This document shows positions 1 through 64,000 of a DNA stretch of 64,000 bases, one piece after another; within the stretch, counting starts at the first letter, position 1, and each line of letters opens with the position of its first letter. The translations under genes were made by a program, and so were the position numbers. The stretch comes from a virus. Location: positions 17,141-81,140 of the IMG/VR virus record IMGVR_UViG_3300020185_004330. The stretch is one strand, 5' to 3'. The notes beneath the pieces are model-generated. The model saw only the letters and a program-made list of their open reading frames with translations. It did not search any database and had not been told where the DNA came from.

Positions 1-2
1 CT

Positions 3-482
3 TTTTTAATAACAAAAATGGACAGATATGACCCGTCAAAAGGAACTAGAGCTTTCGCTTTTTTTGGAACTATAGCAAAACATTATTTGATGGGGGAAAA
101 AAAGATTTCTTACAAAAACATACAAAGCAATGTTAGTCTGGAGGGTTCTTCTGCTGAAATTAACTTAGAAGAAGGGAATGAAGATAGACAAATGGATTTA
201 GAGTCTGAAAAAGTAAATAATGTAGTTTTTAGAGAAGTTATAAAAAAATTAGAATTAGAACTATTGAATCCTAAAGTTTTGCCTAATGACAAAAAGGTTA
301 TGGAGGCTATTATATTTATATTCAACAGACATGAAGTGATTAATATATATAACAAAAACTTATTATACCACCTCATTAAAGAAAGAACAGATTTACAAGC
401 TAAAGAAATAACATATTCCTTAACAAGAATAAGAAGTATGTACAAAGAATTTAAAGAGATGTTTTTAAAGACCTTAAATTAA
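3..482 (+). CDS. Phage RNA polymerase sigma-factor-like protein (5'-truncated by window edge)
   Basis: Frame is open to the window start (FLITKMDRYDPSKGTRAFAFFGTIAKHYL), resembling the sigma-70 region 2 FDPxKG..F..YA motif; C-terminal helical/HTH-like segment. Confidence 0.55.
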   Translation, partial: FLITKMDRYDPSKGTRAFAFFGTIAKHYLMGEKKISYKNIQSNVSLEGSSAEINLEEGNEDRQMDLESEKVNNVVFREVIKKLELELLNPKVLPNDKKVMEAIIFIFNRHEVINIYNKNLLYHLIKERTDLQAKEITYSLTRIRSMYKEFKEMFLKTLN

Positions 483-527
483 TGGTCTTTTTTTTGTCAA
501 ATATATTTATTTATAAATAGTAATGTT

Positions 528-884
528 ATGGATAATAAAGAAAAACCAAAAGATTTAGAATCTATGTTTAAAGAGCTTTTAGATAAGTCTTTAAAAAACA
601 TGGAAGAAGAAAGAGATTTATCTCTAGAAAGATATAGAAGGCAAGATGAAACTATAGTCAGTCCTGAAGATTTTGTTTTACAAGGAAAGTTTGCTGTGGA
701 TTATTTAAAGGTAGCTGCTGAACGCTCTAACTCAATGATAGGCGTTGCTAAAATGATAAAAGATATAATATATAAAGAAGGTTCTGGTTCTGAGTCTGTC
801 AGCTCTTCAGGAGCTCCAAATGACGAAATGAAAAGAGAGATATATAAATACATAAAAGGAAACAAAGAAGACTCAACTGAATAA
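528..884 (+). CDS. Hypothetical protein
   Basis: 118-aa ORF, A-rich leader, co-oriented with neighbours. Confidence 0.7.
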   Translation: MDNKEKPKDLESMFKELLDKSLKNMEEERDLSLERYRRQDETIVSPEDFVLQGKFAVDYLKVAAERSNSMIGVAKMIKDIIYKEGSGSESVSSSGAPNDEMKREIYKYIKGNKEDSTE

Positions 885-893
885 AATTAAAAA

Positions 894-3854
894 ATGCCAT
901 TTAAAACACCTTTAAATTCAGTATTAACAGAAAGTCAAGACAAAGCTCTTTCTAAGTTAAATTCGCTTAACACCTATGTTACAGCGCCAAAAAGAGTGTT
1001 TCAAAATTTAAAAAAAAGTCAACAAATAAGCACTTTTGACTTATCTGGCAAATTTCTAGATTCAATAGCAGGTCCAGGAATTAAGGATGCTGTTATGCAA
1101 CAGTTTACAAGAAAAATTTTTGCCACATATGGAGAAGACCAGTTTTTACTAGAAGACATAATAATAAAAGCTCTATCAGAATCATTAGATTCTAGAGAAA
1201 TATATTTAGCACCACAACTTCCAAGTGGAACAACTATTGAGTCCTTAACTGGTGGCACATCAGCGGTTACAAATGTTGTAGAATACACTTTTACAGGCAT
1301 TGAAAGACAGGAGGAAAGGGTAAAAGAGAATGTGGCTACTCAATATAGCTATGTAATAGAGTCTATAACAAACCCAGATGATATAGAAGTAAGAAACGGA
1401 GTAGCTTACACTAAGCGTTTTATATTTAGAAATAATATAGGTATACCAGGTTTAATATACAAAAGAGCAGGCAATAGAACTGATGAGGAAATAATCAACA
1501 AAGCTAAAGAGCAGACTGAAGGAGATGGGTTTACTGCTTCAATTAATAATATATTTTACCCACCAGAGGGCACTGTTGTAGAAGTTGATAAGCTTATAGC
1601 TGGAGGTAAGTTTGTTGAAGTTACAAGCAACATACCAGATAAGCTTCCAAAATTAATTGTTGGCACTTATTCTGGAGACACTGGTATGACGATTGATGAA
1701 GTTGTTACGCAAGTAAAGTTAGATATGGGCAATGAAGGATTCTTCTCTCAAGAAAGAGGAATTGAATATCCTCCTACAGGAACTCTTCAAGAAGAGGTGT
1801 CAAGTCTAAGGGGAGATATATCAGGAGAAGTATATGATATAGATGGTAGATATGTGACAGGTGCTTTAGTTGAGATTGTTGGTGCAACACCGCCTTTGGG
1901 TGTCTTAACAGACGCAGATGGGCAGTATTCAATAACTAACCTTACTGCAGGAAAATATGTATTTAAAAGCTCTGCAGCAGGTTACGACTCCACTTTTTTA
2001 GAGGTTGAAGTAAGTGATAGGAAAGATGTTATTAATTATGGAAATTTTAGATTGACCGCAAGCACTATTGATGTCAATGCCTCAGGAACAACCACAGGAA
2101 CAACCACAGGAACAACCACAGGAACAACTGTGGTCAATGGAGACATATATAACACTGCACAGACCACCTCTCAAACAACAAATACTACGGGGGGAACTAC
2201 AGATACAATTAATATCAACTATCAATATTCTACAATAGCAGAGCCTTTATTGTATGAGTTCGATTATCAAAATTTACCACCTAATGCACCAAATGATAAT
2301 TATGAAAGTATATTACTGGTAGTTACAAATAACAGAGGAATACCACCAGCCACTATCACTATAGGCCCTATAGAGGAGGACGGTTTGTTTCAAAACTATA
2401 TTGAACTTAATGAAGAAAAAAACAGATGGATAGAAGCTTTTAATGATTCTGATACAATATATTGGGACGGAGAAGAGTATCCTGGAAGAACAGGCGATTT
2501 ATATAGATTTTCCATATCCAACAATGCAGGCTTACCAATATATGAATTTTCACAATCTGGTGATACTGCTGAAAGTAACTTAAAAAATTCTTTTACAACA
2601 GAAAGGATTGTTAGCGGCGTAACATATCCACCAGAAGGAGCTCAGTTTTTTACTGGTAATAGTGTGGCAGATTCTTCAACATTTTTAGTGACAGGAAATA
2701 CTGGCAGTACTCTAGTGGTTGATTCTTTTGATAATTTTGTTGGAAGTGTAGAGGCCAACATAACTATAGACCAAGATGTTTTAAATGCAGGATTAAGCGG
2801 TATTACTGGTGATTTGAAAAATCAATTAGCTGGCGCATTCTCTTTTAATGTAAATCCAGACGATATAGGTTTGAGTAATAGAGAATATTTAGACAAATAT
2901 TTAAAACCAGTACTAAATGCTGGAAAAAGAGCTTTAGTTGCTCAAATTATTAAAATGATTTTTGGACCTAAAGAAATCATGAGCCCAGACCCAGAAGTTC
3001 AAGAAAAACTCTTAAATTCAGCCGCATGTGGAGAGACTATGTACTCACTATCTAATAATCCTAGTGTAACTGAAAAGGAATTAGAGTTTAATAGAGTCCA
3101 ATTAAAAAAGCAGTTAGAAGCAGGAAAGGTAGAACTAACCGTATCTTGTCAGAAGGTTGAAATAAAACTACCAGAAAACTTTGAAGAAGAATTTGATTTA
3201 AAACCATCTGAAGATGTAGGGTTGCCAGAATCTCAAAGGCCTAACCCTGCAGAGTCTTTAACTCTAGTTAGTAATTATGTCCAATCAGAAATGCAAAGAC
3301 AAAGAAATGAAGAAGACTCAACCCAAGTAAGACAGAGTTTCTTTCAGATAATGATTGAAAAAATAATGCAATACATTAGTGTAGCGTTTGCTTATAGTCC
3401 TGAAATAGGTCAAGTTTTCAGTGTATTAAATACTGAACTTGCAAAAACAGGAAAGGAGTCAATTAGTCCAAAAGAACTTCTTTCAAGCCCTTGTGAAATA
3501 ACTTCAGCATGTAAGAGTGACAATAAAAAAGATTTTGAAGAAAAATCATCATTTTCTAAAAGTATAATAAATTCATTGTACTCTTTAGTTCTTTCTATGT
3601 TAATTAAAAAACTTATTTCAGAAGCTAATTCAAAAATAAGAAAATTAATACAAGAAAAGGCGAAGGAAAAAATACTAAAACTAATAAGAAAGCAAAAAGA
3701 AAGGTTTAAGTTTTTAAGCAAATTAGATGGAGCTATAGATAAGGCTCAGGAATACAAAGACCAAGTTAAAGGTGCTGGATTAAAGGATATCTTTTCATTC
3801 ATAGACAAAAAGAAAGAAGAAGGAGGAGAGTCTGATGAAACAGATACTCTTTAA
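894..3854 (+). CDS. Large putative virion protein with a carboxypeptidase-regulatory-like (transthyretin/Cna-B type) domain
   Basis: 986 aa; ISGEVYDIDGRYVTGALVEIVG...LTDADGQYSITNLTAGKYVFKSSAAGY matches the CarboxypepD_reg-like pattern; upstream of baseplate genes. Confidence 0.55.
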   Translation: MPFKTPLNSVLTESQDKALSKLNSLNTYVTAPKRVFQNLKKSQQISTFDLSGKFLDSIAGPGIKDAVMQQFTRKIFATYGEDQFLLEDIIIKALSESLDSREIYLAPQLPSGTTIESLTGGTSAVTNVVEYTFTGIERQEERVKENVATQYSYVIESITNPDDIEVRNGVAYTKRFIFRNNIGIPGLIYKRAGNRTDEEIINKAKEQTEGDGFTASINNIFYPPEGTVVEVDKLIAGGKFVEVTSNIPDKLPKLIVGTYSGDTGMTIDEVVTQVKLDMGNEGFFSQERGIEYPPTGTLQEEVSSLRGDISGEVYDIDGRYVTGALVEIVGATPPLGVLTDADGQYSITNLTAGKYVFKSSAAGYDSTFLEVEVSDRKDVINYGNFRLTASTIDVNASGTTTGTTTGTTTGTTVVNGDIYNTAQTTSQTTNTTGGTTDTININYQYSTIAEPLLYEFDYQNLPPNAPNDNYESILLVVTNNRGIPPATITIGPIEEDGLFQNYIELNEEKNRWIEAFNDSDTIYWDGEEYPGRTGDLYRFSISNNAGLPIYEFSQSGDTAESNLKNSFTTERIVSGVTYPPEGAQFFTGNSVADSSTFLVTGNTGSTLVVDSFDNFVGSVEANITIDQDVLNAGLSGITGDLKNQLAGAFSFNVNPDDIGLSNREYLDKYLKPVLNAGKRALVAQIIKMIFGPKEIMSPDPEVQEKLLNSAACGETMYSLSNNPSVTEKELEFNRVQLKKQLEAGKVELTVSCQKVEIKLPENFEEEFDLKPSEDVGLPESQRPNPAESLTLVSNYVQSEMQRQRNEEDSTQVRQSFFQIMIEKIMQYISVAFAYSPEIGQVFSVLNTELAKTGKESISPKELLSSPCEITSACKSDNKKDFEEKSSFSKSIINSLYSLVLSMLIKKLISEANSKIRKLIQEKAKEKILKLIRKQKERFKFLSKLDGAIDKAQEYKDQVKGAGLKDIFSFIDKKKEEGGESDETDTL
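2083..2128 (+). repeat. 12-bp tandem repeat (CAGGAACAACCA x ~4) encoding a GTTT linker
   Basis: Read directly in the sequence; protein reads GTTTGTTTGTTTGTT. Confidence 0.95.
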
Positions 3855-3882
3855 TAAAAAATAAAACATAATATTTATAAAC

Positions 3883-4299
3883 ATGGGATGCATAAAGGTA
3901 GATGAAAAATTACAAAAATCAGAAGAACTTTCTAAGTTTATACTATTCTTATTTAAAGAAAATAGAGTTAAGATACCTAAGTTTAGTTTGTTTCAAATAT
4001 TATTATCCAAAACTAGACCTGGTCTAGATAGCGACTCCATAAGTTCAGAAGTTATTTCAAAGTTTGAAAAAATAGGAATTCCATCTGGACCACTTGAAAA
4101 TGGTACTCCAAACGTCATGGAAGAATACACTAAGGTTATGACAGATGAAATAATAGATGCTATACAAACAGATATGAGAGTTGACGTTGCGATAGATGTT
4201 GGAATGACTGTTTTAGGAACTGGAGCAAATGCAGGTGGACCAGTTGTTACTACTGGCTCCAATATTGCTCCTCATAGTGGAAGCGGTTTAGCTACTTAA
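3883..4299 (+). CDS. Hypothetical (probable structural) protein
   Basis: 138-aa ORF in the baseplate operon. Confidence 0.65.
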   Translation: MGCIKVDEKLQKSEELSKFILFLFKENRVKIPKFSLFQILLSKTRPGLDSDSISSEVISKFEKIGIPSGPLENGTPNVMEEYTKVMTDEIIDAIQTDMRVDVAIDVGMTVLGTGANAGGPVVTTGSNIAPHSGSGLAT

Positions 4300-4304
4300 A
4301 AAAA

Positions 4305-4472
4305 ATGATGAAAGAAGTAGAAAAAAGAAATAAAACTCAAATACTAAGAGAGATTCAGGATACTGTAGATAAGTTTTTTGAAAAAAAAGAAATGATTGAT
4401 TCTCTGTTGAAAGATGTAGAATTTTTGGAAAAAAAATATTACGAATTAAAACAAGAGGCAAAACAAAAATAA
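4305..4472 (+). CDS. Small hypothetical protein (55 aa, below the ORF-track cutoff)
   Basis: MMKEVEKRNKTQILREIQD...KQK; fills the gap exactly between two co-oriented genes. Confidence 0.6.
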   Translation: MMKEVEKRNKTQILREIQDTVDKFFEKKEMIDSLLKDVEFLEKKYYELKQEAKQK

Positions 4473-4473
4473 A

Positions 4474-5523
4474 ATGGGCGGATTAGATGGTATGGCTGAT
4501 AGCCTTAATATTATGGGAGGCCAAAGCTCTGTCTTTGGAAGTGCTACAAAAGGGGATAAGATAATATATCTAGCGAGAGTGGTTGACAATGTAGACAGGT
4601 CTAACATGGGTAGAATACAGGCTAATATTATAGATTTTAATGATGCAAATGGAGAGGAGCAGCCAGGCAAAGACAAGAATGATAACATACCCAAATATGC
4701 ATTTCCCTTAATTTATCAATTTGTAAATGTAATACCTAGAATTGGAGAGTTAGTATACATATTTTTAGAAAACCCAAAAGACCAATCATCAAGAAGATTT
4801 TATATAGGACCAATAAGAAGTGTAAAAAAACAACAATCAAACTTTGAAAGCACTTCTTCCGCAAATAGTTTATTTACTGTAAATTCATATGGACAAAGAG
4901 ATGCGGGAAATCAACCTATAAATAACGAATCTTACTTTTCAAATGACCACATTAGAATAGATGGAAAAAACGACTCTAATATAACATTTAAACCTAGAGA
5001 GGTTTTAATTACTGCAGGAGAGTTACAAAATAATAGTTTTGATTTAAACACAGAGACTCAGTGCTTCATTCAAATGAAAGACAATCTTGCCATAATAAAA
5101 CAAGAAGTTACCTCTAATCAAGGTGCAACAGTTGGCGAAGTTCCTACAGAACTTTTGGTCAGAAGAGCTTACTCTCAGCAAAACATCGTGGCTTCAAATA
5201 TTAATTTAATATCATCTGATTCTTTATCAAGACAAAACAGACCTTTAAATAAAGATGGAAGTTTAAAAGATTTATCAAACGTAGAAATAACAACAAACCC
5301 AGACTTAGAAATTTATGGAGTTGTAGCCAAAGAGCTACATCCGTTAGTTTTGGGAGATGAATTAGTAAAAGTTTTAAAGGTAATAATCCGATTTTGCTTA
5401 AATCATAAACACACACCTCAAGAGAAGCCTTATGCTACAGAAGAAGAAATTAATCTATTAAATGATTATTTGGCTGACGAAAACATATCTGCTATATTAT
5501 CCAAGTCTGTAAGAACAAATTAA
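4474..5523 (+). CDS. Baseplate hub/central spike protein, T4 gp5/VgrG-like N-terminal OB fold
   Basis: YLARVVDNVDRSNMGRIQANI and PRIGELVYIFLE are OB-fold motifs; C-terminal PLVLGDELV...NHKHT spike-like tail. Confidence 0.75.
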   Translation: MGGLDGMADSLNIMGGQSSVFGSATKGDKIIYLARVVDNVDRSNMGRIQANIIDFNDANGEEQPGKDKNDNIPKYAFPLIYQFVNVIPRIGELVYIFLENPKDQSSRRFYIGPIRSVKKQQSNFESTSSANSLFTVNSYGQRDAGNQPINNESYFSNDHIRIDGKNDSNITFKPREVLITAGELQNNSFDLNTETQCFIQMKDNLAIIKQEVTSNQGATVGEVPTELLVRRAYSQQNIVASNINLISSDSLSRQNRPLNKDGSLKDLSNVEITTNPDLEIYGVVAKELHPLVLGDELVKVLKVIIRFCLNHKHTPQEKPYATEEEINLLNDYLADENISAILSKSVRTN

Positions 5524-7388
5524 GCAGTTCTTATCAATATGTCCGAATCTGGGTATCTTACTTCAAACATAGATAACGGAGTTGAATATATCGCATTATC
5601 TATAAAGTTTATTTCTGTCCTTCTAGCTCTACCAGTAATACCAGAGGCGCCAGCAGACAACAACTCCGCAACTCCATTTGCTTGAGATATTAATGTCGAA
5701 GAATAGTTTCCTCCATCTAGATTGTACGCCCTCATACCAGAAACGTTTATAACGCCCGGCACTTCTCTTAATATGTCTGTAACTTGAGCTACATATACAT
5801 GTTGACCCATGTCCCATTTATTTACATCAAAATAATCTTTTAGCTGTTGAAGTGCACTAACTTTTATTTCATTACTATTAAAGCTTTTGTCTGTAAGCAA
5901 ATCTATTTCAAAAGATAAATTTACCACTTTAGCATTATTTATTTCAAGAAAGTCATTTATCATTCTAAACTTAGACAAATAATTAACCATATTATTTTTA
6001 ATTAAACTAGAGCTTTTTTCTGTTAATTTTCCATTTCCATCTTTAGACAATACGTACAACTGCGCCTTGTTGTCATTTACTCTTCCACTAACTCTAAATG
6101 GTGCGCCAAACTTACCTGGCATTTGTTTGGCTCTAGATACGTAATCTTCTATTGTAACACATCTTTCTTGTGCTGCGAAATTACTAGATGCTGCATATCT
6201 AATTTCTTGAACCGAAGGAAGTCCTCTACCTCCTAGCGCTGGTATTATATTAGTTCCTTTAGTCGAAGAAAGGGTAGAGTCGTTAAGTCTTGCGTCAGTA
6301 CCTTGTATTAGCGCATTTATATTGCTAATACTATTCAGTACGTTTGTACCAACATTAGAAGATTCACCGCCCCCAACTCTATATTTCACAAAAAGGGTAG
6401 ATTCTGAAGGCAACTTTTCTCCAAGAGAAGTATTATTCAAAACCCTTTCGTAACTAACCTCACCAGAGTTAGATAGTGCTAAGCTATTTAAGTATTCAGC
6501 ATAAGCGTCAACGTTAGGCGTTCCCCCTCCAAACGTAAGCCTACAAGAGCCATTTGATAAAAATTCTTTTGTAAATCTTTTGTTTACAGTAACCCATTTC
6601 CCAAACGAAAAAGAACCTTCAGAATCTCCCGTGTCCTCTGTAAAAACTTCACTTTCTGACAAGTGGTCTACCTCATGGTATTTTTTGCTAAAATCTTTAT
6701 AATCAGAATAGGCGGGTGGCTCAGTTATGTTAGAACCTGGCATTACAATCACGTCCAAAACCTCTAATACATTTGTTTCTGGCAATAGGACTTCCAAAAA
6801 AGGCGTTTCAGCATCAATGTCAGTTATTCTTTGACTTAAAACGGTTGTAGTCCCCGCAACCACAAACTCTCTTTTTGTTATATTGTATCCCAATATATTT
6901 TGTGAAGAGTCAAAAATTGGATTAACAGTCCTGTTAGTTACGCCAGCCTCAGAAAAGTCATTAGAAAAATCTATCTGATTAGCAGTTTCAAAAAACTGAC
7001 CAACGCCTTCAAGCCTAACCCCAGGTCGAAAAATTGGAAGATATTGAGAATCTGGCCCAGTAGATATTGCTGGAACTCTTACTGTAATGTCAACTAAAGT
7101 AGAACTACCCCTCACGCCGGGCACTTTGTAACCTAATGTTTTTGCTATTCTATAAGCTGAAGAACTTTCAGATACTCCATCTAAAAACAGTTCATTAAAT
7201 CTTTTGTCAGTATAGTATGATAACAAATCTGAAACATAAGCCAATAAATCAACTAACGCCATTCCAGCACTAGAAACATTAAAGTCTTGCCATTGTTTTG
7301 GGAAATATATTTTTAAAACCTTTTCAATATCTAACCTTATTGTAGAAAAGTCTCTTTTAAGATAATCTTGTTTTTTTATTTCTGGCAT
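5520..7388 (-). CDS. Baseplate wedge subunit (T4 gp6/baseplate J-like)
   Basis: DYLKRDFSTIR, DFNVSSAGMALVDLLAYVSDLLSYY, AKTLGYK, YRVGGG, RCVTIEDY are typical gp6 motifs. Confidence 0.85.
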   Translation of the reverse strand: MPEIKKQDYLKRDFSTIRLDIEKVLKIYFPKQWQDFNVSSAGMALVDLLAYVSDLLSYYTDKRFNELFLDGVSESSSAYRIAKTLGYKVPGVRGSSTLVDITVRVPAISTGPDSQYLPIFRPGVRLEGVGQFFETANQIDFSNDFSEAGVTNRTVNPIFDSSQNILGYNITKREFVVAGTTTVLSQRITDIDAETPFLEVLLPETNVLEVLDVIVMPGSNITEPPAYSDYKDFSKKYHEVDHLSESEVFTEDTGDSEGSFSFGKWVTVNKRFTKEFLSNGSCRLTFGGGTPNVDAYAEYLNSLALSNSGEVSYERVLNNTSLGEKLPSESTLFVKYRVGGGESSNVGTNVLNSISNINALIQGTDARLNDSTLSSTKGTNIIPALGGRGLPSVQEIRYAASSNFAAQERCVTIEDYVSRAKQMPGKFGAPFRVSGRVNDNKAQLYVLSKDGNGKLTEKSSSLIKNNMVNYLSKFRMINDFLEINNAKVVNLSFEIDLLTDKSFNSNEIKVSALQQLKDYFDVNKWDMGQHVYVAQVTDILREVPGVINVSGMRAYNLDGGNYSSTLISQANGVAELLSAGASGITGRARRTEINFIDNAIYSTPLSMFEVRYPDSDILIRTA

Positions 7389-7406
7389 AATTTGTTATTT
7401 TGATTT

Positions 7407-7793
7407 TTATACAGATTCTCTGGCTATATTTAATGTTACTGAATCAGTTTTAAATGATTTGTCTATTCTAAACGTAATATCTATAGAAAGGAAGTTGTTT
7501 TCTTCTTCTTCAAAAAACTGTATGGCAGTTATAGATATTTGTGGTATAAATTCTGATACTTTTTTTTCTATGTCTTTTTTTAGTTCAGATTTTATAAAAC
7601 CATCCAAAGGTTCCATTATGTAATCATATATCGGAGAGTAAAGAGAGCTTCTCATAGGCCTTTGACCTCTTCTAGTTGTTAATAGAGATATTAAATCAGC
7701 CTTTAAAGCATTTGCTGTGGTTTTAGTCGTTTCAAAAACGCCACCTGTAACTGTTTCTTTAAAGGGAAAATCGATATTTATACCGTTAGCCAT
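7407..7793 (-). CDS. Baseplate wedge subunit gp25/GPW-like
   Basis: INIDFPF...LISLLTTRRGQRPMRSSLYSPIYDYIMEP; likely start is ATG 7793 rather than the track's 7826. Confidence 0.85.
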   Translation of the reverse strand: MANGINIDFPFKETVTGGVFETTKTTANALKADLISLLTTRRGQRPMRSSLYSPIYDYIMEPLDGFIKSELKKDIEKKVSEFIPQISITAIQFFEEEENNFLSIDITFRIDKSFKTDSVTLNIARESV

Positions 7794-7916
7794 TATTATT
7801 CTTTTTTTTATAAATAGTAAATGCAAAAAAAATAAAGACTTTTTTCGGGCACTATTTACATATATACAATAAATATTATATAATATATATTATTTCAAAT
7901 AAAAATAAACTATAAA

Positions 7917-9323
7917 ATGGGAAGACTTAGAATTTATCCTAAAAAAAACAACACAATAGCTTCTGGCTATTTTGAAAACTTTAATTCAGCACTGAATCCT
8001 GGTACCATATTATGGTATGGAGGAACTGGCACTAGGTCAAGTGTATCTAAATTTTTAATGGAATTTGATTTGGAAGACTTGAAAAACAAGCTGGCATCTA
8101 AAGAAATTAATTCAGATTATATATCATCTTATAGGCTTAAAATGACAAATGTAATACCTGACGGAGAACTTTTAGATAGTGAATTTGAGTTTGCAAAACT
8201 AAGAAAGAAAGTGGCCTCATCTTTTGATTTGATTGTTTTCCCGATAAATAAAAGCTGGGATGCTGGTAGAGGTTATGATTTAATGGGTTCTGAATATATA
8301 AAAATTAGCGAAGGAGACACTAATTTAACAGGGTACTCTAACTGGAATAGTGCAACTAGTGTAGACTTTTGGGATGAGCCTGGCATATTCACTAATCCAA
8401 CTGCTTCAACTGCACAAAATTTTAGTCAACATTTTGATGTTGGAGATGAAAATTTAGATGTAGATATAACCCCTTTGGTGAACGACTGGTTAAGTGGAGG
8501 CTCTCAAAATAATGGTTTAGCAGTATCTTACGCTAGAGAGTATGAGTTAAATTCTGGAGACACTAGATACTTGTCTAGATTCTATACAAATAATACAAAT
8601 ACAGCGTTTAAACCATATTTGGAGGTAGTTTATGATGAGCAAATAATAAGAGAAGATAGGTTAAGAGTTGCTAATAATAGAGCTTCTAGGTTATTTCTTA
8701 ATTTATTTAGCGGAAACACTGCTGCTAATTACTTTTCAGCAGGAACAGTATCTATCAAAACAACTTCAAATCAAGATGTAATTACTGGCCTTGTTCCTAA
8801 GCAGTTAACTAAAGGCGTTTATTACGTAGACATATTAATGACAGGGGCAACTAAAAATCAAATATATAAAGATGTTTGGAGCGACATAACATTTGAACCA
8901 GGTGTTGACAAACAAACTTTTGAACAAAAATTTCAAATTCTAGGAAACTATTACAATAATTATCCTAAGGAAATAAATCAATATGTTGTTGATTTATATG
9001 GAATATCTAATAACGAAATTTTAAAAAAGGGAGAATTAATAAGAGTTTACGCAGAAACTAGAGTTGAATATAGCACAAAGTCTCCCAATGAATATTATGG
9101 GTTAGAGTACAGAATGATTCAAAATGAAATAACAGAAACTATTCCTTGGTCTTCCTTTAATACAATAGTTATAGATGGGTGCGCTAAAGAGTTTATGGAC
9201 TTAGACACTTCTTGGTTACTATCCAACCAAAACTACACAATAGAACTAAGAGTGAATGAGCTTGGAACAAAAAGAGTTTTAGACGAAAAAATTTATTTTA
9301 GAATTTTTGATGAAAGAGATTAA
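7917..9323 (+). CDS. Putative virion protein (DNRLRE-like beta-sandwich)
   Basis: FLMEFDL, KSWDAGRG, NLDVDITPLVNDWLSGGSQNNGLAV pattern; structural-module context. Confidence 0.5.
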   Translation: MGRLRIYPKKNNTIASGYFENFNSALNPGTILWYGGTGTRSSVSKFLMEFDLEDLKNKLASKEINSDYISSYRLKMTNVIPDGELLDSEFEFAKLRKKVASSFDLIVFPINKSWDAGRGYDLMGSEYIKISEGDTNLTGYSNWNSATSVDFWDEPGIFTNPTASTAQNFSQHFDVGDENLDVDITPLVNDWLSGGSQNNGLAVSYAREYELNSGDTRYLSRFYTNNTNTAFKPYLEVVYDEQIIREDRLRVANNRASRLFLNLFSGNTAANYFSAGTVSIKTTSNQDVITGLVPKQLTKGVYYVDILMTGATKNQIYKDVWSDITFEPGVDKQTFEQKFQILGNYYNNYPKEINQYVVDLYGISNNEILKKGELIRVYAETRVEYSTKSPNEYYGLEYRMIQNEITETIPWSSFNTIVIDGCAKEFMDLDTSWLLSNQNYTIELRVNELGTKRVLDEKIYFRIFDERD

Positions 9324-9376
9324 GATTTATTTACTTTTTTAAAAAAAACACTAAAATAATAACATATCTAATTTCT

Positions 9377-12367
9377 ATGACGGATACTATTAAAAAAATA
9401 ACAGCGAATAGAGACGTGAGCGTATGGACTTACTTCTCAACTGTCGATGCCAGTACTAGAGAAATTATAGACAAAACAGGTATTTTTTCCTCCTCTGGGC
9501 AGGGTGCAATTTGGGATGCTTTACAAAAAAAAGGTAAAGTCGCATATGCTATAAAGGGAAGTTCAAACAAAGCTGTAGAAATTATAGAATTAGTTGATGG
9601 CTCTTTTTGCAGAAGGATAGCTTTAACTAATGAATATAAGTTTTTATCAGAAGAAGAATCTAAAAAAGTTGTTAAGGGCAAGAAGTTAATAGCTGAACAA
9701 CGAGTGAACAAACCTATTAGAAATCAAATTTTAGAAAATTTTGTTCTTCAAGGAAGTAGCTACTCAGGAGATTCTGCTTATTCCAACGTTTTTTATCAGC
9801 CTAAAAAAAAAGTAGATTACTATGCTAATGTAACAATAGAAAGAACTGTGGACACTTTAGATACTTTAAGTATCAAAAATAATCCACTATCTGAAATGCC
9901 TGCACAAGAATCTGAAACAGGAGTTGTGTGCGGAACTTTAATGGCTAGACAAAAAGTGTTGGATGAAAATGGAGAAAGAGTTTTAATACCTCTATCAAAT
10001 GTTCCTATTGTTATTTTTAATCCTTCAGAACAGTTTCCTTCTTATGCTTCCCAAGATACTAGTGGAGATAGGATTACATTGAATTTACTCCAAAATTCAG
10101 ACCCATCAGAATATGCCGATACACCATCTTATGTTCTTGATGCTGGTGTAGATGTGGCCAGAAAAAGACTTGGCAAAAACACTGTTGGAGAAGAGTATGA
10201 TGGAATAAAGCCTTTATTAAAGTCTGTAGAAACTTTATTTGTGCCTGAACAATATAAATATTCAACAGTAACCAATGATAAAGGTGAATTTGTAATACAG
10301 GATGTTCCGATTGGGAATCAAGTTCTTTTATTTGAAGTTGACTTATTGAAACAAGGGATGACGAAGGGCGAGGTTGCTCTAAACTTCTTTCCCTATTCAG
10401 ATGAAGAATCTCCCAATGTAGACAGTGTACCTCACTTTTATTACAGACAAATACCAGTCGGAGTAGTCTCATCTTGGGGAAATTTTCAAACTGGTTACAC
10501 TGAAGTGAATATTACTGCCAACTTAGACATGAGAAAGTGGAACACTTTCTATGTTCCCCCTATATCTATAGCAGAAACAAATATGGATGATTTAATTTCT
10601 GCTGGTAATTTTTCACCATTAACTATTTTAGCTAGAGACATGACTAAAGAAGGTTATCCTCTAACTACAGACATAGTTGAAATAACAGATGTTTTTTCTA
10701 GAGTTGAAACTCAAAGATTAGAATGGTTTAATGAGTTAAGATTTTCAAAGCCAAAAATTAACTTTACTAAAAATCAGTATCAAATATTCAAATTACCAGC
10801 AAACTTATATGACCCAAATGGTTTTGCATCAAAAGACAGTGGCAGAAAATCTATTAGTAGCTCAAAAGGAGTGTGGCTTTCTTGTTATCAGATGAAAATG
10901 TTTTATGACTCACTGCCAATAGTGTTTAGAGCAACTGGGTTTATTAGAGATGGTCTTAATACTGGCTCCAAAAAAGCTAATCACTTTGACTTAAATAGAG
11001 GCCCTGATTTCATGCCTGAATCTGCAACTGGAGAGCCTCCAAATTCTTCATTAAACAAATTTCCATATGAAAGACCGTGGACAATAAATTACCCAGCTCC
11101 ATATAGCATACCATCAGAGCCAACAAAGTTGAATGAGGGAAAAAATTTTTCCATTCAAGTAGAACCTAGATACTTAGATGGAGATAAGGCAGGGCTTTAC
11201 TGGGGGCAAGACGGTTCTACTGGATACGGATTAATGAACCCTCTAGAAGGGGGTGATGCAATCTATAATAAATTTGCACAAACAGTGACAAAGGGAGGTA
11301 TATACAGGTACGAACATAAGGTTCAGTGGCATCAAGAGTATTCAAATGGTTTCAGGCAGTCCAGACATGGAGATTTGTTTCCAAATAAAAATTTTACTGT
11401 AGAAAACGGCGAACAATATCAAAGGTTAGAATGTGGTTTTGGCTACTTTATGAGACCTGAGGGATGGGGTAGAATTACTCATTATAGTTGGGGTGATATA
11501 ATGTTAACTTCAGACATTAAACCCTCGCCTACATTGCCACAATATATATATCCGACTAGCTACTCAGCCTCCATGTTTAGGCAAGGTGAAAATTTAACAA
11601 TAAGAATGGACACAACAGCAAGGCCATCTTGGATAAGAAATGGAACTATTGATTTTTACAGAATAATAGATGACACACCCCAAGAGCTATCTCCAAGACT
11701 TCCTCCTCTCCAAAAAAGGTACGCACAGTTTAAGATAGGAGATTTATTGAGAAACAACAAAAAAACATCTAGCCAGGAACTGAAGTTAAAATTTGGTGGA
11801 GAAAAAGATGAGGTCACAACCTCAGCCAGCTCTCAACTTGAAATTAGAAATGACGGACCAATAGTATCTAATGTAACCGTCAACGGAAACAAGCAAGCCA
11901 TAACCCCAGGAGAAAAGGTAACATTTACAATCACAGCATCTAGCACTGTTATATTTGATTCTAATACTGACTTTGATTTTTTAGAAAACACTTATAAAGC
12001 CTGCAGATATTCTTGTTGGTTTAAAAATAGTGAAATAACAGGAGCAGGAGAAATTATTTATTTTCAAAGCTTTTCTTCTGATGCAGACATTTCAAGCTCA
12101 ATACCAACAAAATATCTTATATCTAAAATAATTGATTGTGATGGAAATGTAAGATTAAAAACAAAAGAAGATGATGATGGAAATGAAGAAATTTACGTTG
12201 ACAAGTGTAAAAGCAACTTTACAAAAGATGGAAACTATGAACTTAATGGTTTAATTTTTGAAAAAACTAGGACAGATAGAGTTGAATTAAGATTTGAAAA
12301 TGAGGAAGTAGAGATTCACTGTAGTGATGGAGGTTTTGGAATAAGAAAAGATAGTCCTGTTAGTTAA
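9377..12367 (+). CDS. Large putative virion protein with a transthyretin/carboxypeptidase-regulatory-like segment
   Basis: 996 aa; GVVCGTL...IPLSNVPIVIF...STVTNDKGEFVIQDVPIGNQ. Confidence 0.5.
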   Translation: MTDTIKKITANRDVSVWTYFSTVDASTREIIDKTGIFSSSGQGAIWDALQKKGKVAYAIKGSSNKAVEIIELVDGSFCRRIALTNEYKFLSEEESKKVVKGKKLIAEQRVNKPIRNQILENFVLQGSSYSGDSAYSNVFYQPKKKVDYYANVTIERTVDTLDTLSIKNNPLSEMPAQESETGVVCGTLMARQKVLDENGERVLIPLSNVPIVIFNPSEQFPSYASQDTSGDRITLNLLQNSDPSEYADTPSYVLDAGVDVARKRLGKNTVGEEYDGIKPLLKSVETLFVPEQYKYSTVTNDKGEFVIQDVPIGNQVLLFEVDLLKQGMTKGEVALNFFPYSDEESPNVDSVPHFYYRQIPVGVVSSWGNFQTGYTEVNITANLDMRKWNTFYVPPISIAETNMDDLISAGNFSPLTILARDMTKEGYPLTTDIVEITDVFSRVETQRLEWFNELRFSKPKINFTKNQYQIFKLPANLYDPNGFASKDSGRKSISSSKGVWLSCYQMKMFYDSLPIVFRATGFIRDGLNTGSKKANHFDLNRGPDFMPESATGEPPNSSLNKFPYERPWTINYPAPYSIPSEPTKLNEGKNFSIQVEPRYLDGDKAGLYWGQDGSTGYGLMNPLEGGDAIYNKFAQTVTKGGIYRYEHKVQWHQEYSNGFRQSRHGDLFPNKNFTVENGEQYQRLECGFGYFMRPEGWGRITHYSWGDIMLTSDIKPSPTLPQYIYPTSYSASMFRQGENLTIRMDTTARPSWIRNGTIDFYRIIDDTPQELSPRLPPLQKRYAQFKIGDLLRNNKKTSSQELKLKFGGEKDEVTTSASSQLEIRNDGPIVSNVTVNGNKQAITPGEKVTFTITASSTVIFDSNTDFDFLENTYKACRYSCWFKNSEITGAGEIIYFQSFSSDADISSSIPTKYLISKIIDCDGNVRLKTKEDDDGNEEIYVDKCKSNFTKDGNYELNGLIFEKTRTDRVELRFENEEVEIHCSDGGFGIRKDSPVS

Positions 12368-12376
12368 ATAATTTAT

Positions 12377-14842
12377 ATGAAAGATAAGATAAAAATATTA
12401 TTAGGAAAAAAAGACATCTATCCTTATCGGAACAAAGATTCATATATAAATTTAGAATTGTATAAATCTGCTGATGAAATACAAACCGAAATAGTTAATA
12501 ACAACTTTAATCTAAAAGAACAGTTTAATAAAGAGAGAAGAGAGTCTATTAAGTTTTGTATATACGGAACGCTAGATTCTATATATTCAGATTTAGACGG
12601 TGTAAATTTAAATTTAAAAACAAATCACGAAGACTTGTTATATTTGCCTAGAATAGAGTCTGGGGCTAAAGCAGCTGTTGAAAGTGTTGTAAAAACAAAA
12701 AACTTATCTAAAGAAGGTTTTTTAAGTAAAAATATATTTAAAAAAAATAAGTCATGTTTTTATTTCCTTTTTGAGCTTGCTCCTGGTATCAAAAATTATG
12801 GAGAAACAAAATCTTTACAAATAAATATTAACGATAAAAACAAAAAAGTATATGCAATTTTTGATATTCCTTTTTTGTTCTTTGATTCAGATGGAGAGTT
12901 AATTGATTTTGGAACCGATATTATAGATATAGATTTAAACGGAAATGAACAGGTGATTGAGAACGATTATCCGTTTTTGTATGGAACTCATTGGATTAAA
13001 AATGAACTTAACATACCAAGACCATTGTTTTTATCATTCAAAAGAACGCAAGAAGATAATGCTAACAATTTGTCAATTAAAGAGTCTGGGGGTGTTGTTA
13101 CTTTTGTGGTAGCATTAGACTTTCCAAGTAACTATGGAATAGAAGAGGCAGAGGTTTTTATCAAAGAAACGGATGCGGTTGACAATCCAAATAAGGATTT
13201 TATTTTCGAACCTCAGAAGTTGTCATGGAAAAAGGGTGAACAATACAAGACTATCACAATAGAATTAATTGACGATTTGTTTACTGAAGATGATGAGTTA
13301 TTGATTTTTGGATTTAGAGATGTGAACTATGCTGAACAATCAGAAAAAAACACTTTTGAGTTGTTTATAGAAAATGATGATTTACCCTCAACTATTAACT
13401 TTGAAAGCACAACGGCAGAAATTGTTTCAAATCAAAATAGTTTCATAACATATCTGACAGCAAGCAAGTCTATAAAGGTTCCAAATCAGACTATTGACCT
13501 GGTTTTAGACACTGAAAATAGTGATATTGTCATAGGTGAAGATATAGAAAATACAGGAACAAAAAAGAACCCAGAATACAGAAAAACTATAGACTTAAAA
13601 CAAGGTTTAGACATTTTTGAAGTAGAAATAAATATAAAAGACAACTTTAAATATGACTTTGAAAAAGTTGCAATTTTTAAACTAGAAAACCCCACTCAAA
13701 ATGCTGTTGCCTCAAGAGGTGAAAACCAGTTTGAACTGACAATAAAAGATAGTATGGCTACTAGATATACAAAATACAAAATTGACAGTAACAAAGATAA
13801 GGGTCAAGGTATTTTTAGATTAAAAAGACCCACCCCTACTCTTGTAACAACGCCGATAAGTTTCATAAATACAAATCAAGGGTCTCCGTCAAATCTTGTA
13901 ACTCATGTAGTAACAAATGATTTTAGATATAGAATTAACGTAATTAATGATGGAGAAAGAATTATTTACAAAGATAGAATGTATCATAGTGGAGAAACTG
14001 TTGCCTCCATATCTTCAAGAGATGGTTATGATAGCTTTAGTATAAAACTGCCTTCTAATTATCAGATAAATGAGCAAGAAATGTATTTTGAAAAATCAAA
14101 ATATAGATTTGTTATATCGGATATACAAAAATCTTCACCCTCAGCCAGTTCAATGGACCCATATAATAACTATTCAAATGTTAAAATAAAGCCTCAAGAA
14201 CTTGATTCTTCTATTGAAAAAAGTGGAAAAACTTATTACCTAACTTCGGAACTGTCAGGAGTAAGAACTAGAATGAACATTGTTGAAGACGAGGGTCAAT
14301 TAATATTCGAAGTATATAATCTTATCATAACTCTTAATATAAAAACAGATGATACTAAAGAAATTATAAAACAAAAATTAAGAGATAGTGGTAAGTTTTA
14401 CTCTTCAAGTGGCGGTGGATTCTTTGGTGGTGGCAGCGAACCTTCATTTGATGAGGAAAAAATAGCTTATATAACAAACAAAATAATTAAGTTCATGGAA
14501 GATAATCCAAGTTTAGAGCCTCCTCAACCATATGTTTCAACAAACTCCGTTCAAGAAAAGTTAATTAAATGTAAAATAAATGGAACTTTAATTTTAAGCA
14601 AATCATTAACCAAGGTGGAAGAGTTGCAAAACGCCGCCAACAACCTATCGGGTACGTCAAGCAATAATATTTTTACAAATGTGATAAACGGATTTTTAGG
14701 TCAAAACAACCAACCTGCACCTGCTACCAAAGTTAGTAACGTAAAATTTGAAGAAAACCCTGTTGTATATACAGTCCTTTATGAAGGAGAAGAGAATGAC
14801 GAACTTAATGTTATACTGATGCCTGTTGAGCCAATTCGATAA
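12377..14842 (+). CDS. Putative virion protein with two Calx-beta-like Ig domains
   Basis: LSIKESGGVVTFVVAL...LSWKKGEQYKTITIELIDDLFTEDDE and a second ...EVEINIKDNFKYDFEK repeat. Confidence 0.55.
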   Translation: MKDKIKILLGKKDIYPYRNKDSYINLELYKSADEIQTEIVNNNFNLKEQFNKERRESIKFCIYGTLDSIYSDLDGVNLNLKTNHEDLLYLPRIESGAKAAVESVVKTKNLSKEGFLSKNIFKKNKSCFYFLFELAPGIKNYGETKSLQININDKNKKVYAIFDIPFLFFDSDGELIDFGTDIIDIDLNGNEQVIENDYPFLYGTHWIKNELNIPRPLFLSFKRTQEDNANNLSIKESGGVVTFVVALDFPSNYGIEEAEVFIKETDAVDNPNKDFIFEPQKLSWKKGEQYKTITIELIDDLFTEDDELLIFGFRDVNYAEQSEKNTFELFIENDDLPSTINFESTTAEIVSNQNSFITYLTASKSIKVPNQTIDLVLDTENSDIVIGEDIENTGTKKNPEYRKTIDLKQGLDIFEVEINIKDNFKYDFEKVAIFKLENPTQNAVASRGENQFELTIKDSMATRYTKYKIDSNKDKGQGIFRLKRPTPTLVTTPISFINTNQGSPSNLVTHVVTNDFRYRINVINDGERIIYKDRMYHSGETVASISSRDGYDSFSIKLPSNYQINEQEMYFEKSKYRFVISDIQKSSPSASSMDPYNNYSNVKIKPQELDSSIEKSGKTYYLTSELSGVRTRMNIVEDEGQLIFEVYNLIITLNIKTDDTKEIIKQKLRDSGKFYSSSGGGFFGGGSEPSFDEEKIAYITNKIIKFMEDNPSLEPPQPYVSTNSVQEKLIKCKINGTLILSKSLTKVEELQNAANNLSGTSSNNIFTNVINGFLGQNNQPAPATKVSNVKFEENPVVYTVLYEGEENDELNVILMPVEPIR

Positions 14843-14870
14843 TTATTAGTTCATTATATTTATATTATAT

Positions 14871-15191
14871 ATGGAAGAAGTTTTTAGATACAAAGTTAGA
14901 TTAAACGTAAACCCAGGGGGTGGAATAAAAACTAGTACAGGTCTAGTGGCAAACTCTTATGATAAAGATTTTTTTATTACTTTGCCAATATATAAAACTG
15001 AAGATTTAGAAGGTTATGTAGACGTTGAAAAAGACCCTTTAAAAACTGTAGTAAACAGACAATTAATAAACCCTTACTTTATAGAATTGGGTTTTTTTGA
15101 AAATATAAAATCTGTGCTTAGCGGAAACTCTGAAGCACGATTTAATGTAGAAGAAAAGTCTGAAAAATATGGAATAGACATCAACAAATAA
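14871..15191 (+). CDS. Hypothetical protein
   Basis: 106-aa ORF, co-oriented with neighbours. Confidence 0.6.
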   Translation: MEEVFRYKVRLNVNPGGGIKTSTGLVANSYDKDFFITLPIYKTEDLEGYVDVEKDPLKTVVNRQLINPYFIELGFFENIKSVLSGNSEARFNVEEKSEKYGIDINK

Positions 15192-15192
15192 A

Positions 15193-16116
15193 ATGGTAAA
15201 ATATAAGTTAGTAATAAGGCCTGCAAACGTGTTAGAAAAAGCAGTTATAAAAAGCAATTTAAGTAATTTAAATGGATACCTAACGCATGACAATTCTTTG
15301 GTTGACAAAGATATTTTAGTTAACGAGGACAATGTAAACGAATTTCTAAACAATCCTCAAAATGCTTCTATTGTTGATAGATTTAAAAAATACATAAAAG
15401 AGTATACTAATGAAATAGAGTTTAAAGACATATATTACAAACCTAGAAAGGTTGCTCCTATTTTAAATGATTACTATAATGAAGAAGTTAGGTTTAACTC
15501 AGAAGCAAATCCTTTATTAATTGAAAATGCATTAAGTGGAACTCAAGTAGTTAATTATACTAACAATAATTTTGATTTTTTAAGCAACGAAAGAATGGGT
15601 AATGAAAATAAATCAAAACTAATAGATGTATTATCTGCAAGCACAGAAATAACATCAATATCAGAAACATTTGAAGTAATAAAATCACCCAATTATTATA
15701 GAGACTTTTATATTGACGTTGGAATCAATATTAAAGAAGATTCACTCTATGGAACTGATTACACTAAATATTTTAAAGATACAATAGAGGACGAAGTTTA
15801 CTATGTCAATTCTTTTGTTGACCTAAATAAAAAAACAGACCCCTTTGAATACTGGACAAATGATAAGCCGATAAAAATTTGGAAATCTAAAGTTGTGTCA
15901 GATATAGAAAATGCAGGAGAAAAAAGAGTTAAAGATTTTGAAGATGTAGTGAGAAAATTAAGCAAAAGTGCGGAAGATGTTAAGGACAAAAGTAGTTTAA
16001 AATATCAAATAAAAAACAATAAAGTCAAACAGGCTAGAACCATTTCAGAAAAGGTTAAATCTAAGTTTAAAAGAGAAAAAGAATTTATAGACAAGGTTAA
16101 AAAAAGAAAAAAATAA
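15193..16116 (+). CDS. Hypothetical protein
   Basis: 307-aa ORF, basic C-terminus. Confidence 0.65.
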   Translation: MVKYKLVIRPANVLEKAVIKSNLSNLNGYLTHDNSLVDKDILVNEDNVNEFLNNPQNASIVDRFKKYIKEYTNEIEFKDIYYKPRKVAPILNDYYNEEVRFNSEANPLLIENALSGTQVVNYTNNNFDFLSNERMGNENKSKLIDVLSASTEITSISETFEVIKSPNYYRDFYIDVGINIKEDSLYGTDYTKYFKDTIEDEVYYVNSFVDLNKKTDPFEYWTNDKPIKIWKSKVVSDIENAGEKRVKDFEDVVRKLSKSAEDVKDKSSLKYQIKNNKVKQARTISEKVKSKFKREKEFIDKVKKRKK

Positions 16117-16168
16117 ATCTTTAAAAATATTTTTAATTGATTATATTTATAATAAATAATAATACAAC

Positions 16169-17047
16169 ATGAGCGTAGGTATATATGGTACAAAAAAATT
16201 AGCAGACGTCACATCAGAAGATGTTGATGTGTTATATGCATTCAGTCCAAGCAGAGAAGAGTTGGGCGAAGTCACATTTAAACCATTATATAACGCTATT
16301 AACGAAAGTGATTTGCTTAAAATGATTGGAGCAGACGGAATGTATAAGCTCAGATTGCCAGCAGATATATTTAACGAGATTGGATTTTATTCTATATTAA
16401 TTAAGCCAAAAACTTTTCAAGTTACAATAAGAGACTGTTCCTATGTTGTTACAGAAGACGAGACTGGAGTCCAGTTGTCTAAAAAGGGAATAGTAATCCC
16501 TTCTGCACAATTCAGAAAAACCAACAGCTTATTAGGTTGGTCTGTTGAATATTTTGGTGCAGATGGTATTAAGGTTAGAAACCTAAATAGAATCATAACA
16601 AGTAGCGACCTAGTAAGTCCATCAGTAAACACAACAACTGTAAACAGGGGTGCCACAACCTATAATTTAGACAGTACAGGTAGTAATCTATTTTTAACAC
16701 TTAGCCCAGATGAGGGAAGTATTGTCTCTGGAGGAGGTGCTGTCGGACTGGGAGATGCAGGGCAGAACATATTAATGTCTAACACATATTTTGACCCCGT
16801 ATCTTTAGAGGTTGAGATGGTAGAACATGATGTTCAAACTCTTTCTTATGCATTATATGGAAATACCAGTAGAGATAATGAAAATGGTATATTAACATAT
16901 TTTGATGAAAACAATAATATATATAGACAATACAACTTGTTTACTCAGAAAAAACAATTTTCTCAAGGAAGTGTAGATGTTAGACAAATAAGAACTAACG
17001 TCAATTTAAATCAAGATTTCGAATCAATTACTCAAGGCTTAGTATAG
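16169..17047 (+). CDS. Hypothetical (probable structural) protein
   Basis: 292-aa ORF rich in predicted beta segments. Confidence 0.65.
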   Translation: MSVGIYGTKKLADVTSEDVDVLYAFSPSREELGEVTFKPLYNAINESDLLKMIGADGMYKLRLPADIFNEIGFYSILIKPKTFQVTIRDCSYVVTEDETGVQLSKKGIVIPSAQFRKTNSLLGWSVEYFGADGIKVRNLNRIITSSDLVSPSVNTTTVNRGATTYNLDSTGSNLFLTLSPDEGSIVSGGGAVGLGDAGQNILMSNTYFDPVSLEVEMVEHDVQTLSYALYGNTSRDNENGILTYFDENNNIYRQYNLFTQKKQFSQGSVDVRQIRTNVNLNQDFESITQGLV

Positions 17048-17096
17048 TAATTTAGTTTTTTTTTATTTTTATAACATTATTATCATATTTATACAT

Positions 17097-17741
17097 ATGA
17101 AGGATAAAGTAAGAAAATTAAAGTTAAAAAAACTAATACAAGAATATAATTTTTTGCTAACTGATGAAAGCTACAAAAAAGAAGTTATTAGCGAAACAAA
17201 ATCAGATTTTCTTAAAGAAATACATGAAAAAAAAATAGAATTAGGACTAATAGAAAATGAGCCATTTCAAGAAGTAATACACGAAGAAAATTCTGATGTT
17301 AAGGGTGAAAATGTTGAAACAAAAGAAAGTGATGAAGCAAACTTAGAGGATGACTCAAAAGACCCTAAAGACATCAAAGACAAAGACTTATTAGAAAATA
17401 AAGAAAAGTCAAAAAAATCATCTAAGGTAAAAAAGTTATATAGAGAAATTGCAAAAAAAACACACCCAGACAAAGCAAAGTCAAACGAACATGTTGACTT
17501 GTATAACAGGGCCACATCGGCATATGAAGATAGTGATTTGATATCATTATACATTATTGCTTCAGAATTAGATATTAACGTAGAGCTGGATGAAGATGAT
17601 ATTCTTAATATAAATGAAACAATAAACCATAAAAGAAAACAGTTACATAACTTAGAAATGTCTTACCTTTGGCTATGGTATAATGCTAAAACAAAAGAAC
17701 AAAAAGAAAAGGTTGTAGCTTTGTTTATAAATAAAAACTAA
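17097..17741 (+). CDS. J-domain (DnaJ-like) co-chaperone
   Basis: VKKLYREIAKKTHPDK...LYNRATSAYE contains the HPD motif. Confidence 0.8.
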   Translation: MKDKVRKLKLKKLIQEYNFLLTDESYKKEVISETKSDFLKEIHEKKIELGLIENEPFQEVIHEENSDVKGENVETKESDEANLEDDSKDPKDIKDKDLLENKEKSKKSSKVKKLYREIAKKTHPDKAKSNEHVDLYNRATSAYEDSDLISLYIIASELDINVELDEDDILNINETINHKRKQLHNLEMSYLWLWYNAKTKEQKEKVVALFINKN

Positions 17742-17749
17742 AACACAAA

Positions 17750-18592
17750 ATGAAAGACCTAACAAAAATTTACGAACAATTTTGTAAAACAAAAGGAATA
17801 CCTTTTAGATTGGATGACAATGTAAAGAGTTATGATGATACCACATTATTTTGCCCAGCAGGAATGCAGCAATTTAAAGATAGATTCAAAAACCCAGACA
17901 ACAAAACTGTTGCCAATATACAATCTTGTATTAGACTTAATGACTTAGAAGAAATAGGAGACGGAACACATATGTTGCACTTTAAGATGATAGGGCTGTT
18001 TTCATTTGGTGAAATCACCATAAATCAAGCTGTAGATTTTTGGGTAGAATTTGTTAGTAATATTTTACAAATTAAAATAGATTATGTAACAGTACATCCT
18101 GACAAGTTTGATGAATGGAAATGGTTATATGAAATATATAAAATACCCGTTAAATTAGATGATGAATGCATATGGTCAGATGGCGAGATGGGTGGATATT
18201 GCACTGAGTTTTATCATAATGAAGTAGAAATAGGAAACATTGTCAATACAATGGATAAATATATTGATGTTGGATTTGGATATTCTAGACTTGACGCAAT
18301 TATAAATGGAAATAAAAATTTAAGCAAAAATGATATACTTAAAGATGCAATAATTAAAATAATTGATTCAGGATTCAAGCCTGGTCCACAGAAGCAAGGG
18401 TATGTTCTAAGAAAATTACTTAGACAACTATATGTCGGAGGAGGCTCTGTTAACCATCCTTTCTTTAAAAAAGAAATAGAAAGACAAGAAAAGGCTAAAG
18501 TTAGATATGACAAATTAAAAGAAAAGCACTCTGACAAACCTAAAGAATGGTGGTTTGATACTCATGGCATTAACTTGGATGAAATGGATTAA
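17750..18592 (+). CDS. alaS: Truncated alanyl-tRNA synthetase (catalytic core only)
   Basis: DDTTLFCPAGMQQFK, QSCIR.NDLEEIG.GTH..HFKMIGLFSFG, EIGNIV, IDVGFGYSRL (motif 3), QGYVLRKLLR; only 280 aa. Confidence 0.85.
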   Translation: MKDLTKIYEQFCKTKGIPFRLDDNVKSYDDTTLFCPAGMQQFKDRFKNPDNKTVANIQSCIRLNDLEEIGDGTHMLHFKMIGLFSFGEITINQAVDFWVEFVSNILQIKIDYVTVHPDKFDEWKWLYEIYKIPVKLDDECIWSDGEMGGYCTEFYHNEVEIGNIVNTMDKYIDVGFGYSRLDAIINGNKNLSKNDILKDAIIKIIDSGFKPGPQKQGYVLRKLLRQLYVGGGSVNHPFFKKEIERQEKAKVRYDKLKEKHSDKPKEWWFDTHGINLDEMD

Positions 18593-18636
18593 TAATCTAT
18601 CGTATTATTAAAAAAATAAATAAAATATAAAATAAA

Positions 18637-18667
18637 AGAGGGCTAGAAAACTAGCCCTCTCTCTTTT
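18637..18667. terminator. Intrinsic terminator between convergent genes
   Basis: AGAGGGCTAG-AAAA-CTAGCCCTCT 10-bp stem with A-run before and T-run after. Confidence 0.85.
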
Positions 18668-18715
18668 GGGTTTTGATGTTTAATTTACAATAAATTGTAA
18701 TTTATACAACTAAAC

Positions 18716-21472
18716 TTATTCACCATCAAAAACTTGCTCTGGTGATTTTTCGCGCAGTTCAACTAATTCTGTAGAAACTGCTGAGAATTCTATAACAGAA
18801 CCTTCAGCTCCATAATTAGCGGACTTTGCACTCAACCTTTCTTCAGATTCGATTGTTCCACCTTCGATTACTCCCATTCTTGCTTCAACAGCATGAGCTA
18901 TAACTCTAGCACCAAGATTAACCAGTTCTAAAGCTTCATTAAGAAATGTAAACTCTAGTCCAGGCGTTTTTCCAGCATCAATATAATCTTCACCTGCTTT
19001 CATCAATAAACCATTAACAAAAATTTGTTCTGTATCTTGTGTTATTGCTCTAGGGAAAAATAACGTACCTTCTTCTACACTAACATCTTTTCTCGTCATA
19101 AAGTTCGTAGCTTGAAACTTAAGTGCTTCGTTAGTAGCAACAATCGCCTCAGCAATAGAATCTACAGCAGACTCATCTGAATTAGACAGTAAATTAGCAA
19201 CAGCTTCATGTAAAGCCTTCTCTTCAGAGCTAGCTCTCTTAATTTCAGCATCTAAACCTATTTGTAATTCAGCATCAGCAGCCTTATAAGCTTCAGTCAT
19301 AGCAGCGTCATCAGCAGCTTGCTTAGCAACTTGTGCAGCTAAACCTTCAGTTAAGACTTTTTCAGCAGCTTCAGCTCTTGATTTCTCAGTAGCGATTGCA
19401 TCACCAGCAGCTTTTTCGTTTTGGTCAACGTCAGCTTGTAATGCAGATAAAGTTGTATTAACAGCAACAGCTAAATCACTATCAGCCTCTTGAAAAGCAT
19501 TAACGATTTCAGTTAATGAATCGAGAGCAGCTGGGTCCATGTTTGACAACATGTTGTCAACTCTAACACCTAAAGCAGATTCAGCAGCTTCAGCTCTTGA
19601 TTTCTCAGTAGCGATTGCATCACCAGCAGCTTTTTCGTTTTGGTCAACGTCAGCTTGTAAAGCAGCGATAGCAGCTTCTCTGTCAAGCTTTTCAGAAGCA
19701 TCAGCAGCTTTGTAAGCAGCGTCCATAGCAGCTTCATCAGCAGCTTGTTTAGCAACTTGTGCAGCTAAACCTTCAGTTAATACTTCATCAGCAGCTTCAT
19801 AAGCAACTTTTGCAGCAGCATCAGCAGCTTTATAAGCAGCATCCATAGCAGCATCAGCAGCTTCAGAAGCTTCTTTGTTAGCAGAAACATTTGATGTAAT
19901 CGCACCTTCAGCAGCTCTTGCAGTTACAGCTTCAGCAGAAATAGCAGCAGCATTTGCAGCTTCAGCAGCTCTTGCAGTTGCAGCTTCAGCAGAAATAGCA
20001 GCAGCATTTGCAGCTTCAGCAGCTTCAGCTCTTTCTTGTTCAGCAGCATTTGCAGCTTCAGCAGCAGCTTTATCAGCAGCAGCAGTAGCTATAATAGCAG
20101 CATCAGCAGCTTCATAAGCAACTTTTGCAGCAGCATCAGCAGCTTTATAAGCAGCATCCATAGCAGCAACATCGTCAGTTAAGACTTTTTCAGCAGCTCT
20201 TGCAGTTACAGCTTCAGCAGAAATAGCATCAGCATTTGCTTTTTCAGCAGCTTCAGCTCTTGCAGTTTCAGCAACTAAGTTCTCACTACCAGCAATATCA
20301 GCAGCAGCTCTTATAGCAGATTCAGCATCTAAGTTAGCCTGAACAGCATCATCACCAGCAGCTCTATCTATAAGCTCTTGAGCAAGTGCATCATTAGTAG
20401 CTTTATCAGCAGCTTCAGAAGCAGCTTGATTAGCGTCTACATCATTTTGAATAGCAGCTTCAGCAGCTCTTGCAGTTGCAGCTTCAGAAACATCAGCAGC
20501 TTCAGAAGCAGCATTATCAGCAGCTTGTTTAGAAGCTAGCGTAGATACAGCAGCATCGTTAGAAAGAACGTAACCAGCAAATGCAGTATCGTTCGCAGTA
20601 TCAACAGAGTTGATTAATGCAACGATTTCATGAAATTCGTCAGCATCAGCAGTTGAAGATTCTAATATAGCGTCAATTCTTGATTTCTGAGTTTCAATAG
20701 CAGTTTCAGCAGCAGCTTGATTAGCGTTTACATCATTTTGAATAACAGCATCAGCAGCAATTCTTGCAGCTTCCTCAAGAGATACAGAATTTTGAATAAC
20801 AGCTTCAGCAGCTAAAGCTCTAGCTTCTTCAGCAGAAATAGCAGCAGCATTTGCTTGTTCAGCAGCTTGAGCTCTATTGCTTTCAGCAATATCACCAGCT
20901 TCAGAAGCAGCTTTTTGAGTAGCAGCAGCAGTAATAATGTCAGCAATCTCTACATCATGAGCCGCATCAGCAGTTTGTCTGTTTGTAGCTTCTTGTTGAA
21001 TTGCAGCAGCATTTGCAGCTTCAGCAGCTTCAGCTCTAAGCTTTTCAGCAGCATCAGCAGCAGCATTTGCATCTTCAGCAGCAGTAGCTCTTGTAGTTTC
21101 AGCTAGCAAAGCAGCTTCAATAGCAGCCTTATTGGCGTCCATTTCAACTTGTTGAGCAGCGTCATCAGCAACTTGCTTAGATGATTGTGCATCTAATTCA
21201 GCTTTAAGCTGCTTATCGTCAGCTTGAGCAGCAGCTTTATTACTGTCTACATCATTTTGAATAGCTTCCCTTTCAGAAGCGCTAAACTTACTCTCTTGAG
21301 CTTGCTTATCATTGATACTTTGAATAGCATCATCTAATTGCGCGATGTCACCAGTTACTAAACCGACAGGGCTTAAAATCTCAGCGCCAGTTAAAATAAG
21401 GTCAGACTGTCTGTTTAAAACAATCCTAGTTCCACCTGTAGTAGAACCTGAAAATAATAAAAATAAATCCAT
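18716..21472 (-). CDS. Ala-rich coiled-coil fibre-like protein
   Basis: 918 aa; recurring AE..RA.AAE and A.KAAD units; TLKELADAL-like LDSLTEIVNAF module; C-terminal IFVNGLL..GEDY module. Confidence 0.7.
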   Translation of the reverse strand: MDLFLLFSGSTTGGTRIVLNRQSDLILTGAEILSPVGLVTGDIAQLDDAIQSINDKQAQESKFSASEREAIQNDVDSNKAAAQADDKQLKAELDAQSSKQVADDAAQQVEMDANKAAIEAALLAETTRATAAEDANAAADAAEKLRAEAAEAANAAAIQQEATNRQTADAAHDVEIADIITAAATQKAASEAGDIAESNRAQAAEQANAAAISAEEARALAAEAVIQNSVSLEEAARIAADAVIQNDVNANQAAAETAIETQKSRIDAILESSTADADEFHEIVALINSVDTANDTAFAGYVLSNDAAVSTLASKQAADNAASEAADVSEAATARAAEAAIQNDVDANQAASEAADKATNDALAQELIDRAAGDDAVQANLDAESAIRAAADIAGSENLVAETARAEAAEKANADAISAEAVTARAAEKVLTDDVAAMDAAYKAADAAAKVAYEAADAAIIATAAADKAAAEAANAAEQERAEAAEAANAAAISAEAATARAAEAANAAAISAEAVTARAAEGAITSNVSANKEASEAADAAMDAAYKAADAAAKVAYEAADEVLTEGLAAQVAKQAADEAAMDAAYKAADASEKLDREAAIAALQADVDQNEKAAGDAIATEKSRAEAAESALGVRVDNMLSNMDPAALDSLTEIVNAFQEADSDLAVAVNTTLSALQADVDQNEKAAGDAIATEKSRAEAAEKVLTEGLAAQVAKQAADDAAMTEAYKAADAELQIGLDAEIKRASSEEKALHEAVANLLSNSDESAVDSIAEAIVATNEALKFQATNFMTRKDVSVEEGTLFFPRAITQDTEQIFVNGLLMKAGEDYIDAGKTPGLEFTFLNEALELVNLGARVIAHAVEARMGVIEGGTIESEERLSAKSANYGAEGSVIEFSAVSTELVELREKSPEQVFDGE
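19361..19660. repeat. Perfect 81-bp direct repeat inside the Ala-rich gene (19361-19441 and 19580-19660)
   Basis: Both copies compared base by base and found identical. Confidence 0.9.
19786..20168. repeat. Perfect 68-bp direct repeat inside the Ala-rich gene (19786-19853 and 20101-20168)
   Basis: Both copies compared base by base and found identical. Confidence 0.9.
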
Positions 21473-21802
21473 TTTTTTTTGATTTTTTATTAATTAAAAC
21501 AGTACTCTTGCGTACAGATTTATAAAAAATTAAAAATTTAACTTTTTAAGTTACCGATAAATATTAATATGTGATAAAGTAATTTGGGGTTAATAATAAC
21601 AAAAATTAAAAAGCTACAGAATGTAAACTTTTAATTACCCATTAGATTTAAATATGTGTTATAAATATAAATATTTAATCAACTTTACAGCCGATTACAA
21701 TAATAAATAGAATCAAAAACTTGAAAACCGTATTTTTTTAAAAAAAAAGTAAATTTTTATCGAAAAAAAAATATAACAAACTGATAGTCAATAATATAAT
21801 TT

Positions 21803-22549
21803 TTAAATATTTTTATTTTTTTTTAAAACTTCTATTCTATTTGTTCTTTTTAATATATAAAAACCTCTTCTTTTAAAGAATTTTATTGTTTTTTTTAAAA
21901 AAACTTCATAGTCATTGTATCTGTTAAATGCAGGTATATTATATGATTTTAAAAGTTTATACTCTTTTTCAGAATCTTTATTTTTATATTTTTCAATACT
22001 AATATTAATCATATCTATAGCAATTGTTTTATAGTTTATATATGAATCATCCAAAAAGTGATTCTCCAGAAATGAAGGTATTTCTAGCTTTGTACTATGA
22101 TAGTATAGGCTAAGTATGTGTTGTAAGTTGGGAAATAAATGAATTTCTTGAGATATTAATCTTGAAAAGTCTTTTGTATAAAGCTCTTTTGCCTCTTTAG
22201 TTTCTTTTATTGACCTCCCTTTGTTTTTGAATATACACCAATCTACATAAGCATGTTTAACTTCGTGAACTATTGCATCTAGTTTAAGGTTGTAAAAATC
22301 AAAATATACATATACAGTATACTTTCCCTCCACCAATCCAGAATTGCTATGGTCATAATGATTAAATTGTGAATGTTGAATTATCCACTTGTCTACCGTA
22401 AATTCGTTTGAATTGTTTATAGATTTTCCTGGGATGTTTATTTTTAAATCATTTAATGCAATATCATTTTCACTAAAGTGCTCTTGTATTTTTTCTACGA
22501 TACCTTGTGAAACTATATGTACAATTGATGATATTCCTAGCATGGGCAA
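21803..22549 (-). CDS. Hypothetical protein with an HExxH metallopeptidase-like motif
   Basis: AIVHEVKHAY. Confidence 0.45.
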   Translation of the reverse strand: MPMLGISSIVHIVSQGIVEKIQEHFSENDIALNDLKINIPGKSINNSNEFTVDKWIIQHSQFNHYDHSNSGLVEGKYTVYVYFDFYNLKLDAIVHEVKHAYVDWCIFKNKGRSIKETKEAKELYTKDFSRLISQEIHLFPNLQHILSLYYHSTKLEIPSFLENHFLDDSYINYKTIAIDMINISIEKYKNKDSEKEYKLLKSYNIPAFNRYNDYEVFLKKTIKFFKRRGFYILKRTNRIEVLKKNKNI

Positions 22550-22551
22550 AA

Positions 22552-22580
22552 AAAAAGAAGGCCATACAACCTTCTTTTCT
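22552..22580 (-). terminator. Intrinsic terminator
   Basis: AAGAAGG-8nt-CCTTCTT stem; long T-run on the minus strand downstream of ORF 22601-22828. Confidence 0.65.
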
Positions 22581-22600
22581 TAGTTTAAAGTTGTTTTTTC

Positions 22601-22828
22601 TTATCTATTATTATATAGAAAGTTTTTTAAATTTTTAATACTGTTCGTATAACCAAGAGGGTCACAAGAAGCATTTTCAGTTAAATAATCATTAACTAAT
22701 TTTAATAGTTCAGGTGTTTCATCAAAGAGAAACACAGTTTTTTTGCCTAATTTTTCAATTTCATACTTAAATCCTTTCAGTTTTAAGAATGCAGTTAGAT
22801 AAAGGTCTGATGTTTTGTACTTGTTCAT
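22601..22828 (-). CDS. DUF5659-like small protein
   Basis: YKTSDLYLTAFLKLKG...KKTVFLF pattern. Confidence 0.55.
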   Translation of the reverse strand: MNKYKTSDLYLTAFLKLKGFKYEIEKLGKKTVFLFDETPELLKLVNDYLTENASCDPLGYTNSIKNLKNFLYNNR

Positions 22829-22931
22829 GTTTTTTCGTTTATATTACTCGTTTTTTTTGTCAATAATAAATATTTGATTTTTTTAATTTTCAAGGTCAAA
22901 ACATAAAAAAAACATAAAAAAATTGAAAAAA

Positions 22932-23654
22932 TTAATAAAACCTATAAGTACATTTTATTTTTGAACTTTCCATAGGGGGAAAGTTAAATATTATTTGATT
23001 GTCAACAATCACATAATCAGCATTTTGATTCTCATCTTGTAATAGTCCATTTAGATAGACATGCTCTGAATCTAATTCTGGATAATTTTTTAATGTAAAG
23101 ATATTATTTATTCCATCTGCAATACCAGAAGGCATTTCTTTGTCTGAAACTTTTAATTCTGGAGACAAAGTTTCTATCAATCTATAAGAACATCTAACTC
23201 TAGAGCCCAAAAAAGGAGGTTCTCTAAATGTTATAATGTTATCACTAATTGTATAATCATATAACTCATTTGGGTCACCTGGGTCTTGTAATAACCCATT
23301 TAAATATATATGTTCTGAGCCAAATTTAGGCTCATAAGCCAATTCAAACCTTCTATTCATACCATCAACCAATCCTAAAGGTTGTTCTTTATCATAAAAA
23401 ACCTTTTCTTCTTTATGGTCAATTGTTAATGGTTGCCAATCATTTATTCTAAATTCCCAACTAGAATTTTTTAAAACGAAAAAATCATTAGTTTCTAAAA
23501 CATAAACCAACATTCCCGCCTTTCTCCTTTCGGAAGGCAAGTTGTTTAATTGATGCATGCTGTTAAATACGCTATATGCACCGACATCCATAGGGGTGAT
23601 GTATGGATTGTTATTAATTACACTTTTACCGTTATATGTTATAAGTGCTGGCAT
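22932..23654 (-). CDS. Virion/fibre-associated protein with two tandem G..DG.N..F.L...EH.YLNGLLQD...DY modules
   Basis: Internal duplication visible in the protein; N-terminal RKAGMLVYV fibre motif. Confidence 0.55.
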   Translation of the reverse strand: MPALITYNGKSVINNNPYITPMDVGAYSVFNSMHQLNNLPSERRKAGMLVYVLETNDFFVLKNSSWEFRINDWQPLTIDHKEEKVFYDKEQPLGLVDGMNRRFELAYEPKFGSEHIYLNGLLQDPGDPNELYDYTISDNIITFREPPFLGSRVRCSYRLIETLSPELKVSDKEMPSGIADGINNIFTLKNYPELDSEHVYLNGLLQDENQNADYVIVDNQIIFNFPPMESSKIKCTYRFY

Positions 23655-23716
23655 GTTTGACTTTTATAATAAATAGTAATTATTTATAATATAATAGAAA
23701 ATGATATAAGATTATT

Positions 23717-24769
23717 TTAACTTCTTGCAATTCTAATCCAAACATCATCGTCTACTGCAGTAAACCAATAGTTTGCATTATAATATGCTTGACCTTGAAA
23801 AGTGCCAGATATAGTAGAGCCAGTATATACACCAGATGGGCTCCAGTTTACAGAGTTGTCCAAAAGAGACAAAGTAGAAGCTGAAAGGCTATAAGAATCT
23901 ACCATTGGTATTTCTTCAACAGTGCCACCAGATTGATTTAAGGTGCCAATTACCGACCTTTCATTTAAGTCTTGAATTTTATCAAAAGTAACACTGTCTG
24001 ATTGTATTATTGTTTCGCCTGAGTAGTTTATTGCAATATCACCAGTTACATCAACTCCTTGTGGAGTATTGCCTAGGCTTCCAACAAAAACTCTTCCTTG
24101 ATTCAGCGAGTTTAATGCTGCGCCATCCGTTGAAAATATATCATAAAGGTCAGTTGAGCCTGATGTAAGAACTCCAGAAACTTCTAAGTCACCATTTATA
24201 GTTAAATCTTCAAATTCGTTTATAACTAAATCTATAGTAGAAGAATCACTTTTTGTTAGAGTTATTTTGTTTAGTAAGCTATTATAAGAAAGTGAATTTG
24301 TAAAAACATCTACGCCACCACCAGAGCCTATTGGTGCAAATATGTTATAAAGATTAGTGCCAGCTGAATATATTATTCCTGAATTTTCTGCCAATCTTGC
24401 ATTTTGAGTGTATAAAGAATTGTTTTGAGATGCATTTACATTAATACCCCCAACCACTACCGAGTTTTGAACTCCATTAAAAACATCATTTCCAATACCT
24501 CCTATTATTGCAGAATAGTCAGCATTTGTTGCCACGGTATTGTTGACACCTCCTAAAACAATAGAAAAATCACCACCAGCATCACTGCTCGAATCTTTTA
24601 GAACGACAGAATTATTTCCTGAACCTTCCTCAAAAAGCCCAACAGTACTACCAGTCCCTATAACTATGCTTTCAACCTCTCGCTTTAACGTTCTTAGGTT
24701 TACCGCATCCTTATCGTATTTGGGGTCTGATAAGTTTAATCCTCTATTATTTCTAAAATCTGTTCCCAT
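23717..24769 (-). CDS. Tail fibre-like protein
   Basis: P..DKDAVN fibre motif and S(I/A)(V/I)(L/I)GG.NN beta-helix repeats. Confidence 0.6.
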   Translation of the reverse strand: MGTDFRNNRGLNLSDPKYDKDAVNLRTLKREVESIVIGTGSTVGLFEEGSGNNSVVLKDSSSDAGGDFSIVLGGVNNTVATNADYSAIIGGIGNDVFNGVQNSVVVGGINVNASQNNSLYTQNARLAENSGIIYSAGTNLYNIFAPIGSGGGVDVFTNSLSYNSLLNKITLTKSDSSTIDLVINEFEDLTINGDLEVSGVLTSGSTDLYDIFSTDGAALNSLNQGRVFVGSLGNTPQGVDVTGDIAINYSGETIIQSDSVTFDKIQDLNERSVIGTLNQSGGTVEEIPMVDSYSLSASTLSLLDNSVNWSPSGVYTGSTISGTFQGQAYYNANYWFTAVDDDVWIRIARS

Positions 24770-24778
24770 ATTTAATGC

Positions 24779-25567
24779 CTATACACCAGTTCCAGTTACA
24801 GCAAACCACGGAGTAGTTCCTCCTATTATAGGCCCTAAGTAAGTAACAGTTACATGCTGATAAAGACCTGTGCAAAGTAATGCAGAAGCATTCGCAGTCC
24901 CAGCATTTATTATAAAATCTGAATTATTAGTTCCTAAAAGAATTCCCCCAATGTGTCCAGTGTTGTCAATAATTACCAACTCAACAGTTCTTCCTATTTG
25001 GTCATCACTAATCATAAATCTCAAATCAAGAGAAAAATCATTACTCGTAATAGGGTCTGTGTTTATTGAGGCGTCTGTAATTAACAAAATCTCATCATCT
25101 AAAGAAATTACAGGAATTTTACCCTTATCTGGCTCATAAGGTTCTAGTGTAAGATATCTGGTATTTCTTATTCTACTACCTGTGCTTTTTAAATCTGGAA
25201 CAAATGTTGTATTGTCAGTTACACCAGTTATATTTGAACCTCCTACTATTACTGAGTTTGAAGTTCCGCTAAGAATATTGTTTTCACCACCTATTATTGC
25301 AGAATTTGTAGAATTATTTTTTATTAAATTATTATTACCTCCAATTATAGAGTTTTTAGTCCCGCCAGTAATTATGTTATTCTTACCTCCCAAAATAACA
25401 GAGTAGTCCGAAGACGATGAATTTGTATCGTCTCCACGAGAAATTATAGACTGAAAACCAGTACCACCAGACCATATTTCAGTTCTACCAGTATATACAT
25501 CGTTTATTTTTTCTCTAGCATCATTTAGAGAATCTGTAATAAGTATAGGGTCAATTTTGCAGCTCAT
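24779..25567 (-). CDS. Short fibre/receptor-binding protein paralogue
   Basis: DSLNDAREKIN N-terminal motif, S.I.GG.NN repeats, distinct C-terminus. Confidence 0.6.
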   Translation of the reverse strand: MSCKIDPILITDSLNDAREKINDVYTGRTEIWSGGTGFQSIISRGDDTNSSSSDYSVILGGKNNIITGGTKNSIIGGNNNLIKNNSTNSAIIGGENNILSGTSNSVIVGGSNITGVTDNTTFVPDLKSTGSRIRNTRYLTLEPYEPDKGKIPVISLDDEILLITDASINTDPITSNDFSLDLRFMISDDQIGRTVELVIIDNTGHIGGILLGTNNSDFIINAGTANASALLCTGLYQHVTVTYLGPIIGGTTPWFAVTGTGV

Positions 25568-25587
25568 ATATATAAATATTAATTAAT

Positions 25588-26379
25588 TTAAACGATTCCA
25601 TAAACATAAAATTGAGACTCATTAGAAGCGTTTCTTCCTGCATTCAGTATGTGTACTACAGAAAGTGTGTTTGTACTTGAGATTAGAAGTGGGGTGTCTA
25701 CTGGCCTGTCATTTATTTTATAGCCATTAAAAAACCCAATACTAAAGCCTAAGTAAAAACTTCCACTAGCAAAATTAGTCACTCTCAACTCAACAGTTTG
25801 TCCACTTCGGGCACTGCCTGCTAATCCATTTAATGCCAAAGACCAATCTACCGAAGGAGGTACTGCGCCTAATATGTTTATGTCTACAAATACTATATCA
25901 TCACTTGCCAATATAACATTTGAGACATCATCGTAAGCCGTTATAGTGGGGTGAATTCTTGAATTTCTAACTCTACTTTTTGTTGTTTTTAAACCTTGAA
26001 CAAAAGTAAAATTATCTCTATTACTAGGAGGGGGTATTATTGAATCCCCTCCTAACGCAACCGAACGAGATACATTAGACGTGTAGGTGTCTTCACCTCC
26101 AACTATAGCAGAGCTAAAATCAGGCGAACCCACCCTCTCTATTATGTTATTTTCACCTCCAACGATGGCAGAATATTGAGTTGAGCCAGAAATTAAATGA
26201 CCAGTCCCACCCAGTATGGATGAGTAGGTTGATTCCACTAAGTTCTCTGTACTATTGTCAGCAATTATAGAATTGCTACCCGTACTGGCTGACCATAAAT
26301 TAGTTACTGCAGAGTAAGCGTTATTTATCTTAACTCTACCTTCATTTATTGTGTCACTACTTAATATTAATTCGCTCAT
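25588..26379 (-). CDS. Short fibre/receptor-binding protein paralogue
   Basis: SDTINEGRVKINNAY N-terminal motif, S.I.GG repeats. Confidence 0.6.
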   Translation of the reverse strand: MSELILSSDTINEGRVKINNAYSAVTNLWSASTGSNSIIADNSTENLVESTYSSILGGTGHLISGSTQYSAIVGGENNIIERVGSPDFSSAIVGGEDTYTSNVSRSVALGGDSIIPPPSNRDNFTFVQGLKTTKSRVRNSRIHPTITAYDDVSNVILASDDIVFVDINILGAVPPSVDWSLALNGLAGSARSGQTVELRVTNFASGSFYLGFSIGFFNGYKINDRPVDTPLLISSTNTLSVVHILNAGRNASNESQFYVYGIV

Positions 26380-26400
26380 AATCTTTTTTATAATATTTTA

Positions 26401-27285
26401 TTACGCTCCTGTGCCATACATTTCTACATAAGTATCAATTCCAATATATTCTTTTACTACTAACCTAACTGACGTATGGTCTGTTGTGCATATTGGCAAA
26501 GTAGTTGTTGTTAAATTGACGCCGTTAACATAAATCGCCCCAATAGATACTCCCATCCCAAGGTATACATTCTTATTCAAGAATGGAAATGTTTCAGCAA
26601 CATGAATATCTACAACCCTACCTATTTTGCTTGTTAGAAGATTGCTTACATCTAAGTTGAAATACGAAGGCCCAAGTCTAGTCGCAATATTGCTATTGAT
26701 AACAAGACAATACTCACTATCAGAAGTTATCGAAGGAACGGTCAAAGGAAAGGTACCTAATAGTTGCCAACTATCATTCTCTATCACATAGGTATTTAAA
26801 TTTCTAATTCTAGCACCAAAAGACTGTATGTTTTCAACGTAAACCGTATCAGAAGTGTTGCCAGTCAAGTCTTGCCCCCCTATAATAACCGTGTTACTAA
26901 TGTCAGAAGTACCTGTAATGGCATTGGCACCCCCTCCAACAATTACACAGTTTTCAATATCTACAAAACCATTACTATGAGTAATTAAATTTGAATCACC
27001 TCCAACAATAGAAGAGTTTTTTATACTTGTGTTAAAAGGAGCTTGTCCAAATATAGTATTGTTTGTACCAGCCAATATTGAACTATACTCTACTACAGAA
27101 GAGTTTGTAGAACTGTCTCCACTTATTATATTGTTTCCATCATTATTGGTTATAATATTTTTTGTAATACCAGTAAAATCACCAGTGCTACCAGTCCATA
27201 TACAGTCTTGGTTATAAGCATTATTTATAATAACCCTACCCTGCTCTGTTGTGTCTCCACTAAATAATAATTCTGTTACTGGCAT
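26401..27285 (-). CDS. Short fibre/receptor-binding protein paralogue
   Basis: GDTTEQGRVIINNAY N-terminal motif, S.I.GG repeats. Confidence 0.6.
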   Translation of the reverse strand: MPVTELLFSGDTTEQGRVIINNAYNQDCIWTGSTGDFTGITKNIITNNDGNNIISGDSSTNSSVVEYSSILAGTNNTIFGQAPFNTSIKNSSIVGGDSNLITHSNGFVDIENCVIVGGGANAITGTSDISNTVIIGGQDLTGNTSDTVYVENIQSFGARIRNLNTYVIENDSWQLLGTFPLTVPSITSDSEYCLVINSNIATRLGPSYFNLDVSNLLTSKIGRVVDIHVAETFPFLNKNVYLGMGVSIGAIYVNGVNLTTTTLPICTTDHTSVRLVVKEYIGIDTYVEMYGTGA

Positions 27286-27293
27286 ATCTGTTT

Positions 27294-28799
27294 TTATATA
27301 AGTATTTGTCCTTGTACATCTTCTATTGTTAAGTCACTACCCCAATTTAATCTAATTGTAAAGTTTTCTCCCGTTGTGTCTTCATTAAGTTCTATGTTAT
27401 ATGTTTGAGTTATATATCCGTCTTTTGAAACGATAACTTGAAGAGCTCCACCTTTTATATTTGTTAATGAGTAATTTCCATTTGTATCTGTAAGACCAGA
27501 GAACGAAGCTCCTACACCTCCACCTAGAGGCTCATTAGTTCCCTCTGATATAATTTCTTCATAAGGTGCATCAACTCCGAGTTCCACATCTGACGTTGTA
27601 CTTGCAACAATAAATTGAATTGTAGCTGCAGATACTGGGCTTCCAAATAATTCATTTTGATAAATTGTACCAGAAATATCGTAAATACCATCTGTTGCTG
27701 TAAATGCGTTTTCAGCCCTACCCCATGTTGTAACATTTTGCTTAACACCAAATATATTTGTAATTTCTTTAGTGTTACCTATTCTGTATAAAAAGTCAGA
27801 ATCAGGAGTTAGTGGCGTTGAAAAAGTTCTTATAAAATCAGGCTCACCCTCTTGTTTTGGTATGTCAAAAATCGTAGATGAACTAAAAGTGACATTGTCA
27901 ACATTGTATGTAACTTGAAGCTTATAATAGTCTCCATCCGAAACATTATTAAAACTAAAAATAGGAGAAAATGTATCTAATTGCCCCTGTACACTAGGCT
28001 CATCACTTAACACATCTATATTTGGCTTTTGAGGTGCAACAAAATAAGTAAACAAAGCACCAGTCACAGTAACCCCAGAAAATAGGCCTACATCAATTTC
28101 TTCAGAATTTCTACTGGTTTCTAATAAGTAATTTCCATCTTCACTAAGTCCTGTTAGAGTTATATCTGTTGCAACTCCTCCACTTAAAATTTGATATCCA
28201 CCCAATGTTTTATCGCGCTCTAAAGGAAATTCAAATCTAGTATCAATAAAATATTGAGACTTGTCTAACAAAAGTCTTTGGGCAAATTGATTTTCTGGTT
28301 TTACAACAGTGGGCAAATCAAACTCATAAATAGGAGTCGTTATTGTAGAGCCTGTATCATATAGTGTTATTAAGGGTTCGGCTAGTATTTCAGCTATACT
28401 TTCTTTAGTGTAAGTAATAGCAGTTGCACTAGCTGTTTCAGCAGTTGTTGGCAACACTTCACTACCCTCAAAATCAAAGCTGTTATAAACTTGATTATAA
28501 ATATTAAAGTCTAATTTATATATGTCGTATATAGTTTTGGTTATAGCACTAAAAGAAGAGGTGTTTGCACTATAATTAAACTCTACAGTTTTTTGATTGT
28601 TTATGTTTACAGATATTCCATTTATATTTTGTTCATAATAATTAAAAGTAGCACCTTTCAAAGAAAATAAAGGAACACGAAATGGTTTTGGCTCCGATTC
28701 AGGTTCAAATATATTTGGTATAGTATTTTGTAAAAAAACTTGAGAAATACCATCATTCTCACCAATTGTTCTAGACACTATTTCTTTATTTATTGACAT
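27294..28799 (-). CDS. Putative virion protein with a C-terminal carboxypeptidase-regulatory-like domain
   Basis: ISGTIY...PVSAATI...LTDTNGNYSLTNIKGG.LQVIVSKDGYITQ. Confidence 0.55.
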   Translation of the reverse strand: MSINKEIVSRTIGENDGISQVFLQNTIPNIFEPESEPKPFRVPLFSLKGATFNYYEQNINGISVNINNQKTVEFNYSANTSSFSAITKTIYDIYKLDFNIYNQVYNSFDFEGSEVLPTTAETASATAITYTKESIAEILAEPLITLYDTGSTITTPIYEFDLPTVVKPENQFAQRLLLDKSQYFIDTRFEFPLERDKTLGGYQILSGGVATDITLTGLSEDGNYLLETSRNSEEIDVGLFSGVTVTGALFTYFVAPQKPNIDVLSDEPSVQGQLDTFSPIFSFNNVSDGDYYKLQVTYNVDNVTFSSSTIFDIPKQEGEPDFIRTFSTPLTPDSDFLYRIGNTKEITNIFGVKQNVTTWGRAENAFTATDGIYDISGTIYQNELFGSPVSAATIQFIVASTTSDVELGVDAPYEEIISEGTNEPLGGGVGASFSGLTDTNGNYSLTNIKGGALQVIVSKDGYITQTYNIELNEDTTGENFTIRLNWGSDLTIEDVQGQILI

Positions 28800-28800
28800 A

Positions 28801-31449
28801 TTAATCTGGGTAAGTTATTGGAGTTAAATCATTTACAAGAGGCTCGTATGGAGACTCAATAGTATCTTCTTCATATATATTTGTATTTGTATTTGCCAAA
28901 TTTGTACTTGGATTTACACTTTCAACTAAATTAATTTGAAAATCAGAAATGTCAATATTACCTTCTGCTTTGTTAGAAAGGTTTGTATAGAAGTAATTAG
29001 ATGTTATTGTTGGGTCAAATCTATTTGAAATATTAACTCTAAGTTCAGAAGCTTGTATAACTGGTTCAAATACAGGAGGTATTTCAACTTTAAATTCTGA
29101 ACCATCATTTATACCTGGTTTATAAATAAATCTATGTCTATTAAATTCTGTATTTCCATAAACCGTTCCATATGTAGACATTATACTTGTAGAAGGAACT
29201 AAAAATGGAACTAAATCTTGAAAATTTCTTTCTAAAAGATTCAAAAATTTTTCTAACTTTCTAAATGTTAACCTATTTGACTCTTGGCTGTTGGTCCATA
29301 ACATATAGGTAATGTATATCTTTTTTAAATCTCTATAAGTTCCTGTTGTACCATTCTCCCAACCCTTTGTTTTTCTATTTCTTGGGTCTACATTGTTCTG
29401 ATATATATAGTCTATCCATTCATATATAGTCATTCCCGTTAAATTATCTGGTACAACTGTATTTACGTCTTCCACTTGCCATTCAAAAGGCACTGTTAAT
29501 CCTGAAAAAACAGAAGATGACGAACCCCATTTCCACCATCCATACCCAAACTCATACCAGTCCATAACATCACACTCTATAGCTCTAGACGGCCTTAAGT
29601 CTACGTTAATTTCTTTAGTATTTACAATATTTCTTGTGCTTCCTGTTTTTGTTTTTAAATTGTCAACTCTCTTAAATGGGTCATACTGACTACCAAGGCC
29701 TTCAATAAACTCTTTTCCATTACCTCTACCACTGCCTCCAATTTGAAATGTTTGAGCATTTACATCGGGGTATCCATCATTTACTATAACATTTAAATTA
29801 CTATCTAAAGGTTTTGAATCTTGCAAATCATCTGAACTTAAATCTTCAAAAATGTTTGCAGGAATAAAACTTTCTGGGTCTTCAATGTTTTCTGGTGCAA
29901 ATAAATTTGTATCTAAAGGACTTACCTGACTTACGACAGCCTCATCTATACCATCGACTACTTGTCGTTGGAGTTCTATGGGCAATTCGTCATTAAGTAT
30001 ATCACTTTCACCTAAGTTTAAGTCAAATCGTCTATTTACCTTTTTTACGTCATATATAAATTCTTCTAAATTAAAAAGACATTTTGGAGCACCTATTAAT
30101 TTAAATATAAAACTTATAGCATCTCTAGTTCCTCTTTTTTTGTAGAGCCAAACTATGTTTACCATTATTCGCCTCCAAATTTCTAAGTTATATTCTTCAA
30201 AAGCTTTACCGCTGGAATCAAACTCACCAGCTAAATAATCTATAACATTTTCAGCATTAAAAGCATTTGGCAATTTCGCCCCTAACATATCTGCCAATCT
30301 TGATAAAAATTTATTAGGAACACTTTCTGCTCCGTTGTAACTTACTGAATGTGCATAAGCTATTCCGTCTATATATTGTTTTATTGAATCAAATTGTTCA
30401 CCATAAACTGTTGTCAACTTTCTGTATGCTTTATTTTCAGAATCTAAATCTGTAAAATTTTCAGGAATCATAGTCCTGAGCATTATATTTGTTTTTTCTT
30501 CATCAATAATTCTAGCATTTTTTAATATGCTATCAGCATAAGACTCAAAGCCAAAACCATAACTATCTGGAGCAAATCCATCAATGCTTTTCGGCCAATC
30601 AAATTGTACTCTTGAATATGTGTCTGTATCAGCATCTGGAACTAGAAAATTGCCATCATAAATTAATTGTGTTTCTAAATTTGGCAAAGTTCTTTTAAAT
30701 TGACCTAATCTTTGCGTTGTCGGCCTTATATAAATTGGATAATTAAATGTGCTAGCACTTATTGGCTCTATAGGTAATAGTATTCCTTTTATTTTAAATT
30801 CAAAATATTGACCATACAAATAGTCGTATGAAACTATTTCATGAATTTCATTCATAAAAGTACCACCAGTAATAGTACTTTGAGACTCTCCACTTAACTG
30901 TATAGCAAAAGAACTGGTATCATTATATAAATCTATTTGAGCTTCCGACTGTTCAGACCTTCCTGATACATATAAAATATCGCCTTGGTTAGTTATTGAA
31001 GAGAGTGAAATTTTAAAAATTGACGTTTGTTGAACTAAGTCATGAGAATAATCATATATAGTTACACCGCTACTTATTGATTTGGAAAGTAATGCATATG
31101 GAAATGTATCAACTATATTATTTATAGCATTAGCAACTTTAGTATAAAATGAACCAAAATAAGCATAACTAGTAGCATCGTCTGGTTTTAAATTTAACTC
31201 GTTTGCTTTTGTGGTTATAATTTTTAAAACATCAAAATCAGCAGTTTTAGAATTTTCAATAGTAGCATAAGGCCCAAAAGAAAGGGTGGAACCACTAACG
31301 CTCTCAGTAAAAACATCTTCTAACCTATTAGAGTCTGTTCTAAATGTACCAAATGTAAATGCAGATTCAGCGCTTGTTGCTGCGAATCTTGAGTCCCTAC
31401 CAGGGGTTGGTCTTATGTCTAAAGTTGTACCACTATTTATTGATGTCAT
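28801..31449 (-). CDS. Baseplate/tail protein (P2 gpI / T4 gp7-like segment)
   Basis: VPNKFLSRLADMLG...IWRRIMVNIVWLYKKRGTRDAISFIFKLIG. Confidence 0.7.
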   Translation of the reverse strand: MTSINSGTTLDIRPTPGRDSRFAATSAESAFTFGTFRTDSNRLEDVFTESVSGSTLSFGPYATIENSKTADFDVLKIITTKANELNLKPDDATSYAYFGSFYTKVANAINNIVDTFPYALLSKSISSGVTIYDYSHDLVQQTSIFKISLSSITNQGDILYVSGRSEQSEAQIDLYNDTSSFAIQLSGESQSTITGGTFMNEIHEIVSYDYLYGQYFEFKIKGILLPIEPISASTFNYPIYIRPTTQRLGQFKRTLPNLETQLIYDGNFLVPDADTDTYSRVQFDWPKSIDGFAPDSYGFGFESYADSILKNARIIDEEKTNIMLRTMIPENFTDLDSENKAYRKLTTVYGEQFDSIKQYIDGIAYAHSVSYNGAESVPNKFLSRLADMLGAKLPNAFNAENVIDYLAGEFDSSGKAFEEYNLEIWRRIMVNIVWLYKKRGTRDAISFIFKLIGAPKCLFNLEEFIYDVKKVNRRFDLNLGESDILNDELPIELQRQVVDGIDEAVVSQVSPLDTNLFAPENIEDPESFIPANIFEDLSSDDLQDSKPLDSNLNVIVNDGYPDVNAQTFQIGGSGRGNGKEFIEGLGSQYDPFKRVDNLKTKTGSTRNIVNTKEINVDLRPSRAIECDVMDWYEFGYGWWKWGSSSSVFSGLTVPFEWQVEDVNTVVPDNLTGMTIYEWIDYIYQNNVDPRNRKTKGWENGTTGTYRDLKKIYITYMLWTNSQESNRLTFRKLEKFLNLLERNFQDLVPFLVPSTSIMSTYGTVYGNTEFNRHRFIYKPGINDGSEFKVEIPPVFEPVIQASELRVNISNRFDPTITSNYFYTNLSNKAEGNIDISDFQINLVESVNPSTNLANTNTNIYEEDTIESPYEPLVNDLTPITYPD

Positions 31450-31630
31450 CTAAAATGATTTAATTATAAATATTTAGTCAAAAAAACTTATAGAAATTAT
31501 TTCTATTTTTTTTTACTATAATATTTATTCCTAAGGAATGAAATATTTTTTAGAACTAAACAAATCAAAAGTTTACTTTAAAACTTTTAAAGTTATATTA
31601 TAAAAAAATACAAAAAAGAGTAAATAGAAA

Positions 31631-33658
31631 ATGGGATATATTTTAAATGAACCTAAAACTTTTATAAATGTCAAACTAACTGATGTCGGTAGAAGACAAT
31701 TGTCTTTAGGAAACTTAGTATTTGTAAGTGCAGTATTTTCAGATAGAGAAATTAACTATGGCATTGACAGAAATGATAAATACAGCATTTCAAACAATAG
31801 AATATTATCTCCTTTAGATGTCAATCCATTTTTTGGAAGCAATTTTGATGGCTCTTTGCCGTTAACTTTAGAAGGTAATCAAGTAACATCAGCAAAACAG
31901 TTCTCAACTGGAGCCACTGATAGTTATGGAATGTTTACTGGCGCAACTGTTTCTAGTGCATCTACTTCTATAGATACTACAAAGCTATTAGGAGCTAACA
32001 CTATTACTTATAGTTCATCTCCATTAAGTGGAGGTTCTACAGTTATTTTAGACAGTGCGACATACTATCCAAATGCAGGAGATTTAGTTTTTATTCCATG
32101 GAGCCCAATACAGAATAGTGGAGCAACATATGTAGCAAACATAGTGCCCTCAGGAAATCCAAAAGTTTCACTTTGGTACAGAGTAACTGCTGCAGATAAT
32201 CCAGGTACAGGAGAAATAGTATTAGATAGACCAACTCCTGATTTTGGAGGGGAATCTACCTCCCAAGTTGTTGATACTTATTTTTATCCTTATGATGGAG
32301 TAGAGAGTTACTATGGAACCGCCTCTACAGTTAATCCCATGTTATGGAATATGAATATAGTCAGAACTCAGTCAGTGGAGGGGACTTCATTAAGTGTAAG
32401 TGGTTACACTTCTTATGGCTCTATAGAATACAATGGAACAAAACAATACTTAGGATTTACAGAAGACATAGAAGATATAGGCGTTTTACATTATACAAAT
32501 GAATTTACTGGCAATACTTATGCAGAACAATTGTTTGAAACTACAGTAAGAGTTGACTTGCCATATGTTATGTGGCACGGAACTCAAGCAACTAATGGGC
32601 GAGCAGTTAATTATGGTCTATCATTATATGACGTGGACGGGACAACTGAAACAGATATAATTTCAAACTCAACATATAGACCTCTAAAAGATGGAGTTAC
32701 AGACACTAGCAGAACTTTAGGTAGAGTTTATCACAAATTAAAAATTGTAGTAATCACAGACCCAGAACTACTAAATGCACTAACTTATAAGTCTAATAGA
32801 AACTACACTTTACCGCCATTAAATGTCTCTTCTACCAGTGTACCACAGTATCCTTTAACAACATTGGAGGCTACAGGACTTATTAAGTCAGGAAAAACTT
32901 ATTTTGTAACTTACTTAACAGAAAGTGAACCTACTTATTTGTCTGGTACAACATTTGGATATCCAAAATCTTTACATTGTGGATATATTCAAAAACTAAA
33001 CGGAAGTACAGATAGGGCAGGAAATAAACAATATTTAACTGCAAACTTTCCAACAAGTTCATTTCCATACTTAAGGAACTCAGACGCTATGGATAACTTG
33101 TCTGGAACTGGGTGGAATGCAAATAAAGTTCAGATATTAATTTCTGAACAAGATGACCCAACTGGAATACTTACTCTTGAAGATGTTCCTTCTTATGAGT
33201 GGAGGCTTATTTCTAATGGATATGGAAACGGTATATACTCTGGGGACACAGCTCAAACAACAATAGATGCAAGAAGCTTAAATGGGCATCAATTTATTAT
33301 ATCTCAAGAAGATTATGATAGCGGAAGTACATACGTGTTAGATACATTATTTACTGATAATAATGACCATTCTTTAACGGGATTGACTTTCGGAGATGAA
33401 TCATTTCTATTTGGAAATCTTCAATCAGACGTATTGGCTACAACATATAAGACTGTAATAACTACTTTTGCAAAAAATGATTCACTCAATAGTTCAGCAA
33501 ATATTTCTTTTGATGACACATTAGATAGTACTACTTATATATCAGAAGTGGGTATATTAGACGGAGAAGGTAATTTGGTAGCAGTAGGCAAGCCAACATA
33601 TCCAATAACAAAAAATGAAGGAAGGTTTTTAACTTTTCAATTACAAATAGACTTTTAA
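31631..33658 (+). CDS. Tail/baseplate protein (tail-collar-like termini)
   Basis: INVKLTDVGRRQL at the N-terminus; YISEVGILDGEGNLVAVGK at the C-terminus. Confidence 0.6.
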   Translation: MGYILNEPKTFINVKLTDVGRRQLSLGNLVFVSAVFSDREINYGIDRNDKYSISNNRILSPLDVNPFFGSNFDGSLPLTLEGNQVTSAKQFSTGATDSYGMFTGATVSSASTSIDTTKLLGANTITYSSSPLSGGSTVILDSATYYPNAGDLVFIPWSPIQNSGATYVANIVPSGNPKVSLWYRVTAADNPGTGEIVLDRPTPDFGGESTSQVVDTYFYPYDGVESYYGTASTVNPMLWNMNIVRTQSVEGTSLSVSGYTSYGSIEYNGTKQYLGFTEDIEDIGVLHYTNEFTGNTYAEQLFETTVRVDLPYVMWHGTQATNGRAVNYGLSLYDVDGTTETDIISNSTYRPLKDGVTDTSRTLGRVYHKLKIVVITDPELLNALTYKSNRNYTLPPLNVSSTSVPQYPLTTLEATGLIKSGKTYFVTYLTESEPTYLSGTTFGYPKSLHCGYIQKLNGSTDRAGNKQYLTANFPTSSFPYLRNSDAMDNLSGTGWNANKVQILISEQDDPTGILTLEDVPSYEWRLISNGYGNGIYSGDTAQTTIDARSLNGHQFIISQEDYDSGSTYVLDTLFTDNNDHSLTGLTFGDESFLFGNLQSDVLATTYKTVITTFAKNDSLNSSANISFDDTLDSTTYISEVGILDGEGNLVAVGKPTYPITKNEGRFLTFQLQIDF

Positions 33659-33675
33659 AAATAAAAAAATAAAAC

Positions 33676-34365
33676 ATGGGAGCAATAACATCAGCAGACA
33701 CAATTTATGCAACAGCCTACTTAACAGAGATTGGAAGACAGTATTTATTTCAAGACGCCAATCATCCTAGGTTCATAGAACTTGATGACGGAACTAAAAT
33801 AGATAGGCTAAAAATAGAAAGATTTTCTTTAGGAGACCCAGACGTAAATTATAAACTACCAGATTTATTGACATCGGGAGATATTCCAGATTTGTCTGGA
33901 GAGAACGAAAATAATATTACAGGCGCCAAAGGAAGGACTTTAAATAATTTAATATCGCCCTCTGACTCTGTACTCGGAGATGGGGATGACTCATTAGAGT
34001 ACACTACTAGCCAAGGAGATATAGAGGTGGATTTAAATAAAGACTTAGACAATATACAAACAGTATATACTCAAGAGTTGCTAACTTTATTGGATGAAGA
34101 ACCGACTTTAGAGTCTACATATGATTTGCTGCCAAAGAATTTTGGTGAAAATCAAGTAAAAGATGGTGAATTAATCATAACACTAAGGAAGGCTACTGAA
34201 GTAAATCCTGGATATAGAATAAGAATTTTATACCCTACAATTGAAGATGATAATAATATATGCACTATTCAATTTGAGAAAGCAAACATATTGCAAACAT
34301 CTAAAAAATCATATGAAAAAGTTTCAGCAACAAAATCCCCAGCTGCATTTGGTAAAGCAATATAA
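33676..34365 (+). CDS. Tail-associated protein
   Basis: AYLTEIGRQYL...IERFSLGDPDVNY is paralogous to the N-terminus of 31631-33658. Confidence 0.55.
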   Translation: MGAITSADTIYATAYLTEIGRQYLFQDANHPRFIELDDGTKIDRLKIERFSLGDPDVNYKLPDLLTSGDIPDLSGENENNITGAKGRTLNNLISPSDSVLGDGDDSLEYTTSQGDIEVDLNKDLDNIQTVYTQELLTLLDEEPTLESTYDLLPKNFGENQVKDGELIITLRKATEVNPGYRIRILYPTIEDDNNICTIQFEKANILQTSKKSYEKVSATKSPAAFGKAI

Positions 34366-34370
34366 TAAGT

Positions 34371-34409
34371 AAAAAAAAAAAAAAAAAAAATAAGAAAAAA
34401 AAAAAAAAA
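34371..34409 (+). repeat. Homopolymer tract A20-TAAG-A15
   Basis: Read directly; lies between two co-oriented ORFs, immediately before ATG 34412. Confidence 0.9.
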
Positions 34410-34411
34410 TT

Positions 34412-34822
34412 ATGACTAATAAGAATATAAGCCCACCAAGAAAATTAGCTAAGAATTTTAGCAAAACTCCACTAACAAGAAGATTGGGACCAATAACTAA
34501 AGATGTATCACCAATACAGCAAGCCATTAACGAAGGTAATGAGGAAGTTTCTTATAATGACTGGCAGGTTATGGATAATATGGACGAAGGAATGAGACAA
34601 GCTTTAATTAAGTGGATAGACACAACGAAAGAAGGAAAACAGGTTTTAAACCCAACGGGCTCAACAAGAACTAAAACAATAAACTTTCAATTTTTTGGAA
34701 ACCCTTCTAAAGATATAATTGGAGCTGGTGATATTGGTGAGTTTAAATTAGAGTTTAAATATACAAAGAAGATTATACAACCTTTAGCAATTGATGGTTC
34801 AAACACTATTATAGCAAGATAA
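34412..34822 (+). CDS. Hypothetical protein
   Basis: 136-aa ORF in the tail operon. Confidence 0.6.
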   Translation: MTNKNISPPRKLAKNFSKTPLTRRLGPITKDVSPIQQAINEGNEEVSYNDWQVMDNMDEGMRQALIKWIDTTKEGKQVLNPTGSTRTKTINFQFFGNPSKDIIGAGDIGEFKLEFKYTKKIIQPLAIDGSNTIIAR

Positions 34823-34845
34823 ACAAACAAATAAAATAAAACAAA

Positions 34846-36000
34846 ATGATTGCAGATTCAAGATTTACTAAAAAAGTAGATTCATATGTAGCTCTTCAGA
34901 GAGAAAGTTCAACAATAAAAAGTCTTTCAGAAGAAACTTTGAAATTTACTCTTTGCGATAGAGACAATTTAGCTGATAATAAAGGCAATTACTTTATGTC
35001 TTTTAATTTACCTTATAAAACAAGTAAATTCCCTACAAGTAGTAGAATTTCTGAAGTTTTTCCTGAATTACAACAACTAAATGTAGACCAGATTATAATA
35101 ACTCCAATATCAGCAGATGATTACAGTGAGTTCATAGATGGGAGAACGGTAACTATGACAGTACCAGTTTCAGGAAGTTCAACTCCGACACTATTGTCTG
35201 GGGTAACTTTGGTTTCAAGCACCTATACTGCCGTAAAACCTTTAAAGTATGAGTCAAATGTATTGCTTGGAGATAATATTGTTTTTCTTTTTTCAGACGA
35301 AATTAACAAGCCTTACAGCGGTAAGACGGTAAATGAATTAGGAGACGCAATCAATAATTCAACAGTTACTTCTTGGGACCCAACAGGAGAATATAAAGAC
35401 AGGCCAGGCGCTACATCTTATTCTGAGGTTAGAAGATTTTATGATACAGACCAAAGAACAGATGCAAACTATGCAGTTTCCGTGCCTACAGGATACCCAG
35501 AAAATAGAGGGGGTTATAATTATGATGTACCATGCGGATTTGCAGTGCTGGACAAAGGTTATATTGTTATTACACACCCTCAGATTGTAAACAATTTTCC
35601 TTGGACATCTGGGTTTACTGAATCTGGAATTCCTTATGTTGATGATTTTAATGTTACAAGCAAAACTAACATTCACTTTACAGGCAGTAGTTTAGCAGAC
35701 ATTTCTGCAGAAGGAGCTATTCTTTCATATAAAGATATAGACACTTCTTTCAAAATGACGTCAGTTTGCATAGCAATGCCACAAGAGTTTTATGTATCAA
35801 ATAACCCTACTTGGGACAAAGAAAAAGCAATTGCACAAATGAATGAAGAAACTGCAATTATTAATTATGATGATATATATATAACTGAGATTGGTTTATA
35901 TAATAGTTTTGGAGAACTAATAGCAGTAGCTAAAATGAGCGAACCTATTAAGAAAACATATGTAAATGCACTTACTTTTGAGATTAATTTAGAGATGTAA
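34846..36000 (+). CDS. Tail/baseplate protein (tail-collar-like C-terminus)
   Basis: IYITEIGLYNSFGELIAVAKMSEPIKK is paralogous to the C-terminus of 31631-33658. Confidence 0.6.
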   Translation: MIADSRFTKKVDSYVALQRESSTIKSLSEETLKFTLCDRDNLADNKGNYFMSFNLPYKTSKFPTSSRISEVFPELQQLNVDQIIITPISADDYSEFIDGRTVTMTVPVSGSSTPTLLSGVTLVSSTYTAVKPLKYESNVLLGDNIVFLFSDEINKPYSGKTVNELGDAINNSTVTSWDPTGEYKDRPGATSYSEVRRFYDTDQRTDANYAVSVPTGYPENRGGYNYDVPCGFAVLDKGYIVITHPQIVNNFPWTSGFTESGIPYVDDFNVTSKTNIHFTGSSLADISAEGAILSYKDIDTSFKMTSVCIAMPQEFYVSNNPTWDKEKAIAQMNEETAIINYDDIYITEIGLYNSFGELIAVAKMSEPIKKTYVNALTFEINLEM

Positions 36001-36022
36001 TTTAAAAAAAAAACAACTATAC

Positions 36023-36050
36023 AAGCCCTCAAAGATTTGAGGGCTTTTTT
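36023..36050 (+). terminator. Intrinsic terminator ending the tail operon
   Basis: AAGCCCTCAAA-GA-TTTGAGGGCTT followed by a T-run. Confidence 0.85.
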
Positions 36051-36096
36051 GTTTACTTTTTTTGTCAATACATTACTTTAGTAAAAAAAATAATAT

Positions 36097-36678
36097 ATGA
36101 CTTTAGGATTAGACATTTCAACTACTGTAGTAGGTATAGCACTTTTTGACTCAAAAAATAAACTTTGTAATTTAGAATATATAAAATTTAAACCAAAGAC
36201 AAACCTATTTCAGAGAATGGATGATTTTGTAGAACATTTTGAAAAGTTAAGTTCAGCAATAAATTTAGAAAAAGGTAAAAATAGGCTAAATCACATATCA
36301 ATAGAGGAGCCTCTAAAAGCTTTTAAAGGTAAATTCTCTAATGCAGAAACAATACAAAAATTAACTACCATTAATGCTTTTATTAGCATTTACTTATATA
36401 GGAAATTTAAAATAGAGCCCAGATACTATAATGTGCAAACCGCAAGAAAAACAGCATTTCCATCTTTGGTTCTACCTAAAAGTTCTCCAAATAAAAAATA
36501 TTTAATTTGGGAAAAAGTAGTCGAAAAAGAACCGCAAATAAATTGGACTTACTCAAAAAAAACTCACAAACTTAAAGATGAAAACTTTGACATGTCTGAT
36601 GCGTATGTTGTTGGGTATGCAGATATCATTACCAGGGAGATAACAAAGAAAAATATTACAAAAGAAATAGAGATTTAA
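36097..36678 (+). CDS. ruvC: RuvC-like Holliday junction resolvase
   Basis: LGLDISTTVVGIA, SIEEP and FDMSDAYVVG catalytic motifs. Confidence 0.75.
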   Translation: MTLGLDISTTVVGIALFDSKNKLCNLEYIKFKPKTNLFQRMDDFVEHFEKLSSAINLEKGKNRLNHISIEEPLKAFKGKFSNAETIQKLTTINAFISIYLYRKFKIEPRYYNVQTARKTAFPSLVLPKSSPNKKYLIWEKVVEKEPQINWTYSKKTHKLKDENFDMSDAYVVGYADIITREITKKNITKEIEI

Positions 36679-36680
36679 AA

Positions 36681-36711
36681 TTGTTTAAAAACTCTTTTTC
36701 CTTTATATTTG
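36681..36711 (+). promoter_or_regulatory. Bacteroidota-type sigma promoter candidate (TTG-N20-TATATTTG)
   Basis: Matches the -7 TAnnTTTG consensus, upstream of the primase gene. Confidence 0.45.
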
Positions 36712-36730
36712 TTTATTATAAAAATTCTTT

Positions 36731-37786
36731 GTGGAAAACAATAAGCAAATAGTAATATCTATACTAGAAAAAGTATTTGGTTCACCTAAAAAAAGTGGTG
36801 ATATAAAAGAGTATGAATTTAATTGTAAAAGTAGGGTCTGTCGAAACGATGAAGACAAATTCAATCTAGCTTATAATTCACAAAATCATATTTTTCATTG
36901 TTGGAAATGTAAATATAAAGGACATGTTCACAAACTAGTTTCAGACTACGGAAATAAAGATGACTTAAATAGAGTGTCTTTAGTTCTTCCAAAGAAAAAG
37001 CCTTTTAAAAAAGAAAAAAAATCAGAAGAATATAGTGACATGATTACCTGCTCTCTACCAGAGGGGTTCAAGTATATGTCCAAAAAAAGTGATTCAAAAT
37101 ATTATAAGTCAGCCATGAGATATATGATGTCTGAAAGAGGTTGGAGTTTAGAAAAAATTAAGAAACATAACTTAGGATATACTGAAAATAAAGGAAATAG
37201 AAAATATAGGATTATATTTCCTTCTTATAACGAGTATGGTCAAGTTAATTATTATGTAGGAAGAACTTATTATGACGTTATTAAACCTAACTATATGGGA
37301 CCACCCAAGGAAGAGGTTGCTAGAACTGAGATTATATTTAATGTGAAAAACATAAACTTCGATACACCTGTTTTTTTAGTTGAAGGAGTGTTTGATATGG
37401 CTTGCATATATAATTCTATTCCGATGCTTGGTAAAGAGCCAGCAAATGTAATTATAAAAAAATTAGTAGAACATGACACTAGAGTTGTTTTGTGTCTAGA
37501 TGAAGATGCTCTATATGATAGTATAGAAATATACAACAAACTTAGTTCTTATGGATTAGATGTTTATTTTGTAGAAATACCAGATGATATAGATGAGTTT
37601 CACAAGAACAAAGGAAAACAGGCTACAATTGAACTTTTAAAAACTTGTAGAAAGTTGGATTTTCAATATATGTTTAAAAATTTTGCTCTTAAAGAAAATA
37701 AGAAAAAAAGAGACTTTGTTGATGAAAAAGGGTTGAAAAGTGAGTGGGAAAAAATGAAATCAGAAATATTAAAAGACCAAAAATGA
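36731..37786 (+). CDS. dnaG: DNA primase (Zn-binding + TOPRIM)
   Basis: FHCWKCKYKG, RIIFPSY, FLVEGVFD, LCLDED; GTG start. Confidence 0.85.
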   Translation: MENNKQIVISILEKVFGSPKKSGDIKEYEFNCKSRVCRNDEDKFNLAYNSQNHIFHCWKCKYKGHVHKLVSDYGNKDDLNRVSLVLPKKKPFKKEKKSEEYSDMITCSLPEGFKYMSKKSDSKYYKSAMRYMMSERGWSLEKIKKHNLGYTENKGNRKYRIIFPSYNEYGQVNYYVGRTYYDVIKPNYMGPPKEEVARTEIIFNVKNINFDTPVFLVEGVFDMACIYNSIPMLGKEPANVIIKKLVEHDTRVVLCLDEDALYDSIEIYNKLSSYGLDVYFVEIPDDIDEFHKNKGKQATIELLKTCRKLDFQYMFKNFALKENKKKRDFVDEKGLKSEWEKMKSEILKDQK

Positions 37787-40700
37787 GCAAATCTAAAGTT
37801 AACAATTCAATAGCACACATATCTGATATTCACATTAGATACGGAAGTAGACACAAAGAGTATAGAGATGTGTTTCAGAGGACTATAGATGATTTGTCTG
37901 TTCAAAAACCTAAAAGGATTGCTATAACTGGAGATTTGTTTCACATCAAAATAAATCTATCACCTAATGCATTGGAGATTGCAGGCTGGTTTATGAAGGA
38001 ATTGTCTAAAATAGCACCTGTAGATTTGATTTTAGGAAATCATGATTTAAACCTACAGTCACTAGAACAGGGTAATTCAATTGAGCCAATAATCAAACTA
38101 ATTAGTGATGGATATATTGTTGAAAAAGGAGCAAAAAAACTTCCAACACATAAAGGAAGTGGACATGGGATATTTTTCTTTTTACATAGCGGATTTTATA
38201 ACGTAAATGACGACATAGTTTATGGTGTATATTCTTGCTTGGACAATGAAATACTAACATTAAAAACAAAGGATAAGGACAAAACTTATATTGCAATGTA
38301 CCATGGCCCAGTATATGGCTCTAGAGGCAATAATGGGTATGAGTTACATGATAGTGAATATATGATGAAACTTAGCACTTTTAATAATTTTGACATTGTC
38401 ATGCTAGGCGACATACATGAGCATCAATCATTTTCCTTAAAAACATCAGCAACAGAAAATATAGCATACCCTGGAAGTTTAATACAACAGGATTATGGAG
38501 AGACTATTGACAAGGGTTACATTGTTTGGGATTTAAAAAAGAAAAGTTTTTCTAGAAAATTTATACCTAATGATTATGGCTTCTCAAGCCTCCATATTTC
38601 TAGAGGTGAAATATTTGAAGATAGAATTGAAGACTTAAAACTTTCTCATAACCCCAAAAAGACAAAGGTATCAGTTACGTGGGAGGCATTTCAAGAAGAT
38701 TACTCTGTAGAAAAAGAGAAACAAATAGAAAAGTTAATAAAAAACAAATATGGATGTGAAGTAATAAACGTAGATTGCAAACATATAAGTAAGGAAGATG
38801 AAATAAGTAATATTGATATTGATGAAGAAAAGGATTACACAAAGATAGAAGAGTTTGAAACTTTACTAAAAGAATTTGTCGATAATAGTGAGTATGATAA
38901 TGAAGATGAGGTTTTAGAGCTTTCTAGGAAAATAGATAAAGAATTGAACTATTCTTCTGAAAAAGGTAAAAAATGGTTTTTAAATAGTTTAGAAGTTTGG
39001 AACCTATTTGGATTTCCAGAAGATAAAACAACTTTTAACTTTAATGAACTTTCTGGTGTAACTGGTATATTTGGAAAAAACTTTAGCGGTAAAACCAATT
39101 TAATTAGAGCCCTTGTTTGGATTGCTTACAGAAAAATTTTAGGAGGAGGAGAGGCGTATAGATTAACTAATATGTATACAGAAAGCGATAAGGCTGGTGG
39201 TCGAATTTATTTGACTATCGATTCTCAGCAATACTATATAGAAAGGACGGTTAGAGTTAGAACAAAAAAAGATGGAACTCCTGACGTTTCTTATGGCGTT
39301 GAATATAAAATGTTAAAAGAAGATTCTGAAGGAAAAAAAACTTGGACTTCTATAGATTCAGATAAGGCAGCAACTGAAAAGACTGAAAGAAATAATATTA
39401 TAGTAGAGTCAATAGGAACTTTTGATGACTTCACTAAAATAGTATTGCAGGCACAAGGTGGAGAGGGTAATTTTTTAGACATGAGCCAACAGCCAAAAAA
39501 TGACTTAATAAACAAATATCTTGGCCTGGAAGTTTTTAGAGATAGATATGAATATGCTAAAAGAATATTTAATGATATAAAGTCAAAGCAGAAATTTTTG
39601 GGGAGCTCAAAAGAGCACAAAGAGTCTATAAAAAAAGAAGATGAATCAATAGTAGAAAACAACAAATATTTAAAGAAATATAAAACTGAAAGGGAAGATA
39701 CGGACAAGTTAGTTGAGGCTCAAGAGCAAAAAATTAGAGATTTGACCAAAACCTTAATCAAAGTAGAGGTGACAAAATATTCTAATATAGAATCTGCTCA
39801 GAAATCAATTGAAAAAACAAAAGAGTCTTTAGACAAAAAAGTAGAGTTAGAATCAGAATTTATTAAGTGGGTTTCTTCTAATTTTAAAAAAGAGCTACCA
39901 AAAGATTCTGCTTTAGGAATTGTTAAAGTTGAAACTAGCCTAAAATCAGAAAGGAAATTATTTGAGTCAGAAAAAAATGAATACGTTTCACTTAACTCTT
40001 GGATTGAAAGCAATCCATTACAAAAAGAAATTGACATAGAACCTGTCAAACAAAAAGTTACAGAGACAGAGTCTGCTTTGTTGAGGTTGAAAAATAAGTT
40101 AGAGATATCTAAAGGAAAAAAGTGTCCAACATGTGGAAATGTAGAGCAAAAAGCAAATTTAGAACTAGAAAAGCAATGTTCTAAAGATATAGAAAGAGGA
40201 GAGAAAGCTTTGTTTGAAAGAAATGGTGAAATTAAAAGAGCTAACCAAATTAGTAATCATAACATATTTTTTGAAAAGCAAAAAAATAAAATGGGGTCTT
40301 TTAAAAATTCTCTACAAGAACGTAAGATTAAGATAGAAGACTTAAAGAGAGGTTTAGAGCTATCTCAAAAAGTAGAAGAAATTAATAAGCATAATAATTT
40401 AGTAGAATCTAAGAGTAAATCTTTAGAAAGCATAAAAGTAGATATTCTAGAATTAAAAAAAACAATTGAAGATATAAAAAAAGACATTTCTATATTAAAG
40501 TCTAACAAAGATTCAATTGAAAAGAATAATGAAATAAATGTTCAAATAAAACTAAATGAAGATGAGAAAAAATCTTTAAAACTTATAATAAATCAGCTAA
40601 ACGAAAAAATAAGTTCCATTAAGTCTGATATAAAAGTGTCCAAAAGTAATAAGGATAATCTAGAAGGTAAAATTGAAACTATTAAAAAAGCAGAATCTTC

Positions 40701-41283
40701 ATATAGTAAATATGCCATTTACTTACAAGCTGTACATAGAGATGGAATACCTGCTAGAATAATAAGGCAAAAATTGCCTATAATAAATTATAAAATCAAT
40801 TCAATATTAAAAAATTTGGTAGAATTTAAGGTGGAGATGATTATAAAAAACAATGGAGACATAAAAGAGTTCTTTTATTTTAACTCACTAGAAAAAGATG
40901 CACTACCAATGACAATGGCTTCAGGTGCACAAAAGTTTATAGGAAGTGTAGCAATAAGAGACTCTCTACATTTTGTTAGTTCACTAACTAAACCTTCGCT
41001 CTGTATAATAGATGAGGGATTTGGAGCTTTAGATAATGATTTGACCATAGCCATGCAGTCTGTTTTTTATTACTTAAAAGATAAATACAAAAACACATGG
41101 ATTATAACTCACAAAAATGAGATTAAAGATTTTGTTGATAACATAATTCAAGTTTCTAAAAGTAAGTCAACATTAACTGATGAACAAATAAAAGAGAATC
41201 CTAGAGCTGGAATATCTGTGTTTGATTTAAATAATAGAAATCAAAATAAAGGAAAAGAAAACAGTAAGGAGGTTTCTTTTTAG
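37783..41283 (+). CDS. Fused Mre11/SbcD nuclease - Rad50/SbcC ATPase (T4 gp47-gp46-like)
   Basis: HISDIH, TGDLFH, GNHD, GDIH, YPGS phosphoesterase motifs; Walker A GKNFSGKT; CPTC hook; ASGAQK signature; IIDEGFGALD; IITH. Start is ATG 37783 (ATGA overlap with primase). Confidence 0.9.
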   Translation: MSKSKVNNSIAHISDIHIRYGSRHKEYRDVFQRTIDDLSVQKPKRIAITGDLFHIKINLSPNALEIAGWFMKELSKIAPVDLILGNHDLNLQSLEQGNSIEPIIKLISDGYIVEKGAKKLPTHKGSGHGIFFFLHSGFYNVNDDIVYGVYSCLDNEILTLKTKDKDKTYIAMYHGPVYGSRGNNGYELHDSEYMMKLSTFNNFDIVMLGDIHEHQSFSLKTSATENIAYPGSLIQQDYGETIDKGYIVWDLKKKSFSRKFIPNDYGFSSLHISRGEIFEDRIEDLKLSHNPKKTKVSVTWEAFQEDYSVEKEKQIEKLIKNKYGCEVINVDCKHISKEDEISNIDIDEEKDYTKIEEFETLLKEFVDNSEYDNEDEVLELSRKIDKELNYSSEKGKKWFLNSLEVWNLFGFPEDKTTFNFNELSGVTGIFGKNFSGKTNLIRALVWIAYRKILGGGEAYRLTNMYTESDKAGGRIYLTIDSQQYYIERTVRVRTKKDGTPDVSYGVEYKMLKEDSEGKKTWTSIDSDKAATEKTERNNIIVESIGTFDDFTKIVLQAQGGEGNFLDMSQQPKNDLINKYLGLEVFRDRYEYAKRIFNDIKSKQKFLGSSKEHKESIKKEDESIVENNKYLKKYKTEREDTDKLVEAQEQKIRDLTKTLIKVEVTKYSNIESAQKSIEKTKESLDKKVELESEFIKWVSSNFKKELPKDSALGIVKVETSLKSERKLFESEKNEYVSLNSWIESNPLQKEIDIEPVKQKVTETESALLRLKNKLEISKGKKCPTCGNVEQKANLELEKQCSKDIERGEKALFERNGEIKRANQISNHNIFFEKQKNKMGSFKNSLQERKIKIEDLKRGLELSQKVEEINKHNNLVESKSKSLESIKVDILELKKTIEDIKKDISILKSNKDSIEKNNEINVQIKLNEDEKKSLKLIINQLNEKISSIKSDIKVSKSNKDNLEGKIETIKKAESSYSKYAIYLQAVHRDGIPARIIRQKLPIINYKINSILKNLVEFKVEMIIKNNGDIKEFFYFNSLEKDALPMTMASGAQKFIGSVAIRDSLHFVSSLTKPSLCIIDEGFGALDNDLTIAMQSVFYYLKDKYKNTWIITHKNEIKDFVDNIIQVSKSKSTLTDEQIKENPRAGISVFDLNNRNQNKGKENSKEVSF

Positions 41284-41876
41284 ATTCTAGTTTCTGGATT
41301 CTCGTATGGCTGCTCCAAATCTCTAGCTCCAGCCTCTTTAAATCTTCTTACTTTAGACCTTAATTCTCCTGCTTCTTTTTGTTTTTCCAAGAACTCTTTT
41401 TGATAAAGCTGTGCTTTAGGTAATTTAAAGCTAACCTCAACGGTACTCATACCTCTATCGTTTGGATTGTATTTGTCTGGGTTGAAATCAAAGAAATTTC
41501 CAGTAAACCACATCCCTCTTATATTGTTTGATTTGAATAGCCTCCAAACATTTTTTGCTTCAGCACTACGATTACTTGTTCCTTTAGCTTCCGATTCTGA
41601 CTGCCCTACTTTATGAACTGCTCTTATAACGCGATTACCAGCTTTAGACATGCCCATAGCAACAGGGTATATCAGCCTATATTTTCCTGAAGGGGCTTTC
41701 ATGTCGTCTCCTTTATATAATATCCCCACCTCTCTTCCTTGTAGGATTGCTTGAGTCATTAAATCTATACTAAAAGGCACTCTAGTGTTGCTTGCGGGAA
41801 AATAGTCAACATTTTCTTTAACCACAATACCAGCTAATTTTTGTACTCTTTTTATGTAAGACTCAGAAAGTGTCAT
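41280..41876 (-). CDS. WYL-domain-like protein
   Basis: VGILYKG...SGKYRLIYPVAMG...VIRA...WRLFKSNNI. Confidence 0.55.
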   Translation of the reverse strand: MTLSESYIKRVQKLAGIVVKENVDYFPASNTRVPFSIDLMTQAILQGREVGILYKGDDMKAPSGKYRLIYPVAMGMSKAGNRVIRAVHKVGQSESEAKGTSNRSAEAKNVWRLFKSNNIRGMWFTGNFFDFNPDKYNPNDRGMSTVEVSFKLPKAQLYQKEFLEKQKEAGELRSKVRRFKEAGARDLEQPYENPETRI

Positions 41877-43018
41877 TATTTTTTGTTTCTTTTTTTTGAT
41901 TTAGCTTTTTTGGCTTTAGTCCACAAATCAGAATCTGCTTTTCTAGCACCACCTGAACCAGTAATAAAACTGTTAACCCTTCCCATGGCCCATTGATTTT
42001 GAGCAACACCAGGTCTGTGACCAGTTCTCCAAGCAGCCATTCCTCTATTATAAACTTGCTTTAATATGTAATAAGGTATATTAGAGTCTTTAGACTTTTT
42101 CTTCAATCCTTTATCATTACTTTTAGACTCTTTTATAAACTCTTGGTCGTTTGGCATTATAGATATTCCATATTTTTTGTTTAAAATCTTTTCTAATGCA
42201 ATAGGTATAGCCATAGAAACAGAGCCCATAGCCATTACGCCAATTATTTTTGCTAAATCCTTAGATTGTTCTTTTAAAAATTTTATTTCATTTTCTGAAA
42301 CTTCTTTTTTCGCGAGTATTTTTTTACAAATTTTAAAAGCCTCCAACGTTTCTCTTTTCTCTCTTGAAGCTATTTCTTTAAATTTGTTAAAAGATTTTAA
42401 TAATTTATCTTTTTTACTTTTTAAAATATCAAATCTTTCACCGTACATTTTTTTATAAGCTAAAGTCGCGTCACTTTTTTTTGTCTTTTCACCTTTGTCA
42501 GCTTTCCATTGTTTAGTGTATGCAGAAGAGTCAGAAGATTTTTTGTGAGCAAACTTATCTATCTCCTTTTTCATTTGAGACCTTTTGTTCTTGGATTTAG
42601 ATGTAAGATATTTGCCAGGCACTTTTCTTCCTTTTTTTGTTTTAGAGTCTTTGCCCTTATTCTCTAAAAACAGCTTTAATGTCTCTGATATAATTTTTTT
42701 CAAACTATTCTCACTATTAGATAAATCAGTTTTATAAACTTTTACCTCTAAATCTCCACTACCCTTTATTAGTCTATGAAATTTTTCTGACTCTATAAAT
42801 ATAGGTTTTTCAGGACTCAAATTTTGCGGAATCTCGTCATCTATTTGTATTTGCCAATCACTTTCGTGCAAAGGGAATATAATTCTATCCTCTTTATCTC
42901 TATGCCAAACCAATTCACTTTCGTTTAACGAATTAGAAAAGTTCCTAACAACAAATTTTCCATCTTTCTTTTCATCGAATGGTAAGTTGTTTTTTTTATT
43001 TTTATTAATTTCTTTCAT
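41876..43018 (-). CDS. Multi-module basic protein (cupin-like N-terminus; C-terminal DUF5824-like module)
   Basis: ELVWHRDKEDR...KFHRLIKG; C-terminal ILKQVYNRGMAAWRTGHRPG..QNQWAMGRVNSF. Confidence 0.5.
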   Translation of the reverse strand: MKEINKNKKNNLPFDEKKDGKFVVRNFSNSLNESELVWHRDKEDRIIFPLHESDWQIQIDDEIPQNLSPEKPIFIESEKFHRLIKGSGDLEVKVYKTDLSNSENSLKKIISETLKLFLENKGKDSKTKKGRKVPGKYLTSKSKNKRSQMKKEIDKFAHKKSSDSSAYTKQWKADKGEKTKKSDATLAYKKMYGERFDILKSKKDKLLKSFNKFKEIASREKRETLEAFKICKKILAKKEVSENEIKFLKEQSKDLAKIIGVMAMGSVSMAIPIALEKILNKKYGISIMPNDQEFIKESKSNDKGLKKKSKDSNIPYYILKQVYNRGMAAWRTGHRPGVAQNQWAMGRVNSFITGSGGARKADSDLWTKAKKAKSKKRNKK

Positions 43019-43020
43019 TT

Positions 43021-43641
43021 CTACCACCACTTACCTTGGCCGCTTAAGCCTAACATTTTTGCATATCTAGGAAGTCTACAAGACCAATACCCAGGCGTAG
43101 TTTTATCATTTTTTTCTGTACAATTATGTCTATCAGAAAATCTTTTTCTTGCGTCAGGGTCTCTAAGTTTAACTGCTAACTTACCTCCACCATCTTTTGC
43201 TCCAAAAGAAACTTTTACAACCTTACCAGTTTTAGGGTTTTTTACAAATACATAAAACTTTTTACTCCCCCCTCTTTTGGGCTTATTTAATTTTACCTTT
43301 TTGCCTTGGTATGTAGCTTCATTTAAATTGTAATCTTGATTCTCAAATGGCAAATCCAAAGGAACTAACTCGCCCTTATATTCTGCATATGACCCAGCAT
43401 CACTTTTAATAATTTCCTCATCACATTCACAAAGTACAATAAAGTCTTTACTGTATAATGACCTAACCTCCTTTATTAAATCTAGATGTTTACTTGATGC
43501 GTATCTATATATTGAGTTATGAACACTTATGTTATTGTCTATGTGATATTTTAAGTCATCACTTATATTGGATTTAGACTCTTTAAGAATCATTATTTCC
43601 TTAAGTTCAGTTTCTAATATTTCTGATATAAACTTTCTCAT
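43021..43641 (-). CDS. Conserved basic phage protein
   Basis: KKFYVFVKNPKTGKVVKVSFG...ARKRFSDRHNC...PGYWSC. Confidence 0.6.
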   Translation of the reverse strand: MRKFISEILETELKEIMILKESKSNISDDLKYHIDNNISVHNSIYRYASSKHLDLIKEVRSLYSKDFIVLCECDEEIIKSDAGSYAEYKGELVPLDLPFENQDYNLNEATYQGKKVKLNKPKRGGSKKFYVFVKNPKTGKVVKVSFGAKDGGGKLAVKLRDPDARKRFSDRHNCTEKNDKTTPGYWSCRLPRYAKMLGLSGQGKWW

Positions 43642-43712
43642 TTATTTTGTGAATAATCTATTAGATAAATAGTTGGAATTTTATAAATATTTTGATATAT
43701 TGCATGATTATA

Positions 43713-44564
43713 ATGGCATCTTCTAAAATTACAAAAATAAGTTATTCTACATACTCTTTATATAAGAATTGTGGACATAGATATTATCTGGAAAATGTAA
43801 TAGAAGCTCCTGATTTTGTGCCATCTATATATGCCTATTTTGGAGAGGCTATGCACGATTCTTTAAGAAAGGGTGTGGAGCATGGATTGAATGAGGAAGA
43901 AAGAATAAACAATTTTGTTTATGTGTTTAAAAAGTTAGTAATGGACAACCTACAGGGCTACCCAGACTTTATTAAGCTAAAAGAATTTACAGAACAAGGA
44001 GTAGAAATACTTAAGATAATGCCTACAGAAAGGTTGTCTGAAAAGTATATTTTTATAGGTGCGGAAGAACTGATTGTAGAGCAGATGTATGAAAATTACT
44101 CTTTTGTGGGATTTATAGATTTAATTCTAAAAAATAAATTAACTGGTAAATACGTAGTAATAGACTGGAAGACATCAACACTTCCTTGGGATATAGAACA
44201 GAAAAAGTCTGATAAAACATTTATGTCTCAAATGATGTTTTACAAGTATTTTTATGCATTGAAAAAAAATATACCACTACAAGATATAGAGTGTAAATAT
44301 GTTGTATTGAACAGGCTTAAAGGATTAAGTGATAGAGATGGGTACGGTGCAATTCAAAATGTAGAAATAGATACTAATGAATCTTTAATGGAAGAGGTGT
44401 TAGAAGATTTAGCCAAAACAACTAGAGACATATTTATTAGAAAAGTTTTTACTAAAGCTAAATTGGAAAAGAGAAAAGAATCTTGCAAATATTGTCCTTT
44501 TAATAAAAATTATAAGCTGTGTAATAACGAAAGTGTTCAAGAAATAAATTTAACTACCACTTAA
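43713..44564 (+). CDS. Cas4/RecB-like PD-(D/E)XK exonuclease
   Basis: SYS...YKNC..RY, GEAMH, GFIDL, IDWKT, C-terminal CKYCPF.....LC (four-Cys Fe-S pattern); start is uncertain between 43692 and 43713. Confidence 0.75.
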   Translation: MASSKITKISYSTYSLYKNCGHRYYLENVIEAPDFVPSIYAYFGEAMHDSLRKGVEHGLNEEERINNFVYVFKKLVMDNLQGYPDFIKLKEFTEQGVEILKIMPTERLSEKYIFIGAEELIVEQMYENYSFVGFIDLILKNKLTGKYVVIDWKTSTLPWDIEQKKSDKTFMSQMMFYKYFYALKKNIPLQDIECKYVVLNRLKGLSDRDGYGAIQNVEIDTNESLMEEVLEDLAKTTRDIFIRKVFTKAKLEKRKESCKYCPFNKNYKLCNNESVQEINLTTT

Positions 44565-45083
44565 TTTTTGAAAATTTTTCCAATTATAAGCTCTTTTCAT
44601 TTTTTGATATTTCTTGTCTATACCCTTAACTTCTTCTTTGTCCAAATCTCCTTCGTCTGCAGTTTCGTCTTGTTTTTCAGAATATCCTTTTTGTATTTTT
44701 AAGTCGTAATCACTTTGAAACCAGAAATCTTCATTATCTGGGTCGTAGTTTCTTTTAAAGTCTTTAGGTGTAAATATTTGATTAAAAATATCCATGTATA
44801 TATCAGAAACGGGAGTTGTGTCATTAGGTCCTGGTCCCACGTTTTCATTAATAGAATCTTTATATTTCTTATCCCAAGCCTCCTCTAAGCTTCCGTATCT
44901 ATCAATCATCCATTTTTTAAGTTCCTCTATTCTAAACTCTTCTTTTTTAGAATCAAATCCGCAAACATGACATAAATAGGGGTCTTTATCTCCCTTCTCT
45001 TTCTCCCAGCTGTGATAGCAGTTATCACAAACAATTAGTCCTGAAAGTTCTTTTAATCTATTTTTGTACGATTCACTTAACAT
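44550..45083 (-). CDS. Hypothetical protein with CxxC...CxxC motif
   Basis: CDNCYHSW...YLCHVCG; N-terminal LSESYKNRLKELSG peptide. Confidence 0.65.
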   Translation of the reverse strand: MLSESYKNRLKELSGLIVCDNCYHSWEKEKGDKDPYLCHVCGFDSKKEEFRIEELKKWMIDRYGSLEEAWDKKYKDSINENVGPGPNDTTPVSDIYMDIFNQIFTPKDFKRNYDPDNEDFWFQSDYDLKIQKGYSEKQDETADEGDLDKEEVKGIDKKYQKMKRAYNWKNFQKLSGS

Positions 45084-45086
45084 GAT

Positions 45087-45464
45087 TTATAGTTCTGAAA
45101 TTTTAACACTATCTCCTACTATTTCTACCTTAAAATTAGAAGGGCAAACATTCTCTAAATATCTTTTATAAGTTTCTAAAGGATGTTTTTTATAATTTAA
45201 ATCTTGGTCTATATCTATTTGTCTTATCTTAAACCTTTCTTTACTTTCTGGCTTATCCCAATTTATTGTATTCTCTCTGTTTGCATTTTTGCAAAAATCT
45301 AATTCATCAGTAAATATCCATACATTTTCTCCTATAGCTTTTTTATAAAAAACATCTCCTCCAATATCTCTAACTTGATATTCATATTTAGTTATGCTTT
45401 TTGCCTCTGACAAAACACCAGATAATTGCACTATTCTTTTCTTATATGATTCTGATAAATTCAC
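45087..45464 (-). CDS. Hypothetical protein
   Basis: Probable GTG start giving the NLSESYKKRIVQLSG peptide. Confidence 0.6.
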   Translation of the reverse strand: MNLSESYKKRIVQLSGVLSEAKSITKYEYQVRDIGGDVFYKKAIGENVWIFTDELDFCKNANRENTINWDKPESKERFKIRQIDIDQDLNYKKHPLETYKRYLENVCPSNFKVEIVGDSVKISEL

Positions 45465-45528
45465 ACTATTTAAACTAAAGTTTATTATAAATATCAATAA
45501 ACTTTACTTTTATCATTCTTAGGTTAAA

Positions 45529-45831
45529 TTGTTTTTAATAATGCATGCAAGAAGTCATATAATTAATAATCAAAAAAAATTTTCATATGAAATAAAAAGA
45601 TGGTTAACAAGTGATTTTTCTAAATCAAAAAAAGAGCTAAAAGAAATAGATACGCATGACCAAGACATTATCGAAGCAAAAAAAGAATTAGAATTAAAGT
45701 TTCAAAATATAAAATTAGAAAAAGAAATAAAAAAATTTTTTATAAGTGAAACAAATATATACCCCAAGTTTTACGCTTGGTGGGACGATTATAACCAAAA
45801 AGTAGAAATATTTTTATATGAAAGCAAATAG
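45529..45831 (+). CDS. Hypothetical protein
   Basis: ORF track; start of a co-oriented run. Confidence 0.55.
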   Translation: MFLIMHARSHIINNQKKFSYEIKRWLTSDFSKSKKELKEIDTHDQDIIEAKKELELKFQNIKLEKEIKKFFISETNIYPKFYAWWDDYNQKVEIFLYESK

Positions 45832-46159
45832 AAAAAATACAAAAAATGTTTTAATAGATTTAGCATATAAGGGCTCAATGAATGAGTTTGAAGAGTTTTA
45901 CGGATTTTCAGTTACATATCAAGAATTAGAACAACAAAGCTACATTGAATTCAAAGAAATTATGTTTGAAGTGGTAAATAATAAAATAAAATTCAGAAAA
46001 TACGGAAGAATAGGCAATGTATTGACTGTTAGAGCTGAAATGTATGATGAAGAAATTGAATTATTTGAAAATTTAATACAAAATAATAAGATTAAGACTA
46101 TTTATGATTGGATAGTAAAAGATGTTACAATTATAAAAGAAGAAGAATATGAACAATAA
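45818..46159 (+). CDS. Hypothetical protein
   Basis: Overlapping starts and stops with neighbours. Confidence 0.6.
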   Translation: MKANRKNTKNVLIDLAYKGSMNEFEEFYGFSVTYQELEQQSYIEFKEIMFEVVNNKIKFRKYGRIGNVLTVRAEMYDEEIELFENLIQNNKIKTIYDWIVKDVTIIKEEEYEQ

Positions 46160-46865
46160 AGGAAATACAAAAAAAGAAATGCAAGAAAGGTTTTCTCAAA
46201 TGGGGATACCAACACCAGTAAAGCCCATAACAAACCCAAAATCAGCACCAAAAAATACGGAACTAGCTTCTAAAATGGACCAAATAAGAAACGGCTCACT
46301 AGCAGGCAATTTTAAGCAGTTTATAGATAAGGCTGAAAAAACTTCAAAAATGCCAGCAAATATACCTGTTCCTAAAGTGGGTAAAAATCCAAATGAAAAA
46401 ACCACTAAAGAAACACCATCTCTTAGTAGTTTTTCCCCAAAGTCTAACCCACAAGCTTCAGCAATAGAAGCTATGATGTTTGGTAACTCTTCAGCGCCAG
46501 CAGCATCAATTTCTGAAAATTCAGAAGTTGCAAACTTTGGACCACAAAATGTAGATATTAGAAGCAGATTGCAACAGAGGTTGTCAGAAAAGCAAAGTGA
46601 AGTAAATCAAGAATCTCATTTCTCTCAAGCAACTCAAGCTCATGGCGTTCTAGAAAATCAATTAACTGATGCGGAATTAACAGAAAAAATTACAGAGGTT
46701 GCTAAAAAAGTTTCAAAAGATATGATTAAAAATGTTATTATGGAGCTATCAAAAGCCAAGGGAGGACTTATAGTGGAAAGTAAAAACGTAAAGAAAGCAG
46801 AGATTGTAGCAAAAAACAAAGTAAAAATAGACGGCAAGGTTTATAAGTTAACTCTAGATAAATAA
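46149..46865 (+). CDS. Hypothetical low-complexity protein
   Basis: 238 aa, Pro/Ser/Lys-rich. Confidence 0.65.
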   Translation: MNNKGNTKKEMQERFSQMGIPTPVKPITNPKSAPKNTELASKMDQIRNGSLAGNFKQFIDKAEKTSKMPANIPVPKVGKNPNEKTTKETPSLSSFSPKSNPQASAIEAMMFGNSSAPAASISENSEVANFGPQNVDIRSRLQQRLSEKQSEVNQESHFSQATQAHGVLENQLTDAELTEKITEVAKKVSKDMIKNVIMELSKAKGGLIVESKNVKKAEIVAKNKVKIDGKVYKLTLDK

Positions 46866-47290
46866 TGTCAAAGTCTAATTATAAAATAAAAACTGAAATA
46901 ATAAAAGACAAGCCTTTTGTAACAGTTGAAATGTCATATAAAGATAGCTTTTCTAATGATAAATATATTTTATCTGGCAACCTGAATGAAAGTAAGGTTA
47001 ATTTTACTTTTGTAAAAAACAAAGAACAAAAGATAAATGAAGCATCTTTCTATGCTACAAATGATTTTGGTTCTAGTACATTTATTGAAGAGCTTTCGAA
47101 AGGAGTTAACAACTATGACTTCATTGAAGATTTCAAAAAAAATAACTTAGAAGACTTTACAAAAGAATTATCTGAATTTATTGTAAAGTGTGATTCGTCT
47201 ATGATTTCTGACGGAAAGATGTTTGAAGGGTACAAAAATAAACTAAGAGGTATGGCTGGCATAAGTGAAATAAATGAAAATTTGAGATAA
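46865..47290 (+). CDS. Hypothetical protein
   Basis: TAATG overlap; C-terminal EGYKNKLRGMAGI peptide. Confidence 0.65.
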   Translation: MSKSNYKIKTEIIKDKPFVTVEMSYKDSFSNDKYILSGNLNESKVNFTFVKNKEQKINEASFYATNDFGSSTFIEELSKGVNNYDFIEDFKKNNLEDFTKELSEFIVKCDSSMISDGKMFEGYKNKLRGMAGISEINENLR

Positions 47291-48261
47291 TGTTAATAAA
47301 AAAAGGAAGCAAAGGAAATGAGGTAAAAGAAATACAAAAAGCCTTAGGATTAAATGCTGATGGAATATTTGGAGCATACACTGAAGCGGCTGTAAAAAAA
47401 TATCAAAAATCTAAAGGATTGACGACAGACGGAATTGTTGGTCCTAAAACTTATAAAATACTAATAGGAGAAAATTTAGATGCAGACACCGATAGGTTTG
47501 GTTATGACGAGTCAAACGACAAGGATGATAAGTTAGAATATCTAGGAGCTTACACAACTGAAGACGGATTAAAGATTGATAAGGCCTATTTGGATTCTGA
47601 TGAATATGTAAGAACTTATGGTAAAATAGAGCCAGAAAACTTTTTTATACACCATACAGCAGGCTGGAACAATCCGTACAACACAATAAACTCCTGGAAT
47701 AGAGATAAAAGAGGTAGGGTTGCTACACAATATTGCATTGGAGGAATAAGTATAAAAAAAGGAAAATACGGAGACGATAAATATAATGGAGAAGTTGTAG
47801 AATGTTTTCCAAATGACTACATAGGTTGGCATCTAGGTAAAGTAGGTAATTTTGATATGTCAAAATACTCTTCTGCTGTTGAAGTTAATAATTTTGGTTA
47901 TGTAGTTAAAAAAGGAGATAAGTATTATAACTACGTAAATGTAGAAGTTCCCGAAAGTATGGTTTGTGATTTGGGCTACAAATTTAGAGGGCATCAATAT
48001 TGGCACGCATACACAACAGAACAAATTGAATCTCTAAGACTGTTGATTAAGCACGTTGCGAGAATTTATCCGAAAATAGATATTAAAGCAGGTATACCAC
48101 AACTTCTAAAGGACGGAATGGACCCCAAGGAAGCGTTTGAGTTTAATAAAGATGCTTATTATGGAAAGATAAAGGGGTTATGGAGTCACACGTCAGTACG
48201 TAAAGACAAATTTGATATGTATCCCTGTCCACGTTTAGTAGAAATGCTTAAAAATATTTAG
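47290..48261 (+). CDS. Endolysin: peptidoglycan-binding domain + N-acetylmuramoyl-L-alanine amidase (Amidase_2-like)
   Basis: KKGSKGNEVKEIQKAL..ADGIFG..TEAAVKKYQ....DGIVGPKT; FIHHTAG, SAVEV, WSHTSVRKDKFD. Confidence 0.85.
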   Translation: MLIKKGSKGNEVKEIQKALGLNADGIFGAYTEAAVKKYQKSKGLTTDGIVGPKTYKILIGENLDADTDRFGYDESNDKDDKLEYLGAYTTEDGLKIDKAYLDSDEYVRTYGKIEPENFFIHHTAGWNNPYNTINSWNRDKRGRVATQYCIGGISIKKGKYGDDKYNGEVVECFPNDYIGWHLGKVGNFDMSKYSSAVEVNNFGYVVKKGDKYYNYVNVEVPESMVCDLGYKFRGHQYWHAYTTEQIESLRLLIKHVARIYPKIDIKAGIPQLLKDGMDPKEAFEFNKDAYYGKIKGLWSHTSVRKDKFDMYPCPRLVEMLKNI

Positions 48262-48295
48262 TCAATACTTAATTTTTGGTTCATATTTATTATAT

Positions 48296-48505
48296 ATGAA
48301 AGACTTTTATGTAATATCAGAATCTAACAATAAACCTCTTACTAAAACGGAAATCAAAAAGATTGTAAAAACCGAAATAGAAAGAGCTTTAAATAAAGCT
48401 AAAATTTTAGATAAAGAAGATGTTAGAAAAGTTGTAAAAGATATGATGATAAAACAGTACAAGTTTTTCTGGGAGAAAAAGAGTTTTTGGGTAAATAATA
48501 TTTAA
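48296..48505 (+). CDS. Small hypothetical protein
   Basis: 69-aa ORF with A/T leader. Confidence 0.6.
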   Translation: MKDFYVISESNNKPLTKTEIKKIVKTEIERALNKAKILDKEDVRKVVKDMMIKQYKFFWEKKSFWVNNI

Positions 48506-48506
48506 A

Positions 48507-48704
48507 ATGAAAAAAAAAGAACTAAAAGAATTAATAGACACAGAAGTGTCAAAAGTTTTTTCTGATATGACATCAAAAGAGCCTGAAGCAGAAAAGGAAA
48601 TGAAAGAAACTCCTAAAGTTAAAACTGTACCCAAAACAACAAGCTTAACAGAGGAAGAGTTGGATTACATATGGTTTGGAGGACAAAAGAAAAAAGAAAA
48701 TTAA
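48507..48704 (+). CDS. Small hypothetical protein
   Basis: 65-aa ORF, tightly packed with neighbours. Confidence 0.55.
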   Translation: MKKKELKELIDTEVSKVFSDMTSKEPEAEKEMKETPKVKTVPKTTSLTEEELDYIWFGGQKKKEN

Positions 48705-48705
48705 A

Positions 48706-49221
48706 ATGACAGCAGAAATTACAAAAGCGGAAATACAAGACTTGCAAAAACAATTTACTCAAAAAATTGGAGATTATGCAGTTAAGTTTAATGAATTATC
48801 TATTTACAAAGGATATAGTGGACAAGATGCAAATTGGTCTGGGACCGTACTTTTAGAAAAAGACTATATGATATCTTGGGAGTTTTCACTAATTGATGGC
48901 GTTAAAATATTAGATGCAAACTTTGCTATTAATGATAAAAACAGAAATATACTGCAAGATTTAAAAGACGTATATGAAGTGTTTTACGATAAGTTAAATC
49001 AAGTTGTTAGAGATGTGGAGTATCAGCCAGAAACTAAAGAAACGGGTGATGAAGTCATGTTAGGTACAGATAATGATGAAATAGAACAATTAGGTGGGCC
49101 TGCAGAGACTTCTCCAGAAGGAGAGATGATGCCGATAAACGAATCTAGAACGGTAAAAAATAGAAGAAATACCATAAAAGCCAGTTACGATAGAATGAGA
49201 AAATTGGCTGGGAGTAAATAA
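48706..49221 (+). CDS. Hypothetical protein
   Basis: Probable start ATG 48706; C-terminal SYDRMRKLAG peptide. Confidence 0.65.
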   Translation: MTAEITKAEIQDLQKQFTQKIGDYAVKFNELSIYKGYSGQDANWSGTVLLEKDYMISWEFSLIDGVKILDANFAINDKNRNILQDLKDVYEVFYDKLNQVVRDVEYQPETKETGDEVMLGTDNDEIEQLGGPAETSPEGEMMPINESRTVKNRRNTIKASYDRMRKLAGSK

Positions 49222-49238
49222 ATAAAAAAACAAAAAAC

Positions 49239-49526
49239 ATGAAAACAATTATTACAATTTTAAAGTCTTGGTGGATTGACATAGCTGCAACTGGACTATT
49301 GGGTGTAGCACTTTTAGTGTATGGATATAAGTTATATGCTGGTATTGCATTGGGTTGGGCTATTAACTCTTTGGTAAAATCATTGAAATCAATGGCTGTA
49401 TCAGAAGAGGTAAAGCCTATTGCAAAAAAGCCTGCCGCTAAGAAAGTTGCAGCAAAAAAACCTGTAACCAAGAAACCTGCAGTAAAAAAATCTGCAACTA
49501 AAAAGTCTGCTCCTAAGAAGAAATAG
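49239..49526 (+). CDS. Small membrane protein with PAKK/Lys-rich tail
   Basis: Two hydrophobic segments followed by KKPAAKKVAAKKP repeats. Confidence 0.65.
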   Translation: MKTIITILKSWWIDIAATGLLGVALLVYGYKLYAGIALGWAINSLVKSLKSMAVSEEVKPIAKKPAAKKVAAKKPVTKKPAVKKSATKKSAPKKK

Positions 49527-49552
49527 ACTTTTTAATTTATTGAAAACTATTA

Positions 49553-49584
49553 ACCCATCAACACATATGTTGATGGGTATTTTA
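49553..49584 (+). terminator. Intrinsic terminator
   Basis: ACCCATCAACA-CATA-TGTTGATGGGT 11-bp stem followed by ATTTTT. Confidence 0.85.
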
Positions 49585-49604
49585 TTTAATTAAAATTTAC
49601 AAAT

Positions 49605-49877
49605 ATGAAAAACAAAAAAAACCCTACATACCTCAAGTGGTTATTTACAGAACATAAAAGAGGCAAGTTAAAAGTGTTATTAACTATAGTTGGCATAATT
49701 CAATCGTGCTACATTACACCAGTTCTTATAGAGGAGTATAATTATGGAATGCCGTTATTTCCCGCAATAATGGGATTTATAGCATCTTATGGCTTTACAG
49801 TAGGTATAACTCTACAGCCATTCTCAATATATAAGAACTTAGTTAGGTTAGATTGGTGGAATAGGTTTGGAAATTAA
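49605..49877 (+). CDS. Small membrane protein
   Basis: Two hydrophobic stretches. Confidence 0.55.
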   Translation: MKNKKNPTYLKWLFTEHKRGKLKVLLTIVGIIQSCYITPVLIEEYNYGMPLFPAIMGFIASYGFTVGITLQPFSIYKNLVRLDWWNRFGN

Positions 49878-50221
49878 TTTTTAATAATCTTCCAACTCTC
49901 TAATGGGTTGGTTTCATATTTCAAAGGAGTTTCTCTGTAAATAATAAACTTAAAACTTTTACCTGTACTTAATGAATCATTACCTTGCACTTTAACGTAG
50001 TCTCCATCTTTAAGTTTTTCACTTTCTGCAGCGTCTACTATTTTGAATAAATCATCTAACTGTCTTTCCATCTTAACTGTAACGCCTTCAAAGTTTAATA
50101 TAACTGTTTCACCTGGCTTACTGTCAAATATGCTTTCTGAAGCTTTAACATCTTCTTGTGCTGCCATTTCTTCGTAAGACTCCTTTATTAACTGTCTGAT
50201 AATTTTTTTTGTAATTTTCAT
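49874..50221 (-). CDS. Hypothetical protein
   Basis: Probable start ATG 50221 giving MKITKKIIRQLIKESYEE. Confidence 0.6.
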   Translation of the reverse strand: MKITKKIIRQLIKESYEEMAAQEDVKASESIFDSKPGETVILNFEGVTVKMERQLDDLFKIVDAAESEKLKDGDYVKVQGNDSLSTGKSFKFIIYRETPLKYETNPLESWKIIKN

Positions 50222-50294
50222 TTTTTTATTTTTGTAAAAATTGTTATCTATAAATATAGGAATTTTTCTTTTTTTCTTGTAATTTCGTAATATT

Positions 50295-52190
50295 ATGAGC
50301 ACAAACACAATTGTCATAACGAAGCTTAAGTCTAATTATAAAGTAGAATATAATTATAGAAAGAATTTAAGCGACTTCATTAAGGGCTTTCCTGATGACC
50401 AAAGGAAGATAAATGTAGATTACATACAAAATCCTGATGGTACTGGTTATGAGAGTTGGTATAGAGTTGTTTCTGGTGGGTACATAGGTAAAGTTATATC
50501 TTTCATAAAAGATAATGGCATGCCCTTTAAGTTTACCAATTTAAGCCCTGAAGAGGTTGAGCTATTAAGAAAAAATTTTATCAAAAGACAAGAGTCTTTG
50601 CTTAAGGCCTTATCCATAAAGACAGAAAACATAGACACTTCTAAGGTTGATTTCTCATTCATGAATATAGAGCCATATGATTATCAAAAACAAGCTGCAA
50701 TATTTTTTGATGCTTGTAACGGAAGAGCTTTGTTGGGAGACCAGCCAGGCGTTGGAAAGACTGCAGCGGCAATGACTTATGCTTGTTGGAAAGGAAAAAA
50801 AACACTAATCGTATGCCCAGCAAATCTTAGGTTAAATTGGAGAAATGAAATACATAAATTCACGAAAGAAAAAGCTTTTGTGTACAAATGGAAACCAACT
50901 AAAAAATCAAAGAAAATTAATAATTCCAAAGAAGAATCTATGTTTCATATTATGAGCTATAGCTCTTTGGATACATACATAACAATAGAAATGTCTCACA
51001 CTTGTAAAAATGTGTTTTGCGGATGGAAAGGGAGGAATAGTAAAAAAAGATATAAAGACAAAGTTTGCCCTAACTGTGGAGTTAGAGGCATGGTCAATTC
51101 GAGAGCTACCAAAAATATAACATTCACACCAGATAAAATGGGAGAAGTTTTAAATGCGGAGGATTATGAAATATTGATAATGGATGAGGCTCATTATATC
51201 AAAAACAACTCAGCAGACAGAACTAAGTTAGCAAAGAAAACTTTAAAAGATATTCCTCAAAAACTTTTACTTACTGGTACAGCCATAAAAAGCAGACCCT
51301 ATGAATTCTTTTCACTACTTAATTTCCTTTACCCAGAAGAATGGAGTAATGCCCACTCTTTTGGTGTTAAGTATTGTGCTGCAGAAAAAAACAATTTCGG
51401 ATGGGATTATAATGGAGCATCTAATCTAGATGAGTTGTTTGAAAAAATATCACCATTCTTTCTTAGGAGATTAAAAAAAGACATCCTAAAACACTTGCCC
51501 CCAAAAACTTATACAGCAATACCTGTAGAGCTCACCCCTATAGAGATGAGAGAGTACAACAAAATTAAAAAAGGCATAAAAGAAGAGAGTGCTCAAGATG
51601 ACCAAGAAGCTGACAACAGAATGAATCACCTAACTAGGATTCAAAAGCTAAAACAGTTTACTTCCGAAATAAAAATGAAAAGAGCATTTGAGTTTATTCA
51701 AGACATTATTGACGGAGACGAGAAGGTTGTTGTGTTTAGTCAGTACAAAGGAATTTCTTACGAAGTTGCTAATAAATTCGGAGATAAAGCAGTTGTATTT
51801 AATGGAGACATTAATGCAAACAAAAAAGAAGAGGCTGTAGAGGCTTTTATGACAGATGACAATGTCAAGGTCTTCTCTGGAACGATAGGGGCAGCAGGAG
51901 TCGGCATAACGCTTACATCGGCAAGTATTTCAATATTCATTGACCAACCGTGGACTAGTGCAGATAGAGAGCAGGCAGAAGATAGGATACACAGAGCGTC
52001 CTCCACGTCAGATAAAATACAAATCATAAGACTTATATGTCAAGATACAATCGATGAAGATATAGAAAAGCTTTTAAATCAAAAGTCCTCAATATTATCT
52101 AAAGTTTTAGATGGGAAAGAATTTGAGCAGACAGTTGAGGTTAAAGACGGTAATATATTCGGAGATTTAATAAAATTATTATACAACTAA
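50295..52190 (+). CDS. SNF2-family (SF2) helicase/ATPase
   Basis: GDQPGVGKT, IVCPA, MDEAH, LLTGT, PFFLRRLKKD, VVVFSQY, GVGITL, QAEDRIHR. Confidence 0.9.
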   Translation: MSTNTIVITKLKSNYKVEYNYRKNLSDFIKGFPDDQRKINVDYIQNPDGTGYESWYRVVSGGYIGKVISFIKDNGMPFKFTNLSPEEVELLRKNFIKRQESLLKALSIKTENIDTSKVDFSFMNIEPYDYQKQAAIFFDACNGRALLGDQPGVGKTAAAMTYACWKGKKTLIVCPANLRLNWRNEIHKFTKEKAFVYKWKPTKKSKKINNSKEESMFHIMSYSSLDTYITIEMSHTCKNVFCGWKGRNSKKRYKDKVCPNCGVRGMVNSRATKNITFTPDKMGEVLNAEDYEILIMDEAHYIKNNSADRTKLAKKTLKDIPQKLLLTGTAIKSRPYEFFSLLNFLYPEEWSNAHSFGVKYCAAEKNNFGWDYNGASNLDELFEKISPFFLRRLKKDILKHLPPKTYTAIPVELTPIEMREYNKIKKGIKEESAQDDQEADNRMNHLTRIQKLKQFTSEIKMKRAFEFIQDIIDGDEKVVVFSQYKGISYEVANKFGDKAVVFNGDINANKKEEAVEAFMTDDNVKVFSGTIGAAGVGITLTSASISIFIDQPWTSADREQAEDRIHRASSTSDKIQIIRLICQDTIDEDIEKLLNQKSSILSKVLDGKEFEQTVEVKDGNIFGDLIKLLYN

Positions 52191-52195
52191 AAAAC

Positions 52196-52468
52196 ATGAA
52201 AAAACTAAACACTATTTTATACATTCTAATTTTGAGTTTCTTAATTGCAGGATGTGCAGACGTAAGCCCTAACGCAATCGATTGTGTTAATGAATCTTCT
52301 TATGGATTCTTTGGTGGTTTATGGCATGGACTAATATCAATATTTTCTTTTATAGGAAGCCTATTTATGGATGATGTGGCAGTGTATGCCTATAACAACA
52401 ATGGAGCCTTGTATGATTTTGGTTTTTTACTGGGGGCTGGGGCTTTTGCTTCTCGTGCGACAAAGTAG
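52196..52468 (+). CDS. Small lipoprotein/membrane protein
   Basis: Lipobox-like LIAGC; GFFGGLWHG...YDFGFLLG hydrophobic segments. Confidence 0.7.
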   Translation: MKKLNTILYILILSFLIAGCADVSPNAIDCVNESSYGFFGGLWHGLISIFSFIGSLFMDDVAVYAYNNNGALYDFGFLLGAGAFASRATK

Positions 52469-52472
52469 TAAT

Positions 52473-52796
52473 TTGACAATTACAAAACACATACTACTAG
52501 AAGGCAAAAAGTCAGTCAACGGACTAGAAGTTTCTGATAATTTGGGTATAATGAATTGGTATGAGGCAATAGTTGCTTGCAAAAGTTTGGGACCAGGATG
52601 GAGATTGCCAACAAAAGACGAATTGAATATGTTTTATGAAAATAAGGAAGAAATTGGCGGTTTTGCTTTTAACGGCTATTGGAGTTGTACGGATTTCGGG
52701 AACCTCAATGCGTGGAATCAGAATTTCTACGATGGTGTCCAGTACTACAACGGTAAGGACGACTTCATCTATGTTCGCGCTGTTCGGGCTTCTTAA
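52473..52796 (+). CDS. DUF1566/CLec-fold variable protein, copy 1
   Basis: W..A...C..LG.GWRLPTKDEL...YWS...AW...F..G......K....VRAVR; TTG start by parallel with copies 2-5. Confidence 0.85.
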   Translation: MTITKHILLEGKKSVNGLEVSDNLGIMNWYEAIVACKSLGPGWRLPTKDELNMFYENKEEIGGFAFNGYWSCTDFGNLNAWNQNFYDGVQYYNGKDDFIYVRAVRAS

Positions 52797-52816
52797 CAAT
52801 TTAACTATTTAACCAT

Positions 52817-53140
52817 TTGACAATTACAAAACACATATTACTAGAAGACAGAAAGTCAATCAACGGACTAGAAGTGTCTCATAATCTAGGGTCAATGAAT
52901 TGGCATGAAGCAAAAATTGCTTGTAAAAAATTAGGACTAGGATGGAGATTGCCAACAAAAGACGAATTAAATATGCTTTATGAAAATAAGGAAGAAATTG
53001 GCGGTTTTGCTAATGTCAACTATTGGAGTTCTACGGTGTTCGTTAACTCCAGTGCGTGGGCTCAGGGTTTCAACAATGGTAGCCAGTTCTTCGACTTTAA
53101 GTACTTCAACCTCTATGTTCGCGCTGTTCGGGCTTCTTAA
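52817..53140 (+). CDS. DUF1566/CLec-fold variable protein, copy 2
   Basis: Same motifs as copy 1; variable region ~53009-53140. Confidence 0.85.
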   Translation: MTITKHILLEDRKSINGLEVSHNLGSMNWHEAKIACKKLGLGWRLPTKDELNMLYENKEEIGGFANVNYWSSTVFVNSSAWAQGFNNGSQFFDFKYFNLYVRAVRAS

Positions 53141-53160
53141 CAATTTAACTATTTAACCAT

Positions 53161-53484
53161 TTGACAATTAAAAAACACATATTACTAGAATCAAGAAAAG
53201 CAATTAATGGATTAGAAGTCTCTAATAATTTAGGTCGTATGACTTGGTATGAAGCAATAAGTGCTTGCAAGAATTTGGGAACAGGATGGAGATTGCCAAC
53301 AAAAGACGAATTGAATATGCTTTATGAAAACAAGGAAGAAATTGGCGGTTTTGCTAATAACTTCTATTGGAGTTCTACGGAGAACGATAACTACGATGCG
53401 TGGAGACAGTATTTCGGCGATGGTAACCAGTACAACTTCAATAAGCTCGACACACTCTCTGTTCGGGCTGTTCGGGCTTCTTAA
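53161..53484 (+). CDS. DUF1566/CLec-fold variable protein, copy 3
   Basis: Same motifs; variable region ~53353-53484. Confidence 0.85.
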   Translation: MTIKKHILLESRKAINGLEVSNNLGRMTWYEAISACKNLGTGWRLPTKDELNMLYENKEEIGGFANNFYWSSTENDNYDAWRQYFGDGNQYNFNKLDTLSVRAVRAS

Positions 53485-53504
53485 CAATTTAACTATTTAA
53501 CCAT

Positions 53505-53828
53505 TTGACAATTACAAAACACATATTACTAGAAGGTAAAAAGTCAATCAATGGATTAGAAGTCTCTAATAATTTAGGATATATGACTTGGCATGAAGCA
53601 ATAAGTGCTTGCAAAAAATTAGGAACAGGATGGAGATTGCCAACGAAAGACGAATTGAATATGCTTTATGAAAACAAGGAAGAAATTGGCGGTTTTGCTT
53701 ATTTCTTCTATTGGAGTTCTACGGAGACTGGTAACGGCAGTGCGTGGGTTCAGTATTTCTCCAATGGTGTCCAGGGCTACTACAATAAGCTCAACTGCTA
53801 CTGTGTTCGCGCTGTTCGGGCTTCTTAA
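53505..53828 (+). CDS. DUF1566/CLec-fold variable protein, copy 4
   Basis: Same motifs; variable region ~53697-53828. Confidence 0.85.
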   Translation: MTITKHILLEGKKSINGLEVSNNLGYMTWHEAISACKKLGTGWRLPTKDELNMLYENKEEIGGFAYFFYWSSTETGNGSAWVQYFSNGVQGYYNKLNCYCVRAVRAS

Positions 53829-53848
53829 CAATTTAACTATTTAACCAT

Positions 53849-54175
53849 TTGACAATTACAAAACACATACTACTAGAAGGCAAAAAGTCAGTCAACGGAC
53901 TAGAAGTTTCTGATAATTTGGGTATAATGAATTGGTATGACGCAAAAATTTACTGCAAAAAATTAGGAGCAGAATGGAGATTGCCAACAAAAGACGAATT
54001 GAATATGCTTTATGAAAACAAGGAAGAAATTGGCGGTTTTTCTAATAAGTTCTTCTATTGGAGTTCTACGGAGTTCGATTTCTCCAGTGCGTGGACTCAG
54101 AATTTCCTCCTTGGTTACCAGGGCACCAACAATAAGGACAACGTCACCTATGTTCGCGCTGTTCGGGCTTCTTAA
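53849..54175 (+). CDS. DUF1566/CLec-fold variable protein, copy 5
   Basis: Same motifs; variable region ~54041-54175 with one extra codon. Confidence 0.85.
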   Translation: MTITKHILLEGKKSVNGLEVSDNLGIMNWYDAKIYCKKLGAEWRLPTKDELNMLYENKEEIGGFSNKFFYWSSTEFDFSSAWTQNFLLGYQGTNNKDNVTYVRAVRAS

Positions 54176-54209
54176 CAATTTAACTATTTAACAATTAAAA
54201 TAAATATAT

Positions 54210-54241
54210 TTTTTATCTAATGTAATATTTTTATATATTTG
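54210..54241 (+). promoter_or_regulatory. Bacteroidota-type promoter candidate (-7 box TATATTTG) upstream of the tRNA cluster
   Basis: TAnnTTTG match at 54234-54241. Confidence 0.45.
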
Positions 54242-54290
54242 TCGTTAGGTAAGAAAAGGTTCTTTGAAATGTTGGAAAAGTAATTTAAAT

Positions 54291-54367
54291 GGACGGGTAG
54301 CTCAGCTGGATAGAGCCACGCACTTCTAATGCGTAGGTCGAAGGTTCGAATCCTTCTCCGTTCACCA
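54291..54367 (+). tRNA. tRNA-Arg (anticodon UCU)
   Basis: Full cloverleaf; anticodon arm ACGCA-CTTCTAA-TGCGT; GGTTCGAATCC T-arm; encoded CCA. Confidence 0.95.
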
Positions 54368-54373
54368 TTTATA

Positions 54374-54682
54374 GGGCCTCTAGCTCAGATGGTTAGAGCA
54401 ACTGACTCATTAGTAATAGTGCCGTTAGCAAGAAATTGTTAAATGTGAATGGGGTGAATTCAAGGAAATCTTAACACGTAACGGTGATGACAACCATGAG
54501 CCAAGTCTGTGGTACACCACAGAAAGGTGCAGAGACTACTGGAGAAGTTTAGCCTTCTTAATAACCAGGTTTAGCGCCCCAAACCCTAACGTAAAGACGA
54601 GGGTTATGAGATAGTCCACAGAGTTATGAAAATAACACAAATGTGAATCAGTAGGTCACAGGTTCGAATCCTGTGGGGCCCA
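54374..54682 (+). tRNA. tRNA(CAU), probably Ile2 (lysidine type), split by an intron: exons 54374-54410 and 54646-54682
   Basis: Joined exons give a cloverleaf with ACTGA-CTCATAA-TCAGT; G1-C72 and no GGG/CCC anticodon stem, so not an initiator tRNA. Confidence 0.85.
54411..54645 (+). ncRNA. ORF-less group I intron (IC3-like, 235 nt)
   Basis: 5' exon ends in U and intron ends in G; P AATTCAAGGAAA, Q AACCATGAGC, R GTGCAGAGACTA, S GAGATAGTCC; P3 GGGGTG/CGCCCC. Confidence 0.85.
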
Positions 54683-54710
54683 CTAAGCTTTTTTATGACT
54701 ATTTATAGTT

Positions 54711-55592
54711 ATGGAAAAGAAAAAGTGTGTTAATTGTGATTTGGAATTTGAATCTAAATCTAAAACAAAGAAGTTTTGTAGTGTAAAATGTTCTTGTTCT
54801 TACAACAATAAAAGAAAAGAAAACACTAGCAAAAAAAGTGAAGTAAAAGAAAAGCTTAGAAAAAAAGCCCTAGAACAATACGACAAAAAGTATGGAGCCT
54901 TAAAAAAGTTTGATGTTAATTGTAAATGTTGTGGAGCTATAGTTGTTGTAGAAGAAAGGGAAAAACAGTTTCCCAAAAAAGATAAATACTTTTGCTCAAA
55001 GTCATGTAGCAATACTAGGCGTCACACATCTGAAACTAAAAGTAAGATAAGCAATTCTTTACATGGTACTGGCAACAAGGATGTATTTATAACTTGTAAA
55101 CAGTGTAATGTTAAGTTTGAGCGCAAATGGACAAAGAGAAATCAGAAATTTTGTTCCCGAAGTTGTGCCTCTAAATTTGTTAGTAATACAGAAGAAAGAA
55201 AAAGTTTACAAAGTTTAATAGGTAGAAGGTCTGCTGCTAAGCAATCTATAGAAAGAAGGAGTAAAAATGAAATTCATTTTGCCAACCTTTGTAAGGAAGA
55301 GTTTAGAAAAGTAATTACAAATGAGCCTATTTTTAACGGCTGGGATGCTGATGTTATAGTTCAAGATTTAAATATAGCTGTACTTTGGAATGGTAAATGG
55401 CATTATGAGAAAATTACTGAATCACACTCAGTTTCTCAAGTTCAAAATAGAGATAAAATTAAAATAAAAGAAATAAAAAAAGCAGGATATATTCCATATG
55501 TTATAAAAGATATGGGAAGAGCTAATAAAGAAAAAGTTGAAAAAGAATTTAAAAAATTTATAAAATTTGTAAATCAAATTAAATTGCGATAA
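54711..55592 (+). CDS. Free-standing putative homing endonuclease (Zn-ribbon repeats + Vsr/PD-(D/E)XK-like C-terminus)
   Basis: Three CxxC...FCSxxC repeats; NEPIFNGWDADVIV..LNIAVLWNGKWHY. Confidence 0.65.
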   Translation: MEKKKCVNCDLEFESKSKTKKFCSVKCSCSYNNKRKENTSKKSEVKEKLRKKALEQYDKKYGALKKFDVNCKCCGAIVVVEEREKQFPKKDKYFCSKSCSNTRRHTSETKSKISNSLHGTGNKDVFITCKQCNVKFERKWTKRNQKFCSRSCASKFVSNTEERKSLQSLIGRRSAAKQSIERRSKNEIHFANLCKEEFRKVITNEPIFNGWDADVIVQDLNIAVLWNGKWHYEKITESHSVSQVQNRDKIKIKEIKKAGYIPYVIKDMGRANKEKVEKEFKKFIKFVNQIKLR

Positions 55593-55664
55593 TGGTGTAG
55601 GAAAGGTCTCATGAGCCTTTTTGGGAGATATCCCTCCGTCAAGTTCGAATCTTGAAATCGCGAC
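55585..55664 (+). tRNA. Atypical tRNA-like element, CAU anticodon, degenerate D-arm, long variable arm
   Basis: TGCGAT/ATCGCG acceptor pairing, AAGGT-CTCATGA-GCCTT arm, GGGA-GATA-TCCC arm, TCAAG-TTCGAAT-CTTGA T-arm; only ~11 nt lie where the D-arm should be. Confidence 0.45.
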
Positions 55665-55666
55665 TA

Positions 55667-56130
55667 AGCAAGCAGCTGTCACCTTCAACTTTAATAAGGA
55701 GAGTTTAATAGTCACTTCTTAGACACTGCTTGCATCTTATTAACCTGACACAGCGGGTTATTAGAGGTTGTACGGTCCAAATTTACTCTTTAAAGCCTTA
55801 AGGGACCTATGCTGGAGAACCAGACGATGGAGTGATGAAACCTTGGACATTTAGCTGATGCATTAGCTGATGTTTATATGGGAATAAGCCATTTGAAAGA
55901 ACGGGGCGGACTGTGAAAAAAACTGCCCCTTTTTAAGACATTTAAAATTCGTGCTGTTTAATCAACGGCTAGTCCAGTTCATAGGACGATGAGAAATGGT
56001 ATGATAACCATAATGGAGATACTCCAACAGTAGTTAAGTCTACACAAGTGTTCAGGATAGGTGTGAGTCGTTGTTGACACCCTGCCGCCAGGTATTGGAA
56101 GAAGCGTCCTTGAGATAGCACCCGCTTGAT
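55667..56130 (+). ncRNA. Unassigned structured non-coding region (probably two or three RNAs)
   Basis: No credible ORF (only a 95-aa antisense frame clips its 5' end), higher GC than flanks, many stems, terminator-like GGGGCGG/CTGCCCC-TTTTT at ~55903-55934. Confidence 0.5.
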
Positions 56131-56142
56131 GTTGGAATTAAC

Positions 56143-56853
56143 TTAAATAAGTTCTATCAATTCTTCAAATTGCTTTTCTGATAGTCTATCGAAAGATATT
56201 TTTTTCTTGATATTTTTAGAGTATATTAGCTCTTCATTTGGCTCATCTATATACCAATCTTTTCCTCCAATTTTTACTTTAGGCAAATCTAATTCTATCT
56301 TTTTTCTACTCCCCCCTTCGGACCTCTTTTTTTCGTTGTTTAGTTTTGTGAAAAATAATTCGTTTTTAATAATTCTATCAACTCTTAACTTTTCTTTTGT
56401 TTGAGGAACATCATCTTTAGCAAAATATATTGTTTGTATTTCATTATTTCTAATGATAGCATATATTTTATTTCCGTTGCTTTTAGTTTTTCTGTCTAAA
56501 AAAAATAAATTTTTTCCAACTACATCTAATCTATCTTCTTCTGAATAGTAGTTTATTCTTTTTGGGTCTATCCTTATGTATGCTAATATTACTGCAAAAT
56601 CTTCATTTTTTGGAAATTCGTAACCCTCGATAAGTCTATATTTTCTTTTTATACTTTCTCTTTCATCACTACTCAGGCTATATGTTCCTACCGACTTATA
56701 ATCTGGCTCAAATACATTCGTTGAACCTCTTTCTTCATATCCAACCTGAATATTGTCTCTATCTATAAACCTTTCTGACAGTCTATCTAAAGAGTGTTCG
56801 GCAGAAAATGCTTCTTTTAAAATTTCTCTAACAATTTTTCGAATAGAATTCAT
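56143..56853 (-). CDS. Hypothetical protein
   Basis: 236 aa; N-terminal MNSIRKIVREILKEA peptide. Confidence 0.65.
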   Translation of the reverse strand: MNSIRKIVREILKEAFSAEHSLDRLSERFIDRDNIQVGYEERGSTNVFEPDYKSVGTYSLSSDERESIKRKYRLIEGYEFPKNEDFAVILAYIRIDPKRINYYSEEDRLDVVGKNLFFLDRKTKSNGNKIYAIIRNNEIQTIYFAKDDVPQTKEKLRVDRIIKNELFFTKLNNEKKRSEGGSRKKIELDLPKVKIGGKDWYIDEPNEELIYSKNIKKKISFDRLSEKQFEELIELI

Positions 56854-56910
56854 ATTGTAATATTTTAATAAAATATACGTTTATTTGTAAATAGTCACAT
56901 ATTTATTATT

Positions 56911-57573
56911 ATGAAGAGAAAAATGTTAGTTTTAGTTGGACCACCTTCTGTAGGAAAATCAACATGGATGGCCTCAAACTACCCAGAAGCATATGTTATC
57001 AATAGAGATGACATTGTGGAATCAGTAGCATCAAGCTATGGTTGGACTTATGATGATATGTTTGCAACGCCACCAGTCGATGCAGAAATGGGTGAGACTG
57101 ACGAAAAGTATGGAATAGTCAAAGAGTCTCCTTCTTGGATGACTTGGACTAACACTATATTTGACAAAGTTTTTGAAGCAAATGGAAAAGTTCAAAAACT
57201 AATGAACGACAAGGTCACCCAGGCACACCCCAGTAACAAAGATGTGGTTGTTGACATGACAAATATGAACTCAAACTCCAGAAAAAATGCAATGAAAGCA
57301 ATAGAGGGAAATGAGGATGAATATCACAAGGTGGCTGTAGATTTTAAATTTCAAGGAGCAGAAGATGTAATAAAAAAAATGGCAGAAAAAAGAGCTGAAT
57401 CAGCTAAGAGGATGGGCAAATCCAAAACTATTCCTTCAGATGTTTTTGATAAAATGTTTTCATCATATTCCAAACCATCTACTTCAGAGGGTTTTGATGA
57501 AATAGTGTCTGTTGATAATGTTGAAAATCTTAAATCTTCTTTAGACAAAGATGATTTAAAAAGAATCAATTAG
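56911..57573 (+). CDS. P-loop kinase (AAA_33 / polynucleotide kinase-like)
   Basis: LVGPPSVGKSTW, VVVDMTN...SR, PSTSEGFDEI. Confidence 0.8.
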   Translation: MKRKMLVLVGPPSVGKSTWMASNYPEAYVINRDDIVESVASSYGWTYDDMFATPPVDAEMGETDEKYGIVKESPSWMTWTNTIFDKVFEANGKVQKLMNDKVTQAHPSNKDVVVDMTNMNSNSRKNAMKAIEGNEDEYHKVAVDFKFQGAEDVIKKMAEKRAESAKRMGKSKTIPSDVFDKMFSSYSKPSTSEGFDEIVSVDNVENLKSSLDKDDLKRIN

Positions 57574-57594
57574 AAAAGAAATAAGAAAAGAGTT

Positions 57595-57846
57595 ATGGAA
57601 TTTATAGGTAAATATGAAAATTGGTACAACAGACTCGTAAAGGTTGGTTATGATGGAGCCGAAGATAAGGTAAAAAGTTTTATGGAAGCACATAACGATA
57701 TTATATGGGAGCAAAAGTTAGTAGAGTTTGTAAATAAGGGAATGGAAACAAAAGATGCTATGTCAAAAGTTAGCATTTTAAGAGAAGCATTTGCTGGTGA
57801 CCATAAATGTGAAAAGTTTGTTCAGTCTATAGAGGGTAAAAAATAA
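57595..57846 (+). CDS. Hypothetical protein
   Basis: 83-aa ORF. Confidence 0.55.
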   Translation: MEFIGKYENWYNRLVKVGYDGAEDKVKSFMEAHNDIIWEQKLVEFVNKGMETKDAMSKVSILREAFAGDHKCEKFVQSIEGKK

Positions 57847-57897
57847 TTATAATTTAATTAAAATCATATTTTATTAATATATTAAATAATAAAATTT

Positions 57898-58110
57898 ATG
57901 ACAAAAATCAGAATTAACGACTTGCCAAGCGAGGAGAGAATGTTTTTTTTAAAAAAATTTAAAACAAAATATTTTGAAGAAAATTTTGATGACCTTTATT
58001 TAGAACTTGAAGAAGAGTGTGTAAAAAGGGGATATATTGACAATGAAATAAAGTTCATATTAGAAAACAAATACGTTAAGGCTTATGTTTTAGTTGATTT
58101 GATTAAATAG
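57898..58110 (+). CDS. Hypothetical protein
   Basis: 70-aa ORF. Confidence 0.5.
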   Translation: MTKIRINDLPSEERMFFLKKFKTKYFEENFDDLYLELEEECVKRGYIDNEIKFILENKYVKAYVLVDLIK

Positions 58111-58149
58111 TTTAACCGCTTTATAAAACTATTATATATTTATATTCAT

Positions 58150-58647
58150 ATGCAGCAAGTATTAGTATTAAACAGCACATACCAGCCCATAAACGTAACA
58201 AGCTTATCCAGAGGTTTTAAGCTAGTTTTTAAAGGGAAGGCTGAAATACTAGAACACATCTCAAAAGAGCCTATTGTAACAGAAAGAAAAAGTTTTAAAA
58301 GACCTACAGTTATTAGGCTTTTAAAATACGTCTCTGTTCCTTTTAGAAAAGTTTATTTATGTAGACAAAATATATTTAGAAGAGATGATTTTCAGTGTCT
58401 GTACTGTGATAGCGAAAAGGACTTAACTATAGACCATGTAATACCTAGTTCTAGAGGAGGTAATAACACTTGGCAAAATTTAGCAACATGTTGTAAACAT
58501 TGTAACGAAACAAAGGACAACAAAACCCCAGAAGAAGCTAATATGAATATGAGACATAAACCTTTTAGGCCTTCTTATTTATATTATGTTCAGAAATTTA
58601 AAAGAATACATAAATCATGGAATGTTTATGTTGGAATTAAGAGTTAA
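58150..58647 (+). CDS. HNH endonuclease
   Basis: VLVLNSTYQP, RRDDFQCLYC, LTIDHVIPSSRGG...WQNLATCCKHCN. Confidence 0.9.
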   Translation: MQQVLVLNSTYQPINVTSLSRGFKLVFKGKAEILEHISKEPIVTERKSFKRPTVIRLLKYVSVPFRKVYLCRQNIFRRDDFQCLYCDSEKDLTIDHVIPSSRGGNNTWQNLATCCKHCNETKDNKTPEEANMNMRHKPFRPSYLYYVQKFKRIHKSWNVYVGIKS

Positions 58648-59510
58648 GACTTTTTATAAGCCCTAATATAATCTATTTCGTGATACGTTGGAAACGTAGC
58701 TTCATCTAGCTTCCTGTCTTCACCAGCATCTATCTGATTTCCTATAATGATGTGCATTGGATGCTTGAACTCTTCTATGGCTTTTGGGTTACTAAAAACT
58801 CTAATTAATATATTATCATAATATATTTTAAATCCTTTTTCATTCCATTCTACTGCATACGTGTGAAAGCTTTTTGATATATTACTAACGTTATGACCCA
58901 TCACTTTCATGTTTTTGTTCTCAGAAGTTCCCCAATGAAAGTTAGACTCGAAATTAACTAGACCCTTAACAGGTTTGCCAGTGTATGCTTCATATATATC
59001 TATCTCTGGCGGCCAAGCATGAGTAGACGCCATCCAAAATGCAGGCCAGTGACCTGGTTCTGAAGGCATTTTGCTTCTTATTTCAAAAAAACCGTACTTT
59101 TGTTCAAACGACTTAGAGCTATCTAGGTGCCCCACTCTATAGGGTATAGTATATGAACCATAATCCTCACCTTTCCAAGTCACATGATTTATTTTTATCG
59201 GATTTTTTTCAGCTTTTTGCTTTATTGTAGAGTCTGTAAATTCAAACATATTGTCTCCACAATATTGTAATGGAGCTTTATTTTCTTCAATTATGCTACC
59301 TGGATGGTATCTTAATCCAAAATAATGGTCAGTTCTCCATTTTTTTTTATCTAATTTCTTATTGTTAAATTCGTCTTGAAAAGTTAATTTCCACCCTTTT
59401 TTATTAGAATCATTTTTAACACTTTTGAACCTATTAGAGTCAAACGCCAAATAGCACCATAACCTAACTTTTAAAAAAAAGTTGATTACAAAATCTCTCA
59501 ACACCCACAT
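58644..59510 (-). CDS. Glycoside hydrolase family 16
   Basis: WKLTFQDEF, YGFFEIRSKMP..GHWPAFW, catalytic EIDIYE, FHTYAVEW, IDYIRAY. Confidence 0.85.
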   Translation of the reverse strand: MWVLRDFVINFFLKVRLWCYLAFDSNRFKSVKNDSNKKGWKLTFQDEFNNKKLDKKKWRTDHYFGLRYHPGSIIEENKAPLQYCGDNMFEFTDSTIKQKAEKNPIKINHVTWKGEDYGSYTIPYRVGHLDSSKSFEQKYGFFEIRSKMPSEPGHWPAFWMASTHAWPPEIDIYEAYTGKPVKGLVNFESNFHWGTSENKNMKVMGHNVSNISKSFHTYAVEWNEKGFKIYYDNILIRVFSNPKAIEEFKHPMHIIIGNQIDAGEDRKLDEATFPTYHEIDYIRAYKKS

Positions 59511-59525
59511 ATATATAATTTGATT

Positions 59526-59741
59526 TTACTTATCTTCGTTATTAAATATACCTCCAACCGTTCTAAGTCCAACCAAGGTACACCCAGCCACTAGAATAGA
59601 ATTGAACAATTCTTTTCCAACATCATAAAAGTGAAAGCCATCTAAAATATAAGTTGCAGCACATAGTGCCAAAAATATATTGCCCCAAAACTTTTTGCTT
59701 GATACTTTTCCACCCTTTTTTTCTGTGAATAAATCTTTCAT
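59526..59741 (-). CDS. Small two-TM membrane protein (holin-like, unproven)
   Basis: SSKKFWG plus two hydrophobic helices; lies between GH16 and lysozyme. Confidence 0.5.
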   Translation of the reverse strand: MKDLFTEKKGGKVSSKKFWGNIFLALCAATYILDGFHFYDVGKELFNSILVAGCTLVGLRTVGGIFNNEDK

Positions 59742-59762
59742 AATATTATTTTTAATTAAAAG

Positions 59763-59836
59763 TGGAGGATATCGGAGTCGAACCGATGACCTCCTGCGTG
59801 CAAGGCAGGCGCTCTAGCCAGCTGAGCTAATCCCCC
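59763..59836 (-). tRNA. tRNA-Ala (anticodon UGC)
   Basis: GGGGGATTAGCTCAGCTGG...CTTGCAC...GGTTCGACTCC...TCCTCCA; G3:U70 present; CCA not encoded. Confidence 0.95.
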
Positions 59837-59875
59837 ATCTTAAGTTCTATAATAAATATCATAAAAAATAATATA

Positions 59876-60886
59876 TTATATTATTCCTGCTAATTTTTTC
59901 AGCCTTTTTTTATGGCCTTCAGATATTATATTTTTCGATTTTTCAGCATCAATGACTAAAGGGTTAAACTCTAAAGACTTACCGAACATTTCAGATTCCT
60001 TTTTTCTTCTTTTGATATGACCTGGGTAACTTACGTTTGTGGATAATATTCTTTCTTTAGCTTCTTCGTAATTTCCTTTTTTGACTAGTTGTATGAAATC
60101 GCTACCTCTAAATCCACCCCTTCCCATGTTAAATGCCATGGAAACCATTGCATCGTACATGTCTTGGTCTACATAAAAAGGTATGTTTTTACCTTTCCAT
60201 TCTTCAAAAACACTTTTTACTGCTTTTTCAGCACTATTTAAATCTTTACTCAAAAGTTCTTCAGCTTCTTCTTTAGTTATTGTATCTCCAGCTTTAAATT
60301 TTGAATTACTTTTACTTTCAGCATGCCCCCAGCCAATGGTTATCATGCCATCTCCCAAATCATAAGCAACTAAAACTGGTTTTCCTTTAAATTTTGCAGA
60401 ACCCTCTTCTTTTTTTGTGAAATCAACTAATGAATCTGACACAGAGTTAGGCATGTAACTTAAAATCGCCTCTTCTTCATTTTCTTCAGAATCTAAATCT
60501 AAAACCTCACTAGATTCACCTTCTTCGTTATTTATTTTTAAGTCCAACTTAATTATTTCAATTTCATCATCTAGCCCCGAATTATTATTGGATGCATAAT
60601 CATAAAGTTGAGAGTAGCCCATTATACCAGCCAAAGACATAAAGGCGTATTTTAAAATTTTTAATTTTATTTTTTTAGGTATATTTTTAATTTTTTTAAA
60701 CAGTATATTTAAATATTGTTTTGCTTGCTCTTTGGTTTTCACGCTCATAGTAGAGTCTTTAACTTTTTTCTCTGTTAAATCCCATTCGTAAGTTGGAGAA
60801 GGTTCTTCAGAACTTTCTTTATATACACTTTTTATGGCCTCAGATATGAGAAATTCTATCTCTATTATATTAGATTCATTTAGCAT
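59876..60886 (-). CDS. GH24 phage lysozyme with long N-terminal extension
   Basis: EEG...AYDLGDGMITIGWGH, YDAMVSMAFNMG, RRKKE; probable start ATG 60886. Confidence 0.8.
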   Translation of the reverse strand: MLNESNIIEIEFLISEAIKSVYKESSEEPSPTYEWDLTEKKVKDSTMSVKTKEQAKQYLNILFKKIKNIPKKIKLKILKYAFMSLAGIMGYSQLYDYASNNNSGLDDEIEIIKLDLKINNEEGESSEVLDLDSEENEEEAILSYMPNSVSDSLVDFTKKEEGSAKFKGKPVLVAYDLGDGMITIGWGHAESKSNSKFKAGDTITKEEAEELLSKDLNSAEKAVKSVFEEWKGKNIPFYVDQDMYDAMVSMAFNMGRGGFRGSDFIQLVKKGNYEEAKERILSTNVSYPGHIKRRKKESEMFGKSLEFNPLVIDAEKSKNIISEGHKKRLKKLAGII

Positions 60887-60984
60887 GTAAATAAATAGTT
60901 TTAAAAAATAAGACCACTTATAGTAGCGAGCTTTAAGTGGTCTATGCAACCGAGGTTACAACGGTCCTAACCGTATTTTAAATG

Positions 60985-61419
60985 TTATGGGTATTGAAAT
61001 TCAATATCAATAGATTTATAATCATTATTTATTGATACCTCTGTTGGGTAAAGGCTGTTTGAATTTTCTTTTTTTTCTATGTTCAACTTAAACCCTTCAA
61101 AACTATCGCCGTCAATAATGCCTGAGCCAAAGTCATAAACTTTTTCAATATTTTCCAATTCATCCTCCCATGAATCTTCTGTTCCTCTATATACTTCAGA
61201 GTTTAAAGTCAATTTATGAATGTTAGGCTTTAATACACTGAATCCATATGTCTTTTCGTCAGTAAATAAGCTCCATTCTACCGTTGCAGTGGCGTCTCCA
61301 AAATAATCGTTTGGCCCCAGCACATCTTTCATATATAAATGTAAATTTACTTTTGTCACATACGTTTCTGAACCCGAACTTAATGCTTCTCTTATTATTT
61401 TCCTAATTTCATGCTTCAT
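60985..61419 (-). CDS. Hypothetical protein
   Basis: N-terminal MKHEIRKIIREAL peptide. Confidence 0.6.
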   Translation of the reverse strand: MKHEIRKIIREALSSGSETYVTKVNLHLYMKDVLGPNDYFGDATATVEWSLFTDEKTYGFSVLKPNIHKLTLNSEVYRGTEDSWEDELENIEKVYDFGSGIIDGDSFEGFKLNIEKKENSNSLYPTEVSINNDYKSIDIEFQYP

Positions 61420-61489
61420 GTTAATAAATATAATTAATTTTTATTTAATTTGTAATTATTTATTGTTATATTAGATTAGAAAAATAATT

Positions 61490-61888
61490 ATGAGTAATTT
61501 AAAAGATAAAATATCAGAAGACTTCATGAAAGCATTTAAGGCTAAAGATATGGATAAAAAGAACTTTCTTGGCGTAGTTAAGGGGGAGATTCAATTGCAA
61601 GAAGGTAGGGGAATAGATTCTACTGATGAAAATGTTTTAAAAGTTTTGAAAAAAATAGAAAAGTCTTTAAAACAAACAAATACCGAAGAAGCAACAAAGG
61701 AGCTTAGTTATATAGAAAAATATCTACCATCACAAATGAGTGAAGGCAAAATAAAAGAAATTATTCTCGAATACACAAATTCTGGAATGGTTAATATTGG
61801 TCAAATAATGGGCAAATTTAATAAAGAACACAAAGGTAAGGCTGATAACAAATTGGTTTCTGAAATAGTTAAATCCATTCTTAATTAA
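61490..61888 (+). CDS. GatB/YqeY-domain protein
   Basis: LKDKI.EDF.KA.KAKD, YLPSQMSE, IGQIMG...GKAD. Confidence 0.85.
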   Translation: MSNLKDKISEDFMKAFKAKDMDKKNFLGVVKGEIQLQEGRGIDSTDENVLKVLKKIEKSLKQTNTEEATKELSYIEKYLPSQMSEGKIKEIILEYTNSGMVNIGQIMGKFNKEHKGKADNKLVSEIVKSILN

Positions 61889-62188
61889 TTGAGTCATCCG
61901 TATAAATATAATAAATACAGCAATCCTAACTTAGAGTGGGAAAGAAAGCTTATTTTATATTGTAACTTTATTTCAGATAGACTTAAAAGTTATTTGGCAA
62001 AAAAGAATATGACAACAAAAGAGTTGTCTAAAAAAATTGATATTTCACACGAAAGTGCTAAATTGATGCTAGATGATGTTTATGTGTATAATTTTAACTT
62101 AGAGGAAATGAGCAAATTAGACCTTTTGTTTGAGGGTCATTATGATGTTTATGAAAAAAAGATTTTAATAGAAAAGTTAAACATTTAG
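61889..62188 (+). CDS. Hypothetical protein, possible HTH
   Basis: MTTKELSKKIDISHESA...YNFNLEEMSKL. Confidence 0.45.
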   Translation: MSHPYKYNKYSNPNLEWERKLILYCNFISDRLKSYLAKKNMTTKELSKKIDISHESAKLMLDDVYVYNFNLEEMSKLDLLFEGHYDVYEKKILIEKLNI

Positions 62189-62910
62189 TTAGAACCGCTA
62201 TAGTTTTTTCTTGGCTCCATTTTTTCATAAAAACCTTCTTTAGAACCTTTCCAATCCCAAGGCAATCCATGTTCTATGTTGTATTCCAATTGACTGTCAG
62301 AAACGCCTTTAAGCTTAAGTAGTGCCTTTTTCAATAAAGGTATATTATCTTTTGATAAAGATTCAGATATTACATCTCTAACAATAATTCTTATTGATTC
62401 ATTTATTTTAAAACCTTCTGAATCAATCGCCTTTAAATATGAAGTTGAATCCTTTTGATACCTAGCCAGCTCCTTTAATTCATCTCTTAATTCATCGTCT
62501 AACTCAGTCAAGTCAGATGTAGTGCTTTCATAATCTTCCAAGCCTTTTCCTATAGTTAAATAATCTAAGTTGTCATTTATGTATTCATATAAAATATATT
62601 CATCCAGTTCCCAATCTCCCAATTCTTCTTCAGGCATTCCATCTTCATCAAAGTCAACGCTTAAAATGCTCCTTGTTGCATAAGGCTCTAATTCACCTTT
62701 GTCTAAAAGATAAATGTTAAATATATATTTTTTACCAGATGATTTATCTTGCAAAATAGCCATTTCGTTGTTATCACTAAATATTACATCCATTTTGTAT
62801 TCTTTAGCCTCTTTTCCTTTTTTTTCATTTTCACCATCTCTCCAAGGCGCATTAGACATATGTTCCGCACCTAGGGGTAAATTGCTATTATTTTCTTCTA
62901 TTTTTTTCAT
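62185..62910 (-). CDS. Hypothetical acidic protein
   Basis: 241-aa ORF containing INESIRIIVRDVISES. Confidence 0.6.
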   Translation of the reverse strand: MKKIEENNSNLPLGAEHMSNAPWRDGENEKKGKEAKEYKMDVIFSDNNEMAILQDKSSGKKYIFNIYLLDKGELEPYATRSILSVDFDEDGMPEEELGDWELDEYILYEYINDNLDYLTIGKGLEDYESTTSDLTELDDELRDELKELARYQKDSTSYLKAIDSEGFKINESIRIIVRDVISESLSKDNIPLLKKALLKLKGVSDSQLEYNIEHGLPWDWKGSKEGFYEKMEPRKNYSGSN

Positions 62911-62916
62911 AATAAT

Positions 62917-63054
62917 CTATCTTCCTTGACCTCTATATTTTTTTTTGTAATTCTTAGCATTCTTAGACCTAGATGTTTTGTTTTTAGAATGAATACCTGG
63001 TCTCTTTTTTCTCATTATACCAAGGTTGTTACTAGATGATTTTGATTTTGCCAT
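62917..63054 (-). CDS. Small very basic protein (45 aa)
   Basis: MAKSKSSSNNLGIMRKKRPGIHSKNKTSRSKNAKNYKKKYRGQGR; TATTTAT box upstream. Confidence 0.6.
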   Translation of the reverse strand: MAKSKSSSNNLGIMRKKRPGIHSKNKTSRSKNAKNYKKKYRGQGR

Positions 63055-63133
63055 TTTAATTTTAATTGTTAATAATAAATATGAAAAAATTTCATTTATT
63101 GACTTTGGTGAACAATTTTCTTATCTTGCATAA

Positions 63134-63463
63134 ATGACTAAAAGTCTTTTGATAGAAAAGTACGAACATTTGTCTCTTAATTTAGCTTCTGTTCAAGTAA
63201 CAGGAGAATGTAGAACCTTAAGAGTGGCTTGGACTCCTGTGTTTACTCAAGATTTAGACTATTATACTCAAATAACAAATAGTTATGAGCATGAAGAGCC
63301 TGAGAATGTATATAAAAAGATATTATTAATTGAAAAGTATGTACCAAAAAAACTTACTGGATTTGATACTGAAGCTGAGCTAACAGATATACTATCAAGA
63401 CAATTAGCTCAAGAAATTGATAGAGAAATCTTATGTAATTTAACAAACTTAGAGAATGAGTGA
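63134..63463 (+). CDS. Mini-protein containing a major-capsid-protein (gp23-like) fragment
   Basis: CRTLRVAWTPVFTQDL...FDTEAELTDILSRQLAQEIDREI resembles T4 gp23 SRQLKAAYSIELAQDL...MDADAELSGILATEIMLEINREV. Confidence 0.65.
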   Translation: MTKSLLIEKYEHLSLNLASVQVTGECRTLRVAWTPVFTQDLDYYTQITNSYEHEEPENVYKKILLIEKYVPKKLTGFDTEAELTDILSRQLAQEIDREILCNLTNLENE

Positions 63464-63542
63464 TTTATTTGAAGCACCAATAGGTACATTGTTTTATATG
63501 GACTATAATAGTAATTCAATTCAAATAAAAGAATGCTATTAA
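63456..63542 (+). CDS. 28-aa mini-ORF resembling the gp23 PTG..F segment
   Basis: MSDLFEAPIGTLFYMDYNSNSIQIKECY; overlaps the previous stop. Confidence 0.35.
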   Translation: MSDLFEAPIGTLFYMDYNSNSIQIKECY

Positions 63543-63575
63543 TTGAAAGAAGAAAAAGAAAAAGAAGACTAGAAA

Positions 63576-63821
63576 ATGAAGTTGGAAAAAAAATTTATAG
63601 ATAGCTGGATTAATACATACAAAAGAACTTTATTAATTGAAAAGTATGTTGAACATAATGTTCGAGTTTTAGAAACTGATTTCACTGTTTTAGGTTATGA
63701 CTTAATCACATCTGGTTCAACTATAATCGGAATTAGCTCTAGAGCAGTCGGCGGCCCAATTAATGAGCCCATCAATATAGAGAATGTAGAACATATGAGA
63801 AATAATTTTGGTGATGTGTAA
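63576..63821 (+). CDS. Mini-protein containing a tail-sheath (gp18-like) N-terminal fragment
   Basis: STIIGISSRAVGGPINEPINIENVEHMRNNFG resembles T4 gp18 STGTAALAGKFQWGPAFQIKQVTNEVDLVNTFG. Confidence 0.5.
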   Translation: MKLEKKFIDSWINTYKRTLLIEKYVEHNVRVLETDFTVLGYDLITSGSTIIGISSRAVGGPINEPINIENVEHMRNNFGDV

Positions 63822-63872
63822 TATTTTTGAATAATTTACGTTTATATAAAACAACGATTAAAACAATAAATC

Positions 63873-64000
63873 ATGAGCTTAACACAAAAGGAAAAAGATA
63901 TAATTCAAGAAAGAGTAGAAAATATGACATCTAAACAAAGAAGTCGTAGAATGGATAGGTTAGTAAATGAATCTATAGTTAAGAGTGTCTTTGTGCATGT
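63873..64000 (+). CDS. Hypothetical protein, truncated by window end
   Basis: MSLTQKEKDIIQERVENM... is open to the window end. Confidence 0.5.
   Translation, partial: MSLTQKEKDIIQERVENMTSKQRSRRMDRLVNESIVKSVFVH

Follow-up and report, generated by a model that had tools for sequence, protein, structure and literature searches.

Introduction

In T4 the prohead protease gp21 cuts after Glu in the motif L/I-x-E, its own N-terminus carries 'LIE-9', and the core proteins gp67 and gp68 are cut into several fragments (PMC9026906; the I/LxE motif is also given in PMC12991175). The capsid targeting sequence (CTS) is the first 10 residues of the internal protein IPIII, where residues 4 and 7 direct targeting and residues 8 and 10 direct processing (PMC9026906). 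The T-even internal proteins (IPI, IPII, IPIII) are a highly diverse set that share only this conserved targeting sequence (PMC3012670).

Structural proteins of tailed phages are now recognised as major targets of bacterial immune sensors, and the head protease itself is sensed by CBASS, which responds to prohead-protease cleavage of a disordered loop containing LxE (PMC12991175). Several defence families sense major capsid proteins (MCPs) through their conserved core folds (bioRxiv 10.64898/2026.01.04.697583). The Gol peptide of T4 gp23 activates the Lit protease through EF-Tu; 29 residues define Gol function, and Gol has been called the most conserved part of gp23 (PMC3014915). The 29-residue Gol region lies at about residues 93-122. 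Finally, satellites encode capsid-redirecting proteins (P4 Sid, SaPI CpmB, the PICI Ccm MCP homologue) that derive from, or mimic, head proteins and interfere with capsid assembly of another element.

Here we describe a small, fast-changing cassette of mini-genes in an uncultured marine giant phage, stitched from the most conserved pieces of a T4-type MCP and a tail sheath, each behind the same 13-residue tag. The arrangement is, as far as our searches reach, undescribed. Its function is inferred.

Results

Genomic setting

The window analysed is a stretch of 64,000 nucleotides, bases 17141-81140 of an 87,981-bp linear IMG/VR virus contig (IMGVR_UViG_3300020185_004330) estimated to be 27% complete, with about 29-36% G+C. 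The contig encodes a gp6-like baseplate wedge protein and thus belongs to a myovirus; relatives reach 390 kb. The cassette lies among small genes: a YqeY-like gene, an HTH_26-like gene, a divergent 241-aa gene and a divergent 45-aa basic gene. Positions of all features are collected in Table 1; L-numbers are our labels for contigs and P-numbers for proteins retrieved from the databases.

Table 1. Features of the cassette and its surroundings (positions are those of the window unless a contig is named)
Position	Strand	Feature	Description
63099..63129	+	Conserved upstream element	TTGACT, 17 nt, TATCTT(GC) (hexamers at 63099-63127), ending 4 nt before the ATG of ORF A; possible promoter giving a very short leader
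63134..63463	+	ORF A, 109 aa	Short leader ending LLIE-K (residues 5-9); MCP strand segment (about 14-43); full tag ENVYKKILLIEKY (57-69); MCP spine-helix segment (about 76-105)
63305..63345	+	Tag-coding repeat inside ORF A	AATGTATATAAAAAGATATTATTAATTGAAAAGTATGT; repeat families D1 and D2; near this point the similarity of the window to the L005 lineage rises
63456..63604	+	Degraded ORF B	Frames 63456-63542 (28 aa, with APIGTLFYMDY) and 63533-63604 (23 aa, MLLIERRKRKRR); keeps MSDL, the last 11 residues of the MCP Gol-like block, the second tag (MLLIER) and the Arg-rich tail; about 215 nt deleted after 63468, 5-nt tandem duplication near 63513
63576..63821	+	ORF C, 81 aa	Leader with tag YKRTLLIEKY (residues 15-24); mimic of the tail-sheath N-terminus (about 24-81, ending NNFGDV)
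63545-63580		AGA/GAA repeat at the B/C junction	Variable length; poly-Arg in the frame of B, poly-Glu in the overlapping upstream extension of C; also L006 6560-6620 and L018 3940-4000
61889-62188	+	HTH_26-like ORF, 99 aa	Pfam HTH_26 E 2e-4; last residues (DVYEKKILIEKLNI) are a copy of the tag
62150..62178	+	Further tag copy	VYEKKILIEK, at the C-terminus of the HTH_26-like ORF; conserved in L006 and L018, lost in L019
62185-62910	-	Conserved protein, 241 aa	Invariant C-terminal motif GLPWDWKGSKEGFYEKMEPR; no Pfam or PHROG family; dN/dS about 0.1 among close relatives
62917-63054	-	Extremely basic ORF, 45 aa	MAKSKSSSNNLGIMRKKRPGIH...KKKYRGQGR; divergent from ORF A; conserved; no family match; dN/dS about 0.1 among the close relatives L006, L018 and L019
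5520-7388	-	gp6-like baseplate wedge subunit	phrog_219, E 3.9e-22; the large neighbouring ORFs have no family match
L004 6099-10182		Contig bases upstream of the window	Run of nucleotide-sugar epimerase and aminotransferase genes, and a 547-aa protein matching phrog_1745 ('DNA transfer protein', E 2.9e-152)
L026 5790-6408; L027 5760-6414		Tag-less pair of mini-MCP ORFs in other marine phage contigs	Share an 'MEPxKKI' leader; downstream of Mom-like genes

Capsid and sheath segments

The original prediction, made from the sequence alone, was that this locus holds mini-genes built from capsid and sheath fragments and joined by a repeated LLIEKY peptide, and this observation is confirmed: all four reading frames read as described. 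For ORF A, the predicted resemblance to consecutive segments of gp23 is supported by several comparisons. Pfam Gp23 (PF07068) matches residues 74-105 to profile positions 165-196 (E 8.5e-8, 32.4 bits against a curated cut-off of 24.4), a weaker match covers profile positions 129-163, and phrog_138 matches with E 2.5e-6. The hhalign comparison of the family against five full T4-type MCPs gave a probability of 99.0% (E 4e-18) and aligned A 11-105 to MCP 323-387, so that two segments adjacent in MCPs are separated in ORF A by a tag insert of roughly 28 residues, ending KKILLIEKY, that stands opposite a gap and is lacking in real MCPs. PDB profile matches place the segments at T4 gp24 151-178 and 180-211. 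A tblastn search with ORF A found one place per record in 536 records of isolated phages, and every annotated one among the 25 listed is a capsid gene.

The two short frames following ORF A are not independent mini-genes, as had been supposed, but two halves of one ancestral gene, ORF B, which has been deleted and frameshifted in the window. ORF B is intact, with 99-119 aa, in the related contigs L005, L006, L007, L018 and L023, where it reads as a leader, the tag, an MCP N-terminal block (FP.ARRV....LVSVQP.E.P.G.LFY.DY), a second tag and an Arg-rich tail. The block matches T4 gp23 residues 92-126 and the MCP profile at a probability of 98.1% (E 6.6e-14). Thus the short frame that had been likened to the segment ending the Gol peptide retains only the end of this block, and the Gol-like core is missing from this genome, although a near-identical strain keeps it. 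This is a real strain polymorphism, since contigs from a run of another study lack the duplication and contain the missing piece, whereas contigs of a run that may be the source agree with the window.

The resemblance of ORF C to the gp18 sheath N-terminus is weak by HMMER (phrog_23, positions 21-79 of 496, E 0.013; E 3.3e-4 per genome), but hhalign of 14 family members against four sheath N-termini gave a probability of 97.9% (E 4.5e-13). The family carries the N-terminal sheath signature (SPGV..E.D.S ... GP.N.P..I.S..eF...FG), although in the copy of the window SPGVY has diverged to HNVRV. A tblastn search with the C module of a relative matched 37 phage records; all 15 listed rows lie under an annotated tail sheath or in an unannotated record, and the four that were opened begin within seven codons of the sheath start. 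A PDB profile search with ORF C returned only chance hits to HUWE1. By analogy with the first ORF of the second family described below, ORF C was also considered as an MCP C-terminal piece, but this was rejected, as hhalign found no match to MCPs and a strong one to sheath N-termini.

None of the products is a complete structural protein. A complete HK97-type MCP (N-arm, E-loop, P and A domains) has about 450-580 aa in native order, whereas ORF A covers only Gp23 profile positions 129-198 of 376, interrupted by a tag, ORF B covers positions 5-51, and the order is permuted. Likewise, ORF C lacks the full sheath domains, which span 500-800 aa. The AF2 model of ORF A (pLDDT 58.9) is confident only for the spine helix, residues 79-107, and that of the tag-less family (pLDDT 54.3) shows no confident fold; the idea that the pieces rebuild a stand-alone HK97 P-domain is unsupported. 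Complex prediction of ORF A with ORF B gave a score of 0.00, which speaks neither way.

Conservation, recombination and selection

The A-B-C cassette lies at the same place in six related contigs (L005, L006, L007, L018, L019 and L023, the last from a 390-kb contig), in which C has 80-95 aa. Database searches found about 37 sequence clusters of A, about 40 of B, and about 10 of C, the latter from 11 representatives, two of them B-C fusions, with E up to 0.001 among 1.84 billion cluster representatives; no real sheath appears among these 11. Two further proteins, P0123 (4450 aa, 38 repeats) and P0129 (1076 aa, also repetitive), match ORF C positions 38-71 (G.DYDL.S....GR.I.API), which was judged to be probably chance similarity amplified by the repeats. 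All family members come from metagenomes, and blastn of the region and tblastn of ORF C found nothing among isolated phages. A protein atlas look-up added nothing about the locus. In metagenome annotation the genes are called 'hypothetical' or, misleadingly, 'Gp23 domain proteins'.

A second, tag-less family, likewise not found in any isolated phage, consists of proteins of 135-146 aa (for example P0071, P0072 and P0045) that fuse the same MCP strand and spine helix directly to the Gol-like strand, in the same non-native order. A 78-84-aa ORF carrying MCP C-terminal strands precedes them, and both ORFs share an 'MEPxKKI' leader. P0168 links the two families, having MCP C-terminal pieces, tags and the Gol-like piece.

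The exon-like shuffling proposed in the original prediction is supported as recombination at the tag-coding repeats. In L019 a tag-to-tag deletion fuses the N-terminus of B to the body of C, and P0015 (an A-C fusion) and P0037 (an A-B fusion) are further tag-to-tag recombinants. The window itself is a mosaic: positions 63280-63520 are 82-92% identical to L005, whose flanks are 30-78% identical, and positions 63520-63760 are 89-99% identical to L006, L018 and L023, although ORF A is only 64-74% identical to them. Breakpoints lie near the tag-coding repeats.

Neutral decay with frameshifts across relatives, named beforehand as a refuting outcome, was not observed for A and C, which are open in all 7 genomes examined, at dS up to about 2, in an AT-rich (29% GC) genome. 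The invariant residues of A are those conserved in real MCPs (W-TPE..QD and E..L...L.......I...I), plus the tags. For distant pairs dN/dS is 0.19-0.66 for A and about 0.6-0.7 for C, while neighbouring genes give mostly 0.1-0.3. Close relatives show no purifying selection (dN/dS at or above 1), with almost no synonymous change but many replacements, though counts are small and partly confounded by recombination: L006 against L023 across A, B and C gives 4.5 synonymous and 34.5 non-synonymous differences, whereas the flanking genes of the same pair have dS above 1 (Fisher p about 0.002-0.008). With such counts in a recombination mosaic, positive selection is not claimed.

The tag

From 87 distinct copies, the consensus of the tag is (K)-E-N-[VI]-Y-K-[KR]-x-L-L-[IV]-E-K, and all 87 carry L-[LI]-x-E. 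It is conserved as a peptide, with synonymous codon differences between copies. The core peptide [LI][LI]IE[KR] occurs in five open frames, all within 62162-63630; the only other match in six frames of the 88-kb contig sits in a frame full of stops. The full tag occurs nowhere in the contig outside this locus. ORF A begins with an 8-13-residue leader ending L-I-E, of the form M-x(2-9)-[KR]-x-L-L-I-E-K across the family, and thus has a short N-terminal leader ending in an L/I-x-E site, although this is a pattern match only. Homology of the tag to the MCP propeptide 'LLENQ' or maturation site is not statistically supported (hhalign E 0.38 and E 0.1) and remains a resemblance by position and by eye.

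No full MCP, full sheath or prohead protease was found on the 88-kb contig or on five related IMG/VR contigs. A DNA pattern scan for the tag in IMG/VR found no full-length MCP carrying it, and the other hits were unrelated.

Upstream element and expression

The host-type promoter noted in the original prediction exists as a sequence, with 9 of 12 matches in a sigma-70-type scan, and the block TTTCATTTATTGACTTT...TTTTCTTATCTTGCATAAATG is conserved in close relatives. However, promoter-like sites in this region are no more frequent than in shuffled sequence, and a promoter function remains putative. Exact contigs covering 63332-63549 and 63604-63921 occur in two metatranscriptome libraries, which is compatible with transcription but does not prove it, since these are contigs only and DNA carry-over cannot be excluded; parts without cover mean nothing.

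Discussion

We hold the anatomy with high confidence. The sequence analysis itself shows a three-gene cassette of small, mostly disordered proteins in a lineage of uncultured marine jumbo myoviruses, with modules copied from the most conserved blocks of a T4-type MCP (the strand before the spine helix, the spine helix, and the N-terminal block) and from the first ~55 residues of a tail sheath, each module preceded by the tag, and with modules swapped, fused and deleted between strains at the tag-coding repeats. Everything beyond this, namely early expression, targeting, cleavage, packaging, and binding to EF-Tu, to immune sensors or to structural subunits, is inferred. The original interpretation of the locus is therefore supported in part: conserved, recombining mini-genes are confirmed, whereas early expression and a decoy or dominant-negative function are not shown, and the tag, to which no role had been given, points to a different or additional mechanism.

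Our tentative best reading is that the products are tagged mimic peptides recognised and cut by the head-maturation machinery. In this view the tag is a processing and targeting signal: its invariant L-[LI]-x-E core matches the L/I-x-E site of T4-type prohead proteases, and its layout (aromatic residue at -7, hydrophobic at -3 and -2, Glu at 0) resembles the CTS of T4 internal proteins, whose diversity around a shared leader parallels the mosaic and the tag-to-tag fusions seen here. ORF B looks like a truncated MCP N-terminus and is collinear with it, so descent of the tag from the end of the MCP propeptide is plausible, albeit without statistical support. The products would then be recognised like MCP or core proteins by the scaffold and protease and cut into 30-50-residue peptides, which would act by mimicry, binding whatever normally binds those MCP and sheath segments. 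At that, the absence of a prohead protease from the available contigs leaves the cleavage motif of this phage itself unidentified, and other giant phages use A/S-x-E (PMC5694885). A sheath fragment has no obvious place in a head, the tag-less family keeps the same MCP pieces, so that the mimic segments matter independently of this tag, at the C-terminus of the HTH protein cleavage would remove only four residues, and close relatives show no purifying selection.

Two other readings share the idea of mimicry and remain live. The peptides may be cytoplasmic immune decoys, presenting the epitopes recognised by Lit/Gol-type, CapRel-type or Avs-type sensors and binding these without activating them, or soaking up a protease-sensing tripwire, with the tag as a handle or a competing protease substrate. 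In agreement with this, the modules are the most conserved blocks of two abundant structural proteins, one of them matching the Gol region, abundant disordered multi-LxE peptides could compete with the loop sensed by CBASS, the tag-less family keeps the mimic pieces, and the cassette evolves fast, varies in presence between strains, is exchanged horizontally, and sits among small accessory genes behind a conserved promoter-like element. However, a copy of a sensed epitope would be expected to trigger an abortive-infection sensor rather than block it, a literature search turned up no example of a structural-fragment decoy, the Gol-like module is the dispensable one, being lost in the window and in L019, and no host or host defence system is known for this phage; we regard this reading as possible but doubtful. 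Less likely still, the peptides may add onto unassembled MCP and sheath subunits by strand or helix mimicry, either poisoning the assembly of co-infecting T4-type phages or preventing premature polymerisation of the phage's own subunits. The sheath N-terminal arm and the MCP strand and helix elements form inter- or intra-subunit contacts in the contractile-sheath 'handshake' and the HK97 fold, the mostly disordered models fit folding on binding, residues conserved in real MCPs are retained, and MCP and sheath pieces together make sense only for a myovirus-wide assembly target. On the other hand, this leaves the tags unexplained, self and foreign targets cannot be told apart without the phage's own MCP and sheath, and a self-chaperone would be expected next to the structural genes and under steady purifying selection, not in a mosaic accessory cassette.

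That the ORFs are debris of a scrambled structural module, with the repeat a DNA-level recombination scar, is very unlikely and largely refuted. The broken or deleted ORF B in the window and in L019, dN/dS near or above 1 among close relatives, and the lack of an autonomous fold in the AF2 models would agree with it, but the open frames of A and C, the many diverged clusters with the same architecture, the peptide-level conservation of the tags, the invariant MCP-critical residues and an independent second family with the same permuted order all argue against it. A broader possibility, somewhat less likely than not, is a previously unrecognised class of phage genes, modular 'structural-mimic' peptides, in which short, conserved, interface-forming segments of capsid and sheath proteins are each fused to a protease or targeting tag derived from the capsid propeptide and shuffled by recombination at the tag. 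They would serve as weapons in phage-host or phage-phage conflict, for example as decoys for structural-protein or protease sensors or as poisons of a rival's assembly, and the tag-less family suggests that the strategy arose more than once.

A conserved, recombining cassette expressing only the most conserved pieces of capsid and sheath proteins behind protease-type tags would be a new kind of phage accessory system, whether it acts on immune sensing, on assembly, or as packaged peptides. It also gives a natural, testable set of minimal MCP and sheath epitopes, and is a clear case of domain-fragment shuffling mediated by a short coding repeat.

Like the T-even internal proteins and the core proteins gp67 and gp68, these are small proteins with a short conserved leader ending in L/I-x-E, some with several such sites (as in gp67 and gp68) and some with basic segments, encoded away from the main head gene cluster in highly variable loci where only the leader is conserved (PMC9026906, PMC3012670). 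However, Pfam and PHROG scans of A, B and C returned only MCP and sheath families and no homology to IPI-III, gp67 or gp68, the tag has 13 residues and is also used internally and at a C-terminus, and the payloads are MCP and sheath fragments rather than independent folded proteins, with packaging and cleavage only inferred. The Gol peptide, to which the block in ORF B of the family is homologous, is a short gp23 region active on its own, but it is part of the full capsid gene and not a separate gene, and the window keeps only the last 11 residues of the block. With full-length T4-type MCPs and gp18-type sheaths the cassette shares significant profile matches to specific segments in the correct relative positions; however, only 30-65 residues of each are present, the middle MCP piece precedes the N-terminal piece, the A-domain, the insertion domain and the sheath domains beyond the first ~55 residues are absent, and these proteins cannot build a capsid or a sheath. 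Finally, the satellite proteins P4 Sid, SaPI CpmB and PICI Ccm are similar as genes derived from, or mimicking, head proteins, but they are full domains with demonstrated binding, carried by satellites and not by a jumbo phage, and have no repeated tag and no sheath piece.
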